Assembly (NCBI RefSeq): GCF_006345805.1
Contig: NW_021832231.1
Location: 496,001-560,000, forward strand
DNA length: 64,000 nucleotides
DNA from: Octopus sinensis
Lineage: Eukaryota
Direction: 5' to 3'
Under the pieces are notes generated by a model. The model was given only the letters and a program-made list of their open reading frames with translations. It did no database searches and had not been told where the DNA came from. Every line of letters starts with the position of its first letter. Positions within the stretch are counted from its first letter, which is position 1. The position numbers were made by a program, and so were the translations under genes. Below, in pieces: positions 1 through 64,000 of the stretch.

Positions 1-240
1 CAGTGTAGTTTATAACCGACCGGACTATTTTGATCCCGGCTCCCTTCAGAAAATAATGTTTTTAAACAAGAGTGTCAAAAAATCTGGGGTTGTGACTCCT
101 TCATTTCCCGTTGTGGCTACCCATTCAGAAAACAACAGAATTGTGCGTTACTTGGTTGAGTGTCCTTTCCGAAAGTAGTGTAGTTTGATTATTGGTGTAG
201 AGGAGACTTGACGTGGTATGAGGTCAATCATAAAAACTGA
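1..240 (+). CDS. 3' end of an unidentified protein-coding gene (partial)
   Basis: Open frame from base 2 (SVVYNRPDYFDPGSLQ...RYLVECPFRK), 26-nt GT-AG intron 175-200, last exon GDLTWYEVNHKN-TGA at 240. Family not recognised. Confidence 0.5.
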
Positions 241-419
241 TTTTTTTGTTTATTTACTAAAAATTGGGTTGCTTGTTTTGTTACATTTTTACTCTAAGAA
301 GATATTGATCGCAATTTATTAGTGATAAATAAAATATGATTATTGGAAGAAAATCCATTCAAATCGTCCTAAATTTTTTGTCTTATTTACGGCGAAAGAT
401 ACAAATCAAATGTCAAATT

Positions 420-630
420 TAATTAGGAGATTGCTGCCGAAAGGTTTGACTTACAATTGCCCTGCAAGACAGCAAACGAAATGCTGTGGAATAACCAGCT
501 CGTCTTGCGGGGGTCAAAGGTCTTGGAAGAGATCTTTGTTCTGATAGGAGCGCATGTTCACGCTTATTAATGATACCACTGGTCGCAAAGGCAAGGAAGG
601 GAAGCATATTTTTGATCGCTAAAGCTTTGT
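420..630 (-). mobile_element. CRE-like non-LTR retrotransposon, degenerate 3' fragment
   Basis: Frameshifted LAFATSGII...KTFDPRKTSWLFHSISFAVLQGNC aligns with the C-terminus at 38371-38658 (PLAFETSG...RETSWLFQRISVAILRGNC). Confidence 0.75.
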
Positions 631-2454
631 TTGATTGGTTAAATACAAAAATAGTTTATTTCTAAACACGGTTTTCCAAAATCACGGCACATATGATCAA
701 TAACCGATTTACATTTTCTGCATTTTTCAAACTGTTTTTGTCAGCTTAATTCTCTTTTGTAATTATTCAAAGTTAAATGATCATAAAGAGATTTGAATTT
801 GCCAAGTAATCTATCGATATTGGTTCTATAATGAATTATAGTCTTAATAAATTTAGTTTATATGTCTATTGTAGATTTTTGCCTCATTTATACGTTTTAT
901 GACAATAGCTTTTATAACAATTACCTTCACCGTTCAGCATAATATTATTCTAATGGACACTTCTTCTGAAATGTTACAATTTGAATATAATTCTATTTAA
1001 CTACTAAATTAAAAAAAATCTAATTTTCGTCAAAATAAAAACAGAAACTTATTTTTGAAAAATCGTACCTCAAAAAAGCTTCAAAAAGAAGTTCAAAGCA
1101 GAAAGGTTTTTTGCGACTTTAAATCAACACGGATCCTTTATGTAATTTTGCTGTACTCAGCATTTTTCAATAAAACCTTTCAGTCTACCTGACTGCATTG
1201 TGGTCTATCATTTGATTAATATTTCAAATACGAAAATAAAACACTTCTAATTTGTTTACAATTCAAAAATTAGTTGGGTAGCTCCACAACGAGATGATAT
1301 TGTTACGTGTGAAAACCAGGATGCATACTATCCTTGATAAAGAGAGTATCAATTTCAATTATAAATTATGAAAGGGCTCCTTGACTGACCAATTGTGGGC
1401 TGTCTTAGAAAACCTATTTTATTTGTGATTTCCAAACTTACTAATAAATTCCACAAACTGATTAGCGTTTATGTATTTTACTAAGAAAGCCCTGCTTTTA
1501 TTGGAAGCTTCCAAGTTAACCCCGGTTGTCACAAAAAATGGAAATATTCGTTTTACTCACGACCTTTAAAGAAATCGGCGAATTATTCGTAAAAACTGTT
1601 TTTGATAATTTTCTGACTTACACGCATTGTTGTGAGTCCCAAAGTCCAATACGGAGTTTAAGAAACTGAACTGATAAAAGTGCAAAGAGTTTCTTCCAAA
1701 TTATCAATTCATACACAATGCTAAAAATCCGATTAATTTTGTCATTAAATTACGTCTTAATGACATTAGAAAAAGCAGATAAACTGGAACAATTTTAACT
1801 AGACTTTTCATAGAGTTCATAGATAGACCTGAAAATACACTTGTTACGCTCAATTATTTATTATTATTAATATTTATTTATTATCTAAAATAAAATATTA
1901 ACTGGCAAGTCTAAAATGAAAATATAATAAATTGTATGTATTTCCAGATTTGCTTCCGTTCATCTTTAAATTCGTTTATGCAGAAAAATTCAAAATCATA
2001 TATTTTTAAGTCTCCTGAAGTCATAATCAGCATTCTAACCTGTGTACGATCTATATTATTCATTTTTAACAGCTTTTATCTTTTATATTGCTGCTTGTGA
2101 CCATAAACAGTAAAAGTTTTATTCTCGTCAACGTGGAATGTGAGAACCTAACCAAAACAGTTTCAGTTCCCGTCAAGTTCCCATTTAGGTTATTAAACCA
2201 TGAAATATTATTAGATTGGGAAATCAGCAGAATATTGGTATATATTCGTGTTTTTTGGCACTCAGCGAACTTTCAACACGTTCTACATATTTTTACGTCT
2301 TTTCGCTGTCTTTTAGCACATTGTACAGTCTTTTGTACATTTGTATGAAAATATTTTACAACAAAAAACTAGAGAAATCACAAAGATTGTGGAAATTTGT
2401 AAATTTATGTTTCTTTTAATAACTAGCATTCCCTCTTTTCCATTTCACTCGCAT

Positions 2455-2610
2455 TTATTTCGGGTTTTGCTGCCTCGATGTGGATTCCGAGCTACCTCGA
2501 ACTTGCCACCATCACCAAACACGAGTATCTGTGTCAAGAATTCGACGGAAGATGCCTGATAATCAGTCCCCCTTCTCTGAATTCTCTTACTTACTCTCTG
2601 GTGATTTTTT
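2455..2610. repeat. Dispersed ~150-bp repeat, second copy at ~9984-10140
   Basis: Near-identical sequence GCTGCCTCGATGTGGATTCCGA...TACTTACTCTCTGGTGATTT in both places. Confidence 0.9.
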
Positions 2611-3639
2611 TGAATATTTTCTAGTTTTTTGCGTTTTTTGTGACTGCTGGATGGATTGCTGTATTTTGGTTTGCATTTAAACAAACTGATTGGATCAATA
2701 ATGTCAAAAATAAATACAGAAGGACTGGTCCCAGGCTTTTACAGGACGAAATGTTTTAGAATAAATTACTTATCTTTTTTAAATAGTCATTATTTTAACC
2801 AAATTATCTGTTGGCCAAATAGCAGAGTAACTAATTTTACTTGGCTGAGGTTAATTTGAAATTGTCCTAGGAAATTTTTGTTTATCTTTTTTAAAGTTAT
2901 TTTTGATTATTTTAACAAGTTCATATAGGAAATAATAATTTCCATTTAAGGATCTTTGGTATTTGTAAAGCTGCATATAATTATTTTTATTTATGCATTC
3001 TCTTCGTTTTATTCTGAAAGTTTAAATACGTTATAAACGAACTCTCATCTCATTTATAAGACGCATCGACGTATAAGCAACAATTTTTACGATCTTCAAT
3101 CCTCCAATGCTGTCACATTCAGTCTGGGGCTGATACATTTTACAGTGAAATCACATCCAGAACGTATCAATAAATTCTAAAAATTGGTGTATTTTACTTA
3201 CTAGATAACAGTCAAAAGAATCTGGCTCCATCAGCTAAGACAGTCACAGAAAACTGGAAATGATTGTATTCTTTGGATTTCTAAAGAAATAATTCGGTTT
3301 TTCGGCAAACACAAAAAATGAGAAATTTGACGATAGAAGAATGGCTTTTTTGTATAAATCTTCTAACATACCGTAAACTCCAGTGCCGTAAATACAATGA
3401 ATCCGATTAAAATAATGGCCAAGGCGAGTGTCCAAATCTATTCTGATTTTGGATACACAGGGACCTTCCTACATTACGAAAACTCAAAAGTTTTTTTCTC
3501 TAAAAGGAATAATACTCTTTCTAATGCTGAGGTCGACATGGAATGACAAAATCAGGTTGTTCGTTTGAGACTTTCTCGTGCACTAAAGAAAATTAAGAAA
3601 TCCTTCAATTAATAACATAATTGCTGATATCGTTTGGGG

Positions 3640-3735
3640 GCACAGATGGTACTGCGCTCTATGCCAAAAATACAAAAAATCTATCGCAATACTTAGAATT
3701 GATATGTCTCGGGCGTTTGATTCTATACACAGGGC
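3640..3735 (+). mobile_element. Small non-LTR (RTE-like) reverse transcriptase remnant
   Basis: Translates AILRIDMSRAFDSIHR (RT domain D..KAFD motif). Confidence 0.5.
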
Positions 3736-3968
3736 TCCGCAAAAAATTCTTCATTCACTCCCTGGAGGTCCCATGAGTGTAACCTGGGAAGGCGCTGTTG
3801 TTTCTGCAAGCTGCTGGTCTTATAACTTAATGTGAGATCAGGGTTACGCAACAACAACTTACTGGAAAATTGGCACACATCCACAAAAGCACGATAATCC
3901 CTGTCGTATTGTCGTATGGAGTTGTTACAAAGTTCTACAAGTTTTAAATGAAAAAGTTGAGTATAGAT

Positions 3969-4001
3969 CGGGGGTGTCAAAGATACGGCCCCCGGGCCAG
4001 A
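3969..4001 (+). repeat. Extra left end (TIR plus subterminal) of the hAT element
   Basis: CGGGGGTGTCAAAGATACGGCCCCCGGGCCAGA is identical to 4819-4851. Confidence 0.9.
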
Positions 4002-4151
4002 TTTTTGTTTCATCCGCAATAGTAAAAACCTTTTGATCGCTACGAAATAAAGTAAATTTTTATACACAATTTTTTGTTGAATTATCAATTTTTGATCAAT
4101 TATGATTTGATTTTTTTTAAACAATAATTGATTAAAAGACAACGAAAATCG

Positions 4152-4808
4152 TTAAGTCCCAGCGGCAAGGACGCAGTGTGCGTTGCCCCGAACAATGGCC
4201 AGGCCGATGCGCTGGCGGAACCAGAGGCCCTCTCTCGTGTCCTTGAGCCTCCTCCCGATGGACTGCCCGACCTCGTTGAGGAAAGAGTCAGTCTCCTTTC
4301 CCACAGCTCCAGCGGTCTCCAGGGCGATTGCCGTTACGCGATAGCGGTCCGCGAGCGAAGAATATTTTTGTAGTTTCATCTTTTCGGCGTGGTTTGCAGC
4401 CGAACAAGGTTTTGTGGCGGAAGAATGGATCCTCGATTTTGAAAAGGTATCCACAACGGTAACATCCCATACGAGGGCCTTCCCCGACGAGTACGGGAAT
4501 ATTGTCATCCCGTCAGGCCTTTTGCCATCTCCCCGATCGAGTCCGACCGGTTCGAGGAGGCACGAATGGCCCGCCGATTCGAGACCGGCCTTCACGATTT
4601 CATTGAGGGCCTTGTGTCTGTGTTCCCTGCCTGCGCTCCTCTTGCAGGAAAGTGGGTGCAGTCCCTTTTCGTCAACGTCCTCACCGCATCTGCAGCGGTG
4701 TTTTGCACAAACATCCAGGCCGAGACGGTGAGCTACTCCTATGATTTGATTGACACAGCTTCTAGCCTTCGATGGTGAGGGTACTCGCACAGAATCTCCG
4801 TAAAACAA
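4152..4808 (-). mobile_element. CRE-like retrotransposon 3' fragment (CCHC knuckle plus restriction-like endonuclease)
   Basis: [51 protein letters not shown]. Confidence 0.9.
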
Positions 4809-4818
4809 TTCTCTAAGC

Positions 4819-6406
4819 CGGGGGTGTCAAAGATACGGCCCCCGGGCCAGAGCTGGCCCGCGGACGATCTCAAATGGCCCGCGGTAAAAGTTTAAAAGTG
4901 TATTTAAAATCTAAAATTATTATTTAACACCAAATAAAAATACAAGAATCTAGATTCTAGAATATAAATAAAAATAAAAAAATTATTACTTAAAAAATAA
5001 TTAATTGTTTAATACTTTTATTTAAATGAATATATTTGTGGATTTATATTATTCTAATTGTTTTTCTTGTCTTGTGCTGATGCCTTTTTCAACAAAACGT
5101 AAGGTTGATACAGAATGCAGATCTTTTCAAAAAAGTGGAAACTGGAATATTTCTTTGCCGATTTAAATCGGAAACTTACTTGTTTGGTCTGTAGACAAGA
5201 AATTTCAGTTGTCAAAGAATAATTTGACGGTCACAGAGGAGTTCCTTGATTTGATATCTATGCTGGACACTACTATGATATATTCAAATCTCTCGTCAGT
5301 GTGTTGGATAACTTTGGAGTGAAATGGTCACTTGCTGTTAATGTGGCTACAGATGGTACTCTATCAATGATTGGGAAAAAGACTGGCGTTGTGGTTCAAT
5401 TCAGAGAGAAGATACAGGCTGTAAATGGAGGATGTGATTTTTGGATATTTCACTGCATTGTGCATCAGGAGGTACTGTGCACCAAATCGTTAAAAATGGA
5501 CCATGTAATGGAGGTGGTCGTCCGGACAGTAAATTTTATCCGTGACAGAGGTCTATATCACCGTCAATTTGACAATTTTCTGAGTGATATTGGTTTTACT
5601 CACGGACTACCATATCATTCCGAGGTAAGGTGGTTAAGTCGAGGTTTTGGTATTGAAGAAATTTTTCGATCTAAAAGAAGAAATCAAACACTTCATGTTT
5701 GCAAAAAACAAACCTTTACCAGAATTGGAATCTCTTGATTGGGTGCTAGACTTGCGATTTTTGGTGGATATTACAGAACACCTGAACACGCTTAACAAAA
5801 ATTTGCAAGGACGAAATAAAGTTGTTACACAATATTTCGAATGCATACAAGCTTTCACCGTGAAGCTAATGTTATGGGAAACACAATTGACAGTAGGAAA
5901 CACTGAGCATTTTTCTTGTTTAAAAAGTGTAATTTCCACCACATAGAATGTTGATGTGAGTCGCTATAAAGTGAAAATAACAGGATTACTTCAACAGTTT
6001 GAGACACGTTTTAAAATTTTTCGTGAATTTGAAAAAGAATTTACTGTTTTTCGATCACCATTCACTGCAAATATTACACATCTTTCAGCTAACTTACAAT
6101 TGGAAATTATTGATTTGAAATGTGGCTCAGATCTGAAGAATAAATATTCCATGGTGGGCTTAGACACCTTTTATAAATATCTCTTGCCGAAGTATCCCAA
6201 CTTAACAGCCTTAGCTGCGAAAATCTTGTCAATGTTTGGAAGTACATATCTATGTGAACAACTTTCCTCTTTAATGAACATAAACAAAACAAAATTTCGA
6301 TCAAGGCTCACCCACACTCATCTAAGTGAGATTATAAATAGTCTGGCCCGCGGAGCCTAAAATTTTTTTAATCCGGTCCGCGGAAGAAATGAGTTTGATA
6401 CCCCTG
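4819..6406 (+). mobile_element. hAT DNA transposon (SPIN/Charlie/GTF2IRD2-like), internally deleted and disrupted
   Basis: TIRs CGGGGGTGTCAAA...TTTGATACCCCTG with subterminal GGCCCG motifs. Transposase motifs ATDG, HCIVHQE, EVRWLSRG, MFGSTYLCE across ORFs 5301-6360. Confidence 0.92.
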
Positions 6407-6569
6407 GCCTGGATACAGCGTTTGTGTCCACGACAGGTTCCTCTGATGTCTCGTGGTGGCTGTTTCCATTAATAAGTCGTTCATTGATTGCATGATTCGC
6501 CGCTGTTAAATTGTCTTAGTCAAATTTCACAGAGAAGAGACAGTCTGTCGCAGAAATTCGATAAAATTT

Positions 6570-6780
6570 GTTTATGAATGTTTTTTAAAAGCAAGGGAAG
6601 AATTTATTCCAGTCTCTGGACCTATTCTTAAAAACGTTGCTATAAAAGTAGTTAGGAATTCCGAACTGTACCCCATTCAGAGTTTCAATGGTTCGCTTGA
6701 AAAATTTAAGAAAAGACACAATTTGTCATTTAAGACAATACAATTAGTGAAAAATTCGTGTGAAATTTCTTGCCTTGGAA
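6570..6780 (+). mobile_element. Tigger/pogo transposase CENP-B HTH remnant
   Basis: REEFIPVSGPILKNVA...NGSLEKFKKRHNLSFKTI. Confidence 0.7.
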
Positions 6781-7099
6781 TAGTTTTTAATTTTTTTACA
6801 AGAAAATATTTTTTTGTTAAATTATTTTTTACCCGACTGTATATCTGAAAACAAAAATATAATCTAAATCTGTCAAAAAATTAAAAATAAAAAGTTTTCG
6901 CAAAGGAATTAAAAATGTATTCATATAGCTAAATTAGGATTATACCGACAATTTTATCCTGCAGTAATTCTTAAGATCAATGGAAATTCTTGATGGTTAC
7001 TTTGACAAAAATATTAATCAAACAAAAATAATTAAAACACGTGATTCGAATTAGTTAATTTTTTTCTCTGAGAATCTATCAACAAAGTAAATTGCATAC

Positions 7100-7560
7100 A
7101 CCAGTTATTATAAAATTTGTTTTTGTTGGGAAATGAGCTCTAAACGAGTTGTTTTAGATAAATTTCTAAAATATCTTTTGACGGGATTGTCACAAATAAT
7201 GAAAAACGGATTTTTTAACACTCTTTTGAACTCCATCGTTGTTAAATTAGTCGAGAACAGTCAGTTTATTGACCAAAAACTTGCTTTCATCACAAAAGAT
7301 AGTGTTGAGTATATTGTGCGATGTCAAAGTAATAATCTATCACAAATTGTTAAAAATAAGCAAATAATAAGAGCTATTATTTGCCACAGGCAAGAATTGC
7401 TGACTAACAACAAAAAAGCCATCTGCTGACCTGGTCTCTAAAGCCAGAGTGATAAAATGTCTCTTGGAAGAATTTGGCAAAAAAAGTACTGCCTCATATT
7501 CGCCTGATCTTGCTGCTCTCATTTGTTCCTAATTCTCAAAATAGTTTAAATAATTGTTAA
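7100..7560 (+). mobile_element. Degenerate mariner transposase remnant
   Basis: ITKD (first catalytic Asp region) and KVLPH/YSPDLA motifs; many disruptions. Confidence 0.6.
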
Positions 7561-7786
7561 TTTGGTTTAAAAAAACTGTTAGAAATTAAATTAGAAGTAA
7601 TGTTAGAAAATTAGTTTCAGTCAGAATCCTCCAAGTTTTGCGTATTCTAAATCAATATTGGCGCTTATTTCTTTGTATATTCTTTTCTCTGACATCAGTT
7701 CTTCTATAAATATATTAGAGTGAAATAAAAATAGTGTTGTTAAATAATCCAGGGAATGGTTAGAGACCAATAATAATGGATATTAG

Positions 7787-9830
7787 TTAAATGGAATTCA
7801 TGTCATTGCATTCATCGTCAGATGTATCAAATGAGATTGTATCAATTTCATTTTCCAGCAAACCTGAGCAAATATTGAGAAAAACAGACCTTCCGCCTTT
7901 TTTAGAATAAATTCCATTTGTTGCATGCTATTGAAATATTCTTCATTGGATTTGGTCGCCTATGTGAGTGTGTTAGCGGGGAATGTCAGTAAATAGGTAA
8001 CACAGCAACTTTCTAGCCTATCGATGTCTTGCTGACACTTATTAAACACCCTATCGAACTCTGCTGCCCTTTCTCGCTCTTAAATTCAAATAAACTCGAC
8101 AAATTATGCCGCATAGCAAACCTGCACATTACCTCATACAAATCTTCTCTCAGTTTCTTGATTGTAGCCTCGTATTCTTCTACCTTGTTATATGCCTACA
8201 ATAAATATGTCAGTTTAATTAATTAAAGTTAGCAACAGGGACCTAGTGGGGATAAGAAAGGAAGGATTGTTAGCTCGGTACCTCAAGAGAGCTAATCTCA
8301 AGAGATTTGAGATTGTTTAAAACAACTTTTAGCTCATTTTCTAACTGGACAACCTAACTACATAAATATAAATAAAACTGCTTTTAATACACCGGGAACC
8401 GCAGCGACAGATTAAGACTAACCTCATTTGAGTGAGCTTCCAATGTTTTTATTCTGAATTCGACGTTCGAATGTTCGTTTGTAGCTATCGTCAGTTGTCT
8501 AAATCAGTTCCAATGAACTGACTTTTTATATTCATTTGCCTGTTCTTCGAATTTATCACAAGATAATTCCAAGTTTTTGTTTGTTCTTAGAACCTAATCG
8601 CCAGTATTAGCCGCATGCACCACCACTGCTACACTTTGCCCACGCAGCGGTTCCCGGACCAAAATACCTCTCAGCCAATTCGAAACGTGCCATTGTCCTC
8701 TCCAAGTCTATTTCAGTGGCCATCAACTTCCTGCTGGTCTATTTATCAGTTACGTGTTATTTTTACTTAGTCGTATTTATGGTCGCTGTCGTCTGCTGTC
8801 CATTTTATATCGGCCAAATGTTTTTCCAGTAGGTAAATTCGCTCTTCGTCTTTGTTGGACTTGTTTTCGAGGATTTTGCGGATTCTAAAACGCATTTATT
8901 GCGGGCAAAGTGTTAGCAGTGGTGGTTGAAAAAGAAAATTAGCTAACACTGTCTAATTCGTCCTTCATTGTTCCCTGTTCATTTTTAATTCTGTTCAATT
9001 CTTTTTTCAAATCATCATTAGCATCTTTCAAGGCCTCATTTTTACGTTCCAGCACTTTCCGTTGGCTTTAATTGTTAGTGGTAGTTGATAGGTCGGGTAA
9101 ATACCGGTCACTTTCGTCGAATTTTTCAATGTAATGATTAAGTTGCTGCGTCTTTTCTTTCAAGTTGGAATCTGTGGCTTCGTTATTATCGTCCATTTCC
9201 AGGTTACCTGAGCAAATATTGAGAAAAACAGACCTTCCGCTATTTCTAGATCTGATTCCATTTTTTTGATCCGATTTAAATATTCTTTATTAGATTTGCC
9301 CGCCTATGTGAGTGTGTTAGCGGAGAATGTCAGTAAATAGGTAACACAGCAACTTTCTAGCTTATCGATGTCTTGCTGACACTTATTAAACACCCTATCG
9401 AACTCTGCTGCCCTTTCTCGCTCTTAAATTCCATTAAACTCGACAAATTATGCCGCATAGCAAACCTGCACATTACCTCATACAAATCTTCCATCAGTTT
9501 CTTGATTGTAGCCTCGTATTCTTCTATTTTGTTATATGCCTACAATAAATATGTCTGTTTAATTAATTAAAGTTCGTAACAGGGGGCTAGTGGGGATTAG
9601 AAAGGAAAGATTGTTAGCTCGGTACCTTAATATAGCTAATCTTAAGTGATCTGAGAATGCTTTCAACATCATTTAGCTTAAATTTCTTTTGAATTCTTCT
9701 CAAATTTTTTTCAGTTTCCAATCTCTTAATTTTTTGTTCCAGCACTTTCTGTTGGTTTTAATTATTAGTGGTAGTTAATAGGTTACCTGTCACTTTCGCA
9801 GAATTTTTCATTGTTTTGCATTCTACAAAA
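7787..9830 (-). pseudogene. Tropomyosin locus, 5'-truncated and internally duplicated, with mutually exclusive exon pairs (partly inactivated or divergent paralog)
   Basis: Peptides RKILENKSNKDEERIYLLEKHL..ADDSDHKYD, SRKLMATEIDLERT, LENELKVVLNNLKSLEIS, QQDIDRLE. Exon sizes match conserved tropomyosin exons: 4a 8948-9065 and 4b 8767-8884 (118 nt), 5b 8668-8738 and 5a 8523-8593 (71 nt), 6a 8423-8498 and 6b 8282-8357 (76 nt), 7 8133-8195 (63 nt). Stops in 4b and 6b. Confidence 0.88.
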
Positions 9831-9983
9831 ATTTCAATTTGTTAATAGATTTTAATATATTTCCAATCTATGTTATCCTCTTAGAAAATAATACTTATAA
9901 ATTAAATTACTTAATAAATAATAATTAATTCAAAAAATGACCTCACTTAATTCTTTTAATGCATTATTAAGTTGAGCTGAAAC

Positions 9984-10140
9984 TTATTTCGGAGTTAGCT
10001 GCCTCGATGTGGATTCCGATTTACCTCGAACTTGTCACCATCAGCAAACACGAGTATCTGTGTCAAGAATTCGACGGAAGATGCCTGATTATCAGTCCTC
10101 CTTCTCTGAATTCTTTTACTTACTCTCTGGTGATTTGTTT
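9984..10140. repeat. Second copy of the ~150-bp dispersed repeat (see 2455-2610)
   Basis: Direct sequence identity. Confidence 0.9.
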
Positions 10141-10154
10141 TTGTATTTTAACCT

Positions 10155-10515
10155 GTTGCCTTGACAGAGGAGAGGAAAACGTCCTGATGGGGTGATAATT
10201 TTTCCATTTGAAGAGGGGAAACCTATAGTCTAACATTGCCGGGAGTGCAGTGGACAGACTGTATGCCGCGGAAAAAACGATGAGGGCAAAGGAGAGAAAA
10301 TACGAAGCGCTGCGCGACCGATTCGCGTTCTATCCGATTGTGGTCGAGACAACTGGAGGAATAAGTTGGAAATCGCTTCGCTTCCTAAAGAAACTTGGAC
10401 GCTTAGCTACGACACACGTGTGACCCGGTGGCTTCTCCAGTTGATCTCTGTTGCGATTGTGAGAGGCAACGAAGCCTCGATAATGTCGGCGGGGTTCACT
10501 TCGGAAGGATGACTG
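10155..10515 (+). mobile_element. CRE-like retrotransposon degenerate 3' fragment
   Basis: LDRG..KRPDGVIIFPF, KERKYEALRDRFAFYPIVVETTGG, ISVAIVRGNEAS. Confidence 0.85.
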
Positions 10516-10936
10516 TGTTAACTTTTAACTATATCTGTTTTTGTTATAAAAATAAAATTATTAAACTGTGGATAAATTTAAAGAAAATGCCGAACCTCCA
10601 TTTTTGGGTAAATCTCTGTTTTGGGGGAATTTTTTTAAATAGGTGCTCAAATAGAGGTCATATTGTAATTACAAATTTATAATATTGATTTGAACAAAAA
10701 GTAGAATGTGACTATATTGTCAAGAATAACAATCTTTTATCCTATCATTATTTCAGAAATAGTTTTCTAATAAAATCAACTGTAAACTCGATATTCTTTC
10801 TAAATATAGTAAACTGATCTGACGGAAATATTTGAATAACCACATGCAGATATGTGTGAAATGATGACCACAATAAATAGCCAATCTATCGATGGCAACA
10901 TTAAAACAAAAAAGATTATCGATTGATTAAAAAACA

Positions 10937-12793
10937 TTAAAAAATTCCATTGGAAAAGTACTGATAACTGTCATACAAACGAGTAGTGATCGAGCGCAAG
11001 GATGAATTAACCATCTCCTCAGTGAACCTCTCCAACTGGTCTTCCTTCCACGAGACATGAAACCTCTCTCTGACCGACTGAATAGAACATGTGCTGTTCT
11101 TAAAACAGGGGAGAGTAGGATTCCCAACTTGCATTATCTCCATCAATGTGATAATCCTCTCCACGTGCTTCCTGGCTGCCACAAGTCCCTGGAAAATGAG
11201 ACTCTTGAAGAATCTGAACATATCCGACTCAAGCCCTCCCATCACCTCCACAAACTCGTCAGTCAACTTGAAGGGCGACACCTCAAACCCCAAATTCCTC
11301 CCAGGAGAAGAGGACATTACAAATGCAAAGTCAATATGCAGCATATGACCCTCTGCGTCCAGAAGAATGTTCCCGTTGTGCCTGTCCTTGACTTGCAGAA
11401 GATAACACACCACACAATAGCCCGCACAACTCCTCACAAAGTTCTCTCTCGCACATAAATATTTCTCAGACGTCTCCAACCCGAACTGTTCCACAAAATA
11501 CTGATTGAGTCGGGGAAATCCTCGCTTTTTGATTTGATGGAGTGAGGCAGTGTCGGGGATATACTCAATCAGTCCCCGAAGTGACCCAGTCACATAAACA
11601 CGAACAGGACGAACCCACAACCTCACATTCTCGACCTCCCAACTCTCCTGGAGTAGTCCAATCACCTCAAATATCACAATCCACCCAACCTGAGATATCA
11701 TCACTTCCTGTCTCAAATCATCCCCCCGTTTGACGATGACTGGCCACAAACTCCAATTGGGCAGGTCTCCGAACAAAGATGTCGCCCGTATTCTCGCCTT
11801 CTTCACATTCCAACACTCGGGGGCCATCGCCGTGGAATCCTTGGAGGAAGACACACTCAGCGGAGTCACGGAATGTTGTAATCGGTGGCGAATAGAGGCG
11901 GCAGACACACGCTGACAGTAGACCGGGTTGGACTGGAGATTGGACTCGGACTTTGAGTAGGTGGAGATGGTAGCCTCTGCTTGACGCTGCAGTGCCTCCA
12001 CGTATACGAGGAAGGGGGCATTGGGCTTGGAATTGAGAATGACTGTCTCATTCTCACAAATATTCAGAATGACGTGTTCTGTGGAAAAGGGAAGCCAAAC
12101 AGGCGCAGGCAGACTCGAATTGAGACATTTGAGTTGGTTGACAAGCACATTCAGTCTTTCATGGAAAAGACAATGCTCACATCCAAGGGCAGTCAACTGC
12201 GAGAGAAATGCAACTTGTGGACGAATCAGGTTGATTTGACAGCGACAGTGTGATGTCCCTCTCCCATATTCGACCTCCCCTCGACCAAATGCGTCCACCC
12301 ACTGAGACTTGGTGACCGAACATCGACAGCCCGAATCAAACCCTCCTCTCTCCCTATCAGAATATGTCCTCCTGTGACTCTTCTTTGCCTTCCATAAATA
12401 TCTCTCCAAAGGACGACATGTCCCGTCAAACCCAACAGAAAGAGCCTTCAACATGAGCGAGCAGGAGACTGCAAATCTGACCGAAGACCGACAACGAGTG
12501 AGGAGATATTCCTCGAGGAACCCCCCATCGTAGTTAGTCACGTGCATGCTCAACAGCTGTGCCAAATACTCCTCACTTTGGGGAAACTCCTGAAGCTTCA
12601 AAGCCAGTTGTTGGCGGACTGATTTTTGTTTGCATTTGAATAAATGGCCGAGGAGATTCACGACGTCCCAGGAGGTGGAGAGGCCCTCAAAGAGCTCCTC
12701 TCCCTTCACTGACTCAGCTTCCCTTGTCGTTTCCGCTGGTAGTTCTGCCAGTGGAGAATCAGTTGGTCTTCTATGTTCTGGGCTACCTCGCAT
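10937..12793 (-). CDS. PI4KB: Phosphatidylinositol 4-kinase III beta
   Basis: VIVKRGDDLRQE, SCAGYCVVCYLLQVKDRHNGNILLD, HIDF, GFEVSPFKLT, YDSYQYFSNGIF. One likely in-frame 24-nt intron at 11666-11689. Confidence 0.95.
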   Translation of the reverse strand: MRGSPEHRRPTDSPLAELPAETTREAESVKGEELFEGLSTSWDVVNLLGHLFKCKQKSVRQQLALKLQEFPQSEEYLAQLLSMHVTNYDGGFLEEYLLTRCRSSVRFAVSCSLMLKALSVGFDGTCRPLERYLWKAKKSHRRTYSDRERGGFDSGCRCSVTKSQWVDAFGRGEVEYGRGTSHCRCQINLIRPQVAFLSQLTALGCEHCLFHERLNVLVNQLKCLNSSLPAPVWLPFSTEHVILNICENETVILNSKPNAPFLVYVEALQRQAEATISTYSKSESNLQSNPVYCQRVSAASIRHRLQHSVTPLSVSSSKDSTAMAPECWNVKKARIRATSLFGDLPNWSLWPVIVKRGDDLRQEVMISQVGWIVIFEVIGLLQESWEVENVRLWVRPVRVYVTGSLRGLIEYIPDTASLHQIKKRGFPRLNQYFVEQFGLETSEKYLCARENFVRSCAGYCVVCYLLQVKDRHNGNILLDAEGHMLHIDFAFVMSSSPGRNLGFEVSPFKLTDEFVEVMGGLESDMFRFFKSLIFQGLVAARKHVERIITLMEIMQVGNPTLPCFKNSTCSIQSVRERFHVSWKEDQLERFTEEMVNSSLRSITTRLYDSYQYFSNGIF

Positions 12794-12868
12794 CGAGCTA
12801 TTCTTTCGCGGAATTGGGGGTCTTGAAGTAAGTCGAGGAAATATAGTGATGTGGGATATCTGGGCTTA

Positions 12869-12878
12869 GTCACGTGAC
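12869..12878. promoter_or_regulatory. Palindromic E-box/CLEAR-type motif GTCACGTGAC upstream of PI4KB
   Basis: Exact 10-bp palindrome about 75 bp upstream of the ATG. Confidence 0.35.
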
Positions 12879-13338
12879 ATACTTTATGAAATATGAATAT
12901 TTGGGTTGCTTCCAGTACTGTAGGTAAGATAAATAGTTTATAAAGCAGGTGTCTTGAAAATATCCTTTTTGGGCAATTACTACACGTTAGAAATAGATTT
13001 TGTACAATTTAAATATTTAGGACTTGAAAGGCACTGCACGAACTCTAATTCAGCACGGAATCGGACCTTGTCCTGATCATTCACTAAAAAATATAAGTAA
13101 CAACAAGACTACATACTATATTTGTCTTTAAATTTTATTTTTTATATTGATAATTATAGTTTGATATTCTTTTTTATTTTTAAATATATTTTAACTTATT
13201 GTTTTTCTTAAATAATTGAATTAGCAAAAATCAAAATAATGTAATCCAAAAATTATATCAACTATAATCGAAAAATTAATCAAAATTATTAAATTTAATT
13301 TAAAAAATGATTAATTTTAATAAAGTATTTTTAACTTG

Positions 13339-16300
13339 TTAAATTGTATCGTGGCCATCCAAAGTCCGAGATTCTTTTGAAATTTTCTTTGCTACTATTT
13401 TTGCAGAAGGAACCGATTCGATCTGCTCAATATTGACTTTAAAATACCTTATGGACTTTGATCGAGCCAAAAACAGTCTCCAATTCGAGTTTTTTACTCA
13501 ATCGTGACTTATGACCCACAGCAGTGTTTCCTATATTGGAAAAATAATTATGCTTGAGAATGTTTGGTAGGACAAAGTCGTTTTGTAAACACGAAATTTT
13601 CCTAAAAAGTGAACTTAACCGAATACTCCACTACGCCCGTGTTCTGAGCTATAATTGAATTTTTCTGGTGTATCTCGGCGTCCTCGTAATTCAAAAAAAC
13701 TCAAACTTTGTTGGGAATGTCTTCAAAAACAAACTTTTTCCGTTTATTAATCCCGACAAAACTCGCTTTGTTAGACAGTAGTTGGAGAAAGTTGTTGGTC
13801 TTTATATCCCAGACTCTGCCAGTCTGACAATCCCCAACCTTATTGAGGTGTCTTCACTGCAGGTCAGAAACGTCTCTTTGGTTATTCTGATCGAGTTGAT
13901 TCTCCCTGAGTGGCCCTGCCATGACTGCCAGTCGACGTCCTTTTCGTTCACCGAATCTTTCAAATTTGTTGCTATTCTGATTATATAACCATCTTGTTAT
14001 TCACATGTCAGACACAACCCTCGTTTCCAGCCAAAAGAGCGCAGTATTGGCTTGAGTAGGCCAGACTGGACACGACGGATGTCTTCTTCATGAGAAGGCT
14101 CAGTTCTACTATTTTGTTGGTCTGGGAATTGGTGGAAAACAGGAAACCTTGACTTCCCAGACTACGATTGTACCATCGGATAGGGCGGAAACCACATTCA
14201 GAATGAATTTGTTATCTGAGTTGTATTTTTACAAATATCTTGAACTTGGATTGTGTTTTACTGAGTCCATTCTTTTATTTAATTTCTTAAATTAGTAATT
14301 ATGTTACCTTACTTTCCTTGACTATGCTACGTGGTCTACTAGAGGTAGAAAATGGCTGTACTTACCAGTTGTTGGCCCCGATAATGACCATTTTAACGAT
14401 GGCCGTCTTTTTGACTGATTTTCCTTAAAATTTAATCTAATTAGTTTACTTTTGGGCAGTTCTCTCCAATGTGTTCAAATTATATATTTCGACATTCCCC
14501 CGATTGTCCCCGATGATTACCATTTTTTTGAAAAAAGTGACCACATTAGGCTTTCCTTCACTTGGGGGTAATTGGAATGAATTGAGCAAAGTTATTTCAG
14601 TTTTTTTGTCTCTCTTCTGCAATTAGTCAATAAAGTACTGATCCATCATAAACGTCGACAGCCTTGCTGTCGTTCAGGGTCACAATCGACAGCTTGTTTC
14701 TCACTATGTACGTTTTTAACGCCAAAATCTTGTTTGAGTAACCTTCGACGGGCACAAATAACTTGAACTTTTGTTTAAATGCCAAATCCCAGACTTCCAA
14801 AGCGCCTGTTTTAATTGGACTGACGGGGATACCATTCTGATATCCAAACGTGGCGGTGAATGAGCCAGGCTCGAGTTCACAGGCGGTGATAAGCACGGAA
14901 CTGCTAGCCTCAAATTCGCTGGTCTTTTCCATGTTCATCAAGTCCCAAATCTGTTTAAAAAGCAAAAAATGACTTTTATGTTAGAATGTTGGTCGTATGA
15001 TATCATTTGGCCTGTCATTCCTTCGATCAACATCTATTTGTGTATACAAATTTAATACGTCAATGACCGGAAATTCGTGCGATTGAACTATTTTGTGGCG
15101 GTCCAGAGAAAGTTTGTTGACCTTCCAAAACAAGAGCTTCGTCGAGGCTAAGCCGTGAGACGACAACACGACCTGCGACAAGCTCATTTTTGGCCAAACA
15201 AAGACAGTTTAGAAACGTGGGAGAGTTTGGCTTGACTTGCTTTTGGAGTGAGTCGCCAAAAGTACTTGTATGAGGACAAAGGATGACAGACTCCACACAA
15301 AAATGACTCCGTTTGTCGACAAACTGGCCAGCAGCTTTCCACATGACTTCAAATCGATGATACAAGTCCTGTGTCCGTATAGTTTGTCTAGAAATGTATT
15401 TTTTAAACAACTCGGTTTTGTATTGAAATTGAAGGATGTCCACACGTGTATTATCTTGTCCTTTCCTCCTACGATGACCATCCCTTGTGTCACTTCCAGA
15501 CATTTCGTCTCTTTTATAATAACGAATTGTTGTCTAGACATTACAGGGAAAAAACGTACTTAAGCACGTCTTTTCCTGATATTTTTGTGATAACAATTCG
15601 ACCACGATTAGTGGCTGACGATGAGATTAACAATTTTAGTGTGGAATCGTATAATATCTAGTGCACGTGCACATATACCAAAAACTGATTCGACGGAAGC
15701 TCTGTGGAACTGAGGGTAGTTTCTAAAAGAATTTGACTTGCACTACTTGACCGAATCGCAGACATTGAACAACAAAATCGAGGAGTTTTTTGATATTTCT
15801 GGCTGTCGAGACAACATGGACTGCTGGTAGTTTAGAATTCCAATGTTTCCCGTGCTGTCACCAAAAATGATTACGTCAGACCCGTCGTCCAAGTTGTCGA
15901 CCACCGCGGCCGTGATTCGTTTGTTGGTGCACGTGAGAATGCTGTAGTTCTGAAATATTTAACGTGTGATACTTTCTGACTCCCTGAAGTTCTGTAATCC
16001 CAGATGATCAGTTCGTTTTCGTTTATGAGAACAACCCGCTTCCCGACTTTAGCGTAGCCCAAACCCACCGTCCAGTATTTACTCTATTTGATTATATCAA
16101 CATTGAAGACATTTGTCATAAGCATGTTTATTCTTCTGAACTGCAAATTATTAAAAAAACTACTTTTTTGTTCCAAATGCACACCATTCCCAAAATCGAG
16201 GCAGTGCTGTAGCATTCCAGATGCTCAAAGTATTTCACACAGCAGACAAAATCTCCCGCGCTCAGATCTTGAAAGATTGACCAGACTATGTTACCGGAGA

Positions 16301-16756
16301 TTGCCTTGTGGTTTGACTGTCCGGTGTCCCCAGTGTTGAATTTGTTAAGGGCAATCTGATTTCCTGGGACAAATGAGCCAAAAATCTGCCAAAATTTAAA
16401 TTTCAGGGACCTCCGTCCAGTCATGTTTGTGTCCTGGTGTTGTGAATATTTTTAGGAAGCAGTTACGTAATCCACGAATGTCGAGCTCGTCTTCAAAAAT
16501 GGAGTTTACTGCTTTTTGAAAAAATTCAAATTGGACGTTTCCTGCTATTCAGCTTTTAAAAACTTCAACCACAAAAAATTTGTCTTTTCTGAGCTGGAGA
16601 GGCATCAAAATTAGTTAAGGAAATGTTGTCGATGAAGACTTGTAGTTGTTTTAGTCGACTTTTGAACTCTGAATCGTTCATGTACGTACTTTTTTGGTCA
16701 ACTGTCCACTCAATGTGTTCTGAAAGTGAGGATGACCCAGTACCTGTGGGATCCAT
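13339..16756 (-). CDS. WDR64: WD40-repeat protein, WDR64-like (multi-exon)
   Basis: Spliced peptides HDWTE|IFGSF, VKYFEHLECYSTASILGMVCIWN, RVVLINENELIIWDYRTSGSQ, DKIIHVW..NTKP..KLYGH, LASLSTNGVIFVWSL follow the WDR64 family pattern. 3' end approximate. Confidence 0.75.
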
Positions 16757-17394
16757 GATTAGAGTTCACAGATTAAAAGAAATATCGAAACAATATTAAT
16801 AACGTTGCTACGAATCGCATCGATCATTTTACACAAAGAATGTTTAACCCAAATTTAAAACGAAATGAGCCACAATTGAGACAATAGAAATTTAAGTACA
16901 GTTCATGTTTCTGCGTATTTATTAGTCTTTTTTATTCTTATTTAATTTTTTGATTACTGCGGTTTATTCTATTTTTTAATGTTTTTATTCTAATATTCTG
17001 CTCGGAATCCATTTTTGATTTGTTCCGCCTGTTCTATTCTCCCTATGCTCTTGTCTCATTTTCAATACTCTGCTCTTAGGATTGGCAAATAAACTTGAAA
17101 TTGACTAAAAACTATAAATATAAAGAAAGTTTATTGTGCAATTCTTTCTTAAACTTTTTCAAGTGCTCGGAAAATGAGGTTTTCTAGAGTACTGTAGAAC
17201 CGAATGGGCAGACTTAAAATATGTCAAGCCATTTGGTGATCGATAAACCGGGTAAAGAATTTATAATTAAAAATAAGTTTAATTATCAAAGACATTTTCC
17301 GTAAAAAATAGATATGCCAATAAAAGTAAACTAATAATTTTTTAATTCGAATTATTTAAAATTTTTATGAAACATTAATTATATAAATAAAAAG

Positions 17395-17655
17395 CTAAGC
17401 CTCCGTAAGAGCGTGAATATACTCTAAATATAGAGGACGTCCAAGAGACTGTCTTCCGGGAATACTTACGAAGGAATATGCTATGATCGGAGGCCGATTG
17501 ATGGATGCAGACGATCTGGACGAAATCGGAAAGAGGGCAAGACGACGGAAGGGGTGGAAGGGGCTAACTACAAGAATAGTTAAAAACATGGCACAAGCGA
17601 AACCATAAACTTTGTTTACTGGCAACGCGAACGTGCATTAACTAACTAACTTATG
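17395..17655 (+). mobile_element. RTE-clade LINE 3' end
   Basis: YRGRPRDCLPGILTKEY...DLDEIGKRARRRKGWKGL followed by a short (ACTA)n tail. Confidence 0.7.
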
Positions 17656-17829
17656 GATGACATTCTCTACAATCAAATGGCCATATAATTTAAAATAATA
17701 ATGAAAACAGTTTTTACAAATTATCTCTGCAACGTTATATGAATATAATTCAGAGACATTTTTAAATATATTTTTATTAAAGATTGACGGTAAGGTGTTT
17801 TTATTTTCAAAATTGGAAAAAAGTACAAG

Positions 17830-18200
17830 ATTGTTGCATTCCTCGTCGAAAGAAACTGCCCGAGACTTAATTATGGACGAGATTCCCTTGCCGGGATTGG
17901 TTGCCTCGTGCTTGTTTCCAAGGAAGAGAGGTGCAAAGAGGAAGATACGGAACTACGGGAGGTCTTCTTCGGAAGTGAATGCTTCTGAAATAATTTGTTC
18001 GAGGCAGGAAGCAGCCGTCAGACGTGCTTGTTTGGGGATACGGAGAGGGATGTCTCTTGTGCCACGGAACGAGGACAGAATGAATTCCTCAGTCGAGACA
18101 TTGTGGCGGAAAGTAGTAGCACGAGTGGGTCGGTGATTTGGCCCAGCGCTCATCCTTCGGGGCAACGCACACTGCGTCCTTGCCGCTGGCACAAAGCTTC
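17830..18200 (-). mobile_element. CRE-like retrotransposon N-terminal fragment
   Basis: IPLRIPKQARLTAASCLEQII..A followed by LFAP.FL, typical of the pre-RT region of CRE ORFs. Confidence 0.6.
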
Positions 18201-18259
18201 TTGTCTGACATTATTCAAAATATTTTCCATATCTGCTGCGATGTGTCTTTTTATGTCAG

Positions 18260-18960
18260 CTTTAAATGCCCATCAAATGTTCTCAATTGGGTTCGGCATA
18301 GACCCAATCTTTAAATTTTATTTTCGTTGAATTCCTTTCCTTTGACAATTTCTTCGATTCCTGAATGGCATGGAACTGGACAGAATTATAGTAACTTGTA
18401 ATTCCTTCAATGATGTCAATCCATTTAAAATTCAAGTTCTTTAAGAAACACGTTGAAGAAAGCATAAATTTCAACGTCTGATTCAGACGCTCGAATTTTC
18501 CCTGCACCCAAGGACACCCGGGACGCCCCTGACGTGTTTTATGTTGAGCATGACTCCAACATTTTTTATTTATAAATTCCTTCCCATTGTTCGTGTACAA
18601 AATAGATTGTTTTCAAAACATTAAAATGCTACTCTTTATTTAACTCGACACCTCCATGGTCTCTTTAGAGGTCCGGTTCAACAAAATTTGGAAAAAGAAT
18701 CCAATCCAACTAAAAGCCAGCAAAAATTTTCATTCGAATTTGAATAGTACCGTAGAAAAATATATCTGATATTACAGTGAATAACTACTACCTTTCTCTA
18801 ATTTTATATGCTCTGATAGATGTTATAGTCGGTTAAGTGTTCATAAAACGTCTTGCAAGACATTGAGGACAAGATTTGAGAACAATCATGACTTCATCTC
18901 TGCAAGATCCTTAGGGTAGATTCTTTAAAAAGACAAGAAGTCAATCAAGACCAGGAAGTC
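18260..18960 (-). mobile_element. Ginger/KRABA2-like DDE integrase pseudogene
   Basis: SCPQC zinc motif, WLLVGLDSFSKF, TNNGKEF, GRPGCPWVQGKFERLNQTLK; stops and frameshifts. Confidence 0.75.
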
Positions 18961-19239
18961 CATTTTTTAGGTGCACATTTTCAATCCTCTTCTTTGTTTT
19001 TCTTTCAGCAAATTTAGAAGTTATAATTTGATATCTCAGATTAGTTATAATTTCTTCTTTTGTAGCAGAGTGAAATGGACAACCTTCACGACAAAAGAAA
19101 ACTATCGTGAACAAAAATCTATTACTATTCTATCTGATTTTTGTTTACTTTGCAAACAAAGGAACTTCTTTACATATTTTCCAAGGATTTTGCAAGGTTT
19201 AGGATTAATTGTTGTATCTTTTTGAGCACAAAGTTCATT

Positions 19240-19700
19240 AGGAAGTTTGAGGGCTACACCCCCTCTCTTGTCGCCTCAGTGCCGGCCGTATACCCAGACA
19301 TGCCACCTTGAACGATATTGTTAAGCGCGCGCTCAACGCCGCCGGATTCCCTTCGGTCCTGGAGCCGGTTGGGTTAGACCGTGGTGACGGAAAACGTCCC
19401 GATGGGTCCACGCTATTCCCGTTCAAGCGGGGACTCGCTCTCGTTTGGGACGTGACCTGTGTAGACTCGTTTTCCTCGTCATCTCTCATCGATTCCTCAA
19501 ACTCGACCCGCGGGAAACAACTCCTCCGGTCGAGAAATGTTGAGAAATACTCATCTTCTTCAGGGATAATGCCAAGTTGCTCGTTTAAGCTAATAAAACA
19601 TATTTATTACATAATCAGACTTGGAAATTGAAAAAATAGTCCAAAGGGCTTTCTTGGAGAGATTTGGAAGTGAACTAACACGGCGGATGTCGAGGATTTC
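19240..19700 (+). mobile_element. CRE-like retrotransposon 3' fragment
   Basis: [37 protein letters not shown]. Confidence 0.88.
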
Positions 19701-20099
19701 CATCCTGGGGAAGGAGACCGAGAACTGCAGATCACACAAAAACTGTTCTCCGCCAGGACAGTCCCTCAGGGCATAAACCTTGGCCAAATGAGAAGGGGAC
19801 AGACTTGAACTTGTAGACGAGCCATCCGGCTAGCCCTGGCTTAGGATGGCGAGAGGAGCTCTCAAATTGTCCCTCAAAGGCCTCCCTGAGGTCCTAGAAA
19901 AGATAATCTCTGGGTGGCATGTAAGGCGGTAAGTCTTTGCGGCTGAGAGGTGAGCGTGTGTGCCGGACTGAAAAGGCAGGAATGCCGAAGGTCTTTTTCT
20001 ACCCTCTACTAGCAGCCTCTTTTTAAATAAATATTTTTCCTTTCCTTAAATAAACCTCATTCGAATATCTTTTGATGTTTATGATTTCTTGTAACAGGG

Positions 20100-20790
20100 A
20101 CAGAGTGGATTGAGAAGGCGTCGCTCGACCACAGATGCCGTCTGATATGTGCCATGTGTCAACGATACGAGAGAAATTTCAAAATACTGGAGATAACATA
20201 GACTGCGTCAGAAAATGATCTGGAACTTGAACTTATTTTTGAAAAAATTTCTAGCGAATCCAAGAATTGGTCCGTGCACGTTAATAGAAAAAGACTAAAC
20301 ACATAAGAATCACAAGGGAATTAATATATATTGATGAAAACTGGAGGAACAAAATTGTGATCTTTACTTGATGATACTGAGGACATGATGTATAGAAGAG
20401 TCCACTGGAATGTATAAAATACAAAAAATATGAAATCGACCGAAACTATGGAATCGACCACAATCACGAAGCTAAGCTCTTTGAATTTATTAAATGGAAA
20501 ATTAAATACAAATCGAGCCACATAAACTTATACGCATCGAAATCAAAATTTGTCAAGTTTTAAGGGGAAATCGAATAAACTGGGGCAGGCAGACAAAGCC
20601 CACGCAGTCAAATCTGTTGTAGAAAATGAGTCTGTTGAAATAAAAGTAGAGACGACAATCAAAACCGATTCACTGTGAAAAACAAGTAAGATATCTTTAT
20701 GTATAAAAAGACGAGGAATACGAGCACGTTCATCAAGTCCTCTGAAACAGCCGAAGTAAAAAAATGCACAATATGACCTGTTGAGTGAAA
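20100..20790 (+). mobile_element. Degenerate R4/Dong-like retrotransposon fragments
   Basis: KAHAVKSVVENESVEIKVETTIKT matches KAHSVQSILSTQNVEIRVDTSIIT at 24758-24988. Confidence 0.6.
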
Positions 20791-21067
20791 ATAATCTCTT
20801 TGAACATCTTAACTCAATATTTTAAAATGTTTTCTAGAATTTTTCTAACACGACAGATTGAATATATTTTTTCGTAGGACCATTAGTTTATTCAAATGGT
20901 TTTATGTTAATAAATTTATTAATGTTTTAAACTAAGGTTTTTTATTCTTATTTCATACAAAATTGTAGAATTAGTCAAGACATAATAAATCGATTAATAT
21001 ATTTTTAAAATTCATAGTCAATTAATTAAAATTATTTTTCAAATTTATAGATAAGTTTTCTTGTGGT

Positions 21068-21838
21068 ATGGACGTTCCGGCCAATTTGTCCTCAATTAAA
21101 CCACTTTTAAAATTAGCAAATACACTGGAGAAAGGCGATCCCATAGCAGCATATTATGGTGCCTTATCTTTAATATATATGTAGTGAGACTATATTCTAT
21201 ACAAGTCGGAATTTCCTGCAATGACGGCTCCCCTCAGTCAGAAAACACACTAAAAAGTCAAATTTGTGCAGCAGAGAACGTTCATATTCAATAATATTTC
21301 CTAGTTCAAACAATCGAATATCGACAACCCAGCAGTGGCCAGTTTAGAGCGTGGAAGAGAGTACATGACTGAGGTCTGCATGGGCGTATTCAACACAGCA
21401 CAAGAACAGCACCGAACTGGAGTAAATAAAAAGTATTAAGACTAGGAATAAGGATTATAGTGACACAAAGTTAAAATACTTTATTACGACTTTACTAATC
21501 AATTCGTTGGAATATTTTGGACAGTTGGACCCTCAGGTTTTGACATGTTTTGTCACGAGTTTTTGTAGATGGGTGAACTGAGAGTTTTGGCTCAAAATCG
21601 GGCAAAGGAGATGACTCCTGGAATGGGAACTGCTTCTGTTGAGAAGCCTAAGCCGTCTAATCATCATCAGAATATGGAAAAGGGGATTCAATCACATGAA
21701 AAGAAAGCAGATGCTGCTCTCAGATCTGAAAAGGCAATGCGCCTGCTAAAAATGGCTATGACAAGCCTACAATTTGATGATTTGGCAGAAGCGAGGAAAA
21801 ATATCATTGAGTCTCTTCAAATTATTGATTCGGATTAA
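21068..21838 (+). CDS. VTA1: Vacuolar protein sorting-associated protein VTA1 (ESCRT/VPS4 cofactor)
   Basis: MDVPANLSSIKPLLKLA..GDPIAAYY|VRLYSIQ (MIT domain) and C-terminal VSL domain KMAMTSLQFDDLAEARKNI. Four introns of 25-32 nt. Confidence 0.88.
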
Positions 21839-22492
21839 CTTTTATTAATTTTACAATTTATTTTTACATTTAAAATTACTGTACAAATATATTTTTGCGT
21901 TCCTTTAGATTTTGGAGTGCTTTATTTGGAACAAGATATTTTTAATATTATCTTTTGATTATTTTTACTAATAAAGGTTTTGATATTTATTTTATAAAAA
22001 AGCAAAATTAGAAGGTTCTTGCTACTTTTACCGTTTTTCTCTCAGAGTGTAAATACTATTTTACTCACAGAGTTGGGTATAGAATATATTAAACTTACAC
22101 AAATGGACTGCTTTTTGAGACATTGCTTTGTAATGTTTAACCTTGTGACCCAATGAGGTCTGTCGGTTTTCTTCGTGGCGGATTCCTCCCAATTTCAGGG
22201 GCGAATGGGGTTAAATAAATAAATTTAACCTGTCTCAAAAAAGTACGTAAACAAACACATAATTGAAAGTAGTATTTAACCTGTAAAGTCATTAGCCACA
22301 TTCTAAAGAACGCCCTATTTCTAATTCATATCTACTTATTCTAACGTTACACCACATTAAATTGTCCTTTTTGACCTGAAGAATATATCCAGTTCATTAT
22401 ACTCTATTTTTAGCCAAGTTTCGATTGTTTAGTAAACCAGCCATAATTAATAAACAATCTAACATTATTAAAATGAACATAAATTAAAATCA

Positions 22493-23524
22493 TTACTGGC
22501 CATAAGACCCTCTTAAATCAGGAGATTCTTCTTGGTTCAAATATGACGTAGGAATGGAATCAGGCCGCCCCTGCAATTCAATATGACTACAATTAACAGG
22601 AAAGTCCGTTCGAGTCATATCACACTCATTCTCAAATCCCTCATCACCCAAGTCAGGAAATTCCATATGCAATGCTCTCAAAGACTTCTCAGACAGAAAC
22701 CGCCCCCGATTTAAATCAGTAGCCATTACCTGTCGTCTGCTTCCCACCGAATGAGGAGACTGCTGTACTGCCTGCTGCGTGTAATTATCCTCCTGTTCGT
22801 AATGCTGCATATAATAAGAACTTTCCACGGGAAATCTGTCCTGCCCAGGATAGGGCGACTCCAAACCGAAATTCCCCTGCTTATAAAAATAACTCAAAAC
22901 ATAATTCTGTCCATACTCGTGTTGAAATCTCGGAGAGGGACCGAATCCAGTGGGAGGGACTAACCCCGGACTGAGCATCCTGTTCTGATCTCCGAAGGAT
23001 CCCCTGAGTCTGAATTGGCCTGGGAACATGGAAGGATGCATTGGAGTGGGGATATAGTCTGGGTGGCCACCATATGGTCTCTGCTGACTTGTCGTTGGCT
23101 AAAATGGATTTTTATAAAAATAAACTGGATTTTGGCTCTCGTTTTGAGGACATGGGACAAACTTTAATGTAGGAAATTAAAAATACCAGATCATAAAAAG
23201 TCTTTGCCTCGTTGGATGGATTATGATGCTCCCGACGTTCAGGGGATGCTGAGTATATGTCCCAGAAAGTGCTGGAGTGTCATTTAGATGTACTAACCAC
23301 CACCAATTATGAAGAAAGCCGGGTTTTGCATCGACAGAGATGTTTTGACAACAGTCGACCTTTGGTTATGATTAATGATACTTTTTTAATTTGTGCAAGG
23401 AATGCTTCAGCGGCCTGCTTACTTCCGATGTGGACCATATATTCGTATACACAGCTTGCGAGTCTAAATAGTTTTGTTTGATTTACTTTTCTCGCGATTC
23501 TACATCACTAAACTTCTGGGACAT
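22493..23524 (-). CDS. SSBP3: SSDP/SSBP2-4 family LUFS-domain transcription cofactor
   Basis: SDVESREK|LASCVYEYMVHIGSKQAAEAFL, PGFLHNWW, FWDIYSASPERRE, SNEAKTFYD, then a Pro/Gly/Gln-rich tail. Confidence 0.88.
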
Positions 23525-24286
23525 TAGAGAAATTTGATTTATTTATTTTTATTCTTTAGTAAACATATTTATTTAAAAGTAAAAATTAATAATTAATTTA
23601 AAACAATATTTCAAGTTTCAATAAATATATAAATGAATTATCCTAAACTACGAATCAATATGAATTCGCCGTTTAGCTAATTAACAACACAATAAAAATA
23701 TTTACAATTTTTCTTTAACGGCTTCTCTCTCATCTACAATAAAGAAAAATCATTAACACGTCTTTAGGCCAAAACTTTGACATTATTTCGATATTTTAAT
23801 TCTAAAGGTAACTCGAATTCAATAGTATTAAAAAGATTCATTATGGCAAGATTCCTTAGTTTATATATCGAATATTTGCTGCTAGATTTAGAAAAAAATC
23901 GTTCGTATCAGCAGTAGTGGGAAGCAACGTTTGAATCCTCTTTTTAGATTCGTTCATATGTGAAATATGGTTTTGTGTAAATCTCTATTTTTCCTACCAC
24001 CATTTTCACGGCATGTTACACAAATGTCGCATCAATTACACTATAAAGCTCCGCCGGGAGAAATTAAAAATTCATTGGGAAATTCATAGATAATTCTCAA
24101 TTTATATATTTAGGGATTAAAACAACATTAAATAATAGCGAGCTTGGTTAAAAAATTAATATTTTTAAAAATTTTTAGACGGAAAATCAACAATTTACAA
24201 TTGACAAAGTTGACCTAAAAATGAAAAAATTAACATAGTTTTAAAAACATATTTACGAAACCAAAATGTAATTAAGGTTAAAATAT

Positions 24287-26480
24287 TTAATTAGGACTTT
24301 CAATCCTGATGGTAGTCTCTCTTCTCCTTTTAGGAGAAGAGTCTGCTGCTTGTTCCTCTTCATTCTCTATCTCTGCGTCAGTTGTTGTGCGTCTTTTATC
24401 TTTGAATGGAGTGTCCTGGTGGGATGCCATTTCTACTAGTTGATCGGTCGCAGAGGCATATTCCTCGCCAGTTATCTTCATTCCATGCTTGTGTTCAATT
24501 ATCATGCTCTCTAGCGTCCTTTTGAGCACAACCGATTGGATGTATGTCATTGTAGATTTTTCAATATATAGTTTATCCATATAATTTTTGAAGCATCTTG
24601 TGGACAACACCATCCCGGGTCAGAACCACGGGAATAATTTTAACTTGGCATTCGTAGAGTAGTGATAGTTCATTTGCAAGGAAATCATATTTGTGAAGTT
24701 TCTCAACTTCCACTTGTTTTAAGCGGTCCTGAGATGTTATGCCCACCTCGATTAAGGTTATTTCCTTTTTAATCTTGTCATAAACAAAGATACCGGTTTA
24801 TTGAAGTTGACTTTATTTTCTGTTATAATTGACGTGTCAACTCTAATTTCTACATTTTGAGTTGACAATATCGACTGAACTGAATGAGCTTTAATTCCTG
24901 TTCTTTTTGATTCCATACATTCGACAAATATGAAGATGGACACATTTAACCACCTCGTCATGTCTTCGGAGGTATCGCTATTGAGCATTTTACCACACTG
25001 AGTGGCAAGATGATCAACAGTTTGTTTACTTTTTTTACAGTGATTGCATAACGGCCTCGTGTTTGCAAAAAAACAAATTTCTATCTTGCAGAAAAATAAA
25101 TGGTGAAAATAATTTGTTTAAATGATCACGAAACAATGAATATCATTGTGATCGGATTCAATCTCAGTTTCACTTTGATAGAAAATGAAGATGGAACCGA
25201 AAAAAACGTTTTTTACTCTCAAATTAAAAAATTTAAAAAATTGTTTTGAAATTATTTTAATAAATCCCTGTACAAATTGAAAAATAGTAGATTGAAAGTA
25301 TGTTGAGATAGTATCTGTATCAAAAATGCCGCGGCAAAAAAAAAAAAAAAAAAAAAAAAATAGTTACCGGCAGACAACAATTAAATGACATTTGAAGGTT
25401 AAAATGCAAGGCCAAATTGTTACACGTCTGGCGCCCGTTTCAGTTATGGCGCGTGACAATAATTATATAGGGACAATGCATATTCATTTATGGCATAGAA
25501 TAAGTTCACCGAATTCAACTTTGTTTTTGACAACATAGTTATTCTTTTTTTACATTCTCCATTATTGAATTCATAACTTTATTCTTGAGGACATTACTTC
25601 CTCCATCTTCAAATACGCCCAAATAGCGATATCCATTGATTCCTTCCAAAGTCTCACAGCATGATAAAGATTTGACATTAGAGGCCGATTTTTCAGAGTT
25701 CATCTCCAGGCCAACAATGTCAAAAAATTCTTTAACAGCTTCCATCATTTAATAACAGTGTCCTCTTTAAGAGCAAATATCTTTAGATCGTCAATAAAAA
25801 ATAGGTGATTGGTAGAATATGTCAACATATTTAGATCCTCCTGATTAATTGCAATTTGGGAAATTTAGAGTTCAGGATCCTGCTTAGGGGATCCATTACC
25901 ATAACAAATAGCAATGGGGATAATGAATCTCCTTGCAAAATTCCTCGGGTTAGCTTTACTGAACCAATTTTTCTTCCATCAAGATGTAGATTTACTTTCC
26001 ACTCTTGACTATACTTTTCACAAAGTTAATAATCCAGAGTGGAATTCCAGAGCTGTCCAATATGTGGAATAAAAATTGGTGATCAACCGAGTCAAAGGCT
26101 TTCTTTACATCCACCCAAGAAGAGTACAGACTGTTTCCATATTCCTTGTTCAAGCATTGGTTAATAAGTGCTTGCTCTTTCGCACCCTGACATTGCTTTC
26201 TGGTTCCGAGTTGATTGTCTGAAATCAGCCCAATCCATCCACAAAGTCACAGAGTTTAACATTTACACACTTCGTTACAAGCTTGTACAAAGTTGGCATA
26301 CACGTTATAGGACGTAAATCCTTTGGATTCTAACAATCATCCTTTTTTGGAATCAAGTAAGTTAATCCCGTGTAAAACCAACTCTCGGGCATGTACTCAC
26401 CTTGATTATCCTGATTACTTCATTACACAAGAATTCATGTAATGATTCCATTTTCTTGATGAAAAAGTTATATGTTCCTA
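24287..26480 (-). mobile_element. R4/Dong-like non-LTR retrotransposon, decayed, internally deleted and interrupted
   Basis: LRPITCMPTLYK, NQLGTRKQCQGAKEQALIN, DVRKAFDSVDH, GILQGDSLSPLLF, HLFFIDDLKIF, YRYLG, CNHC..TVDHLATQC, C-terminal RLE region. Foreign insert ~25100-25458. Confidence 0.9.
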
Positions 26481-26661
26481 TAAAAAAATGTATTTTTAAT
26501 ATTTTAATATTTTTGCTGAGTTGACTTTATTGATTTTTCCCTAGTTATTAATATAATTTTTTTAAAATGACACTTTTCTTACAGAATTGATAAATAAATA
26601 AACTTTTATTTTAAAAATAAAACATGAAAATTTGATAAATTAAATGTTAAATTAATAAGAA

Positions 26662-28995
26662 TTAGAACCCATCAGCTTCTAAATATAAACTTTTTCTTTT
26701 TTCTTGAAGCCAGAAAAGCATTTCTTTTTTGTCATATTTCATTTTTTCCGAATATAAGCAATTCTAATAATTTTAATACCAGCTCAATACTCTGTAAAAA
26801 ACATCTATGTCACGTTCTTGTTTTATTTTGTCCGTCAATTGTTTAATTTTGTTATCGAAAAATTCAATTCTCTTAAGAAATAAATTACGTTTCAGTTCTT
26901 CTTTCTTTCTCAAATCCCACGATCCTATTTACGTAATATTTGAGAGCTGAATATTTCACCGGGTTGAAAGAACCTTCCAGGATCCGAGGCTTCCCACTCA
27001 AACAATGTCATAGCACTGAGTTGAGCTTCTCTCTGATATATTGCACGCACTACCAATTCCATGTCATACAAAAACTGTCTTATTTTAGTACTTCTACAAT
27101 TGTAAGCTGTTCATTTGGAGTCTTTCCCAATTTTAAAAGTATTTCTTGAACTTTGTAATTTGGGATTTTTAGAGCAGACATTATTTCGTCAAGTCGAATC
27201 TGGACAATTTCTCTCTGTGTTATGAACATTTTGAAATTATACAATTTGTGGGGAAGGGTCATCTGGGAGTTCAAATAAATCTTTTTTAGAATTATCCATT
27301 GGAACTGTGATCGTATTTAATATTTTATTTTTATGACTCAAATTTGATTTTTTTGTACCATTTAAATCTAAATTCTTATTTGTTGTATCATTTTCAGAAC
27401 GCGAGAGACACTTATAATTCAATTAAAATTACAAACTTTCAAATCATCTTTAATCGAGTCTCTAAAATATACATTTTTGTGTTAAAATGTGATTAAAAAA
27501 TGATCAAATACCTTGTTTCTGTATTATTACTTTCTGTCTCTAATTCTTGCATATCAGTTTCATTAAGAGATGTTGGAGCCTTATATAGAAAATCCTGCAA
27601 ATAATTATTTAGAAATAGACTTGTTCCAATGAGAGATAACTTGACGTGAGACAGTGAGAAATGCTTCGATATACGATGCTTTGTTGTTGACTGTAGACTT
27701 GTTCATTGGAAAGAATGTCAATCAAATGTCTATTTAACTACAATGTTAACGACATAAGTTTACTTTTTTGAGAAGTGCCTGATTTAAGAAAGAAGCTTCA
27801 GGAAATGGTAAACATGGTTCTAACAATTTCGAGTCAAATATGTAATTGTAGTCAAATTTGTGATTAAACTTTGGTATTAAACACTACCAAACGTTTTTAT
27901 CTTTTATATAAAATTTTGTGGTTCTAAAATTGTGCTTTTCATTCTTATCTTGTCTTTATTGTTATTAAATTAAATAATACTTTATTTCTCCATTATCTTT
28001 TTCTAAAACAAGATTTTCTTGGCAGTTACGGGGATCTTGAGTTGATGAATACTTTAAAATAGTTTTTATTGTTTTTACACTTAAAATTGGGCATAGTTCA
28101 TCCGTATTATAAAGTATATTTTCTGTTTCTTTTTTAGGCTGCAAAATCGGAATGGTTTGTGACGTGAAATGATCTTGGTAATCAAAAACATCATTTTCTA
28201 TTTCGCTCATAAACTTTTGAGTTTTTTTAAAATTATTTTCATTTTTCGTACTAACATCGTCGATATGATCTAAACAAATTTGTTCAATATTGTCATTATG
28301 GCATGGTTTTGTAAATTCGTCCAAGTTTGTTTTGTTCACAATGAAAAGATATATTTTATAGGGTATTGATCTAATAAAATTATAGTAGGAATTAAAAACC
28401 TCAACATTAAATTGCCAAGTGTCTGGGTTTTTAATCTTTCTATATTGCTTTGATGGTCAAATGCTTCTCTTTTATCGTAGACTTTAAAATTAGTCGTACG
28501 ATACAACTTGTAAGCAAACGATTAAATTTTTTTGCTTCGTTTTTAATTATATTTGTGAAAAATGTTTCTATTTTTTCGAATATTATTTTGTCAGGTACAA
28601 ATGTCTAATTAAAAAAGTATTTTAGTTACCGTAATGCCACCGAATTCAATCCAAAATTTATTCAAAGTGACGGATAAATTGAGCAAGACATCATCAATCT
28701 AATTTGGTATTAATTTAATTTCATACAATTTTTGAAAATTCATTTCTTTCATATATAAATTTATATTTAATTTTTTCAAACATTATTTTACAATTCGAAT
28801 CACGATTTAAAATCTAATGTCAACAAAGAAATTACTTTCTCCTTCATCGTGGAATTTATTTCTGTCTCTTAAAAATTATTTAATTCTATAACTTGGTTTT
28901 AGTATCTCCAAAGTATTTTCATTGGCAGTTTTCTTAAAATATACTTTATTCTCTTTAAAATCAATCAGTTTGTTAGTCATATGTGTTTGTTGCAT
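26662..28995 (-). CDS. CCDC87: CCDC87-like coiled-coil protein (multi-exon; 5' end uncertain)
   Basis: C-terminal FEWEASDPGRFF and KMKYDKKEMLFWLQEKRK match the CCDC87 C-terminal signature. Confidence 0.65.
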
Positions 28996-29416
28996 CCAAT
29001 TTGTAGTCAAAAAGCTGTATCCATGGAATTAGATTACAATTAAAATGACTTTTTTAATTGAAAATTCGTGAAACTAAAATTTGAATAAGATAAGCCAAAT
29101 AAAAGAAAGAAAATTTATAAATAAGTTAAGTCTCTTTTCGAAAATAGTTCGTTTCTCAACAGCCACAAGATAGCACTCGATTCAATGCGCCATATTGAAT
29201 TCTCTTTTTAGTCTTAATCGAATATTTCAAGTTTGTTGCATTAGCTCAGTATCAATCTAACAATATTTCCCAAAACTATCAGATATAATATTCTGAACAG
29301 ATTGGTTAATAATCTATTACTTTTTCATTTCAATACGCCTCAAATGATTTATCAATAAAGACAAATTAATAAGTGTCAATCATGTTAAATATCGGTTAGT
29401 AAAACAGTAATTTTCA

Positions 29417-32303
29417 TTATTGAGGTGACGATTTAAGAGGTTCTTGTGGAGGAGGTAATTTGTCCTTGGATATTGCTACTTTCCAAATATCTGAACCATA
29501 TTCGGATACAGAACGATCACTAGAAAAATAGCCAGCAGACACAATGTTCTTAAAACACATTTGACTCCATAGATTTGGATTCTACAAATATGTGACAATT
29601 AACACCAAATAAGCTTCCTCGACAAGTAACTGTTTGTGAATATAATCCTCATAGTCTGCCATAACCATAAAGCGGTCATGATTGATAATATTGTGATATA
29701 TTTCATGAAATAGACCAGGTTCGTCCCTACTAAAATAGCCATCCCTGATCTGGTTAAAGCACTCTCTCAATTGTGCATTCTTGTCGTAGTAAGACCAGGG
29801 ATTATATCTAAGAATATTATCATTAATATCAACCCAGAAGAGTATTTCTCCTTAACTTGTTGAACGGTCATTCCAAATATAAATATGTTATCCATTCCCA
29901 CCTGTTCTGCCATCTCTACATTGGCCCCATCCAACGTTCCCAACGTAACAGCTCCATTCAGCTACCAACTAACCATCAGTCACTACCATAAACTTCATAT
30001 TCCCAGTCCCCGATGCTTCAGTCCCTGCCAGGGAAATTTGTTCACTCAAATCAGCCGCAGGAACAATCTTCTCTGCCAAAGACACTTTATAGTCCGGTAA
30101 AAAGAACACTCGCAGATCGTTATTAGTGTCCGGATCATTATTCACCACGTCCGCCACATTACAAATTAGTTTTATTATCAGTTTGGCTATTTTGTAACCA
30201 GGAGCGGCCTTCCCCCCAATTATGACAGTCCTGGGGACAACAGTGTAGTCCTCAATGCCAGCCTTTACTCGTTTAAGGCGGTTATAAAGTGTGATTATGT
30301 GGAGACAGTTTAGGAGTTGCCGTTTGTACTCGTGGATTCGTTTAACCTGAACGTCGAATAGACTCGAAGGATCAATCGGAAATCCAAATGTCTTTTCCAC
30401 ATAGGAAGCAAACTTTCTTTTATTATTCTACAATACAAACAGACATCCCCACTTGCTTGATGGTATACAGTTCCCCCAAGACAAGTCGGTCACTCACTAA
30501 TGGCATCAATTTTTTAAGTTCGCGCAAATCTGTGATAAAGTCACTTCCAATGTGCTAAAATAATGTTTTTGTAGTACAGAATGGATGAAATCCGTCAAAG
30601 TCGGATTACAATAAACAAGCCACCGTCTTGGAGTGATTCCATTGGTCTTATTTTGAAACTTGCCTGGACTCATTTTATAAAAGTCGGGAAATCTAAAGAA
30701 TGTGACATAATTAAGCATACACATCAGTTTTAATAAGCTCGGAGTGAAGTTTAGCAACACCGTTGACAGCATGCGAGCCAACAATACATAGAAAGGCCAT
30801 ATTTACTCGTTTATTGCAATCTTCCTCAATCAAACTCATTCTCCGCATAATTTCTAAATCTTCCGGCCACAATTTGGAGACAGACTAACAAAATAAAAAA
30901 CAGCAAACTTGTAGATGAATGTGGTTGATCTTGTAAATAATCTGCAATATTCTGGGGAGTAAATGGTCCAGCATTGAGACATTCCACCTCTCTAGTGCCT
31001 CAGGAAGCACAGTGTGATTGGTGTAGCTGAATGTCCTGGTACAAATACTCCACGCATATTCCCAATCAAGTCCTTCAACGTCCACAAGCAGTCTCATCAA
31101 TTCAGGCACAGCCAAAGAAGGATGTGTATCATTCAATTGGATTGCCACCTACTTTCACATGGGGACATACCTTCTCAGGAAATTGATCAAACGAATTTCT
31201 AGGGACTTTGGATGCCTTATATCTCCTAATGATATCCTTCAGAGTCGCAGCCACCAAAAAATATTCCTGCTTCAAACGGAGTTCCTTCCCTTCAAATCTC
31301 TGCAAGTACAACAGCAAGAACTACGTCGTCGTTCGGGTAGAGAACTCTCGTGATACTCTCAGCTAAATTGGTGTCAATCATCGCCTGTACATAATCCCCA
31401 GTGTTGACTAAAAAGTGATAAAATATGACTAACAGCACTCTAACAAAAACCCTGCGGATGGTTTGGCAGCCCACAGACGCATAGTAATGACGTGATTATT
31501 ACCATATCCTGGGACAGGTGTGTCATATGGCATTGCATATACAACCTATAATTGTATAAATTGGCGACTTGAGTGTCAATCCACTCAGTCCGTCCATTGA
31601 TCAGGTCAGTTCTCCCATAAAAGTGTACTGGGATGATATATTCATGTCTGCACTTCTCCCACGGATTGCTATATTTGAGCCAATTGTCAGCCTCTTCTCT
31701 CTACAATGGTTAACCAACGAGACTTGATATCCATCGAATATTCGTTGGGTGAATATTCCATAATCATAACGAAGGCCATATCCCATGGCCGCCATCCCCA
31801 ATGTGGCCATTGAATCGAGATAACAGGCTGCTAATCTCCCCAATCCTCCATTTCCAAGACCAGCATCTGGTTCCATTTCCTCCAACTCTTCCATATCGAG
31901 TCCAAGCTAATGATTAGTATAAAATTGATTACTTGATATATCGCTTCTTCGCACTGACCATCAATGCCAACATTAATCATCGAATTAGTCAATAATCGGC
32001 CAACGTAGAACTCCATGGACAAATAATAGACTCTCTAAAGAACTGAGAATTGGAGAAAACCTTTGGATCTCTGTCATGGTGATATTGATGGGATCGGATC
32101 CACCTGGAGGCCATTTTATCACTCACTGTATGTGCCAATGAGAAATAGTAGTCTCGTTTGGTGGCAACATTACGGTCCTTGCAGCGAGAGTAGTGCAAAT
32201 GACGGTTAAAGCTCTGCTTTATGTCTTTTACATCGTCGGCAACAGGAATGTGTCTCACACTAATCTGTTTCCTTCGTTCGCTGTCAGAAATGGGGGTAGT
32301 CAT
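29417..32303 (-). CDS. PYG: Glycogen phosphorylase
   Basis: [75 protein letters not shown]. Many introns of 22-30 nt. Confidence 0.97.
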
Positions 32304-33129
32304 TTAACTTAAATATAAAACCATTGATTAAATATAACAACCAAAAAGACGCAGCTAAATCAATTCTAATTTATTCATGTTATTTGATGTAAAATTATTA
32401 CATTAAACAAATTATTTAAATTAACAAATAAAATATCCAATAATTAAAATTTATTTCCATTTTGTGGCAACTAAACCGTTAACATGTCAAGTCCCGACAT
32501 ACCTTTTCTTCGTACTGCAAGCTGATTTAGACAAGTCACCTGACACTTTCAGTTCTTTCTTCTAGCAATTATTTCGATTATTAGCCATTTCTGTGTTCAA
32601 CAAGCATGTTCTCAATTAGTATCCCTAATTATCAAACTTGATTAGATAATTTTGCTTATTTCTCACAAAAGCAGAGTGTTGTTAATAATACAGTAAAACC
32701 ACTGTTACTCGCTAAAAATCAACAACAACTAATTTTTTCTAAAAAATATCGACAAATATTCTTAACCGATATTTGTAAATTTTTTTGTAAGAAAATATTT
32801 TTTATTTGAAGTATTTTTAGGCCGGCTCTTCTAAAATGTTATTCGCAGCTCAAGTGGAGTTGAATATTTAAAGTTTAAATTTAAATTTTAAACAACACTG
32901 TTTACAGTCATTGAGGTTTAAAAAATTTTTTTATATAAATATTATTTAATAGTGGAAAACCTCGTATTATTGTATGCATGAGGAAAAATAAAAGTCTATC
33001 GATGTCTAAATCGACTATTATAATATGTCACATGCCTCAGGGATTACTATGCCCCACTCGTTACCTCCGAATTATTTCTGAGAAATAATTGATTAATGAT
33101 TTTTCAATTTTTTAGAAAAATTAATAATC

Positions 33130-35990
33130 ATCAACAACGACGAACGAACGAAGAATTTTATTGTAAGAAAGAAGAGCGAGACAGAAAATTAGTGCGGAAA
33201 GTAATTTTGACGAGACGATTGCTTTGGGCATTCGAGCTCTTCCATGGTTCGTCCGCTTTGTCTGTCTATGAGCAGGGACACCTGCTATTCTCCACGATCG
33301 ATGAATAGGTCAGTTACTTTAGAGCGTTTCCGAAAAGTTCGGATAGAAGCCTCGATGGCCTGCCGTAGCTCTGGAGACTTGCTCTCCGCCCAGCTTGGGA
33401 CAGGCTCCCATGGATTTAGCATATAGGCTAGTTTTAGAGCGTATCTCCGTATTTTTTCGCATTTTCGCAGAATTTTCTCATATTGTTTCGAGTAGAACCA
33501 AGCTTCCATACCATACAGTAGGCTGGGCAAGATTGTTGCATGGTATACAAATAGGAAGGTATTTGGATTCAAGTGCATGCTTCTTAGGAGTCGGAGAGCG
33601 GCGATGGCTTTCCCTTTTCTCCGTTTGAAATGCAAATGGTATCTCGAGTTTGCGTCGATTGTGAGCCCCAGGTAACGTATGCTCTCAGGGCGAGCAATTT
33701 CCACCAAAGAGCCGGGTTTGCGATCTTGCGACTTTCTTGGGTTAATTTGGAGATATGCAGATTTGTCCATGGCCAGCGAGAGTCGCTTACCAATGCACCA
33801 ATTCTTTATCTCCTCAATGTAGCCGGCAAGTCGTTTCTCTCGAGGCATTGGTGTCCATCGAGGTGTCCAGAACGAGAACATCGTCCGCGTAGAGGAGTAG
33901 GGATGTCCTGGGATCGGAGGGTGTGGGGAAACTGCTCATTACCAAATTGAAAAAGATTGGGCTGAGACAGGACCCCTGCGGAACCCCCCTTCGGAGCGAA
34001 ATATATCTTGAGAAGAAGCCCGACTCAGAGATAAAAGAGTAGCGATTTGAGAGGAAGCAGCGCATCCAGAGGAAGACTTCCGCTGTTGGCTCACAGAGTT
34101 CGATCCTTTCCAGGAGGTCTCTGTGCCAGACGCTGTCAAAAGCCTTTGAGATGTCCAGACATACAAGAGATAAAGTTTCTTTAAACTCCGTTGCTCTCGA
34201 GATGGTGGACTGTACCGTAATGAAACAGTCACCGCAGCTACGTCCAGAGCGAAAACCCCATTGCTGCGGGAGCAGCACTTTCTTCTCTTCGGCGTGGAAG
34301 TCGAGGCGCTTGGCCATAATTTTCTCCATCAGCCTTGAGATAGTTGGGATTAGGCTTATGGGACGGTAGCTGCTAGCGAGATTCACCGGTTTCGCAGCAG
34401 GCTTTTTGATCATCCGGACCTCTGAGATTTTCCATTTTTCCGGCACATGGCCCCATTTGAGACTTGCCGTAAACAGATCCGCGAGGAACACATGTAGGTC
34501 TTCGGGTGCTTCCTTAAACAATCGCATCGGTATTTTGTCATGGCCCGGTGCGTTGCCTTTTGACGAACGGATGGCCCAGGTCACCTCTGCAATGGTGATC
34601 GGGTGATGGTCCGGCGACAGTGGGCGCGGCAGTGGCTCCGACTCCCGGTTTTGCGACGTTTCCGGATTGGCCTCCTGGATAGTGGCCAGGTGTTCTGCAA
34701 ATATGTTTGGCATCTCTTGTGGCGAGGCGGGCATACCAGACTGGTTGCACAACCTCGGGGGTGAGGATTTTCCTTCGAGGTTAGCCACTTTGTGGAAACA
34801 GTCCCAGAAATTTGGGTTTCTGTAGTCCAGGTTTTGACAAGCCTTCTGCCATTTCCTGGCTGCTTCCAGCTTTGTCGCGACGTGGACCTTATAACCAATT
34901 TCCGAGATCATGTTCCTAAGTCTTCCCCTGTCAGCTGGGTCCACACAGCGTTTGAGTTTATTTCTCAGCCGCTTCCTTTCGTTGAGGATGATCTTCACTT
35001 TCACGCTCAGAGTGGTCCTCCGTGCGCGGTCTGCACTTGACAATTCTCCGTACGACGTTAGATACTGAAGCATGAATTTGCTTAGCTTATCGCTTGCGGA
35101 GTCGATGTCGAGGGCTGAGTTATACCCAACAGGGCGACCGTTGTCGTGCAGGAATGCACTTATGGAGCTCCTGTAGTGTGGCCAGTTGATCTTTGAGAGA
35201 TTGTAGTGAGAGGAAATGTGTTCTTGTCTAACAATGCTAGTGTGAATTTTGATCTCCATTGGTAGGTGGTCACTTCCGATATCGTCAAGGACTGTAGGCT
35301 TTTCCATAAGGTTAGCGACAGAGTGAGAACAGATGCACAGGCACAGGTTGTCCCCGCCAAAGGGCGAGTGGTGGTTCGGGTCTTCGGATGTCCTGACGAA
35401 AACACCAAGCTTGTCAGTGACCTTCTTCAGTGTTCGACCATCTTGGTTGGTTAACCGACATCCAAACGCCGTGTGCTTCGAGTTTAAGTCTCCGATAAGA
35501 AGGCAATGAGCTGTGCTTGAGAAGAATTCGTCAATCAATCTGATGCAGGGGGGAGATATTTGCAATATATTCCACCGACCTTTATCCAAAAGGAATCAGT
35601 TTTCACCTCAAGAGAGAGGAATTCGCACACCGTGCTCTCGATGATGGTGAGGTTACGGATTTGGAGGTTTTCGGCGTAGAAGATGCTCGAGCCAGTCCCT
35701 GGCGTAGAGCAGCTTCCCCCCATTTTAGGTCCACTGACCGGTAGCCCGGAAGTTCGTACGAGTGGTTTTCTTTGAGCTTAGACTCGTTGACGACAATAAT
35801 GTCTGGATGGCCGCTGTTTACCATCTCAACGAAGTCCTGGTGCCGTCTCTTGATAGATCGGGCATTCACAGCGATGATTTTGACTGGGGCTATGTTGCTG
35901 GCGTGCTCCCCTCTAATAGGAGCCGTTGCAGCACCTCAGGTTCCACACCAAGTTTGGTTAGAGCTCCCACACAACGATGAAAGAATTCCA
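33130..35990 (-). mobile_element. Jockey/I-like LINE ORF2 (AP endonuclease plus RT), frameshifted
   Basis: NARS, VNESKL, GDLNSKH, GSDHLP, YRPISL, QWGFR, DISKAFDSVWH, GVPQGS, YADD, YLG; short (TTCG)n 3' tail near 33135. Confidence 0.92.
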
Positions 35991-36265
35991 TAAGGGAGTC
36001 TCTGTTGCTTTAAAACAAATAAATTAAAATAATATTTTCTACAACAAACCATTTTGACTGATAAGCACATTAAAACATATTTTAAAAATGTGAATGTGTG
36101 AAACGCTTTAAAGGCACATAATTGATAGTTTTATAATTAACTCTAACCAGTTTTAGTTTTATTAAAACATTTTTTGAAATGTAAAAAGATAAAGGTTTAA
36201 AATCATCTGTAGATCTCTTATAAAAAACTCAAACTTATCCAGTTTTTTAGTTTAAAATCATATAT

Positions 36266-36580
36266 ACACTCCTCGCCAAAAAAATGATTCAAATTCTATT
36301 TGTTTTTCTTTGAAAATCTTATAAATATTCTAATTTCAAAAAACTTAGTAGATTAGTTTGTAATATTATGATTTAATTTTAATAAAATATTTGCTAATTA
36401 CATTAATTTGGAAAAATTAAAAGCACAACACACAATATGTTAGTATATGTCAGTGACAAAAAAAATGATTCAAAATTAAAAACTTTGTAATTAATATCTG
36501 GTATTTCCTCCTTTTGCCATAAAAATATCCCAACAACGTTTTTTCATAGATAAAACAAGTTTTTCAATATAATTTAGGAA
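36266..36580 (-). mobile_element. Tc1-like transposon 3' end
   Basis: TA-CACTCC terminus, repeated AAAAAAATGATTCAAA motif, transposase C-terminus KLVLSMKKRC...AKGGNTRY. Confidence 0.75.
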
Positions 36581-38714
36581 TCTGAGGGACCTTATATCTC
36601 CTTTGACTGCCGACTCGGGCCGTGCTCTCCTGGATTCGATCAATCGGCTTTGCTCTCGAATTGTCACGGGCGCCATCCCTGCTGTTGCGAGGGATCTCCT
36701 ATTTTCGGCCAATCTAACAGCTCTCCGTAAGAGTGATGGCGGTTTACGGCCAATTGCAGTTGGTAATGTCTTCAGACGCCTTGCTGCCAAAATAATGTCA
36801 CGTCGTGTTATTCCGCAATTGTGTCGGGAATTCTTGCCATTCCAGTTCGGCGTTGGTGTTAAAGGGGCCTGTGAAGCACTAGCTCACGCCTCTCGCCAGG
36901 TGACTATTTCGAAACCGAAGAATGTACCCTTCTTGCTTAAGCTCGATGTCAAGAATGCTTTTAATAGTGTCAGAAGAGACCACATGCTTGAGGCTGTTGG
37001 TGAACGTTGCCCTGATCTTCTCCCATTGTATCCTTGGCCTATTCCTTGCCGAGCAGCTTACTTTTTTCCGGAAAAGTTATCAACTCTGAGTGTGGAATCC
37101 AACAGGGCGACCCCCTCGGTCCTCTACTATTCGCTGTCTGTGTTGATCACGTTGCACGTGGCATTTCTCTTTCCCTATCAATTTTTGGTATTTGGATGAC
37201 GTCACTCTTGGTGGGCCTTTAGAAGTCATTATGGACGACGCCTCGAAGATATATCTGAATTTTTGAAGATTGGCCTTTCTCTAAATGGTGCAAAATGTGA
37301 ACTAATCGGACTTACGGAGCCGCTAACCCAACAGAGTGAGGTTTTTATGGCCCTTTCGGAGAAAATTGACGGCCTTCGTATAACCGCTCTCGCGGATCTT
37401 GTGATTCTGGGTTCACCGATTTCTGATAAGGGAATTGCGAAGGCTATCGTTTCACAACGAGATAAGATTGCTCCTCTCTGCGACCGATTACGACTGTTTG
37501 GCTCCCATCTGGGGCTGTTTTTGCTGAAAAACTTTCTTTTTATCCCCCGTTTAACCTTTTTGCTCCGAACGTCTCTTTTTTTTTTCGCTCACGTCAAGAA
37601 CTTTTGATTTGGATGACGCGGTTACATCATCATTACAGTTACTACTGAACATTTTGTTCACTGACGTGGGACGTACACGTGCCGCACTTCCACTCCGCTT
37701 GGTGGCCTTGGGGTTCGTTCTTGTGCAGATCTTGCTTTGCCTTGTTATCTCTCGTCGATGTCTGCTTCCGGCAATTTCGTTCGCTCTGTTCTTATCAACT
37801 CACTCGAACTTGATGAGCTTACGGAATACCCTGTTGCTGTTCTCGCCTGGAGATCGCTCGGACTTGGCCTTCCGGAGATTCCTTCAATACAGAAGAGTTG
37901 GGATGTCATCCGGTGCACCACACCTGTTGGAGAGTCTTCGCACGCGAGTCGACCAGTTGGAACTGGCTTCTTTGAACTGTGCCTGTCAGCCTCACTCTGG
38001 AGACTGGCTAAACGCACTTCCGTTGGCGTCCAATGGTCTGCTTATGGAAGACGAAACTATACGTATCGGAGTGTGTCTTCGACTTGGACTTGAAATCTGC
38101 CACCTCACCGTTGTCGCTGTGGTTTTTTGATTCCTTCGAACGGTTTACACGCATTGTCCTGTAGAGGAGTGCTGGCCGATTTCCCCGCCACGTCCTCCTC
38201 AATGAGAGTGTGAAAAGGGCTTTGGATTCTGCGGGATTCCCATCGACCCTTGAACCTATTGGGCTCTGCCGCAGTGACGGAAAGCGTCCTGACGGGATGA
38301 CTATATTCCCTTTAGAGGAGGAAGGTCTCTTGTTTGGGATGTAACTTGCGTCGACTCCTTTTCAGATACTGTGCTCACAGGAACAGCCAGTACACCAGGC
38401 TACGCATGTGCGCTGGCAGAAGAAAGGAAGTTGACGAAGTACGCTGTGCTTCCGAACGTCGTTGAGTTTGTCCCCCTAGCCTTTGAGACCTCCGGTGTGG
38501 TTGGAAAGAAGGTAGAAAATCTGTTACGGGTTGTGGGAGGAAGAATCTCACAGAATACAAATGACCGGAGGGAGACGAGCTGGCTTTTCCAGCGCATCTC
38601 GGTTGCAATTCTTCGCGGGAACTGCCTCTCTATCTGCAGTGCATCGTCGTCGGACTAACCCTCAGTTCACGACATTAATTCTCTTTTAATTAATATTCAC
38701 AATTAATAAAATTA

Positions 38715-38754
<40 letters not shown>
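36581..38754 (+). mobile_element. CRE-like retrotransposon, 5'-truncated, with poly(A) tail
   Basis: RT motifs GGLRPIAVG..FRRL, QFGVG, LDVKNAFNSV, GIQQGDPLGPLLF, WYLDD; RLE domain; AATAAA 38705 and A35 at 38720-38754. Several frameshifts. Confidence 0.93.
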
Positions 38755-38755
<1 letters not shown>

Positions 38756-38840
38756 GAAAAATTAATTTGTCCTTTTTGATTCTTTTCATGTGAACAATCT
38801 TTGTATCTCCATTCGAAAATTCTACTTTAAATTTTTTCAA

Positions 38841-39050
38841 ACCCTAAACCCAACCATTCCCTAACCTTCACCCTAACCCTAACCTTCACCCAAACCCTAA
38901 CCTTCACCCAAACCCTAACCTTCACCCAAACCCTAACCTTCACCCAAACCCTAACCTTCACCCAAACCCTAACCTTCACCCAAACCTAACCTTCACCTAA
39001 CCCTAACCTTACCCATAACCTAACCCTAACCTATACCCTAACCATAACCA
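38841..39050. repeat. Interstitial telomere-like array
   Basis: Six perfect 18-bp units CCCTAA-CCTTCA-CCCAAA (38877-38984) flanked by degenerate CCCTAA/CCTAA/CCATAA units. Confidence 0.92.
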
Positions 39051-40775
39051 TGAGATAAAACAGCATGCTTAATTTATTGTTTTTTTTATGATAATGGTTA
39101 AGCATTGAAAAAATAAAAATCCATAATATTATTAATTTTTAAATTAATAAGTAAATATATTTCAATCATTTAAATATTTTAAATTGAAATTTTAAAAATT
39201 TAGAGCAATGGTAACGAGCGGGGCATGGTAACGAACAGGGCATGTGACATAATAGAATGATCAATATTCTACAAATATTGGATTGATTCATTAATCAAGA
39301 ATTTACGGAATTCAATGAAATGGAAGACTACCTTAATATTAATTAAGTTTAGAAAAGTTGACGTTAAAGTGTTTGCAAATGTCACGTTTCGAACAAACGA
39401 CTTTCCCTGAAAAAAATAGTCATTCCATTTCGGCGTTTCCCGTCTCTGCGATCAAACACAACACGTTCGAGGATTGAAGGAAATTTGATTAATGCTTTCT
39501 TTAAGATAACATTAAATGACAAATTTTAGGAAAAACCTTTCAGAACTGTGCTGGGACAATAAAAAAGAGACCATTTCTGTCGCAGTTCTGTCACAACTAC
39601 TATGCCAATATGTCGACGAAAAACAATCACCTAGACACCGGAATGTTATTCGCACGGCGCATGAATGATCAACCTCCGCTTGAAGATAGCACGATTTTTA
39701 AATATATGATGCAGTCATGAGACCAAAGAAGCTCTTTAATTTTCAGCCAACTACAAATCGATTTACCCAGCCTTTTCTGAGCACGGGAAAAAAACCGAGT
39801 TGTCAAGGTTAGAGGAAACTGCCATAAGAGACAAAAAGGAGATCGACACTATCAGTTCTTTTCTCCAAGCAAAGAGACCATTTCTGTCGCAGTTCTGTCA
39901 CAACTACAACTATCATGCCAATATCCAGTAAATAAAAAACAAGACCAAGAGTCGGCAGGATTTTTGTCTTTGCAGGCCAAACTTTTATTTTTGTATGCGA
40001 TCCGGGCCAAACGAGAAAAAATCCTTATCGGTCGTAAAAATAACGATATAAGAGAATTCTCTTGGCTGAGACAGAGGATCTCGTTTCGTTTGCAATCGTC
40101 AACGGTAACGCAAAAAACTATCTGTTTTGCTTGGAATAAACCGTTCCAGGGCAACGCTTGCAGATTTATTAGTTAAAAATGATTACAAAAAAGTGAATTT
40201 ATTTTAGTCATTAATCTGACAGTTGCTAAACGCAATATTTCGTTAAGATGTCAATCGGTCATCCTCGTTCTCAGACAATTTTTTATATTATTCATTTTTG
40301 AGAATAACTGTTCACATAAAAATATGCTTCCAAATATACAAGCCATTTTCTTAACATTGTCGGTTAATTGTGGATATTTTTAGACACATACAAAATTTTT
40401 GTAGAAGCTCAAAATATCTAATTCCGAAAAATATTTTGATTTAAGTGTAGTGTCACATTGAATTTCAAGTAATTCCATTTGATAACAACCTGGTACTGTC
40501 TTAATTTTAACATCAAATGGGATTGAAAAAATGTTGAAAAGATTTTTATAAACTTACAAAATTATGTATAAGCATTTACTCTAAATCCATAAAACTTGAT
40601 GAAAAATCTGATCTAAATTCTATAAATATGTTTGCATATTCCGGAACATAAGTCGGATTTGTAGGAAAGAATCCCAAAATGCGTCATATTTAAAATAAAA
40701 AATATTATTTTTAAATTTACTCAAAACATAAATATTTAAATTCCTGAATCAAATTGCTATAACATCATTAAGAGG

Positions 40776-43185
40776 ATGTGTGGTTATGAACTATTTATTA
40801 ATATATTAGGAATAATTGCTTATATAACCGATAACCCATGCTCATTAAGCCATATTGTCTCCATCATAATCAAGGGCCTCAAACAAATGGAATATCGAGG
40901 ATACGATTCGGCAGGTCCCCTCCCTTATTCCATCCTAAGGCCTTTGCTTTAATTACATAAAAAACGGAAAAAAACAGCTAAAAGTCATCAAATCCGTAGG
41001 AGATATTTCAAATTTAAGTTTAACGTAAATCAATTATCAAATCCACTTAAAAACAGATTTAAAAGCTGGTTCGACATGGATCAAGTGGACCAACTGGATG
41101 AGAATGACTACACTGCCTTGGGACATACCCGCTGGGCCACTCACGGCGTCCCCTGTGAGAAGAACAGTCATCCAATTCTCTCTGACTCGGCAGGAGGTGA
41201 TTGTAAAGAATTATTGATAGAATTTAGAGTGGTACATAATGGAATTATATCCAATTATATTCAATTAAAAAACAATATGGTATTTAATTTATAAATCAAT
41301 AAAATTATAATAACATCTTTGTTGTAGATAGCTCTTGGTTACACGTTTTCAACGGATACTGACACTGAAGTTGTGGCTGTCCTCCTAAAATATATTTATG
41401 ACCAAAATCAGACACAAAAATTGTCTTTTGTTGATATTTGTCATCAACTTTTAGAAAAAATAGTAATTCGTGCAATATTCATGTTTAAAGGAAGGTTCGT
41501 TTGCCCTGGCTATAACCAGTGTTCATTTTCCGGGGGAATGTGTAGGAATAAGACACAAAAGTCCCCTCATTGTCGGAATTAAGTCAAATCAGAACATTTT
41601 TGGCACAAAAATTCAAAGTATTTTAATTTCGCATATTTCTAAGCATTTTCAGCCGATTTCACAATTTTTCCCGATGCAGAATTCTTTTTAACTTCTGATC
41701 CTTGGTTGGTAGATATTTTGGACAATTTTAGCGGAATTGTGGCAGAAACTCGCAAAATTATAAATTTGGCAGAAGAAGACATTGTCCACATAAATTCCAA
41801 GAAGAGAGGACTCAGAATCCTCAATTTCAAAGATCAGAATTGTCGGGAAATAACTGAGTGTCAATTGGACATTGAGAATCTACAAAAAGGCGAATTCCGA
41901 TATTTGATGGAGAAGGAAATATACGAGCAGGGGATTCGACTGAGTGATACTCTGCGGGGGAGAGTTGACTGGACTTCATTCACCGCCATTCTACCGTCGT
42001 TGGATGAGTTGTTGGTTGATGGATGTCGTCGAATTATCATGCTGGGGTGTGGGACGTCTTATTACAGTGCTTGTTCAGTTAGAGCCCAGTGGAGTGTTTG
42101 TAGGTTAAGGCACTTGTTGAGGAACTTACGGGATTGAGTGTGTTGGTTGAGACTGCCTCGGCCTTCCTCGATCTTCCCACTCTGTTTGATCCCAAATTGG
42201 ATATTTTTGTGTTTATAAGTCAGTCAGGTGTGTTTTGAATGGTGACGAGCAGGGGAAACTGCTGATTTGCTGTCTGCGTTGGCTTTGTGTCGTGAGATGT
42301 GTCGGAATGGTGTAAAGCCTGTGTTTGTGTGTGTGACTAACAGTATTGGGAGTACTCTGGCCAGGGAGTGTTCTGTTTTGCTCGACATTCGGGCGGGAGT
42401 TGAATTGGGAGTTGCCAGTACTAAGGTCTACACTTGTCAGTCAGTCCTGCTTATTCTAATGGCTTTAAAACTGTCGGAAATGCTAAATGGGCGTGATTAT
42501 TGCTATGAAAGGAGGAGAGAAATTGTCGAGGGACTTGCCCACCTGCCTGGTCGATGTGTTTATTCTAATAAGACAGACCACGTTGATAAGGTGGTCTCCT
42601 CCCATTCCAATATCCTCAAAGCTGCGGAAGTGTACAAGTCGGCCACCAATTTGATATTGGTTGGTCGTGGATACAGTCTTCCTGCCTGCTACGAGGCCTC
42701 TCTGGTGGGGCTTGTTTGTTATTGTAGAAAATTAAGGAGTTGGCTTATATCCACTGTTCGGCTGTCAGTGCGGGGGAGTTGAAGCATGGCCCACTTGCAT
42801 TGGTGGACGAGCACACGCCGATTGTCGTGTTCATATTCAATGACTCTATTTATGATGTTTTATTCAATCTTGCTGATATCTTAGAAATCTTGCAACGCAT
42901 TGCATCAGATCATTGCCAGGAAGGTCTCATTTATTGAATGAATGGCAGGGTCGGCCGACTGTGGTGAGTTGTGGACGAGTTGAGTCTGCCCTTGTCCCCT
43001 CTTTCTTATTTCATATTGATATTCCTCCCACTGTCGACTGCCTTCAGTTCATTCCGGCGGTGGTGGCTATGCAGATATTTGCAATGGAATGTGCCCACAT
43101 TCGATCTCTGAATGTGATTAACTGTTCTATTTATTTGCAGGTGGACAGACCTAGGAATCTGGCCAAATCTGTCACGGTCGAGTGA
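40776..43185 (+). CDS. GFPT1: Glutamine--fructose-6-phosphate aminotransferase (GFAT)
   Basis: MCG|[78 protein letters not shown]. About 15 introns of 23-48 nt. Confidence 0.97.
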
Positions 43186-43230
43186 TGGCTTATATTAATT
43201 TATAAAGGACATTTCATTAAGAATGACTCA

Positions 43231-45131
43231 TTACGAATTATAAATATAGGCGAGTGTACTGTTGTCTAGCAATAAATAAAAATGATAACCAATCATCCAC
43301 CGCACTTGAGTTGGCTTACCAACACAGTCTTCTCCGCGGGCAGAAATACGGAAAAGGAGTGATGGTCGATTTGTATGATCGACAAATGCCCTATTCAACA
43401 CCGACAATGGAAGTTGGCAGTGAGGAAGTGACCCTCGATACAACACTTTGAACACTCGGTCTCCCAAATGAGCCTCACTCTCCTCGTCATTGACAAATGC
43501 GAGTGAGCACACATATCCTTCCACAACCCCACCAATTGGACAATCCCACGAAAGTGACACAGCCCCTGGAGACTTGAAATAACACTAAAATCAGTACTTT
43601 AGTTATTTTGACTGATCGAGGGGGACCAGGGTTGAGTGTGGTCTCCACGGTTAGGAGTGGACTCGCCTTTCCGGTCCCCAAACAGTTGACCGCCTCTACT
43701 TTGACCTGATAAACTGTGTTTGGACAAATCTTCATTTGACTAGAATGTCGAATAGAAGCACGATTACTGGCAACCGTAAACTAAATAGTCATAGAAACCA
43801 ATAAACCTGTTGATTGTCGACCGTAACAAAATAGTTAACTGCATTGAATACAGCAGACCATGACAAGTTAAAATGAGTTGACCCAACTGAATCAACACAA
43901 ACATTATCGACTTGAAATGGAGGACACAACTCCAGTCTCCACAAGTCATTATGACAGACTTGCTAGTAGAATAAGAGTGAATATTACCGTATCATTCACT
44001 CGTCGATTACCCCACCTTCCTCCAAACAAATACATCCGCCCTGTCAGCTCACTATAAGAACACGAATGGCCACTCCTCTCCGGCGGACGGCCAGGAAAGT
44101 CACTCCACATAAAAGTCGAAAGATCAAACGCCAAAACAGAGCAAGAACACTCAGTCTCAGTCCAGCCCCCCAAAACTATCATTTTTGAGTTATAAACGCA
44201 GGCCGAGTGGAGACTTCTCCCCACTGGACCACTCCCCGACACCAGAATGTGATTCCACAATTCCAAATCTTTAATTTAATATACATTCGAGATACGAGTG
44301 TTAAACTCCCACACGTCCTTTTCTCTTGTTCCTTGGAAACTTCCGCCATACATATATAAACGGTTGTTGTGGGCCACTACTGTGTGGGACTCCCTTGGAG
44401 ATGGCCAGCCTCCTCTTTCCATTATTCTTCTCCATCTGATTATTTCACATTTAAAATCCCCGACAAACATATCATTTAAATATCTAAATTATATATATTA
44501 TTTAAAAAATATTAATATTCTAATACATTTTAAATTGCTAAAGTTTGCTGTGGGTTTAATTACGCAGTCATTAAAAATAGCTTATTTAAATATTAATAGT
44601 AAAAAAATTACTCGACTTTATTGTCTCCCATCAAATAAGCCCCTCCAAAAAGATAGCACAATCCCCCACATTCAGTAAAAGTGTGCCCTACCTATAAATC
44701 ACCACTCCTACCCATTCTGGGAAGTGGTCTGTCCCCCATTTCATTAGAACACGCTCTCTTTTGCCAAATCCACCCATCCAAGTGGAGTGAGTATATTTCA
44801 TCACACATATTACAGAGGTCCCCCATTCCTCCCACAATGTGAATTGAACTGTCCAGCAGGGCACAGCCAAAAGAGGCCCTTCCTTCAGGAATGTCCCCAC
44901 TCTGCGGAGGACGACTCCATAAACCAGTTTCTGTGATATTTATTGGTAGTTAATACTTAGGTTGTATACGTGGAGCATAGTCTGTATTCCCTCACACCCT
45001 CCCCCAATAATAATCAGATATGAGCCATAGGTGATTGATCTGTGGCCATGGCGAGGATTTGGTTTGTTTGCAAGGGATTCTTCGTTTGTGCTTTCTTCCT
45101 CATATTCCCATATATTACTATCGGAGATCAT
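43231..45131 (-). CDS. HCFC1: Host cell factor (kelch propeller plus FN3), miniature form
   Basis: PRHGHR...GGGCEGI..LHVYN, PSPRESH, GRSLHS, PPERSGH, FN3 modules, C-terminal PSLLFRISAR..GKPTQVRW. Confidence 0.88.
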
Positions 45132-45367
45132 CTCCACCTGATCAAGTAGGTTACTAAACAATATATTTGATTAATTAAATAATAATTTATAAATAAACTA
45201 ATTATAATATATGGATATATTTTTAAAAATTAATAAGAATTTCCAAAGTGAATTTAATTATAGTAGTGTTTCTGATTTTCCATTATAGATTTTTTACAAA
45301 TTTTATTTTCAATCGGAAAGGTTATTTTAACTAAAACTAAAAATTTGGTTCATTGTGCTTACAATTA

Positions 45368-46763
45368 CACTCCATGTAATAAAAACCGGATTTTCGAATG
45401 CTTAATTTTTTTGATATTCTGTTTTTAATTTTCGACTTTTTTTTAATTTATAATGATAATCTTCGTAACTTTTCTTTTTAGAATTTTTCAATAATCTTTT
45501 TGCACAGCTACACTGACTATATTAGATTTTTTCTGTGTAAAAAAACCGGATTAGAAAAAAGTCAAATGATTAATTATTAATGTGTCCTCCGTGTGCCTTA
45601 TAAAGCTCAATGCTTCTTCTTGGCATGCTTTCAGTTAATTTTCTCACAAATTCCATTGGTATTTCGTCCCAAATTTTTATGATATTTTCGCATAAATCCT
45701 TTTTACTATGCAGCTTTTTTTTAGTCAATTCTTCCTTTATGTAGCTCCACACATGTTTAATTGGGTTCAAATCTGGTGATTGTGGTGCCCAATTTAATAA
45801 TTCAATTTTTTTCTCATCCAAAAATTGTTTTGTTCTCCGTGAATTATGACAGGGGGCCAAATCTTGTTGGAAAATAAAACGATTTAGCCCCATTTTATCT
45901 GCCGATTTCCACAAATTATTTATTAAAATGTTGATATATACAGCAGAATTTATTTTTTCATTTACTATAACCAAATTCCCCTTTCCATGATAGGAGATAC
46001 AACCCCATACCAAAATTTTTCCACCACCAAACTTCAAAGTTGGCGTTAAATGGGCATAATTTAAGGCTGTATTTTTTTTCTAAAGCAAAACTTTCTTTTT
46101 TTAGATGAAAAAATTTCAAAGGAAGCCTCGTCACTCTATATAACAGTTCTCCACGTTTCATTGCTTATTGCAGAAAAGATTATTGAAAGCTCGTATCGTT
46201 TTTCACTATTTTTTTGATAAAAAAGGTTTTCTTTTACACACATGCTTTGTAATGATTTTCATGTAGATAATTGCTTATTGTTTTTTTGCAGACAACTTTT
46301 CCTGTAAAATCGAAGACTTCTTCTTTCAGGTTGGCCAGTGTTTTTTTGGATTTTCTTTCACAATGTTGACAAGTTTACAAATATCTGAGTTAGAGAACTT
46401 TTTGGGTCTTCCAGAACCAGGTATACGATCAACAGTCTTTTTTTTATTTGACTTATTCAGAAAATCATTGAGAGTCGAAGTTGGAATATTCAGCTCCTCA
46501 ACAATCTTCTTTTGTGTCCAATTTAATTGAATGAGAGCTAGAATCTTTCCTTTAGTGATTTTATCAAGCATTTTTTTCAAATACCTAAAAATTGGCTTAG
46601 CAACAGACTAATCAAAAAAAATCCGGTTTTTTAATACACGTAAAAATAGTAAAAAGATACAACAAACGATTGCTGAAAAGTAATTTAAAAATTGATATAC
46701 ATTTAAAAAAATACTAGTAAAAACATGCAAACTTGAAAATCCGGTTTTTTATTACATGGAGTG
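45368..46763 (-). mobile_element. Full-length Tc1-like transposon, frameshifted transposase
   Basis: TA target duplication, TIR CACTCCATGTAATAAAAACCGGATTTTC, inner repeats of AAAAAACCGGAT (IR/DR type); GSGRP, KFGGG..VWGC, FQQD.AP.H, WAPQSPDLNPI. Confidence 0.95.
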
Positions 46764-46765
46764 TA

Positions 46766-46855
46766 TGTCTGTTGCCACTCGGCAGAGGATCTCGCAATCG
46801 TGCGCGGGAACGCGCAAGCAATCCGTTCGGCTGGGCTATAACCCCTGAGTAAATC
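46766..46855 (+). mobile_element. CRE-like extreme 3' fragment
   Basis: LAIVRGNAQAIRSAGL-stop. Confidence 0.65.
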
Positions 46856-47261
46856 TTTAATTTTAGTCCGATTTTTGATTAAAAAAATTCAAATTATGTC
46901 TGTTTGAATGACTGTGTTCAATCTAATTTTTTTCAGCTTGGTAGCAAAAAGTTTTAGTTTCTTCTTGTTATTGAGGCGTAAAACACTGTGGGCGATAGTT
47001 TTATTTATATATTTTTCGATTTATAACACAAAAGATATACGAATGAAGAAAAAATTTACTTATTTAATTTTTATTTCAAAGAGACTATAACCAATTAACC
47101 AAGACTTAATTCAAAGAAAGAATACTATATGAGAATAACGATTTTCATTAATATTAAGTGATTTTTAAAAATCATTAATGATAAAAAACATAATTGTCCA
47201 CCATATGATGTTGCTTAATTAAAAATATTAGTATAAATAGTAGCAAAAAATAATAAGTAAA

Positions 47262-47812
47262 ATGTTGTATTTTTTAATTCTGTCATTTTTTGTTGCAAAT
47301 TCACCAATATCTGAAAGTAATTAATCACATTTTACTTCAGACTGTTTTGGAGGAAAATGTTATTTTCTTGTGCAAGATAAAATGAATAGAGAAAATGCAC
47401 AAAAATATTGTAAAAAACATAAAGGGTCGCTTGCCAATATACGCTGCCAAAAAATTAGTGATTATATTTCTAGTAAACGCATAAATAAAAATAAAATGCA
47501 GAAACTTTTTTAAATGATACAAAAACACATTTCTATGTTGGAATAAATGATATCAAGGAAGAGGGCAAGTATGTAGATTCATGTGGAAAAAACCAAGTAA
47601 GATTATTTTTATATTCAGAAATTCTTCAATTGGGCTAAATATGAGCCCAATAATCTTGGAAATGAAGACTGCGTTCAAATTTATCATACCACCGGACTTT
47701 GGAATGATATATCGTGCTCAGTGAAATTAACATTTTTGTGTGAAATTTTAGGTTTTCTATTCATATTTATGTTATAGACAAATCAGAAAAAAATCAGCGA
47801 TGTTTAAAATAG
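47262..47812 (+). CDS. Secreted single-domain C-type lectin (EPN/WND, mannose-type)
   Basis: Signal-like MLYFLILSFFVA, CFGGKCYF, AQKYC..HKGSLA, FYVGIND...EG, NWAKYEPNN..NEDC...GLWNDISC...FLCE. Four introns of 22-29 nt; not in the ORF track because of splicing. Confidence 0.9.
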
Positions 47813-48544
47813 GTCAAACATAATAAATAATTCTAAAAATACTAACTTTTTGTTTTGGTCAATACTAACTTTCTACACTACTTTCTTTCAGGTCTATTTC
47901 AAAATCGAAAACAGTTATAGCAAATATGTACATTTCTATAAATATAATAATTTTTTACAAAGATTTTTTTATATAATCCATCATCATTCTTTTTTTGCTT
48001 TTCTGATTCCATAGATTTGACTTAGTTGGAGCACTGTAGTAACTTGACTTTAAAAGTAATTACTTTTGAGAATTAACCACACTGAATAAGATAATTGTCA
48101 ACAGCTTTTTCGTTTTTTCGAAACGTTTGTATAGGGACCTTATGGGTAGGGAATACAGTGTCCTATTCTCCCAGAAACCATAAAACCCTTCACTTCGAGA
48201 CTCATTTTTTCTTTTATATAATTTTGTAAAAAAAGAAATCGGCAATCTGAAACATTTGTAAAGCATAAAATGAAGTAATTTATTATTAATTTTATTCAGC
48301 CAAAATTTTCTTTAAATGTTGAGAAAAATTCAAAATTTCATTTATAAACTTATTTTTTAACCATAAATACGACTGGTTTTTAAACCGTTTTAAACTTTTA
48401 AGAGTTAGTGTCAATAAATACGTTTAAGTTCATGATTGTTAAACACAGAGATGACATTAAGATTGATAACCATAACAAACAATTTTTTGTGACAATTTTT
48501 TAATTAAAAAACAATTCATGAGAAAAAAGAAAATAACTAAAGTA

Positions 48545-48650
48545 CCGCAGACTTAAGTGTTAGTTTGACGACGACGCGCTGCGAATCGAGAGGCAGTTCG
48601 CCGAAGAATTGAGACTGAGACGCGCTGGAAGAGCCAGCTTACTGACGTGT
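48545..48650 (-). mobile_element. CRE-like extreme 3' fragment (same subfamily as 36581-38754)
   Basis: SWLFQRVSVSIL..NCLSIRSASSSN-stop, closely matching 38578-38658. Confidence 0.8.
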
Positions 48651-49199
48651 CTAGGACGAAAAAACTAAAACAAATAAAAAATTATTTACAAAGATCATCT
48701 ACTTACAAATATTCGTATAATATTAACCTGACATCATACAAAATCAGTTACCTATTGGCTTAAAATATGAAACCTTATTCTGTTGGCAAATTATATAAAA
48801 AGACAATTGAAATATTTGCGTCAGAATGTTGTTTGACCCCCGTTTTCAATATTTCACAAAAGTTACTAGAAGAGTTAGTTCTATATCAGATAATCTGATT
48901 AAAGAACTTTAACAGTATACAAATTGTTTTTAAATTTTTAGAATTTGCTTTGAATCACTGAAAATTTAAAACACTTTTAACTGAAACGGATTCGGATAAT
49001 GTTGATGTCCTTCTTTTTTTCAGAAGTGAGATGATAAGCCGTAACTCATGTCTCAGAAGGTAAATTTCTTCTATATTTATATATAGATTTTATTAACTTC
49101 TTCCTGAAATTATTTTATTCACTAAAAATAAAGTAGACAATACACTATTAAATGACAAAGGATGAGTAGCAGATTTATTAGTATTTAATTCAAACTAAC

Positions 49200-49560
49200 C
49201 TAGCTCTAAAGAGGGCTTAAATTCAATAAGTTATTTGCGACTCCACTAATTATGAAAATTCCGAAGGTTTCCGAAATTTACCAACTGGAATTAACTGATT
49301 TACAAACTGATATTGAACTGAAAAGTGTGTTCAGCAGCATTTCAATTCGAGACTTACAGAGGGCCGATTTCCGGATCTAATCAATAATGCTAAAATCAAT
49401 TTAGCGATGTTTTGATCAACATATCTCTGCGAATCGACATTTAATAAACTTGTTCGAATTAAAGTTTCGCAACAAATTGACTGATTGTCATCTAAGTGAT
49501 TTGTTGCGTACTTCAACTAGTAAAATTAAACCTAATTTTGATTTTTTAAGTAATAACTAA
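49200..49560 (+). mobile_element. hAT transposase C-terminal remnant
   Basis: QLELTDLQTD.ELK, FPDL..NA..LAMF*STYLCESTF. Confidence 0.7.
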
Positions 49561-49589
49561 TTTTTAAAAAATATTGGTTTTTCACATCG

Positions 49590-50115
49590 GCAACGATGCG
49601 ATTGGCATATATCAAGTCCAAGTCGAATACACACTCCGATGTGAACAGCCTCGTCCTTCAAAAGTAGACCGTTGTGTTTCCTTCACGAAGAAACAGGAGA
49701 GCTTTTAGTCAATCCCCCCGAGTGGGGCTGGCAGGCGCAGTTCAAGGAAGCTAGCTGCATCTGATTGGCTTGCAAGCGAAGACTTTCCATCAGAACACCT
49801 GATGACATCCCAACTCTTCTGCATGAAAGGATTCGCTGGAAGGTCAGGTCCGAGCAATCTCCAGACGTGAACTGTAACAGGGTATTCCGTAGGCTCGTCG
49901 AGTTCGGATGAGTTTATAAGAATTGAGCAAAAAAAATTTCCAGAAGCGGACAAAGAGGAGAGATAGCAAGGCAAGATCTGCACAAGAACGAATCACAATA
50001 CCCCCAAAGCAAGTGGGAGTGCAGCACGAGAACGTTCCATCTTAGTAAACAAAGTGTTCAGAAGGAATTGTAACGACAAAGCAACAGCGTCATCCAAAGC
50101 CAGAAGTTCTTGGTG
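49590..50115 (-). mobile_element. CRE-like internal fragment
   Basis: Colinear with 37600-38110 (LDDAV..SLQ.LLN, LPCYLSS.SASGNF, QKSWDVIRC). Confidence 0.88.
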
Positions 50116-50299
50116 TAAACGATAACGCAAAAATTTTAATTTAGACATTTTTAAGAATAAATGTTTTTTTCGTGTAAGAATAACTAGATAGAGAAGATAC
50201 TCAAAGTTTTTGAAAAATATTAAAGGTCGCTTGTCGAATACGCGGTAAAAAAGAAAATAATTATATTTATCAAAATTAAATGGAAAACGGAATAAGCTA

Positions 50300-50490
50300 G
50301 TTATTAAATACCGGCTCGTAGGATTGAGAGATAATTCCCGCGTAAAACAGCCAGCGAGATCCTCTGAATAAGGAATATAAATTATCTGGGATATCTGGAG
50401 CGATGGGTGCACAGACGGCCAAGTTTCTTTAGATGAGCAAGTGTCTTGGCTCCGAAAACACAGGAAGTCTCAACGACAATTGCCCAAAAC
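50300..50490 (-). mobile_element. CRE-like 3' fragment (another subfamily)
   Basis: AIVVETSCVFG..TLAHLKKLGR...QRISLAVLRGNYLSI. Confidence 0.8.
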
Positions 50491-50888
50491 TTCGTTTATT
50501 ATATTTATGATAGCACATAACTGACAATTAAATTTAGAAACTTGTACATAAAATGTAAACTCAGATCTTCTTTTGGTTTAAATTATATCCAAAAAGAAAA
50601 TAATTTTGTTGTATATGGGAATGAACAAGTAATATTACTTGTATAGTCTGAAATTTTAAATTCTCGATTGGGATAATAATAAAACCAATAATCACAATGT
50701 TAAAACTGCGTTAAAAAATATTAGTCAAAATAATTAAAAATTAACAGCGTCATTAAATATTATTCCACATAAACTACTAGGGTTACATAAATCATTGGTT
50801 AAATTTTTTGACTTTAGACAATTTGATGAATAAAGCACTTTTTATGATGAAATACAAAATTTGTAATTTTTTTTGTAATTTGTAATTA

Positions 50889-51374
50889 CAGTGAATACCC
50901 CCAAATTTGCCATTCTTAAATTCGCCAATTCTTAGATTCGCCTTTTTTTAAAAAAAAATTCTAGTTTCAATGGAAATTCGCCAATTCTGAAATTCGCCAG
51001 AATTTTTGAAAATTTTTAAATAAAAAATACAAAAAATATTGATAAATAATACATTTTTAAAAAAGCATGGCGCAACGTGGGTTTAGTACTATACCATTTC
51101 CCATACTAAATGGGATTAACACCAAACTAAGTGGGAAAAAATCAAAATATAAAGAGACAACAAATGGGACTGAAATATTAATTTAATAAAAAAGCCTAAT
51201 TCTTTGTTAAAATAAAATAATTTTTTTCAATTACGTCAATTTTGGCTATTTTCGAATTATTAAACAGTTCTACTCACATTCAAAAATTATTGATTATATT
51301 CTGAAATTCGCCATTTCTCAAATTCGCCGCAAAAATGACGGAACCAAAAATGGCGAATTTGGGAGTATTCACTG
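50889..51374. mobile_element. Tc1/mariner-pogo type MITE
   Basis: TA target duplication, TIR CAGTGAATACYCCCAAATTYGCCAT, repeated internal AAATTCGCCA motifs, no ORF. Confidence 0.9.
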
Positions 51375-52173
51375 TATTAGCCTGTTCTACACAACGCCAA
51401 GTATACACTTAATTAAAACATAATAAATCACTTTAAACTAAAAGAGATCGGAACACATACTCCTTTAATCGTGCAACTGCACGTGCCTTTTAACCGTGTT
51501 CTTTCCTTTTGTTAAAAAAGATTTCATCAATAAAAGAAACTAAAAGATACTATTGAGTAAGTTCAAGTCATCATACATCCCTCATCAGGCATTCAGAAAT
51601 GACAAAATCTTTCTTATAAATTAAGTTCTAAAGATTTTATCCAAAATATTGCAAAAAAGTAGAGACGACATACCCAATGACACATCTCCGCGCCCCTATA
51701 GAAAAATGGGAAGAACGTCAAGAAAAATAAGGACCCTCCCTAGATAAGCTGAAATCACCTGATTAGTTATATTGTGTTTTTATACGGTGGTCTTGGTTAA
51801 ATAATAATATGGCTGTTATACTTTCTGATCAATATCTGACGATCCAAAAATTTTTTACCTCTTTTTAACCGTAAAAATATAAAAGACAAGTTTTTAAAAC
51901 TCAGGCAAGTTGGTGATCGACATAAAAAGTCAAAAATTCCTCATGAAAGATACGGGCAACATAGATAAAAGGCCAGTGTTCATTAATATATCAGACAGCA
52001 GAACAGTTGACATATGGAAGCGAATAAACCACAGTTTACTGTAATCTTTTTAAATCTACCCACAGTGGTCTTGAAAAGAAAAACATTGGAAAAACTTAGT
52101 CAATAAAAAAGGTGACTTGATGCAAGAGAGATTTCTTAATGTCTCCAAAGAAAAAAACAAAGAAAAAAGTAAA

Positions 52174-52728
52174 TTATTTAAGAGGGATAAATCTAGATGA
52201 ATGCGTGGCACCATGTCCTGGTCTCCCGTGTTGTACGGGCTTGTAAGTCATGGAAAATTCTCCCAAATAACGTCCAACCATCTCAGGCTGACAAATAACC
52301 CAGTAATAATCAAACCTTAATTTCTACTTTATTGTATATCTTTCCACTGTATACTCCAATAACAGAACCAATCATGACTGGATCCACAATCACGTTCCTT
52401 AAGTGGGTTTTTACTGTCTTAAAAATATTTGTGATAAAGATACTTTGGGCTTCTCATACTCGGCTGCCTCCTTCTTTGCCTTTGCAAGTTTTGACAAAAG
52501 TTTGATTTCTCCACGCTTTCCTGCACATCGCCTCATATGTCGTCGAGCTCGGGAAGTCGTCAACTCAGCAAACTCGGTCCTGTTGGATGCGTCAATAGGA
52601 GTTTAACCTCGACAGCTGAAGCAGTTTTTCTACATTATATCCTCTGTATGTAAATCGTTGAAATGTTCTACGTTTTTGTACTGGTTTATCAGCCTAAAAA
52701 TAAATTAAAAAATATAAGGGAATACCAT
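52174..52728 (-). CDS. RPS15: 40S ribosomal protein S15 (uS19)
   Basis: M|[24 protein letters not shown]...[41 protein letters not shown]. Four introns of 26-32 nt, the first right after the ATG. Confidence 0.96.
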
Positions 52729-53309
52729 TACAGCACGCTTAACAAAGAGCACGTTTATATAAATAATTTAGTAGTTTCAATTATTATAATTTTAATAATA
52801 ATCTTAATAAAATAAATTCTAAAATATACCCGTATATTATTCTTTGGAAGAATGAATATATTTATACTGGACAATTTTCCTAATAGGTTTCTCAGAATTT
52901 TAGCAACGTAGACTGCAGTTCTTTTAAGTCTCTCTAGAAAGGTCTGTGATGTCAGTTTAACCCAGATTGGACTGTCTTGTTTGTTTTGGAAAATGTGTTC
53001 CTTCTTAGATTATCTATTAGCGAAAAATCGTATAAAAATGACTCGACTTTTTAAATGATTTCCCCGCACATTAAATCAAGTTATGGCAACTCTCCAGTTT
53101 GATTGGCACTGCTCTTTTGTAAAGAGGATAGATAGAGCCGTCTACTCGCATTTGCATTATCATTCCTGAACAACTCACAAAAAACAGAACTTTTTTTCGC
53201 AATAAAGAAAAACATTTTTGCAGGGTATCTTCAATACATTGCTTATTTCTACCTGCTTAAATAACTTTGCGAATAGAGGAAGTAGCGACCAGATGGAGAA
53301 GATTATAAA

Positions 53310-54010
53310 AAAAATCTTTGTAAAAAAGTATTATATTTATATAAATATGTCTATATTGTTTTTGATTTTGAAATAGACCGAAGAAATTAGTTGATAGAAA
53401 GTTAGTATTGGCTCAAAAGCCAATTGAAGAATGTCTGAATATAAAATAATCTTACTTGTTTTTTCCACATGAATCTACATACTTGCCCTTTCCTTGATAT
53501 CATTTATTCCAACATAGAAATGTGTTTTTGTATCATTTAAAAAAGTTTCTGCATTTTATTTTATTTATGCGTTTACTAGAAATATAATCACTAATTTTTG
53601 GCAGCGTATATTGGCAAGCGACCCTTTATGTTTTTTACAATATTTTTGTGCATTTTCTCTATTCATTTTATCTTGCACAAGAAAATAACATTTTCCTCCA
53701 AAACAGTCTGAAATAAAATGTGATTAATTACTTTCAGATATTGGTGAATTTGCAACGAAAAATGACAGAATTAAAAAATACAACATTTTACTTATTATTT
53801 TTTGCTACTATTTATGCTGATATTTTTTAATTAAGCAACATCATATGGTGGGCAATTATGTTTTTTATCATTAATGTTTTTTAAAAATCACTTAATATTA
53901 ATGAAAGTCGTTATTTTTATATAGTATTATTTCTCTGGAATTTAGTCTTGGTTAATTTTATAGTCTCATTTGAAATAATAATCAAATAAGTTAAATTTTC
54001 TTCATTTTTG
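53310..54010 (-). pseudogene. Inverted, deleted duplicate of the C-type lectin gene with its flanks
   Basis: Highly similar reverse copy of ~47040-47980; 1-nt deletions and loss of ~210 bp covering the WND region and last exon. Confidence 0.88.
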
Positions 54011-54639
54011 AAATAAAAATTATACATACCTAATATAATAGACAAATCGATTTATTATCAATTATAGCGTATACTTGAAATAATTATCAGTCAAATATTT
54101 GTTTTTATTAATATCATTAATTTATTCTCTTTCTATATTAAAAGTTTTTATTAGAACAGTGGCTGTGCTGTGATCTCCTTTGTGGTTATTCTTAGGCCAC
54201 TTAGTAAAGGAAAAAGCACTAAACTACTATCTTTTAAAAACAACTTGGGTTTATTTAATTTTTTATTACCAAATATTTTTTGAAAACAAAATGATTGAAA
54301 CGTTTTGTTATAAAATTAGATTAATAAATAAAATCAATCAGTAAATATGAAAAATAATCTTTGACAAGTAAGGATAATAATTTCTCTTAATGAAAATCAA
54401 AATTACCCAAATTGTCATTTTGAGAAAAAATTTTCGGTACTTTTGCATTTCATCCTGCACGAAAATAGCCAGTAAATGAATTAATGAAAATTTTTATGAA
54501 TATTAGATCAAAAATTTAACAAATTGAACTATGTCAATTTTGTAAATTTTATTTTTAAAAAAATTTGAATTTTTTACCGGCTTAGTGGTGTCAAAACAAT
54601 ACCGACAAAATTAAATCTGAGCTATTAACGACCACCTAT

Positions 54640-54985
54640 CTAAAAAGACACAGTTGTTGGTTAATGAGAATGCTTATCATCATTCCCTCAGTGAAAAAAT
54701 CTTTATTACAACAAAAAAGGTCAGTTGGTAGTACGAAGCGTGATATCGGCGGACAAAATTTGACGATGGCATCTATTAGCTCATCGATGGAGTTGTCTAA
54801 ATGGCTCACTTGAACTGTATGTTCGACACCCACTTTTATGGCACACCCATGTTGTATTCTCCTGCTGTTGAAGAAGGGTCATAAAATGTCTGTTTTGACA
54901 TTTTTTTGGGAAAGATTCCAACCTCTTGAAGGAAGGCAACTGACTCCATTTCAGTACGGGGAAATTCATAGTCCTTCAGTTTTGC
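54640..54985 (-). mobile_element. Merlin/IS1595-like transposase N-terminal remnant
   Basis: TEMESVAFLQEVGIFPKK and WVCHKSGCRT zinc-ribbon-like pieces in shifted frames. Confidence 0.45.
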
Positions 54986-55699
54986 AAATTTAATTTTTCA
55001 GGCATTCTCTCCTTATTGAAAAGAACAGCGATGCATCGTCTTTGATCACAGTTATTAAAACTGACGATGAATACATCAAAGCACTTTTTCCTTCCCTAAA
55101 AACGTATTAATTTAAATTCACAGCACATGGAAATAAATTTCTGTTATTATTTGACTCAAATCAATTAACAAACGACTTTAATATTCTGAAATCATATGAT
55201 AAAAATTACTATTTGTAAAATTAGTTATAATAAATAAAAAAATTCAATCACATGATAAAGGCGAGAAGTGAGCCATCAGAACAGCAAGTATAAAATATTT
55301 AACCAGTAGAAATAGCTGCGTGAATTTTTACTAATTTATAATAAAATAGCGTCAATATGCTTTAATCGTTGTATTTTCAACACAATTAACATTAAACTAG
55401 AATCAGAAGAGGTTCTCTTTCGAGTCATTATTGTTAGATCGAATGTGTCGAAAAATGTTTTTCCAAACACTTTAATTGCAACCCAATAATTGCTCAGAGA
55501 TATTTATCAATTCAGAACGATGCTCAAAGAAAAATGTCGGAAATAAAGAATGATTACATTATTGGTTCTAACAAGACAATTTAAACTGTTAATCAATTAA
55601 ATATCTTTTTCTATAATCTCTGCTACTCAAAATCCTACTCGAAGTTGTTTCATCAATTATATAATCCTCATTAATTTACATTCCCTGTTTAATGTAATA

Positions 55700-56260
55700 G
55701 CAAGGTGAGACATGTTGTCGACACCATACTTGTATTCTACAATCATGGTCTTTAATATTTTCTTTAAAACAACTGTCTAATATATGCCTGGATAGTTTTT
55801 TGATCTTCTAAGATTTATATTTTTTCTTGGAATTGTCGTATCGACCTGCATCGTAGCAAAACTATCTGAGATAATAATCTGAACAGAGTGATTTTCAATC
55901 TTTTGGAGTTTTCTATTCAAAATGCTTTGTTTCAAATTAATTTTAAAGTTCAAAACAATTTTTCACGATTTGAGCCACGTTCTTGCTTCTCTGGTGAAAT
56001 ACGGATTCTTTTGTTTTCTGGATAACCACCGACTGAATGTAAGCTCGTTTCTGTTTTTCAAGACTTGCTCCAAGGCTTTTTGTGAAGTGATCCTATTCTC
56101 ATTTTGACGAGTACGAAGATTTCCAGAAGATTCTTTTGTTTTGGACTTTCGTATCCGTACTTATTGTCGTATCAACAGTAATCTTCATAGAGTATTCATA
56201 TCCATTGACTGAACAGAGTGAATTTTCAACTTCCTGGTTTTCATAATTCTATACTACCTA
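55700..56260 (-). mobile_element. Degenerate R4/Dong-like 3' fragments (two)
   Basis: KIENHSVQIIISDSFATMQVDTTI and KLKIHSVQS resemble the 24758-24988 segment. Confidence 0.55.
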
Positions 56261-56535
56261 TATAAATACAGATATACAAATTTAACTACTTCATTTTTTC
56301 TTTGTATGAAACACAGAATAACATAAAGGTTTGAATTCAATGATACAAATTTCACAAATCTTTATAGACATAATATTTGCATTCTGCAACATTGATAAAA
56401 ATGGTTAAAAGAATCGGCTCTATTACAGAAAACCAGAGAAAATAGATCTAAGCACTTAATGCCAACTTCCACAATAACAATCGTGATCACAATGTCCGGT
56501 TTGTTGTGCTCACAGCATGAGTGGTGCTTGCTGGG

Positions 56536-58279
56536 TTATCCACCTTGATGTACATCTTCAAGTTCACATACACCGATTGAACTCGATGTGTTCGCAACTT
56601 TCTGAACCAAAAAACTTAAATGCAATTTTTAAATTTCAAAATAAAAAACGCAAAATTAATTTGATTAGTCCAAATCTTCATTGGACAGCACAACTGCCCT
56701 GATCCGTCCAGGTGTCGGCTGAATAGGTGGTTCTTCATTCCGCACAACCTTGAGTAAACGAATAACCCGACTACCTTAGTATCCATAAATACTTTTGGAA
56801 TCGAAACATGGGATACTTTAACCTCCTTAGCCGCCTTTATAAAACAACCCAATTCGTCGTACAAATGAGAACCAAATACACCAAAAGAAGTACTGACATA
56901 CGTTCGAGCTTCATCATCCTCCATGACCTTCGTTACTTCGTAAATAAGGGGAGTTACGACAACCTAGAAGACGTACACATACATTACCTTAATTTGATCA
57001 ATCACACGTTTAATCAAATTTTCATCTTCTAAAGAGAACAAATCACTTTCTTGGACTTGCACCACAACAGTGGAAATCACAGGGAGGACAGGCAAAAGGA
57101 AAACACGCACAACATTCAATCCCAATTCCCCCAACGCAGATATAATACCAAATATGGAAAACAGTGTTAGTTTAGTCCACTCAACGTGTGCCAATATCGA
57201 TGTTATTCTCCGGAATAGACGATTTGACGGAGTATCAAAATAATTTGCAATTCGGGCCACAACCTTTCCCGCCAAAATACGTACTTCCAGTTGATCAAGC
57301 GAAGTCCCAATTTGGGCACAAACAACACAACTCAAAAGCTCAGGAAGAACTCCTTCAATCTAAAATGCCACGTTTCCGTGAATTTACATAAGGTTCGAGA
57401 CAGACTGAATTATTGGACAGCAAATGGTTAACCATCATCAACAGGGATGCCATGGTCTTATAGTTATGAAGCATTCCCAAATTGGCACGAATCTATAACT
57501 CAAAATCCACTAAATAAACTCCTTCCGAAACAAAATTTAAAAGAAATGAAACAATTTGTTGCAGTCCGCTGTCTTCGGAGAGAGACTTTAAGGCATCCTG
57601 GCAAATAATCACATGCCAATACATTTTGGAGATGGCTGTTCTCAGAAATACATTTGTCTGTCACTTCTTTTAAATATATTCGATGCACCTTAGAAGTACT
57701 GGATGAAAGCTCACCATTTGAAGCTGTGGACCTCCCCAAAGCGTGGTTTCTGATTTTCTGAAATTTTGAGTGCGTTCTTTACGGGGTTTTGAAGTTTCTG
57801 GGTTTTTTGGAAAAATATTTTCAGGTAAGTCGACTGTTTTTCCATTGACAGCAAACCAGTGACCTTCATTTGGTGAAATCTGGAATACCGTGGAGTCTTC
57901 CTTCACGTGGGACTGCGGTGGTTGGCTGAAATGCAGATTTGTAATTATTCCCGGATTTTTCAGTGAAAAAATAAAACTTCTTACCGTTGAAAGTCCCCGA
58001 TTCCACTTTTTCTGTAAATTTCTCTCGAGTCCCTTTGGGAATCTAAAAATGTTATTTGGAATATATTACTTCAAATCCTGTATTTTTAAACGCATTTTTG
58101 ATATCAAAAAATGTTAGTTTTGTGCCTTTTCTTGAAAAACATATTTTTCTTGCTTCCTATGAGTTGAATTATATATTTTTTACTTGTAGTATTAATTGTA
58201 GCTGTTTTAAAGTTGTATCAGATATTAAAGACACTCCTTGATTCGGTAAGCTGTCTATTTCAATACTTTCTGAGGTCAT
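56536..58279 (-). CDS. TAF6: Transcription initiation factor TFIID subunit 6
   Basis: N-terminal histone-fold region, GHWFAVNG..PEN, YLKEVT..C, DSGLQQI, LEPY, RILAGKVVARI, GIISALGELG. 3' end approximate. Confidence 0.85.
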
Positions 58280-58625
58280 AATGGTGAAATCTGAGATTGT
58301 TTCACGAATGAAACTCATCCCACAAAAAAGAAAAAATGAATAGTATTTTAATTGAATTAAATAATTATTAATTTATATATTATTTAGTCATTGTGTTGAT
58401 ATTTGGATTAAACCAAAAAAAAATTTCTATAATACACATCTCTAGAAAAAGGAGGCCTAATACTGTTTTTATATATCAGATTATATTTTTGAATTAATTG
58501 TGACAAATTCTCGAAATTGTATCCGATCGTAATATTATAGGAATCCAAATGAAAATATGTAACTATGACTCAAATACAGTAAAAATTTTATTAAAGAAAT
58601 ACAAGAACATACAGAAATATTTGAA

Positions 58626-61033
58626 TCAACTTCCCCTAAGATATTTATATACCCATTCCTTTTTAATTGCAGTTACATTACTATAATATAATACATATAT
58701 TCAAACCGAATATAGCATTTACCATTACTCTCAACAATTTCCTGAAATACAACAAAAGGTGTCCGAGTCTTAAATAGAATAGAAGAAGGATGAATATATA
58801 CTTTCTGTCTGAGAGATATCTAAACATATAAAAAGAAAGTACAGTTTCATAAACATCATCGCTCTTATTCTCGGCCACATTTCGAATCAAACCCGAAATA
58901 AGACACATTTTTACATTCTCGTAATCACTTCCACATGACACAAGCTCAGTCTTGTTAAGCCGAAACAGATCCTTCAACTGATACCTAATACTCAGAGCCA
59001 AATGCATATTAGTCGAGTTGACAAAATTAGCCGCACACCATTCCTTTAAATACTAACAAGTCAAGAACCTTTTTATTTTTTGCACTCATGTATGCCCTGA
59101 ACACATTAAGTGAGGTGATATGATCACTGTATTGATCCACAAACCGTTCAGTCACCTTACACGCTTTTTCACGCTAATATGATGACTTAAACAGTTCAAC
59201 TTTATCGTGGGGAATATAAAAGTATGAATCAATCGACATCATGACGACAATAGCCAATATTTCTTCGCTGCACCTCAAGCTGATGGACTCTACGAGTATT
59301 CTTCCAAGTCTGACGTCAACAGGAAGGGCAATAATCCGTTTCCCGCATTTAGTCATCTACAAAAATATTTAAAAAAGAACAAACTGAAATTTCTCCAGTC
59401 TTTTCATTACAAAAAATCGCGTTTAGTGACTTTAGTTCATCAATTGAATCCCGGATTGCTTTCTTTGAGGGTTTCTCGATAAAATCGAAATTTTCAATAT
59501 CCTTCACACGAACTCCCAGCAAGACCAAAATTGTGTTGGTCAACCTCGTTCTTTCACTTATAAGTTGGCTACCCAAACCTGTGTATTTCTGCGAGGGTAA
59601 ACTTCTCCATTTGAGTGTATTCTTCATCAGTATACATTCTGTAACAAAAGCCAGGACCTTCCCTAGCTGCTCGTCCCGCCCTTTGAACCGCCTGGGCTCG
59701 GGAAGTCATTCCGATGGTCATCACCTCCATCATCTTCCCGGGGTCGTAGGTCCTAAAAACGTTAAAAATAAAAATACTTCATTTTTACTCTCCCTGAGTC
59801 CACCACATGAGTTATTCCAGATATGGTCACAGAAGTCTCTGCAATATTGGTGGATATTATTATTTTCCTCACATTCTACAGTCTTTCAAAGCATTATACA
59901 TTATTCGGACTCACAAACGCCTCGTTTTGTAATTCAATCGGAAGAGCCCCGTAAAGAGGCCTGATATAAGCGGGAACCAGAAAATCTCGTCATAAAACTA
60001 GAAATTACAAACCTCTGGGATGTTGTTTGATAATTTTCCGAACAAGTCGAATCGTCCTCTCAATCTCGTCCTGTCCCGTCATAAATACCAATATCCCCTC
60101 ACTGATGACTACAAAATCTACAAACCTGGCAGGTTTTTCGCTATGCAACTGCAAAGTAGCCACAACACACGCATCGACGTACCCCGGCAAGGAAGACCGG
60201 TTCACGTGAAAAATCTGACTTATTAATTCCCAAAAATACCTTTAAAGGATGAGGTCTTCCCCCACAAACCAGAACAGGACAATTTGAGAAATATGTTTGG
60301 AAAATGTCAACATTCATAGTCGCAGACATGATTATAACCTGATTTGACTTATTGTGGGATACTGTTAGAGGATTGTCTGTTCCTCGACGCTCTTCCTGGG
60401 CCATTTTTACAACTCCAAGCAAAGCATCGCCCTGAATCGACCTTTCATGTACTTCGTCGAGAATGATGGCGCTATAACTGCTCAATATAACCCAATTGAT
60501 CGTACGCGGGTAAGTTTTTTCTCGGAATTGCTTCACGGAGGAGCATTCCATCGGTCATGTAAATTATTTTGGTAGATTTTGACATTTTTTCGTCAAATCT
60601 AACTTTATAGCCAACCTAAATAATATTTTAAATACTGCCAGACAATGTCTCCCAGAGAACTATTGGTCTCCTCTGCCACTCTGGCTGCCACTGATATCGC
60701 AGCGATTCTTCTTGGTTGAACACAACACACAATCCGTTCGTTATCTTGTAATAAAGTGTGGACGATCTAAAGTGGAATAAAACTCATCAACTTTTGGGAT
60801 TTGGGTTGTTTTACCACTACCAGTGTCACTTATGACAATAAATGTCTCCAGATTATTTATATAATGTTCTATATAGCGAAGTTCCTTGTGAATTGGTAAA
60901 TTAGGATTACATCCTAATTTGATAGAATTAATTATATACTGTAATCTGGTTCGTCGTCATGGAAGAAAGATAAATTTCGTTTTTTACTCCCTCCTAATAA
61001 CTTTGGGAAATCTACATCCTGGGTTGCTGACAT
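58626..61033 (-). CDS. DHX33: DEAH-box RNA helicase, DHX33-like
   Basis: [65 protein letters not shown]2/OB-fold [19 protein letters not shown]. Confidence 0.85.
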
Positions 61034-61357
61034 TTCTTATTGTTAATAAACACACAAGATAATATAAGAGCACGAATATTTATTTTTATTTATAGGGTTG
61101 AACTATCAGTTTAAAAATTTTAATTTGTATCTATATTAACAAAAAATATTTATTAATTGATTTTTGTAAGAGTTTTAAAGTATCTATAATTTTTTTATTA
61201 TAATTTACATTTCTATTATAACAAGCATGTAAATCGATTAATGCACGTGATTGATTTTAAAATTTGGAAAAATGTCAATCATATTTACTAAAATCATATT
61301 TTATCTTGAAAAATTATAATGGCTTCTTTAGTTTTTTCCACATAGTATGAAAACTAT

Positions 61358-61800
61358 TTATATTATACTTTTGAATTTCGTAATTCCGATATCATTTTTG
61401 CAATTTAACTCCTCCATGACTTTCTCCGTGTAAATATTAAACAGTAGCGGGGATAGAATACAGCCTTGTCGGACGCCCCTCCCAATACCGAAACAGTCTG
61501 TGTCTCCATAAGGAGTCCGCACAAAACCTTCTTGGTCAGTATAAAGAGATTTTATTATTGATATAAGATGATGAGGAATTCCAAATTCTTCCAGGACGGA
61601 CCAAAGTTTCACGTGAGATACGCAATCAAAAGCCTTGCGATAGTCAATGAAACACATGAAAAGAGGCTTCTGGGATTCATGGGATTTTTCCAAAATCCAT
61701 CGAAGGCTGGAGATGTGATCTAATTTCGTACTCTCTAGTAGCACCTTTCTTACCTGAGTAACCGGATCGCAAAGTCCATCTAACAATGAGTGTTTATTTT
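61358..61800 (-). mobile_element. RTE-clade LINE reverse transcriptase fragment
   Basis: FIDYRKAFDCVSH, GVRQGCILSPLLFNIY. Confidence 0.9.
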
Positions 61801-62384
61801 GATAGATCAGTGCATTTCATTTTTGAGGCATTTCTTTAAAGCATTTCTTTGGTTCAAGTATGTTGTGTTGACGTCAGTGTTATAAATTAATTTCAATTTT
61901 TAGGACTATCTATTCGATGGCTTTCCATGGAGTTTTCAAACAGTGATTTAGTCTCCTTGTTCTTTTTTAAATTTACCAGTAAGCTATATTTACAATTTTA
62001 GTCATTTACCTTTGTAATATATTTTCAGGTTGTGTGTTGGATAATTTTGGTGCTTCAGACGACTGTATTAATATAAATCAAGACTTCCCCTTTGTAGACT
62101 TCCTAATTTAACATTTTCGATTTGTTTTTCCCCCAAAGTTCGGTATTACCGAAAAGGATTGCTTAATTCTTGACACTTTTTTACTCCATTAGACTGGTTA
62201 TGCAGCTTGTTGATAACAAAAGAACTATTTCAAACGAATTTAACCACTTTATATAATTATGCAAAAACAGCTTTAACAAACACGCTCGATAGGTTTACAT
62301 TAGTGTTGAATAAATGACTCAAGGTAGGTATCATAGTTAAACCAAGAATAAAACAAAAAGGTTAATTGGAGAAATCGTGAAAAA

Positions 62385-64000
62385 TTATAACTTATTGTAA
62401 ATAGTTAAGTAAATATTGCAGAAAACATCAGCAGATGTATGTACGGTAAATAGGGAGTGTCCGTCATTGGGATAATAATAGAGCCTAATATTAAAATAAC
62501 ATGGAACTTGGCATCTATCATATTCGCTTTCAGTTTATTATAAAATTCCAATCCTTGAAACGGAGGAACTCTTCTGTCGTCTCCTCCAATAAGAAGACAA
62601 ACCGACACATCAGTAGAAATCTTGTAAAAATAAAAACGATTAGTTCCTACGTGAGATAGATAGTTCAAAGCAGATCCTTTATTTAAAATGGACAAATCTT
62701 GATCTGTCGGTCCTACCCTATAGTCGAAGCCTGTTCCACACTCCCAGCAGCACCAGTCGGGTATGTCAGTAGCAGAAAACATTGCTCGTAATAAAAAATA
62801 TAAATATACTTGCAGGGTTTATCACTGGATTCAATAAACACACACTTTTAAACAATTTCTATAAAAAATCAAAAAATATAAATAACCGGAAATTGACCGA
62901 TCAGGTGGGCTCCAATAAAGCCGCCATGAGAACCACCAACGTAAAATATATCCTCAGAAATATCCTTATATTTATTTAACGTATCCATAATAGCCAACTA
63001 AAAGGAGAATTATTAATATAATATACGTGAACATCACTCACGTCATCCTGTCCAATCCGACCAAGCAATGACCTCAACATTCCGTCCACATAACCAGTCG
63101 ATCCCCGATAGTTCACTTTAAATTTTTTAATATAAAAAACCCGTCAAAACAGCAAATCCACAACAACACAAACTCATATGAAGAGGGTTGAAAGAAGAAG
63201 AATAACAAGAATGTGGACCTCCTATAATTTAAAATAAGCAATGCTTATACCATGAGCAAATACAACTAACGGGCAGACTCCGTTGGGTTTGATCAAAGAA
63301 CTTTCAAATGCCAAATAATCTGAAAATATAAAAATCAAAAAGAATATTCCTGAAACTGTGTGGCAAGATATTTGTCGATCAAAATTTAAATCTTTCTGAA
63401 TATCACTGGCACAAATGTTCCACGATATTGAAGGACTATTCGAATCTCCACAAAGTCTGCCTACAGCCTTAAAATATTTAATAAAAAAGACAAGAAAATG
63501 AGGAACTGAGGGAGATGATATCACTCCTACCACGATATCGTCCAACACAGCCAAAATATTAGCAAATGGCCAATCTGGAAAAAATACAGTAAAAACTTGA
63601 ACCTTTACAACCTGGAAATGAATTCTCCACTTTTGTGACATCACCAGAAGTCAGATTTGCTACAAAGAGAACACTTCGAAAGCCACAATCGGACGAAAAA
63701 AGAGCACAGTTCCCGCCAAAAACAAGATGAAATGGGTGAAGAGTATAAACCCCCACAAAGCCATCTTCCCTCGTACTGTGAGGGACTGAGACGATACATT
63801 CATCACGACACGACTCCAATTCAAGACATCGAATTTGTTTAGCCTGGCAATGTGGGCCAGGAGACTCCGAAGACAAATAAAACAGCTTAGATCCCTCCAA
63901 CGAAAACACGAGACTCATTATAAACTTCTCTTCTAATTCGGGGATAGAAAGTTCGTCACAAGATACATTAGAAATGACAATTCGACAACTAAAATATATA
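62385..64000 (-). CDS. APEH: Acylamino-acid-releasing enzyme (S9C peptidase), 5' part outside the window
   Basis: PLVVFAHG|GPH, VNYRGSTGYG, GGSHGGF nucleophile, ATDIPDW, DRRVPPFQG, YPNDGHSL. Confidence 0.9.

Follow-up and report, generated by a model that had tools for sequence, protein, structure and literature searches.

A candidate two-way RNA pairing switch for three exon pairs in a tropomyosin gene with minimal introns

Tropomyosin copies and their source

The window, that is, the whole 64-kb stretch of DNA analysed, carries on its minus strand a tropomyosin gene copy with alternative exons (Table 1). Its identity was assigned from a PF00261 match, from 18 solved-structure matches, nearly all named tropomyosin, and from the exon sizes (134/118/71/76/63/70 nt); exon 4b was aligned to tropomyosin residues 128-164 of the solved structures. 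The exon order 4a-4b-5b-5a-6a-6b, the pair sizes (118/118, 71/71 and 76/76 nt) and the coordinates that an earlier note had read from the letters alone were borne out, and all six exons have AG/GT borders. The frame of this copy is not intact, with the 5' exons missing (in the upstream duplicate, exon 1a and most of exons 2, 1b and 3 are absent), stops in 4b and 6b, a frameshift in canonical exon 8 and AA in place of AG at 9757-9756. Because 4b ends in TAA, 6b starts with TAG and canonical exon 8 has 69 nt, the canonical path is non-coding here, and in all likelihood the copy in the window is a duplicate in decay, to which the pairing elements described below were passed on.

Table 1. Exons, introns and pairing arms of the tropomyosin copy in the window, in transcript order.
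Feature	Position	Strand	Remarks
Rearranged upstream partial duplicate	9985-9105	minus	end of exon 2, 1b/3 chimera, 4a/6b fusion, 7, canonical 8, divergent 8, divergent 9/3 chimera
Exon 4a (divergent)	9065-8948	minus	118 nt, open; parent 3-4a and 4a-5a joints in run X1
Helix A 5' arm, intron 4a/4b	8926-8903 (8901 with extension)	minus	holds GCUAAC 8917-8912
Exon 4b (canonical; tropomyosin residues ~126-164)	8884-8767	minus	118 nt; last codon TAA here, GAG in parent
4b/5b minimal intron	8766-8739	minus	28 nt
Exon 5b (canonical)	8738-8668	minus	71 nt
Central intron	8667-8594	minus	74 nt
Element B (helix B 5' arm), central intron	8657-8643	minus	10 nt after 5b donor
Element A (helix A 3' arm), central intron	8641-8619	minus	
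Exon 5a (divergent)	8593-8523	minus	71 nt; parent 4a-5a joint in RNA
5a/6a minimal intron	8522-8499	minus	24 nt
Exon 6a (divergent)	8498-8423	minus	76 nt; 6a-7 seen in RNA as loose end
Helix B 3' arm, intron 6a/6b	8406-8392	minus	
Exon 6b (canonical)	8357-8282	minus	76 nt; first full codon TAG here, AAG in parent
Exon 7 (shared)	8195-8133	minus	63 nt
Candidate third arm, intron 7/8 canonical	8129-8106	minus	can pair where elements B and A adjoin in the central intron; -20.4 in the window
Exon 8 canonical	8078-8010	minus	69 nt here, 70 in parent; frameshifted
Exon 8 divergent	7959-7890	minus	70 nt; parent joint with exon 7 in RNA
Exon 9 divergent (terminal)	7863-7787	minus	
Exon 9 canonical (terminal)	7703-7621	minus	83 nt

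Some further features of the window were recorded. When the upstream fragments are spliced to the divergent path, an open frame of 291 codons results (9821-7787, minus strand), which is near tropomyosin length and has three chimeric joins; its first acceptor is AA, not AG, and its dN/dS is without sign of selection. The divergent exons 8 and 9 of the window (7787-7959) differ from those of the parent gene (L024:2760-2938) at 17/70 and 31/83 positions, respectively, far above the other exons. Elsewhere, a 642-codon frame without apparent introns (10937-12865, minus strand) is phosphatidylinositol 4-kinase-like by eye, an unusual layout next to its intron-rich neighbours. An inverted duplicate of about 600 nt with 95% identity occupies 47042-47978 and 53301-54006, 6 kb apart, and the second longest inverted match of the window (20 pairs, 489 nt apart) lies at 50887-51376. 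No Rfam family and no tRNA were found in the whole window.

The search for the parent gene that the earlier note had called for led to a full-length copy on contig C8698, with the order 1a-2-1b-3-4a-4b-5b-5a-6a-6b-7-8can-8div-9div-9can (can, canonical; div, divergent), and it is this gene, not the window copy, that is functional. Its canonical frames are open (289 and 247 aa). Exon 4a of the parent is one base short in the assembly; the extra base is present in both contigs of the RNA run X1 that cover the site, and once it is restored, the divergent path too reads through, giving 289 aa with the heptad periodicity kept. Divergent and canonical exons share 13/40, 2/23, 7/26, 3/23 and 4/28 identical residues. 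The assembly search also returned three further long copies (95-97% identity) and some fragments. Of three duplicates analysed, none has an intact canonical path and two have an open divergent path. Selection for the duplicates as paralogues making the divergent form alone was unsupported, and since the crude dN/dS among the copies, based on few changes, is near 1 (0.89-1.57), decay is the simpler reading. One copy (L004, C8702:241794-245717) starts with a 1b/3 chimera as first exon and keeps the divergent path open, with canonical exons 6 and 8 broken; it could encode a short tropomyosin of ~170 aa.

The parent gene likely comes from a dicyemid co-assembled with the octopus, to judge from introns mostly shorter than 30 nt and from a contig set apart from the long-intron host. 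Its small introns measure 24-28 nt, of which those of 24 and 26 nt were confirmed by RNA, in line with the earlier description of a genome of ~25-nt introns; those of a neighbouring gene are about 23-28 nt by eye. In the available text of PMC13644364, PMC6543705 and PMC6736024, animal introns below 30 nt are reported only for myxobolids and dicyemids, and the dicyemid described in the available part of PMC6543705 has a median intron of 27 nt, no true muscle cells, and troponins. A second, long-intron tropomyosin gene lies on a 165-Mb chromosome of the same assembly, which also contains a U2 family distinct from that of the parasite contig. This host gene (C4:64,432,000-64,449,500, minus strand) has four copies of exon 4, two of exon 5, three of exon 6 and two of exon 8, and its exon order resembles that of the parasite gene: divergent 4s, canonical 4, canonical 5, divergent 5, divergent 6s, canonical 6, 7, canonical 8, divergent 8. 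A common ancestry of the divergent exon set is not supported, because the divergent exons of the host mostly score nearer the canonical than the divergent exons of the parasite. In the host gene, a 17-bp helix (-31.9) can join the acceptor region of the first exon 4 with that of the second exon 6. Searches of the assembly with exons 4b and 3 matched nothing beyond the parent with its copies and the tropomyosin of the host, and a representative library gave no usable orthologue, its one weak match being a 936-aa protein at 28% identity. A metagenome scan left 1 locus from 228 candidates, which was rejected as an orthologue, being by translation a bacterial ATPase-like gene.

Pairing elements of the central intron

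The central intron is set apart by its GC content (55% vs 25-44% in the other nine introns) and holds elements A and B, which are complementary to intron 4a/4b upstream and to intron 6a/6b downstream, respectively. Both helices of the earlier note were recovered at the same coordinates: helix A comprises 23 pairs interrupted by a single bulge (-42.5 kcal/mol), and in helix B 14 of 15 positions are paired (-28.2 kcal/mol). They cross, as had been described; that they only abut did not hold, since helix A can be extended by two pairs (G8902.U8642 and C8901-G8643), and G8643 is the last base of element B, an overlap of one base. Against 1000 dinucleotide shuffles of both introns, the 23 Watson-Crick pairs of helix A exceed a shuffle maximum of 14 and were reached by none, by pair count or by whole-intron energy. 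The 14 pairs of helix B exceed a maximum of 12 and were likewise reached by 0/1000 by pair count, and by 12/1000 by whole-intron energy; with local 26-nt windows in the parent, 0/150 shuffles reached helix B. Helix A is the longest inverted match at a spacing of 30-700 nt in the whole 64 kb. At the same spacing, 36 seeds of at least 14 pairs were found, and the three with a GC content of at least 50% are the two halves of helix A and helix B.

Each helix would loop out one alternative unit and draw splice sites near to each other, leaving 46 (helix A) and 45 (helix B) unpaired nt between the joined sites in the parent. The folding program, which models helices A and B one at a time and never together, predicts an ensemble in the parent with helix A at 0.92 and helix B at 0.00; when the 9 nt around CUAAC are held unpaired, the predicted values are 0.00 for helix A and 0.74 for helix B.

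This CUAAC lies in the helix A arm, 29 nt from the 3' splice site of 4b, and is the only such motif reported for intron 4a/4b; the GCUAAC containing it is likely the branch point of 4b. One adenosine of this CUAAC forms the only bulge in helix A. A U2 snRNA gene (Rfam, 153.9 bits) is located on the parent's contig (L084:483-672, C8698), where it reads CAAAGUGUAGUA; element A reads CAAAGUGUAGCA at 8638-8627, a match at 11/12 nt. The helix A 5' arm can form 12 bp with U2, the best such site among 13 introns; its pairing value of -12.3 does not reach the 1% point (-13.1) set by 600 random windows. In 228 kb searched, the exact 11-mer was found only in the four tropomyosin copies. Any sequence that pairs with a branch point will resemble U2 to some extent, which accounts for part of the likeness of element A. 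Both the parasite-contig U2 gene and the host U2 copies have CAAAG immediately before the branch-pairing sequence, one A more than the Rfam consensus.

Other pairings were weighed in the same way. A stretch of intron 3/4a (9085-9073, minus strand), ACUACCACUAACA, resembles the helix A arm of intron 4a/4b; it was rejected as a second selector, as its pairing with element A was reached by 42/150 shuffles, no better than chance, and it may possibly be a shared protein site or a trace of exon duplication. The introns around exon 8 gave no helix above chance (reached by 105 and 122 of 150 shuffles), and a helix looping out canonical exon 8 was dropped, 105/150 shuffles reaching it. The pairing of the candidate third arm in intron 7/8 canonical scores -22.7 in the parent and was reached by 0/120 shuffles, having been chosen among many intron pairs, and this putative arm is a lead only. 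The 86-nt intron 6b/7 (8281-8196, minus strand) has two GCUAAC and one ACUGAC motifs and no strong helix partner; we take these motifs to be candidate STAR/QKI-type sites. In the host gene, no equivalent helix (at least 11 Watson-Crick pairs with at least 4 G/C) was found among 11 intron pairs. The compensatory covariation proposed as a check was not found in the four recent copies, in which the arms vary at 3/77 columns vs 40/516 other intron columns, with zero compensatory changes.

Splice joints and reading frames

The RNA evidence consists of 8 short contigs from one public run (X1, parent share 0.20), in which whole molecules are unphased. X1 was the one run of six considered that contained part of the parent; three others compared with the gene, X2, X5 and X6, gave no contigs, which counts neither for nor against the switch. 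The joints on exon borders are 1a-2, 2-3 (with an 8-nt loose end), 1b-3, 3-4a, 4a-5a, 7-8div and 8div-9div. The 4a-5a joint, which skips 354 nt and so matches the loop of helix A, is present in two contigs with different letters, that is, as two sequence variants, the second of which matches none of the copies compared; the 7-8div joint skips 174 nt. A 13-nt loose end before exon 7 corresponds to the end of 6a, and exon 4b is covered by two 82-nt contigs, both internal to the exon. All joints seen in exons 3-9 thus belong to the divergent path, including the one that helix A predicts, and this dominance agrees with the predicted default fold. Of the joints expected if helix A favours 4a-5a-6a, 3-4a, 4a-5a (in two variants) and 6a-7 were seen; 5a-6a, like the canonical joints, is absent from the 8 contigs. 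No mixed joint was present among the 8 contigs of this run, and the divergent unit seems to run on into exons 8-9.

The reading frames were followed through all 64 subsets of the six exons, of which 12 are open: four single-exon products and all 8 paths that take one exon of each pair. As had been claimed, including both exons of one pair shifts the frame; none of the open subsets does so, and such transcripts meet early stops. The looped blocks measure 189 and 147 nt, both multiples of three; an escape from decay on that account was rejected, as such subsets are not open. Decay can therefore remove double inclusion but not mixed isoforms, and, because all 8 one-of-each paths run open to the normal stop, it cannot enforce coupling, for which a mechanism is needed. 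In the parent, the introns within blocks are the minimal ones (28 nt for 4b/5b, 24 nt for 5a/6a and 26 nt for 8div/9div), whereas those between alternatives measure 39-86 nt.

Proposed switch, alternatives and known systems

Here it is proposed that the central intron pairs either upstream or downstream and that the two crossing helices probably act as an either/or switch, which chooses three exon pairs as a block. Helix A would loop out 4b and 5b, and helix B 5a and 6a. Helix A would be the default, being the stronger and able to close 227 nt ahead of transcription of the last arm of B; it would bury the likely branch point of 4b and bring the 4a donor to the 5a acceptor over the 46 unpaired nt, with element A and U2 snRNP competing for one site. 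If U2 snRNP or another factor reached the branch point first, element B would be free to pair with intron 6a/6b, and helix B would bring the 5b donor to the 6b acceptor over 45 nt. The minimal introns (28 and 24 nt) would glue 4b to 5b and 5a to 6a, preventing 4b-5a and 5a-6b, while the helices would prevent 4a-5b and 5b-6a; transcripts with both exons of a pair, having early stops, would be removed by decay. The helices do not account for how exons 8-9 are chosen, nor for why the canonical path skips 4a and the divergent path 6b.

A bolder extension, which we regard as doubtful, is that element A is an intron-encoded decoy of U2 snRNA, competing with U2 snRNP for the same bulged-adenosine register, and that a race with U2 flips one 40-nt hinge setting exons 4-6 and, via the third arm in intron 7/8, perhaps exons 8-9. 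If this were true, a muscle-less animal of about 30 cells would switch, by RNA alone, from one tropomyosin to another that is unlike it along half of the protein.

Among the alternatives, it is conceivable but unlikely that only helix A matters, silencing the canonical block, with the choice otherwise made by proteins (for example, a STAR/QKI-type factor on CUAAC) and helix B a minor helper or incidental. STAR-type factors bind CUAAC, and CU(A/G)A(C/U) motifs are present in 7/14 parent introns, three of them in intron 6b/7. The dominance of helix A in the predicted ensemble, the exclusively A-type path in the RNA and the apparent coupling of exons 8-9, which have no helix of their own, fit this account as well. 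However, helix B is GC-rich, its 14 pairs were matched by pair count in none of the 1000 shuffles, it is in register with a two-exon block, and the unpaired length that it leaves equals that of helix A. It is quite improbable that both helices form together as a long-range pseudoknot, with the faster splicing event deciding the path: the core arms overlap by at most one base, and the available text of PMC4691838 leaves the same option open for serpent, but with both blocks looped out the product would be 4a-6b, a combination absent from the 12 open subsets, and both helices exceed one helical turn, which would hinder their joint formation. Least probable is that the complementary stretches merely survive from ancient inverted duplications and play no part in splicing today, because, although the region is full of duplicated, rearranged fragments and the four recent copies lack compensatory change, both helices stand in the intact parent, confined to introns in a genome of mostly 23-28-nt introns, and enclose whole exon blocks, and one of them predicts a joint seen in RNA.

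The either/or switch bears on a broader question: what ties together the separate mutually exclusive exon choices of a single gene is little understood, and tropomyosin is the textbook example. The whole candidate fits within about 800 nt, and its arms are conspicuous against minimal introns, so it is testable in one small minigene. If the switch is real, it extends serpent-type pairing from a single exon pair to nested blocks and suggests how regulated splicing persists where introns are too short for steric exclusion. The locus also points to an undescribed divergent tropomyosin isoform of a probable dicyemid.

In vertebrate tropomyosins, the choice of exons 6A/6B of beta-TM is influenced by local structure and that of exons 2/3 of alpha-TM by a steric branch point. 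As in the present gene, exon choice is swayed there by RNA structure or branch-point placement, but on single pairs and by local effects; steric exclusion is, moreover, unlikely where 24-nt introns are spliced. In the available text on bilaterian tropomyosins (PMC3342872), tandem exon duplication is described in which each copy is assigned to one isoform, a likeness in that duplicated exons are tied to one of two isoforms, and that part of the source gives no RNA-structure mechanism. The largely open-access literature searched yielded no report of such a switch in a tropomyosin or a dicyemid.

Competing intronic pairings were put forward in the earlier note as a precedent, and the class stands; the nearest member is the bidirectional, serpent-type pairing and not, as was suggested, the single docking sites. 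According to the available text of PMC6071210, in Dscam1 exon 6, 14-3-3zeta and Mhc, long-range intron-intron pairing likewise joins splice sites and hides exons, but one docking sequence serves several homologous selectors, whereas here two unrelated adjacent arms have one strong partner each. Elements A and B use different sequences, which departs from a single-docking-site model of the Dscam1 exon 6 type. The 3' variable cassettes of PGRP-LC, CG42235 and Pip, as far as the accessible text of PMC6191721 describes them, resemble the tropomyosin case in that competing pairings couple more than one splice decision; they are terminal tandem cassettes with one docking site, in contrast to the nested internal exon pairs found here.

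For exon 4 of Drosophila serpent (srp), a crossing, four-element bidirectional pairing was proven by compensatory mutants (PMC4691838 and PMC6071210, in the parts available). The likeness to that case, so far as those parts describe it, lies in four intronic elements, two of them in the middle intron (one complementary upstream, one downstream), and in two crossing helices that either compete or form a pseudoknot. The tropomyosin arrangement differs from srp, as these sources portray it, in that the srp loop holds one exon of one pair, whereas the tropomyosin loop holds two exons of different pairs, nested, with three choices coupled; in that one tropomyosin arm is the likely branch point and the introns measure 24-86 nt; and in that the arrangement is proposed here from sequence and joints. 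By this analogy, the tropomyosin arrangement probably works like an srp-type switch; it departs from the known systems in that each loop takes in exons from two separate pairs, in that a likely branch point is buried against a U2-like strand, and in that the surrounding introns are minimal.
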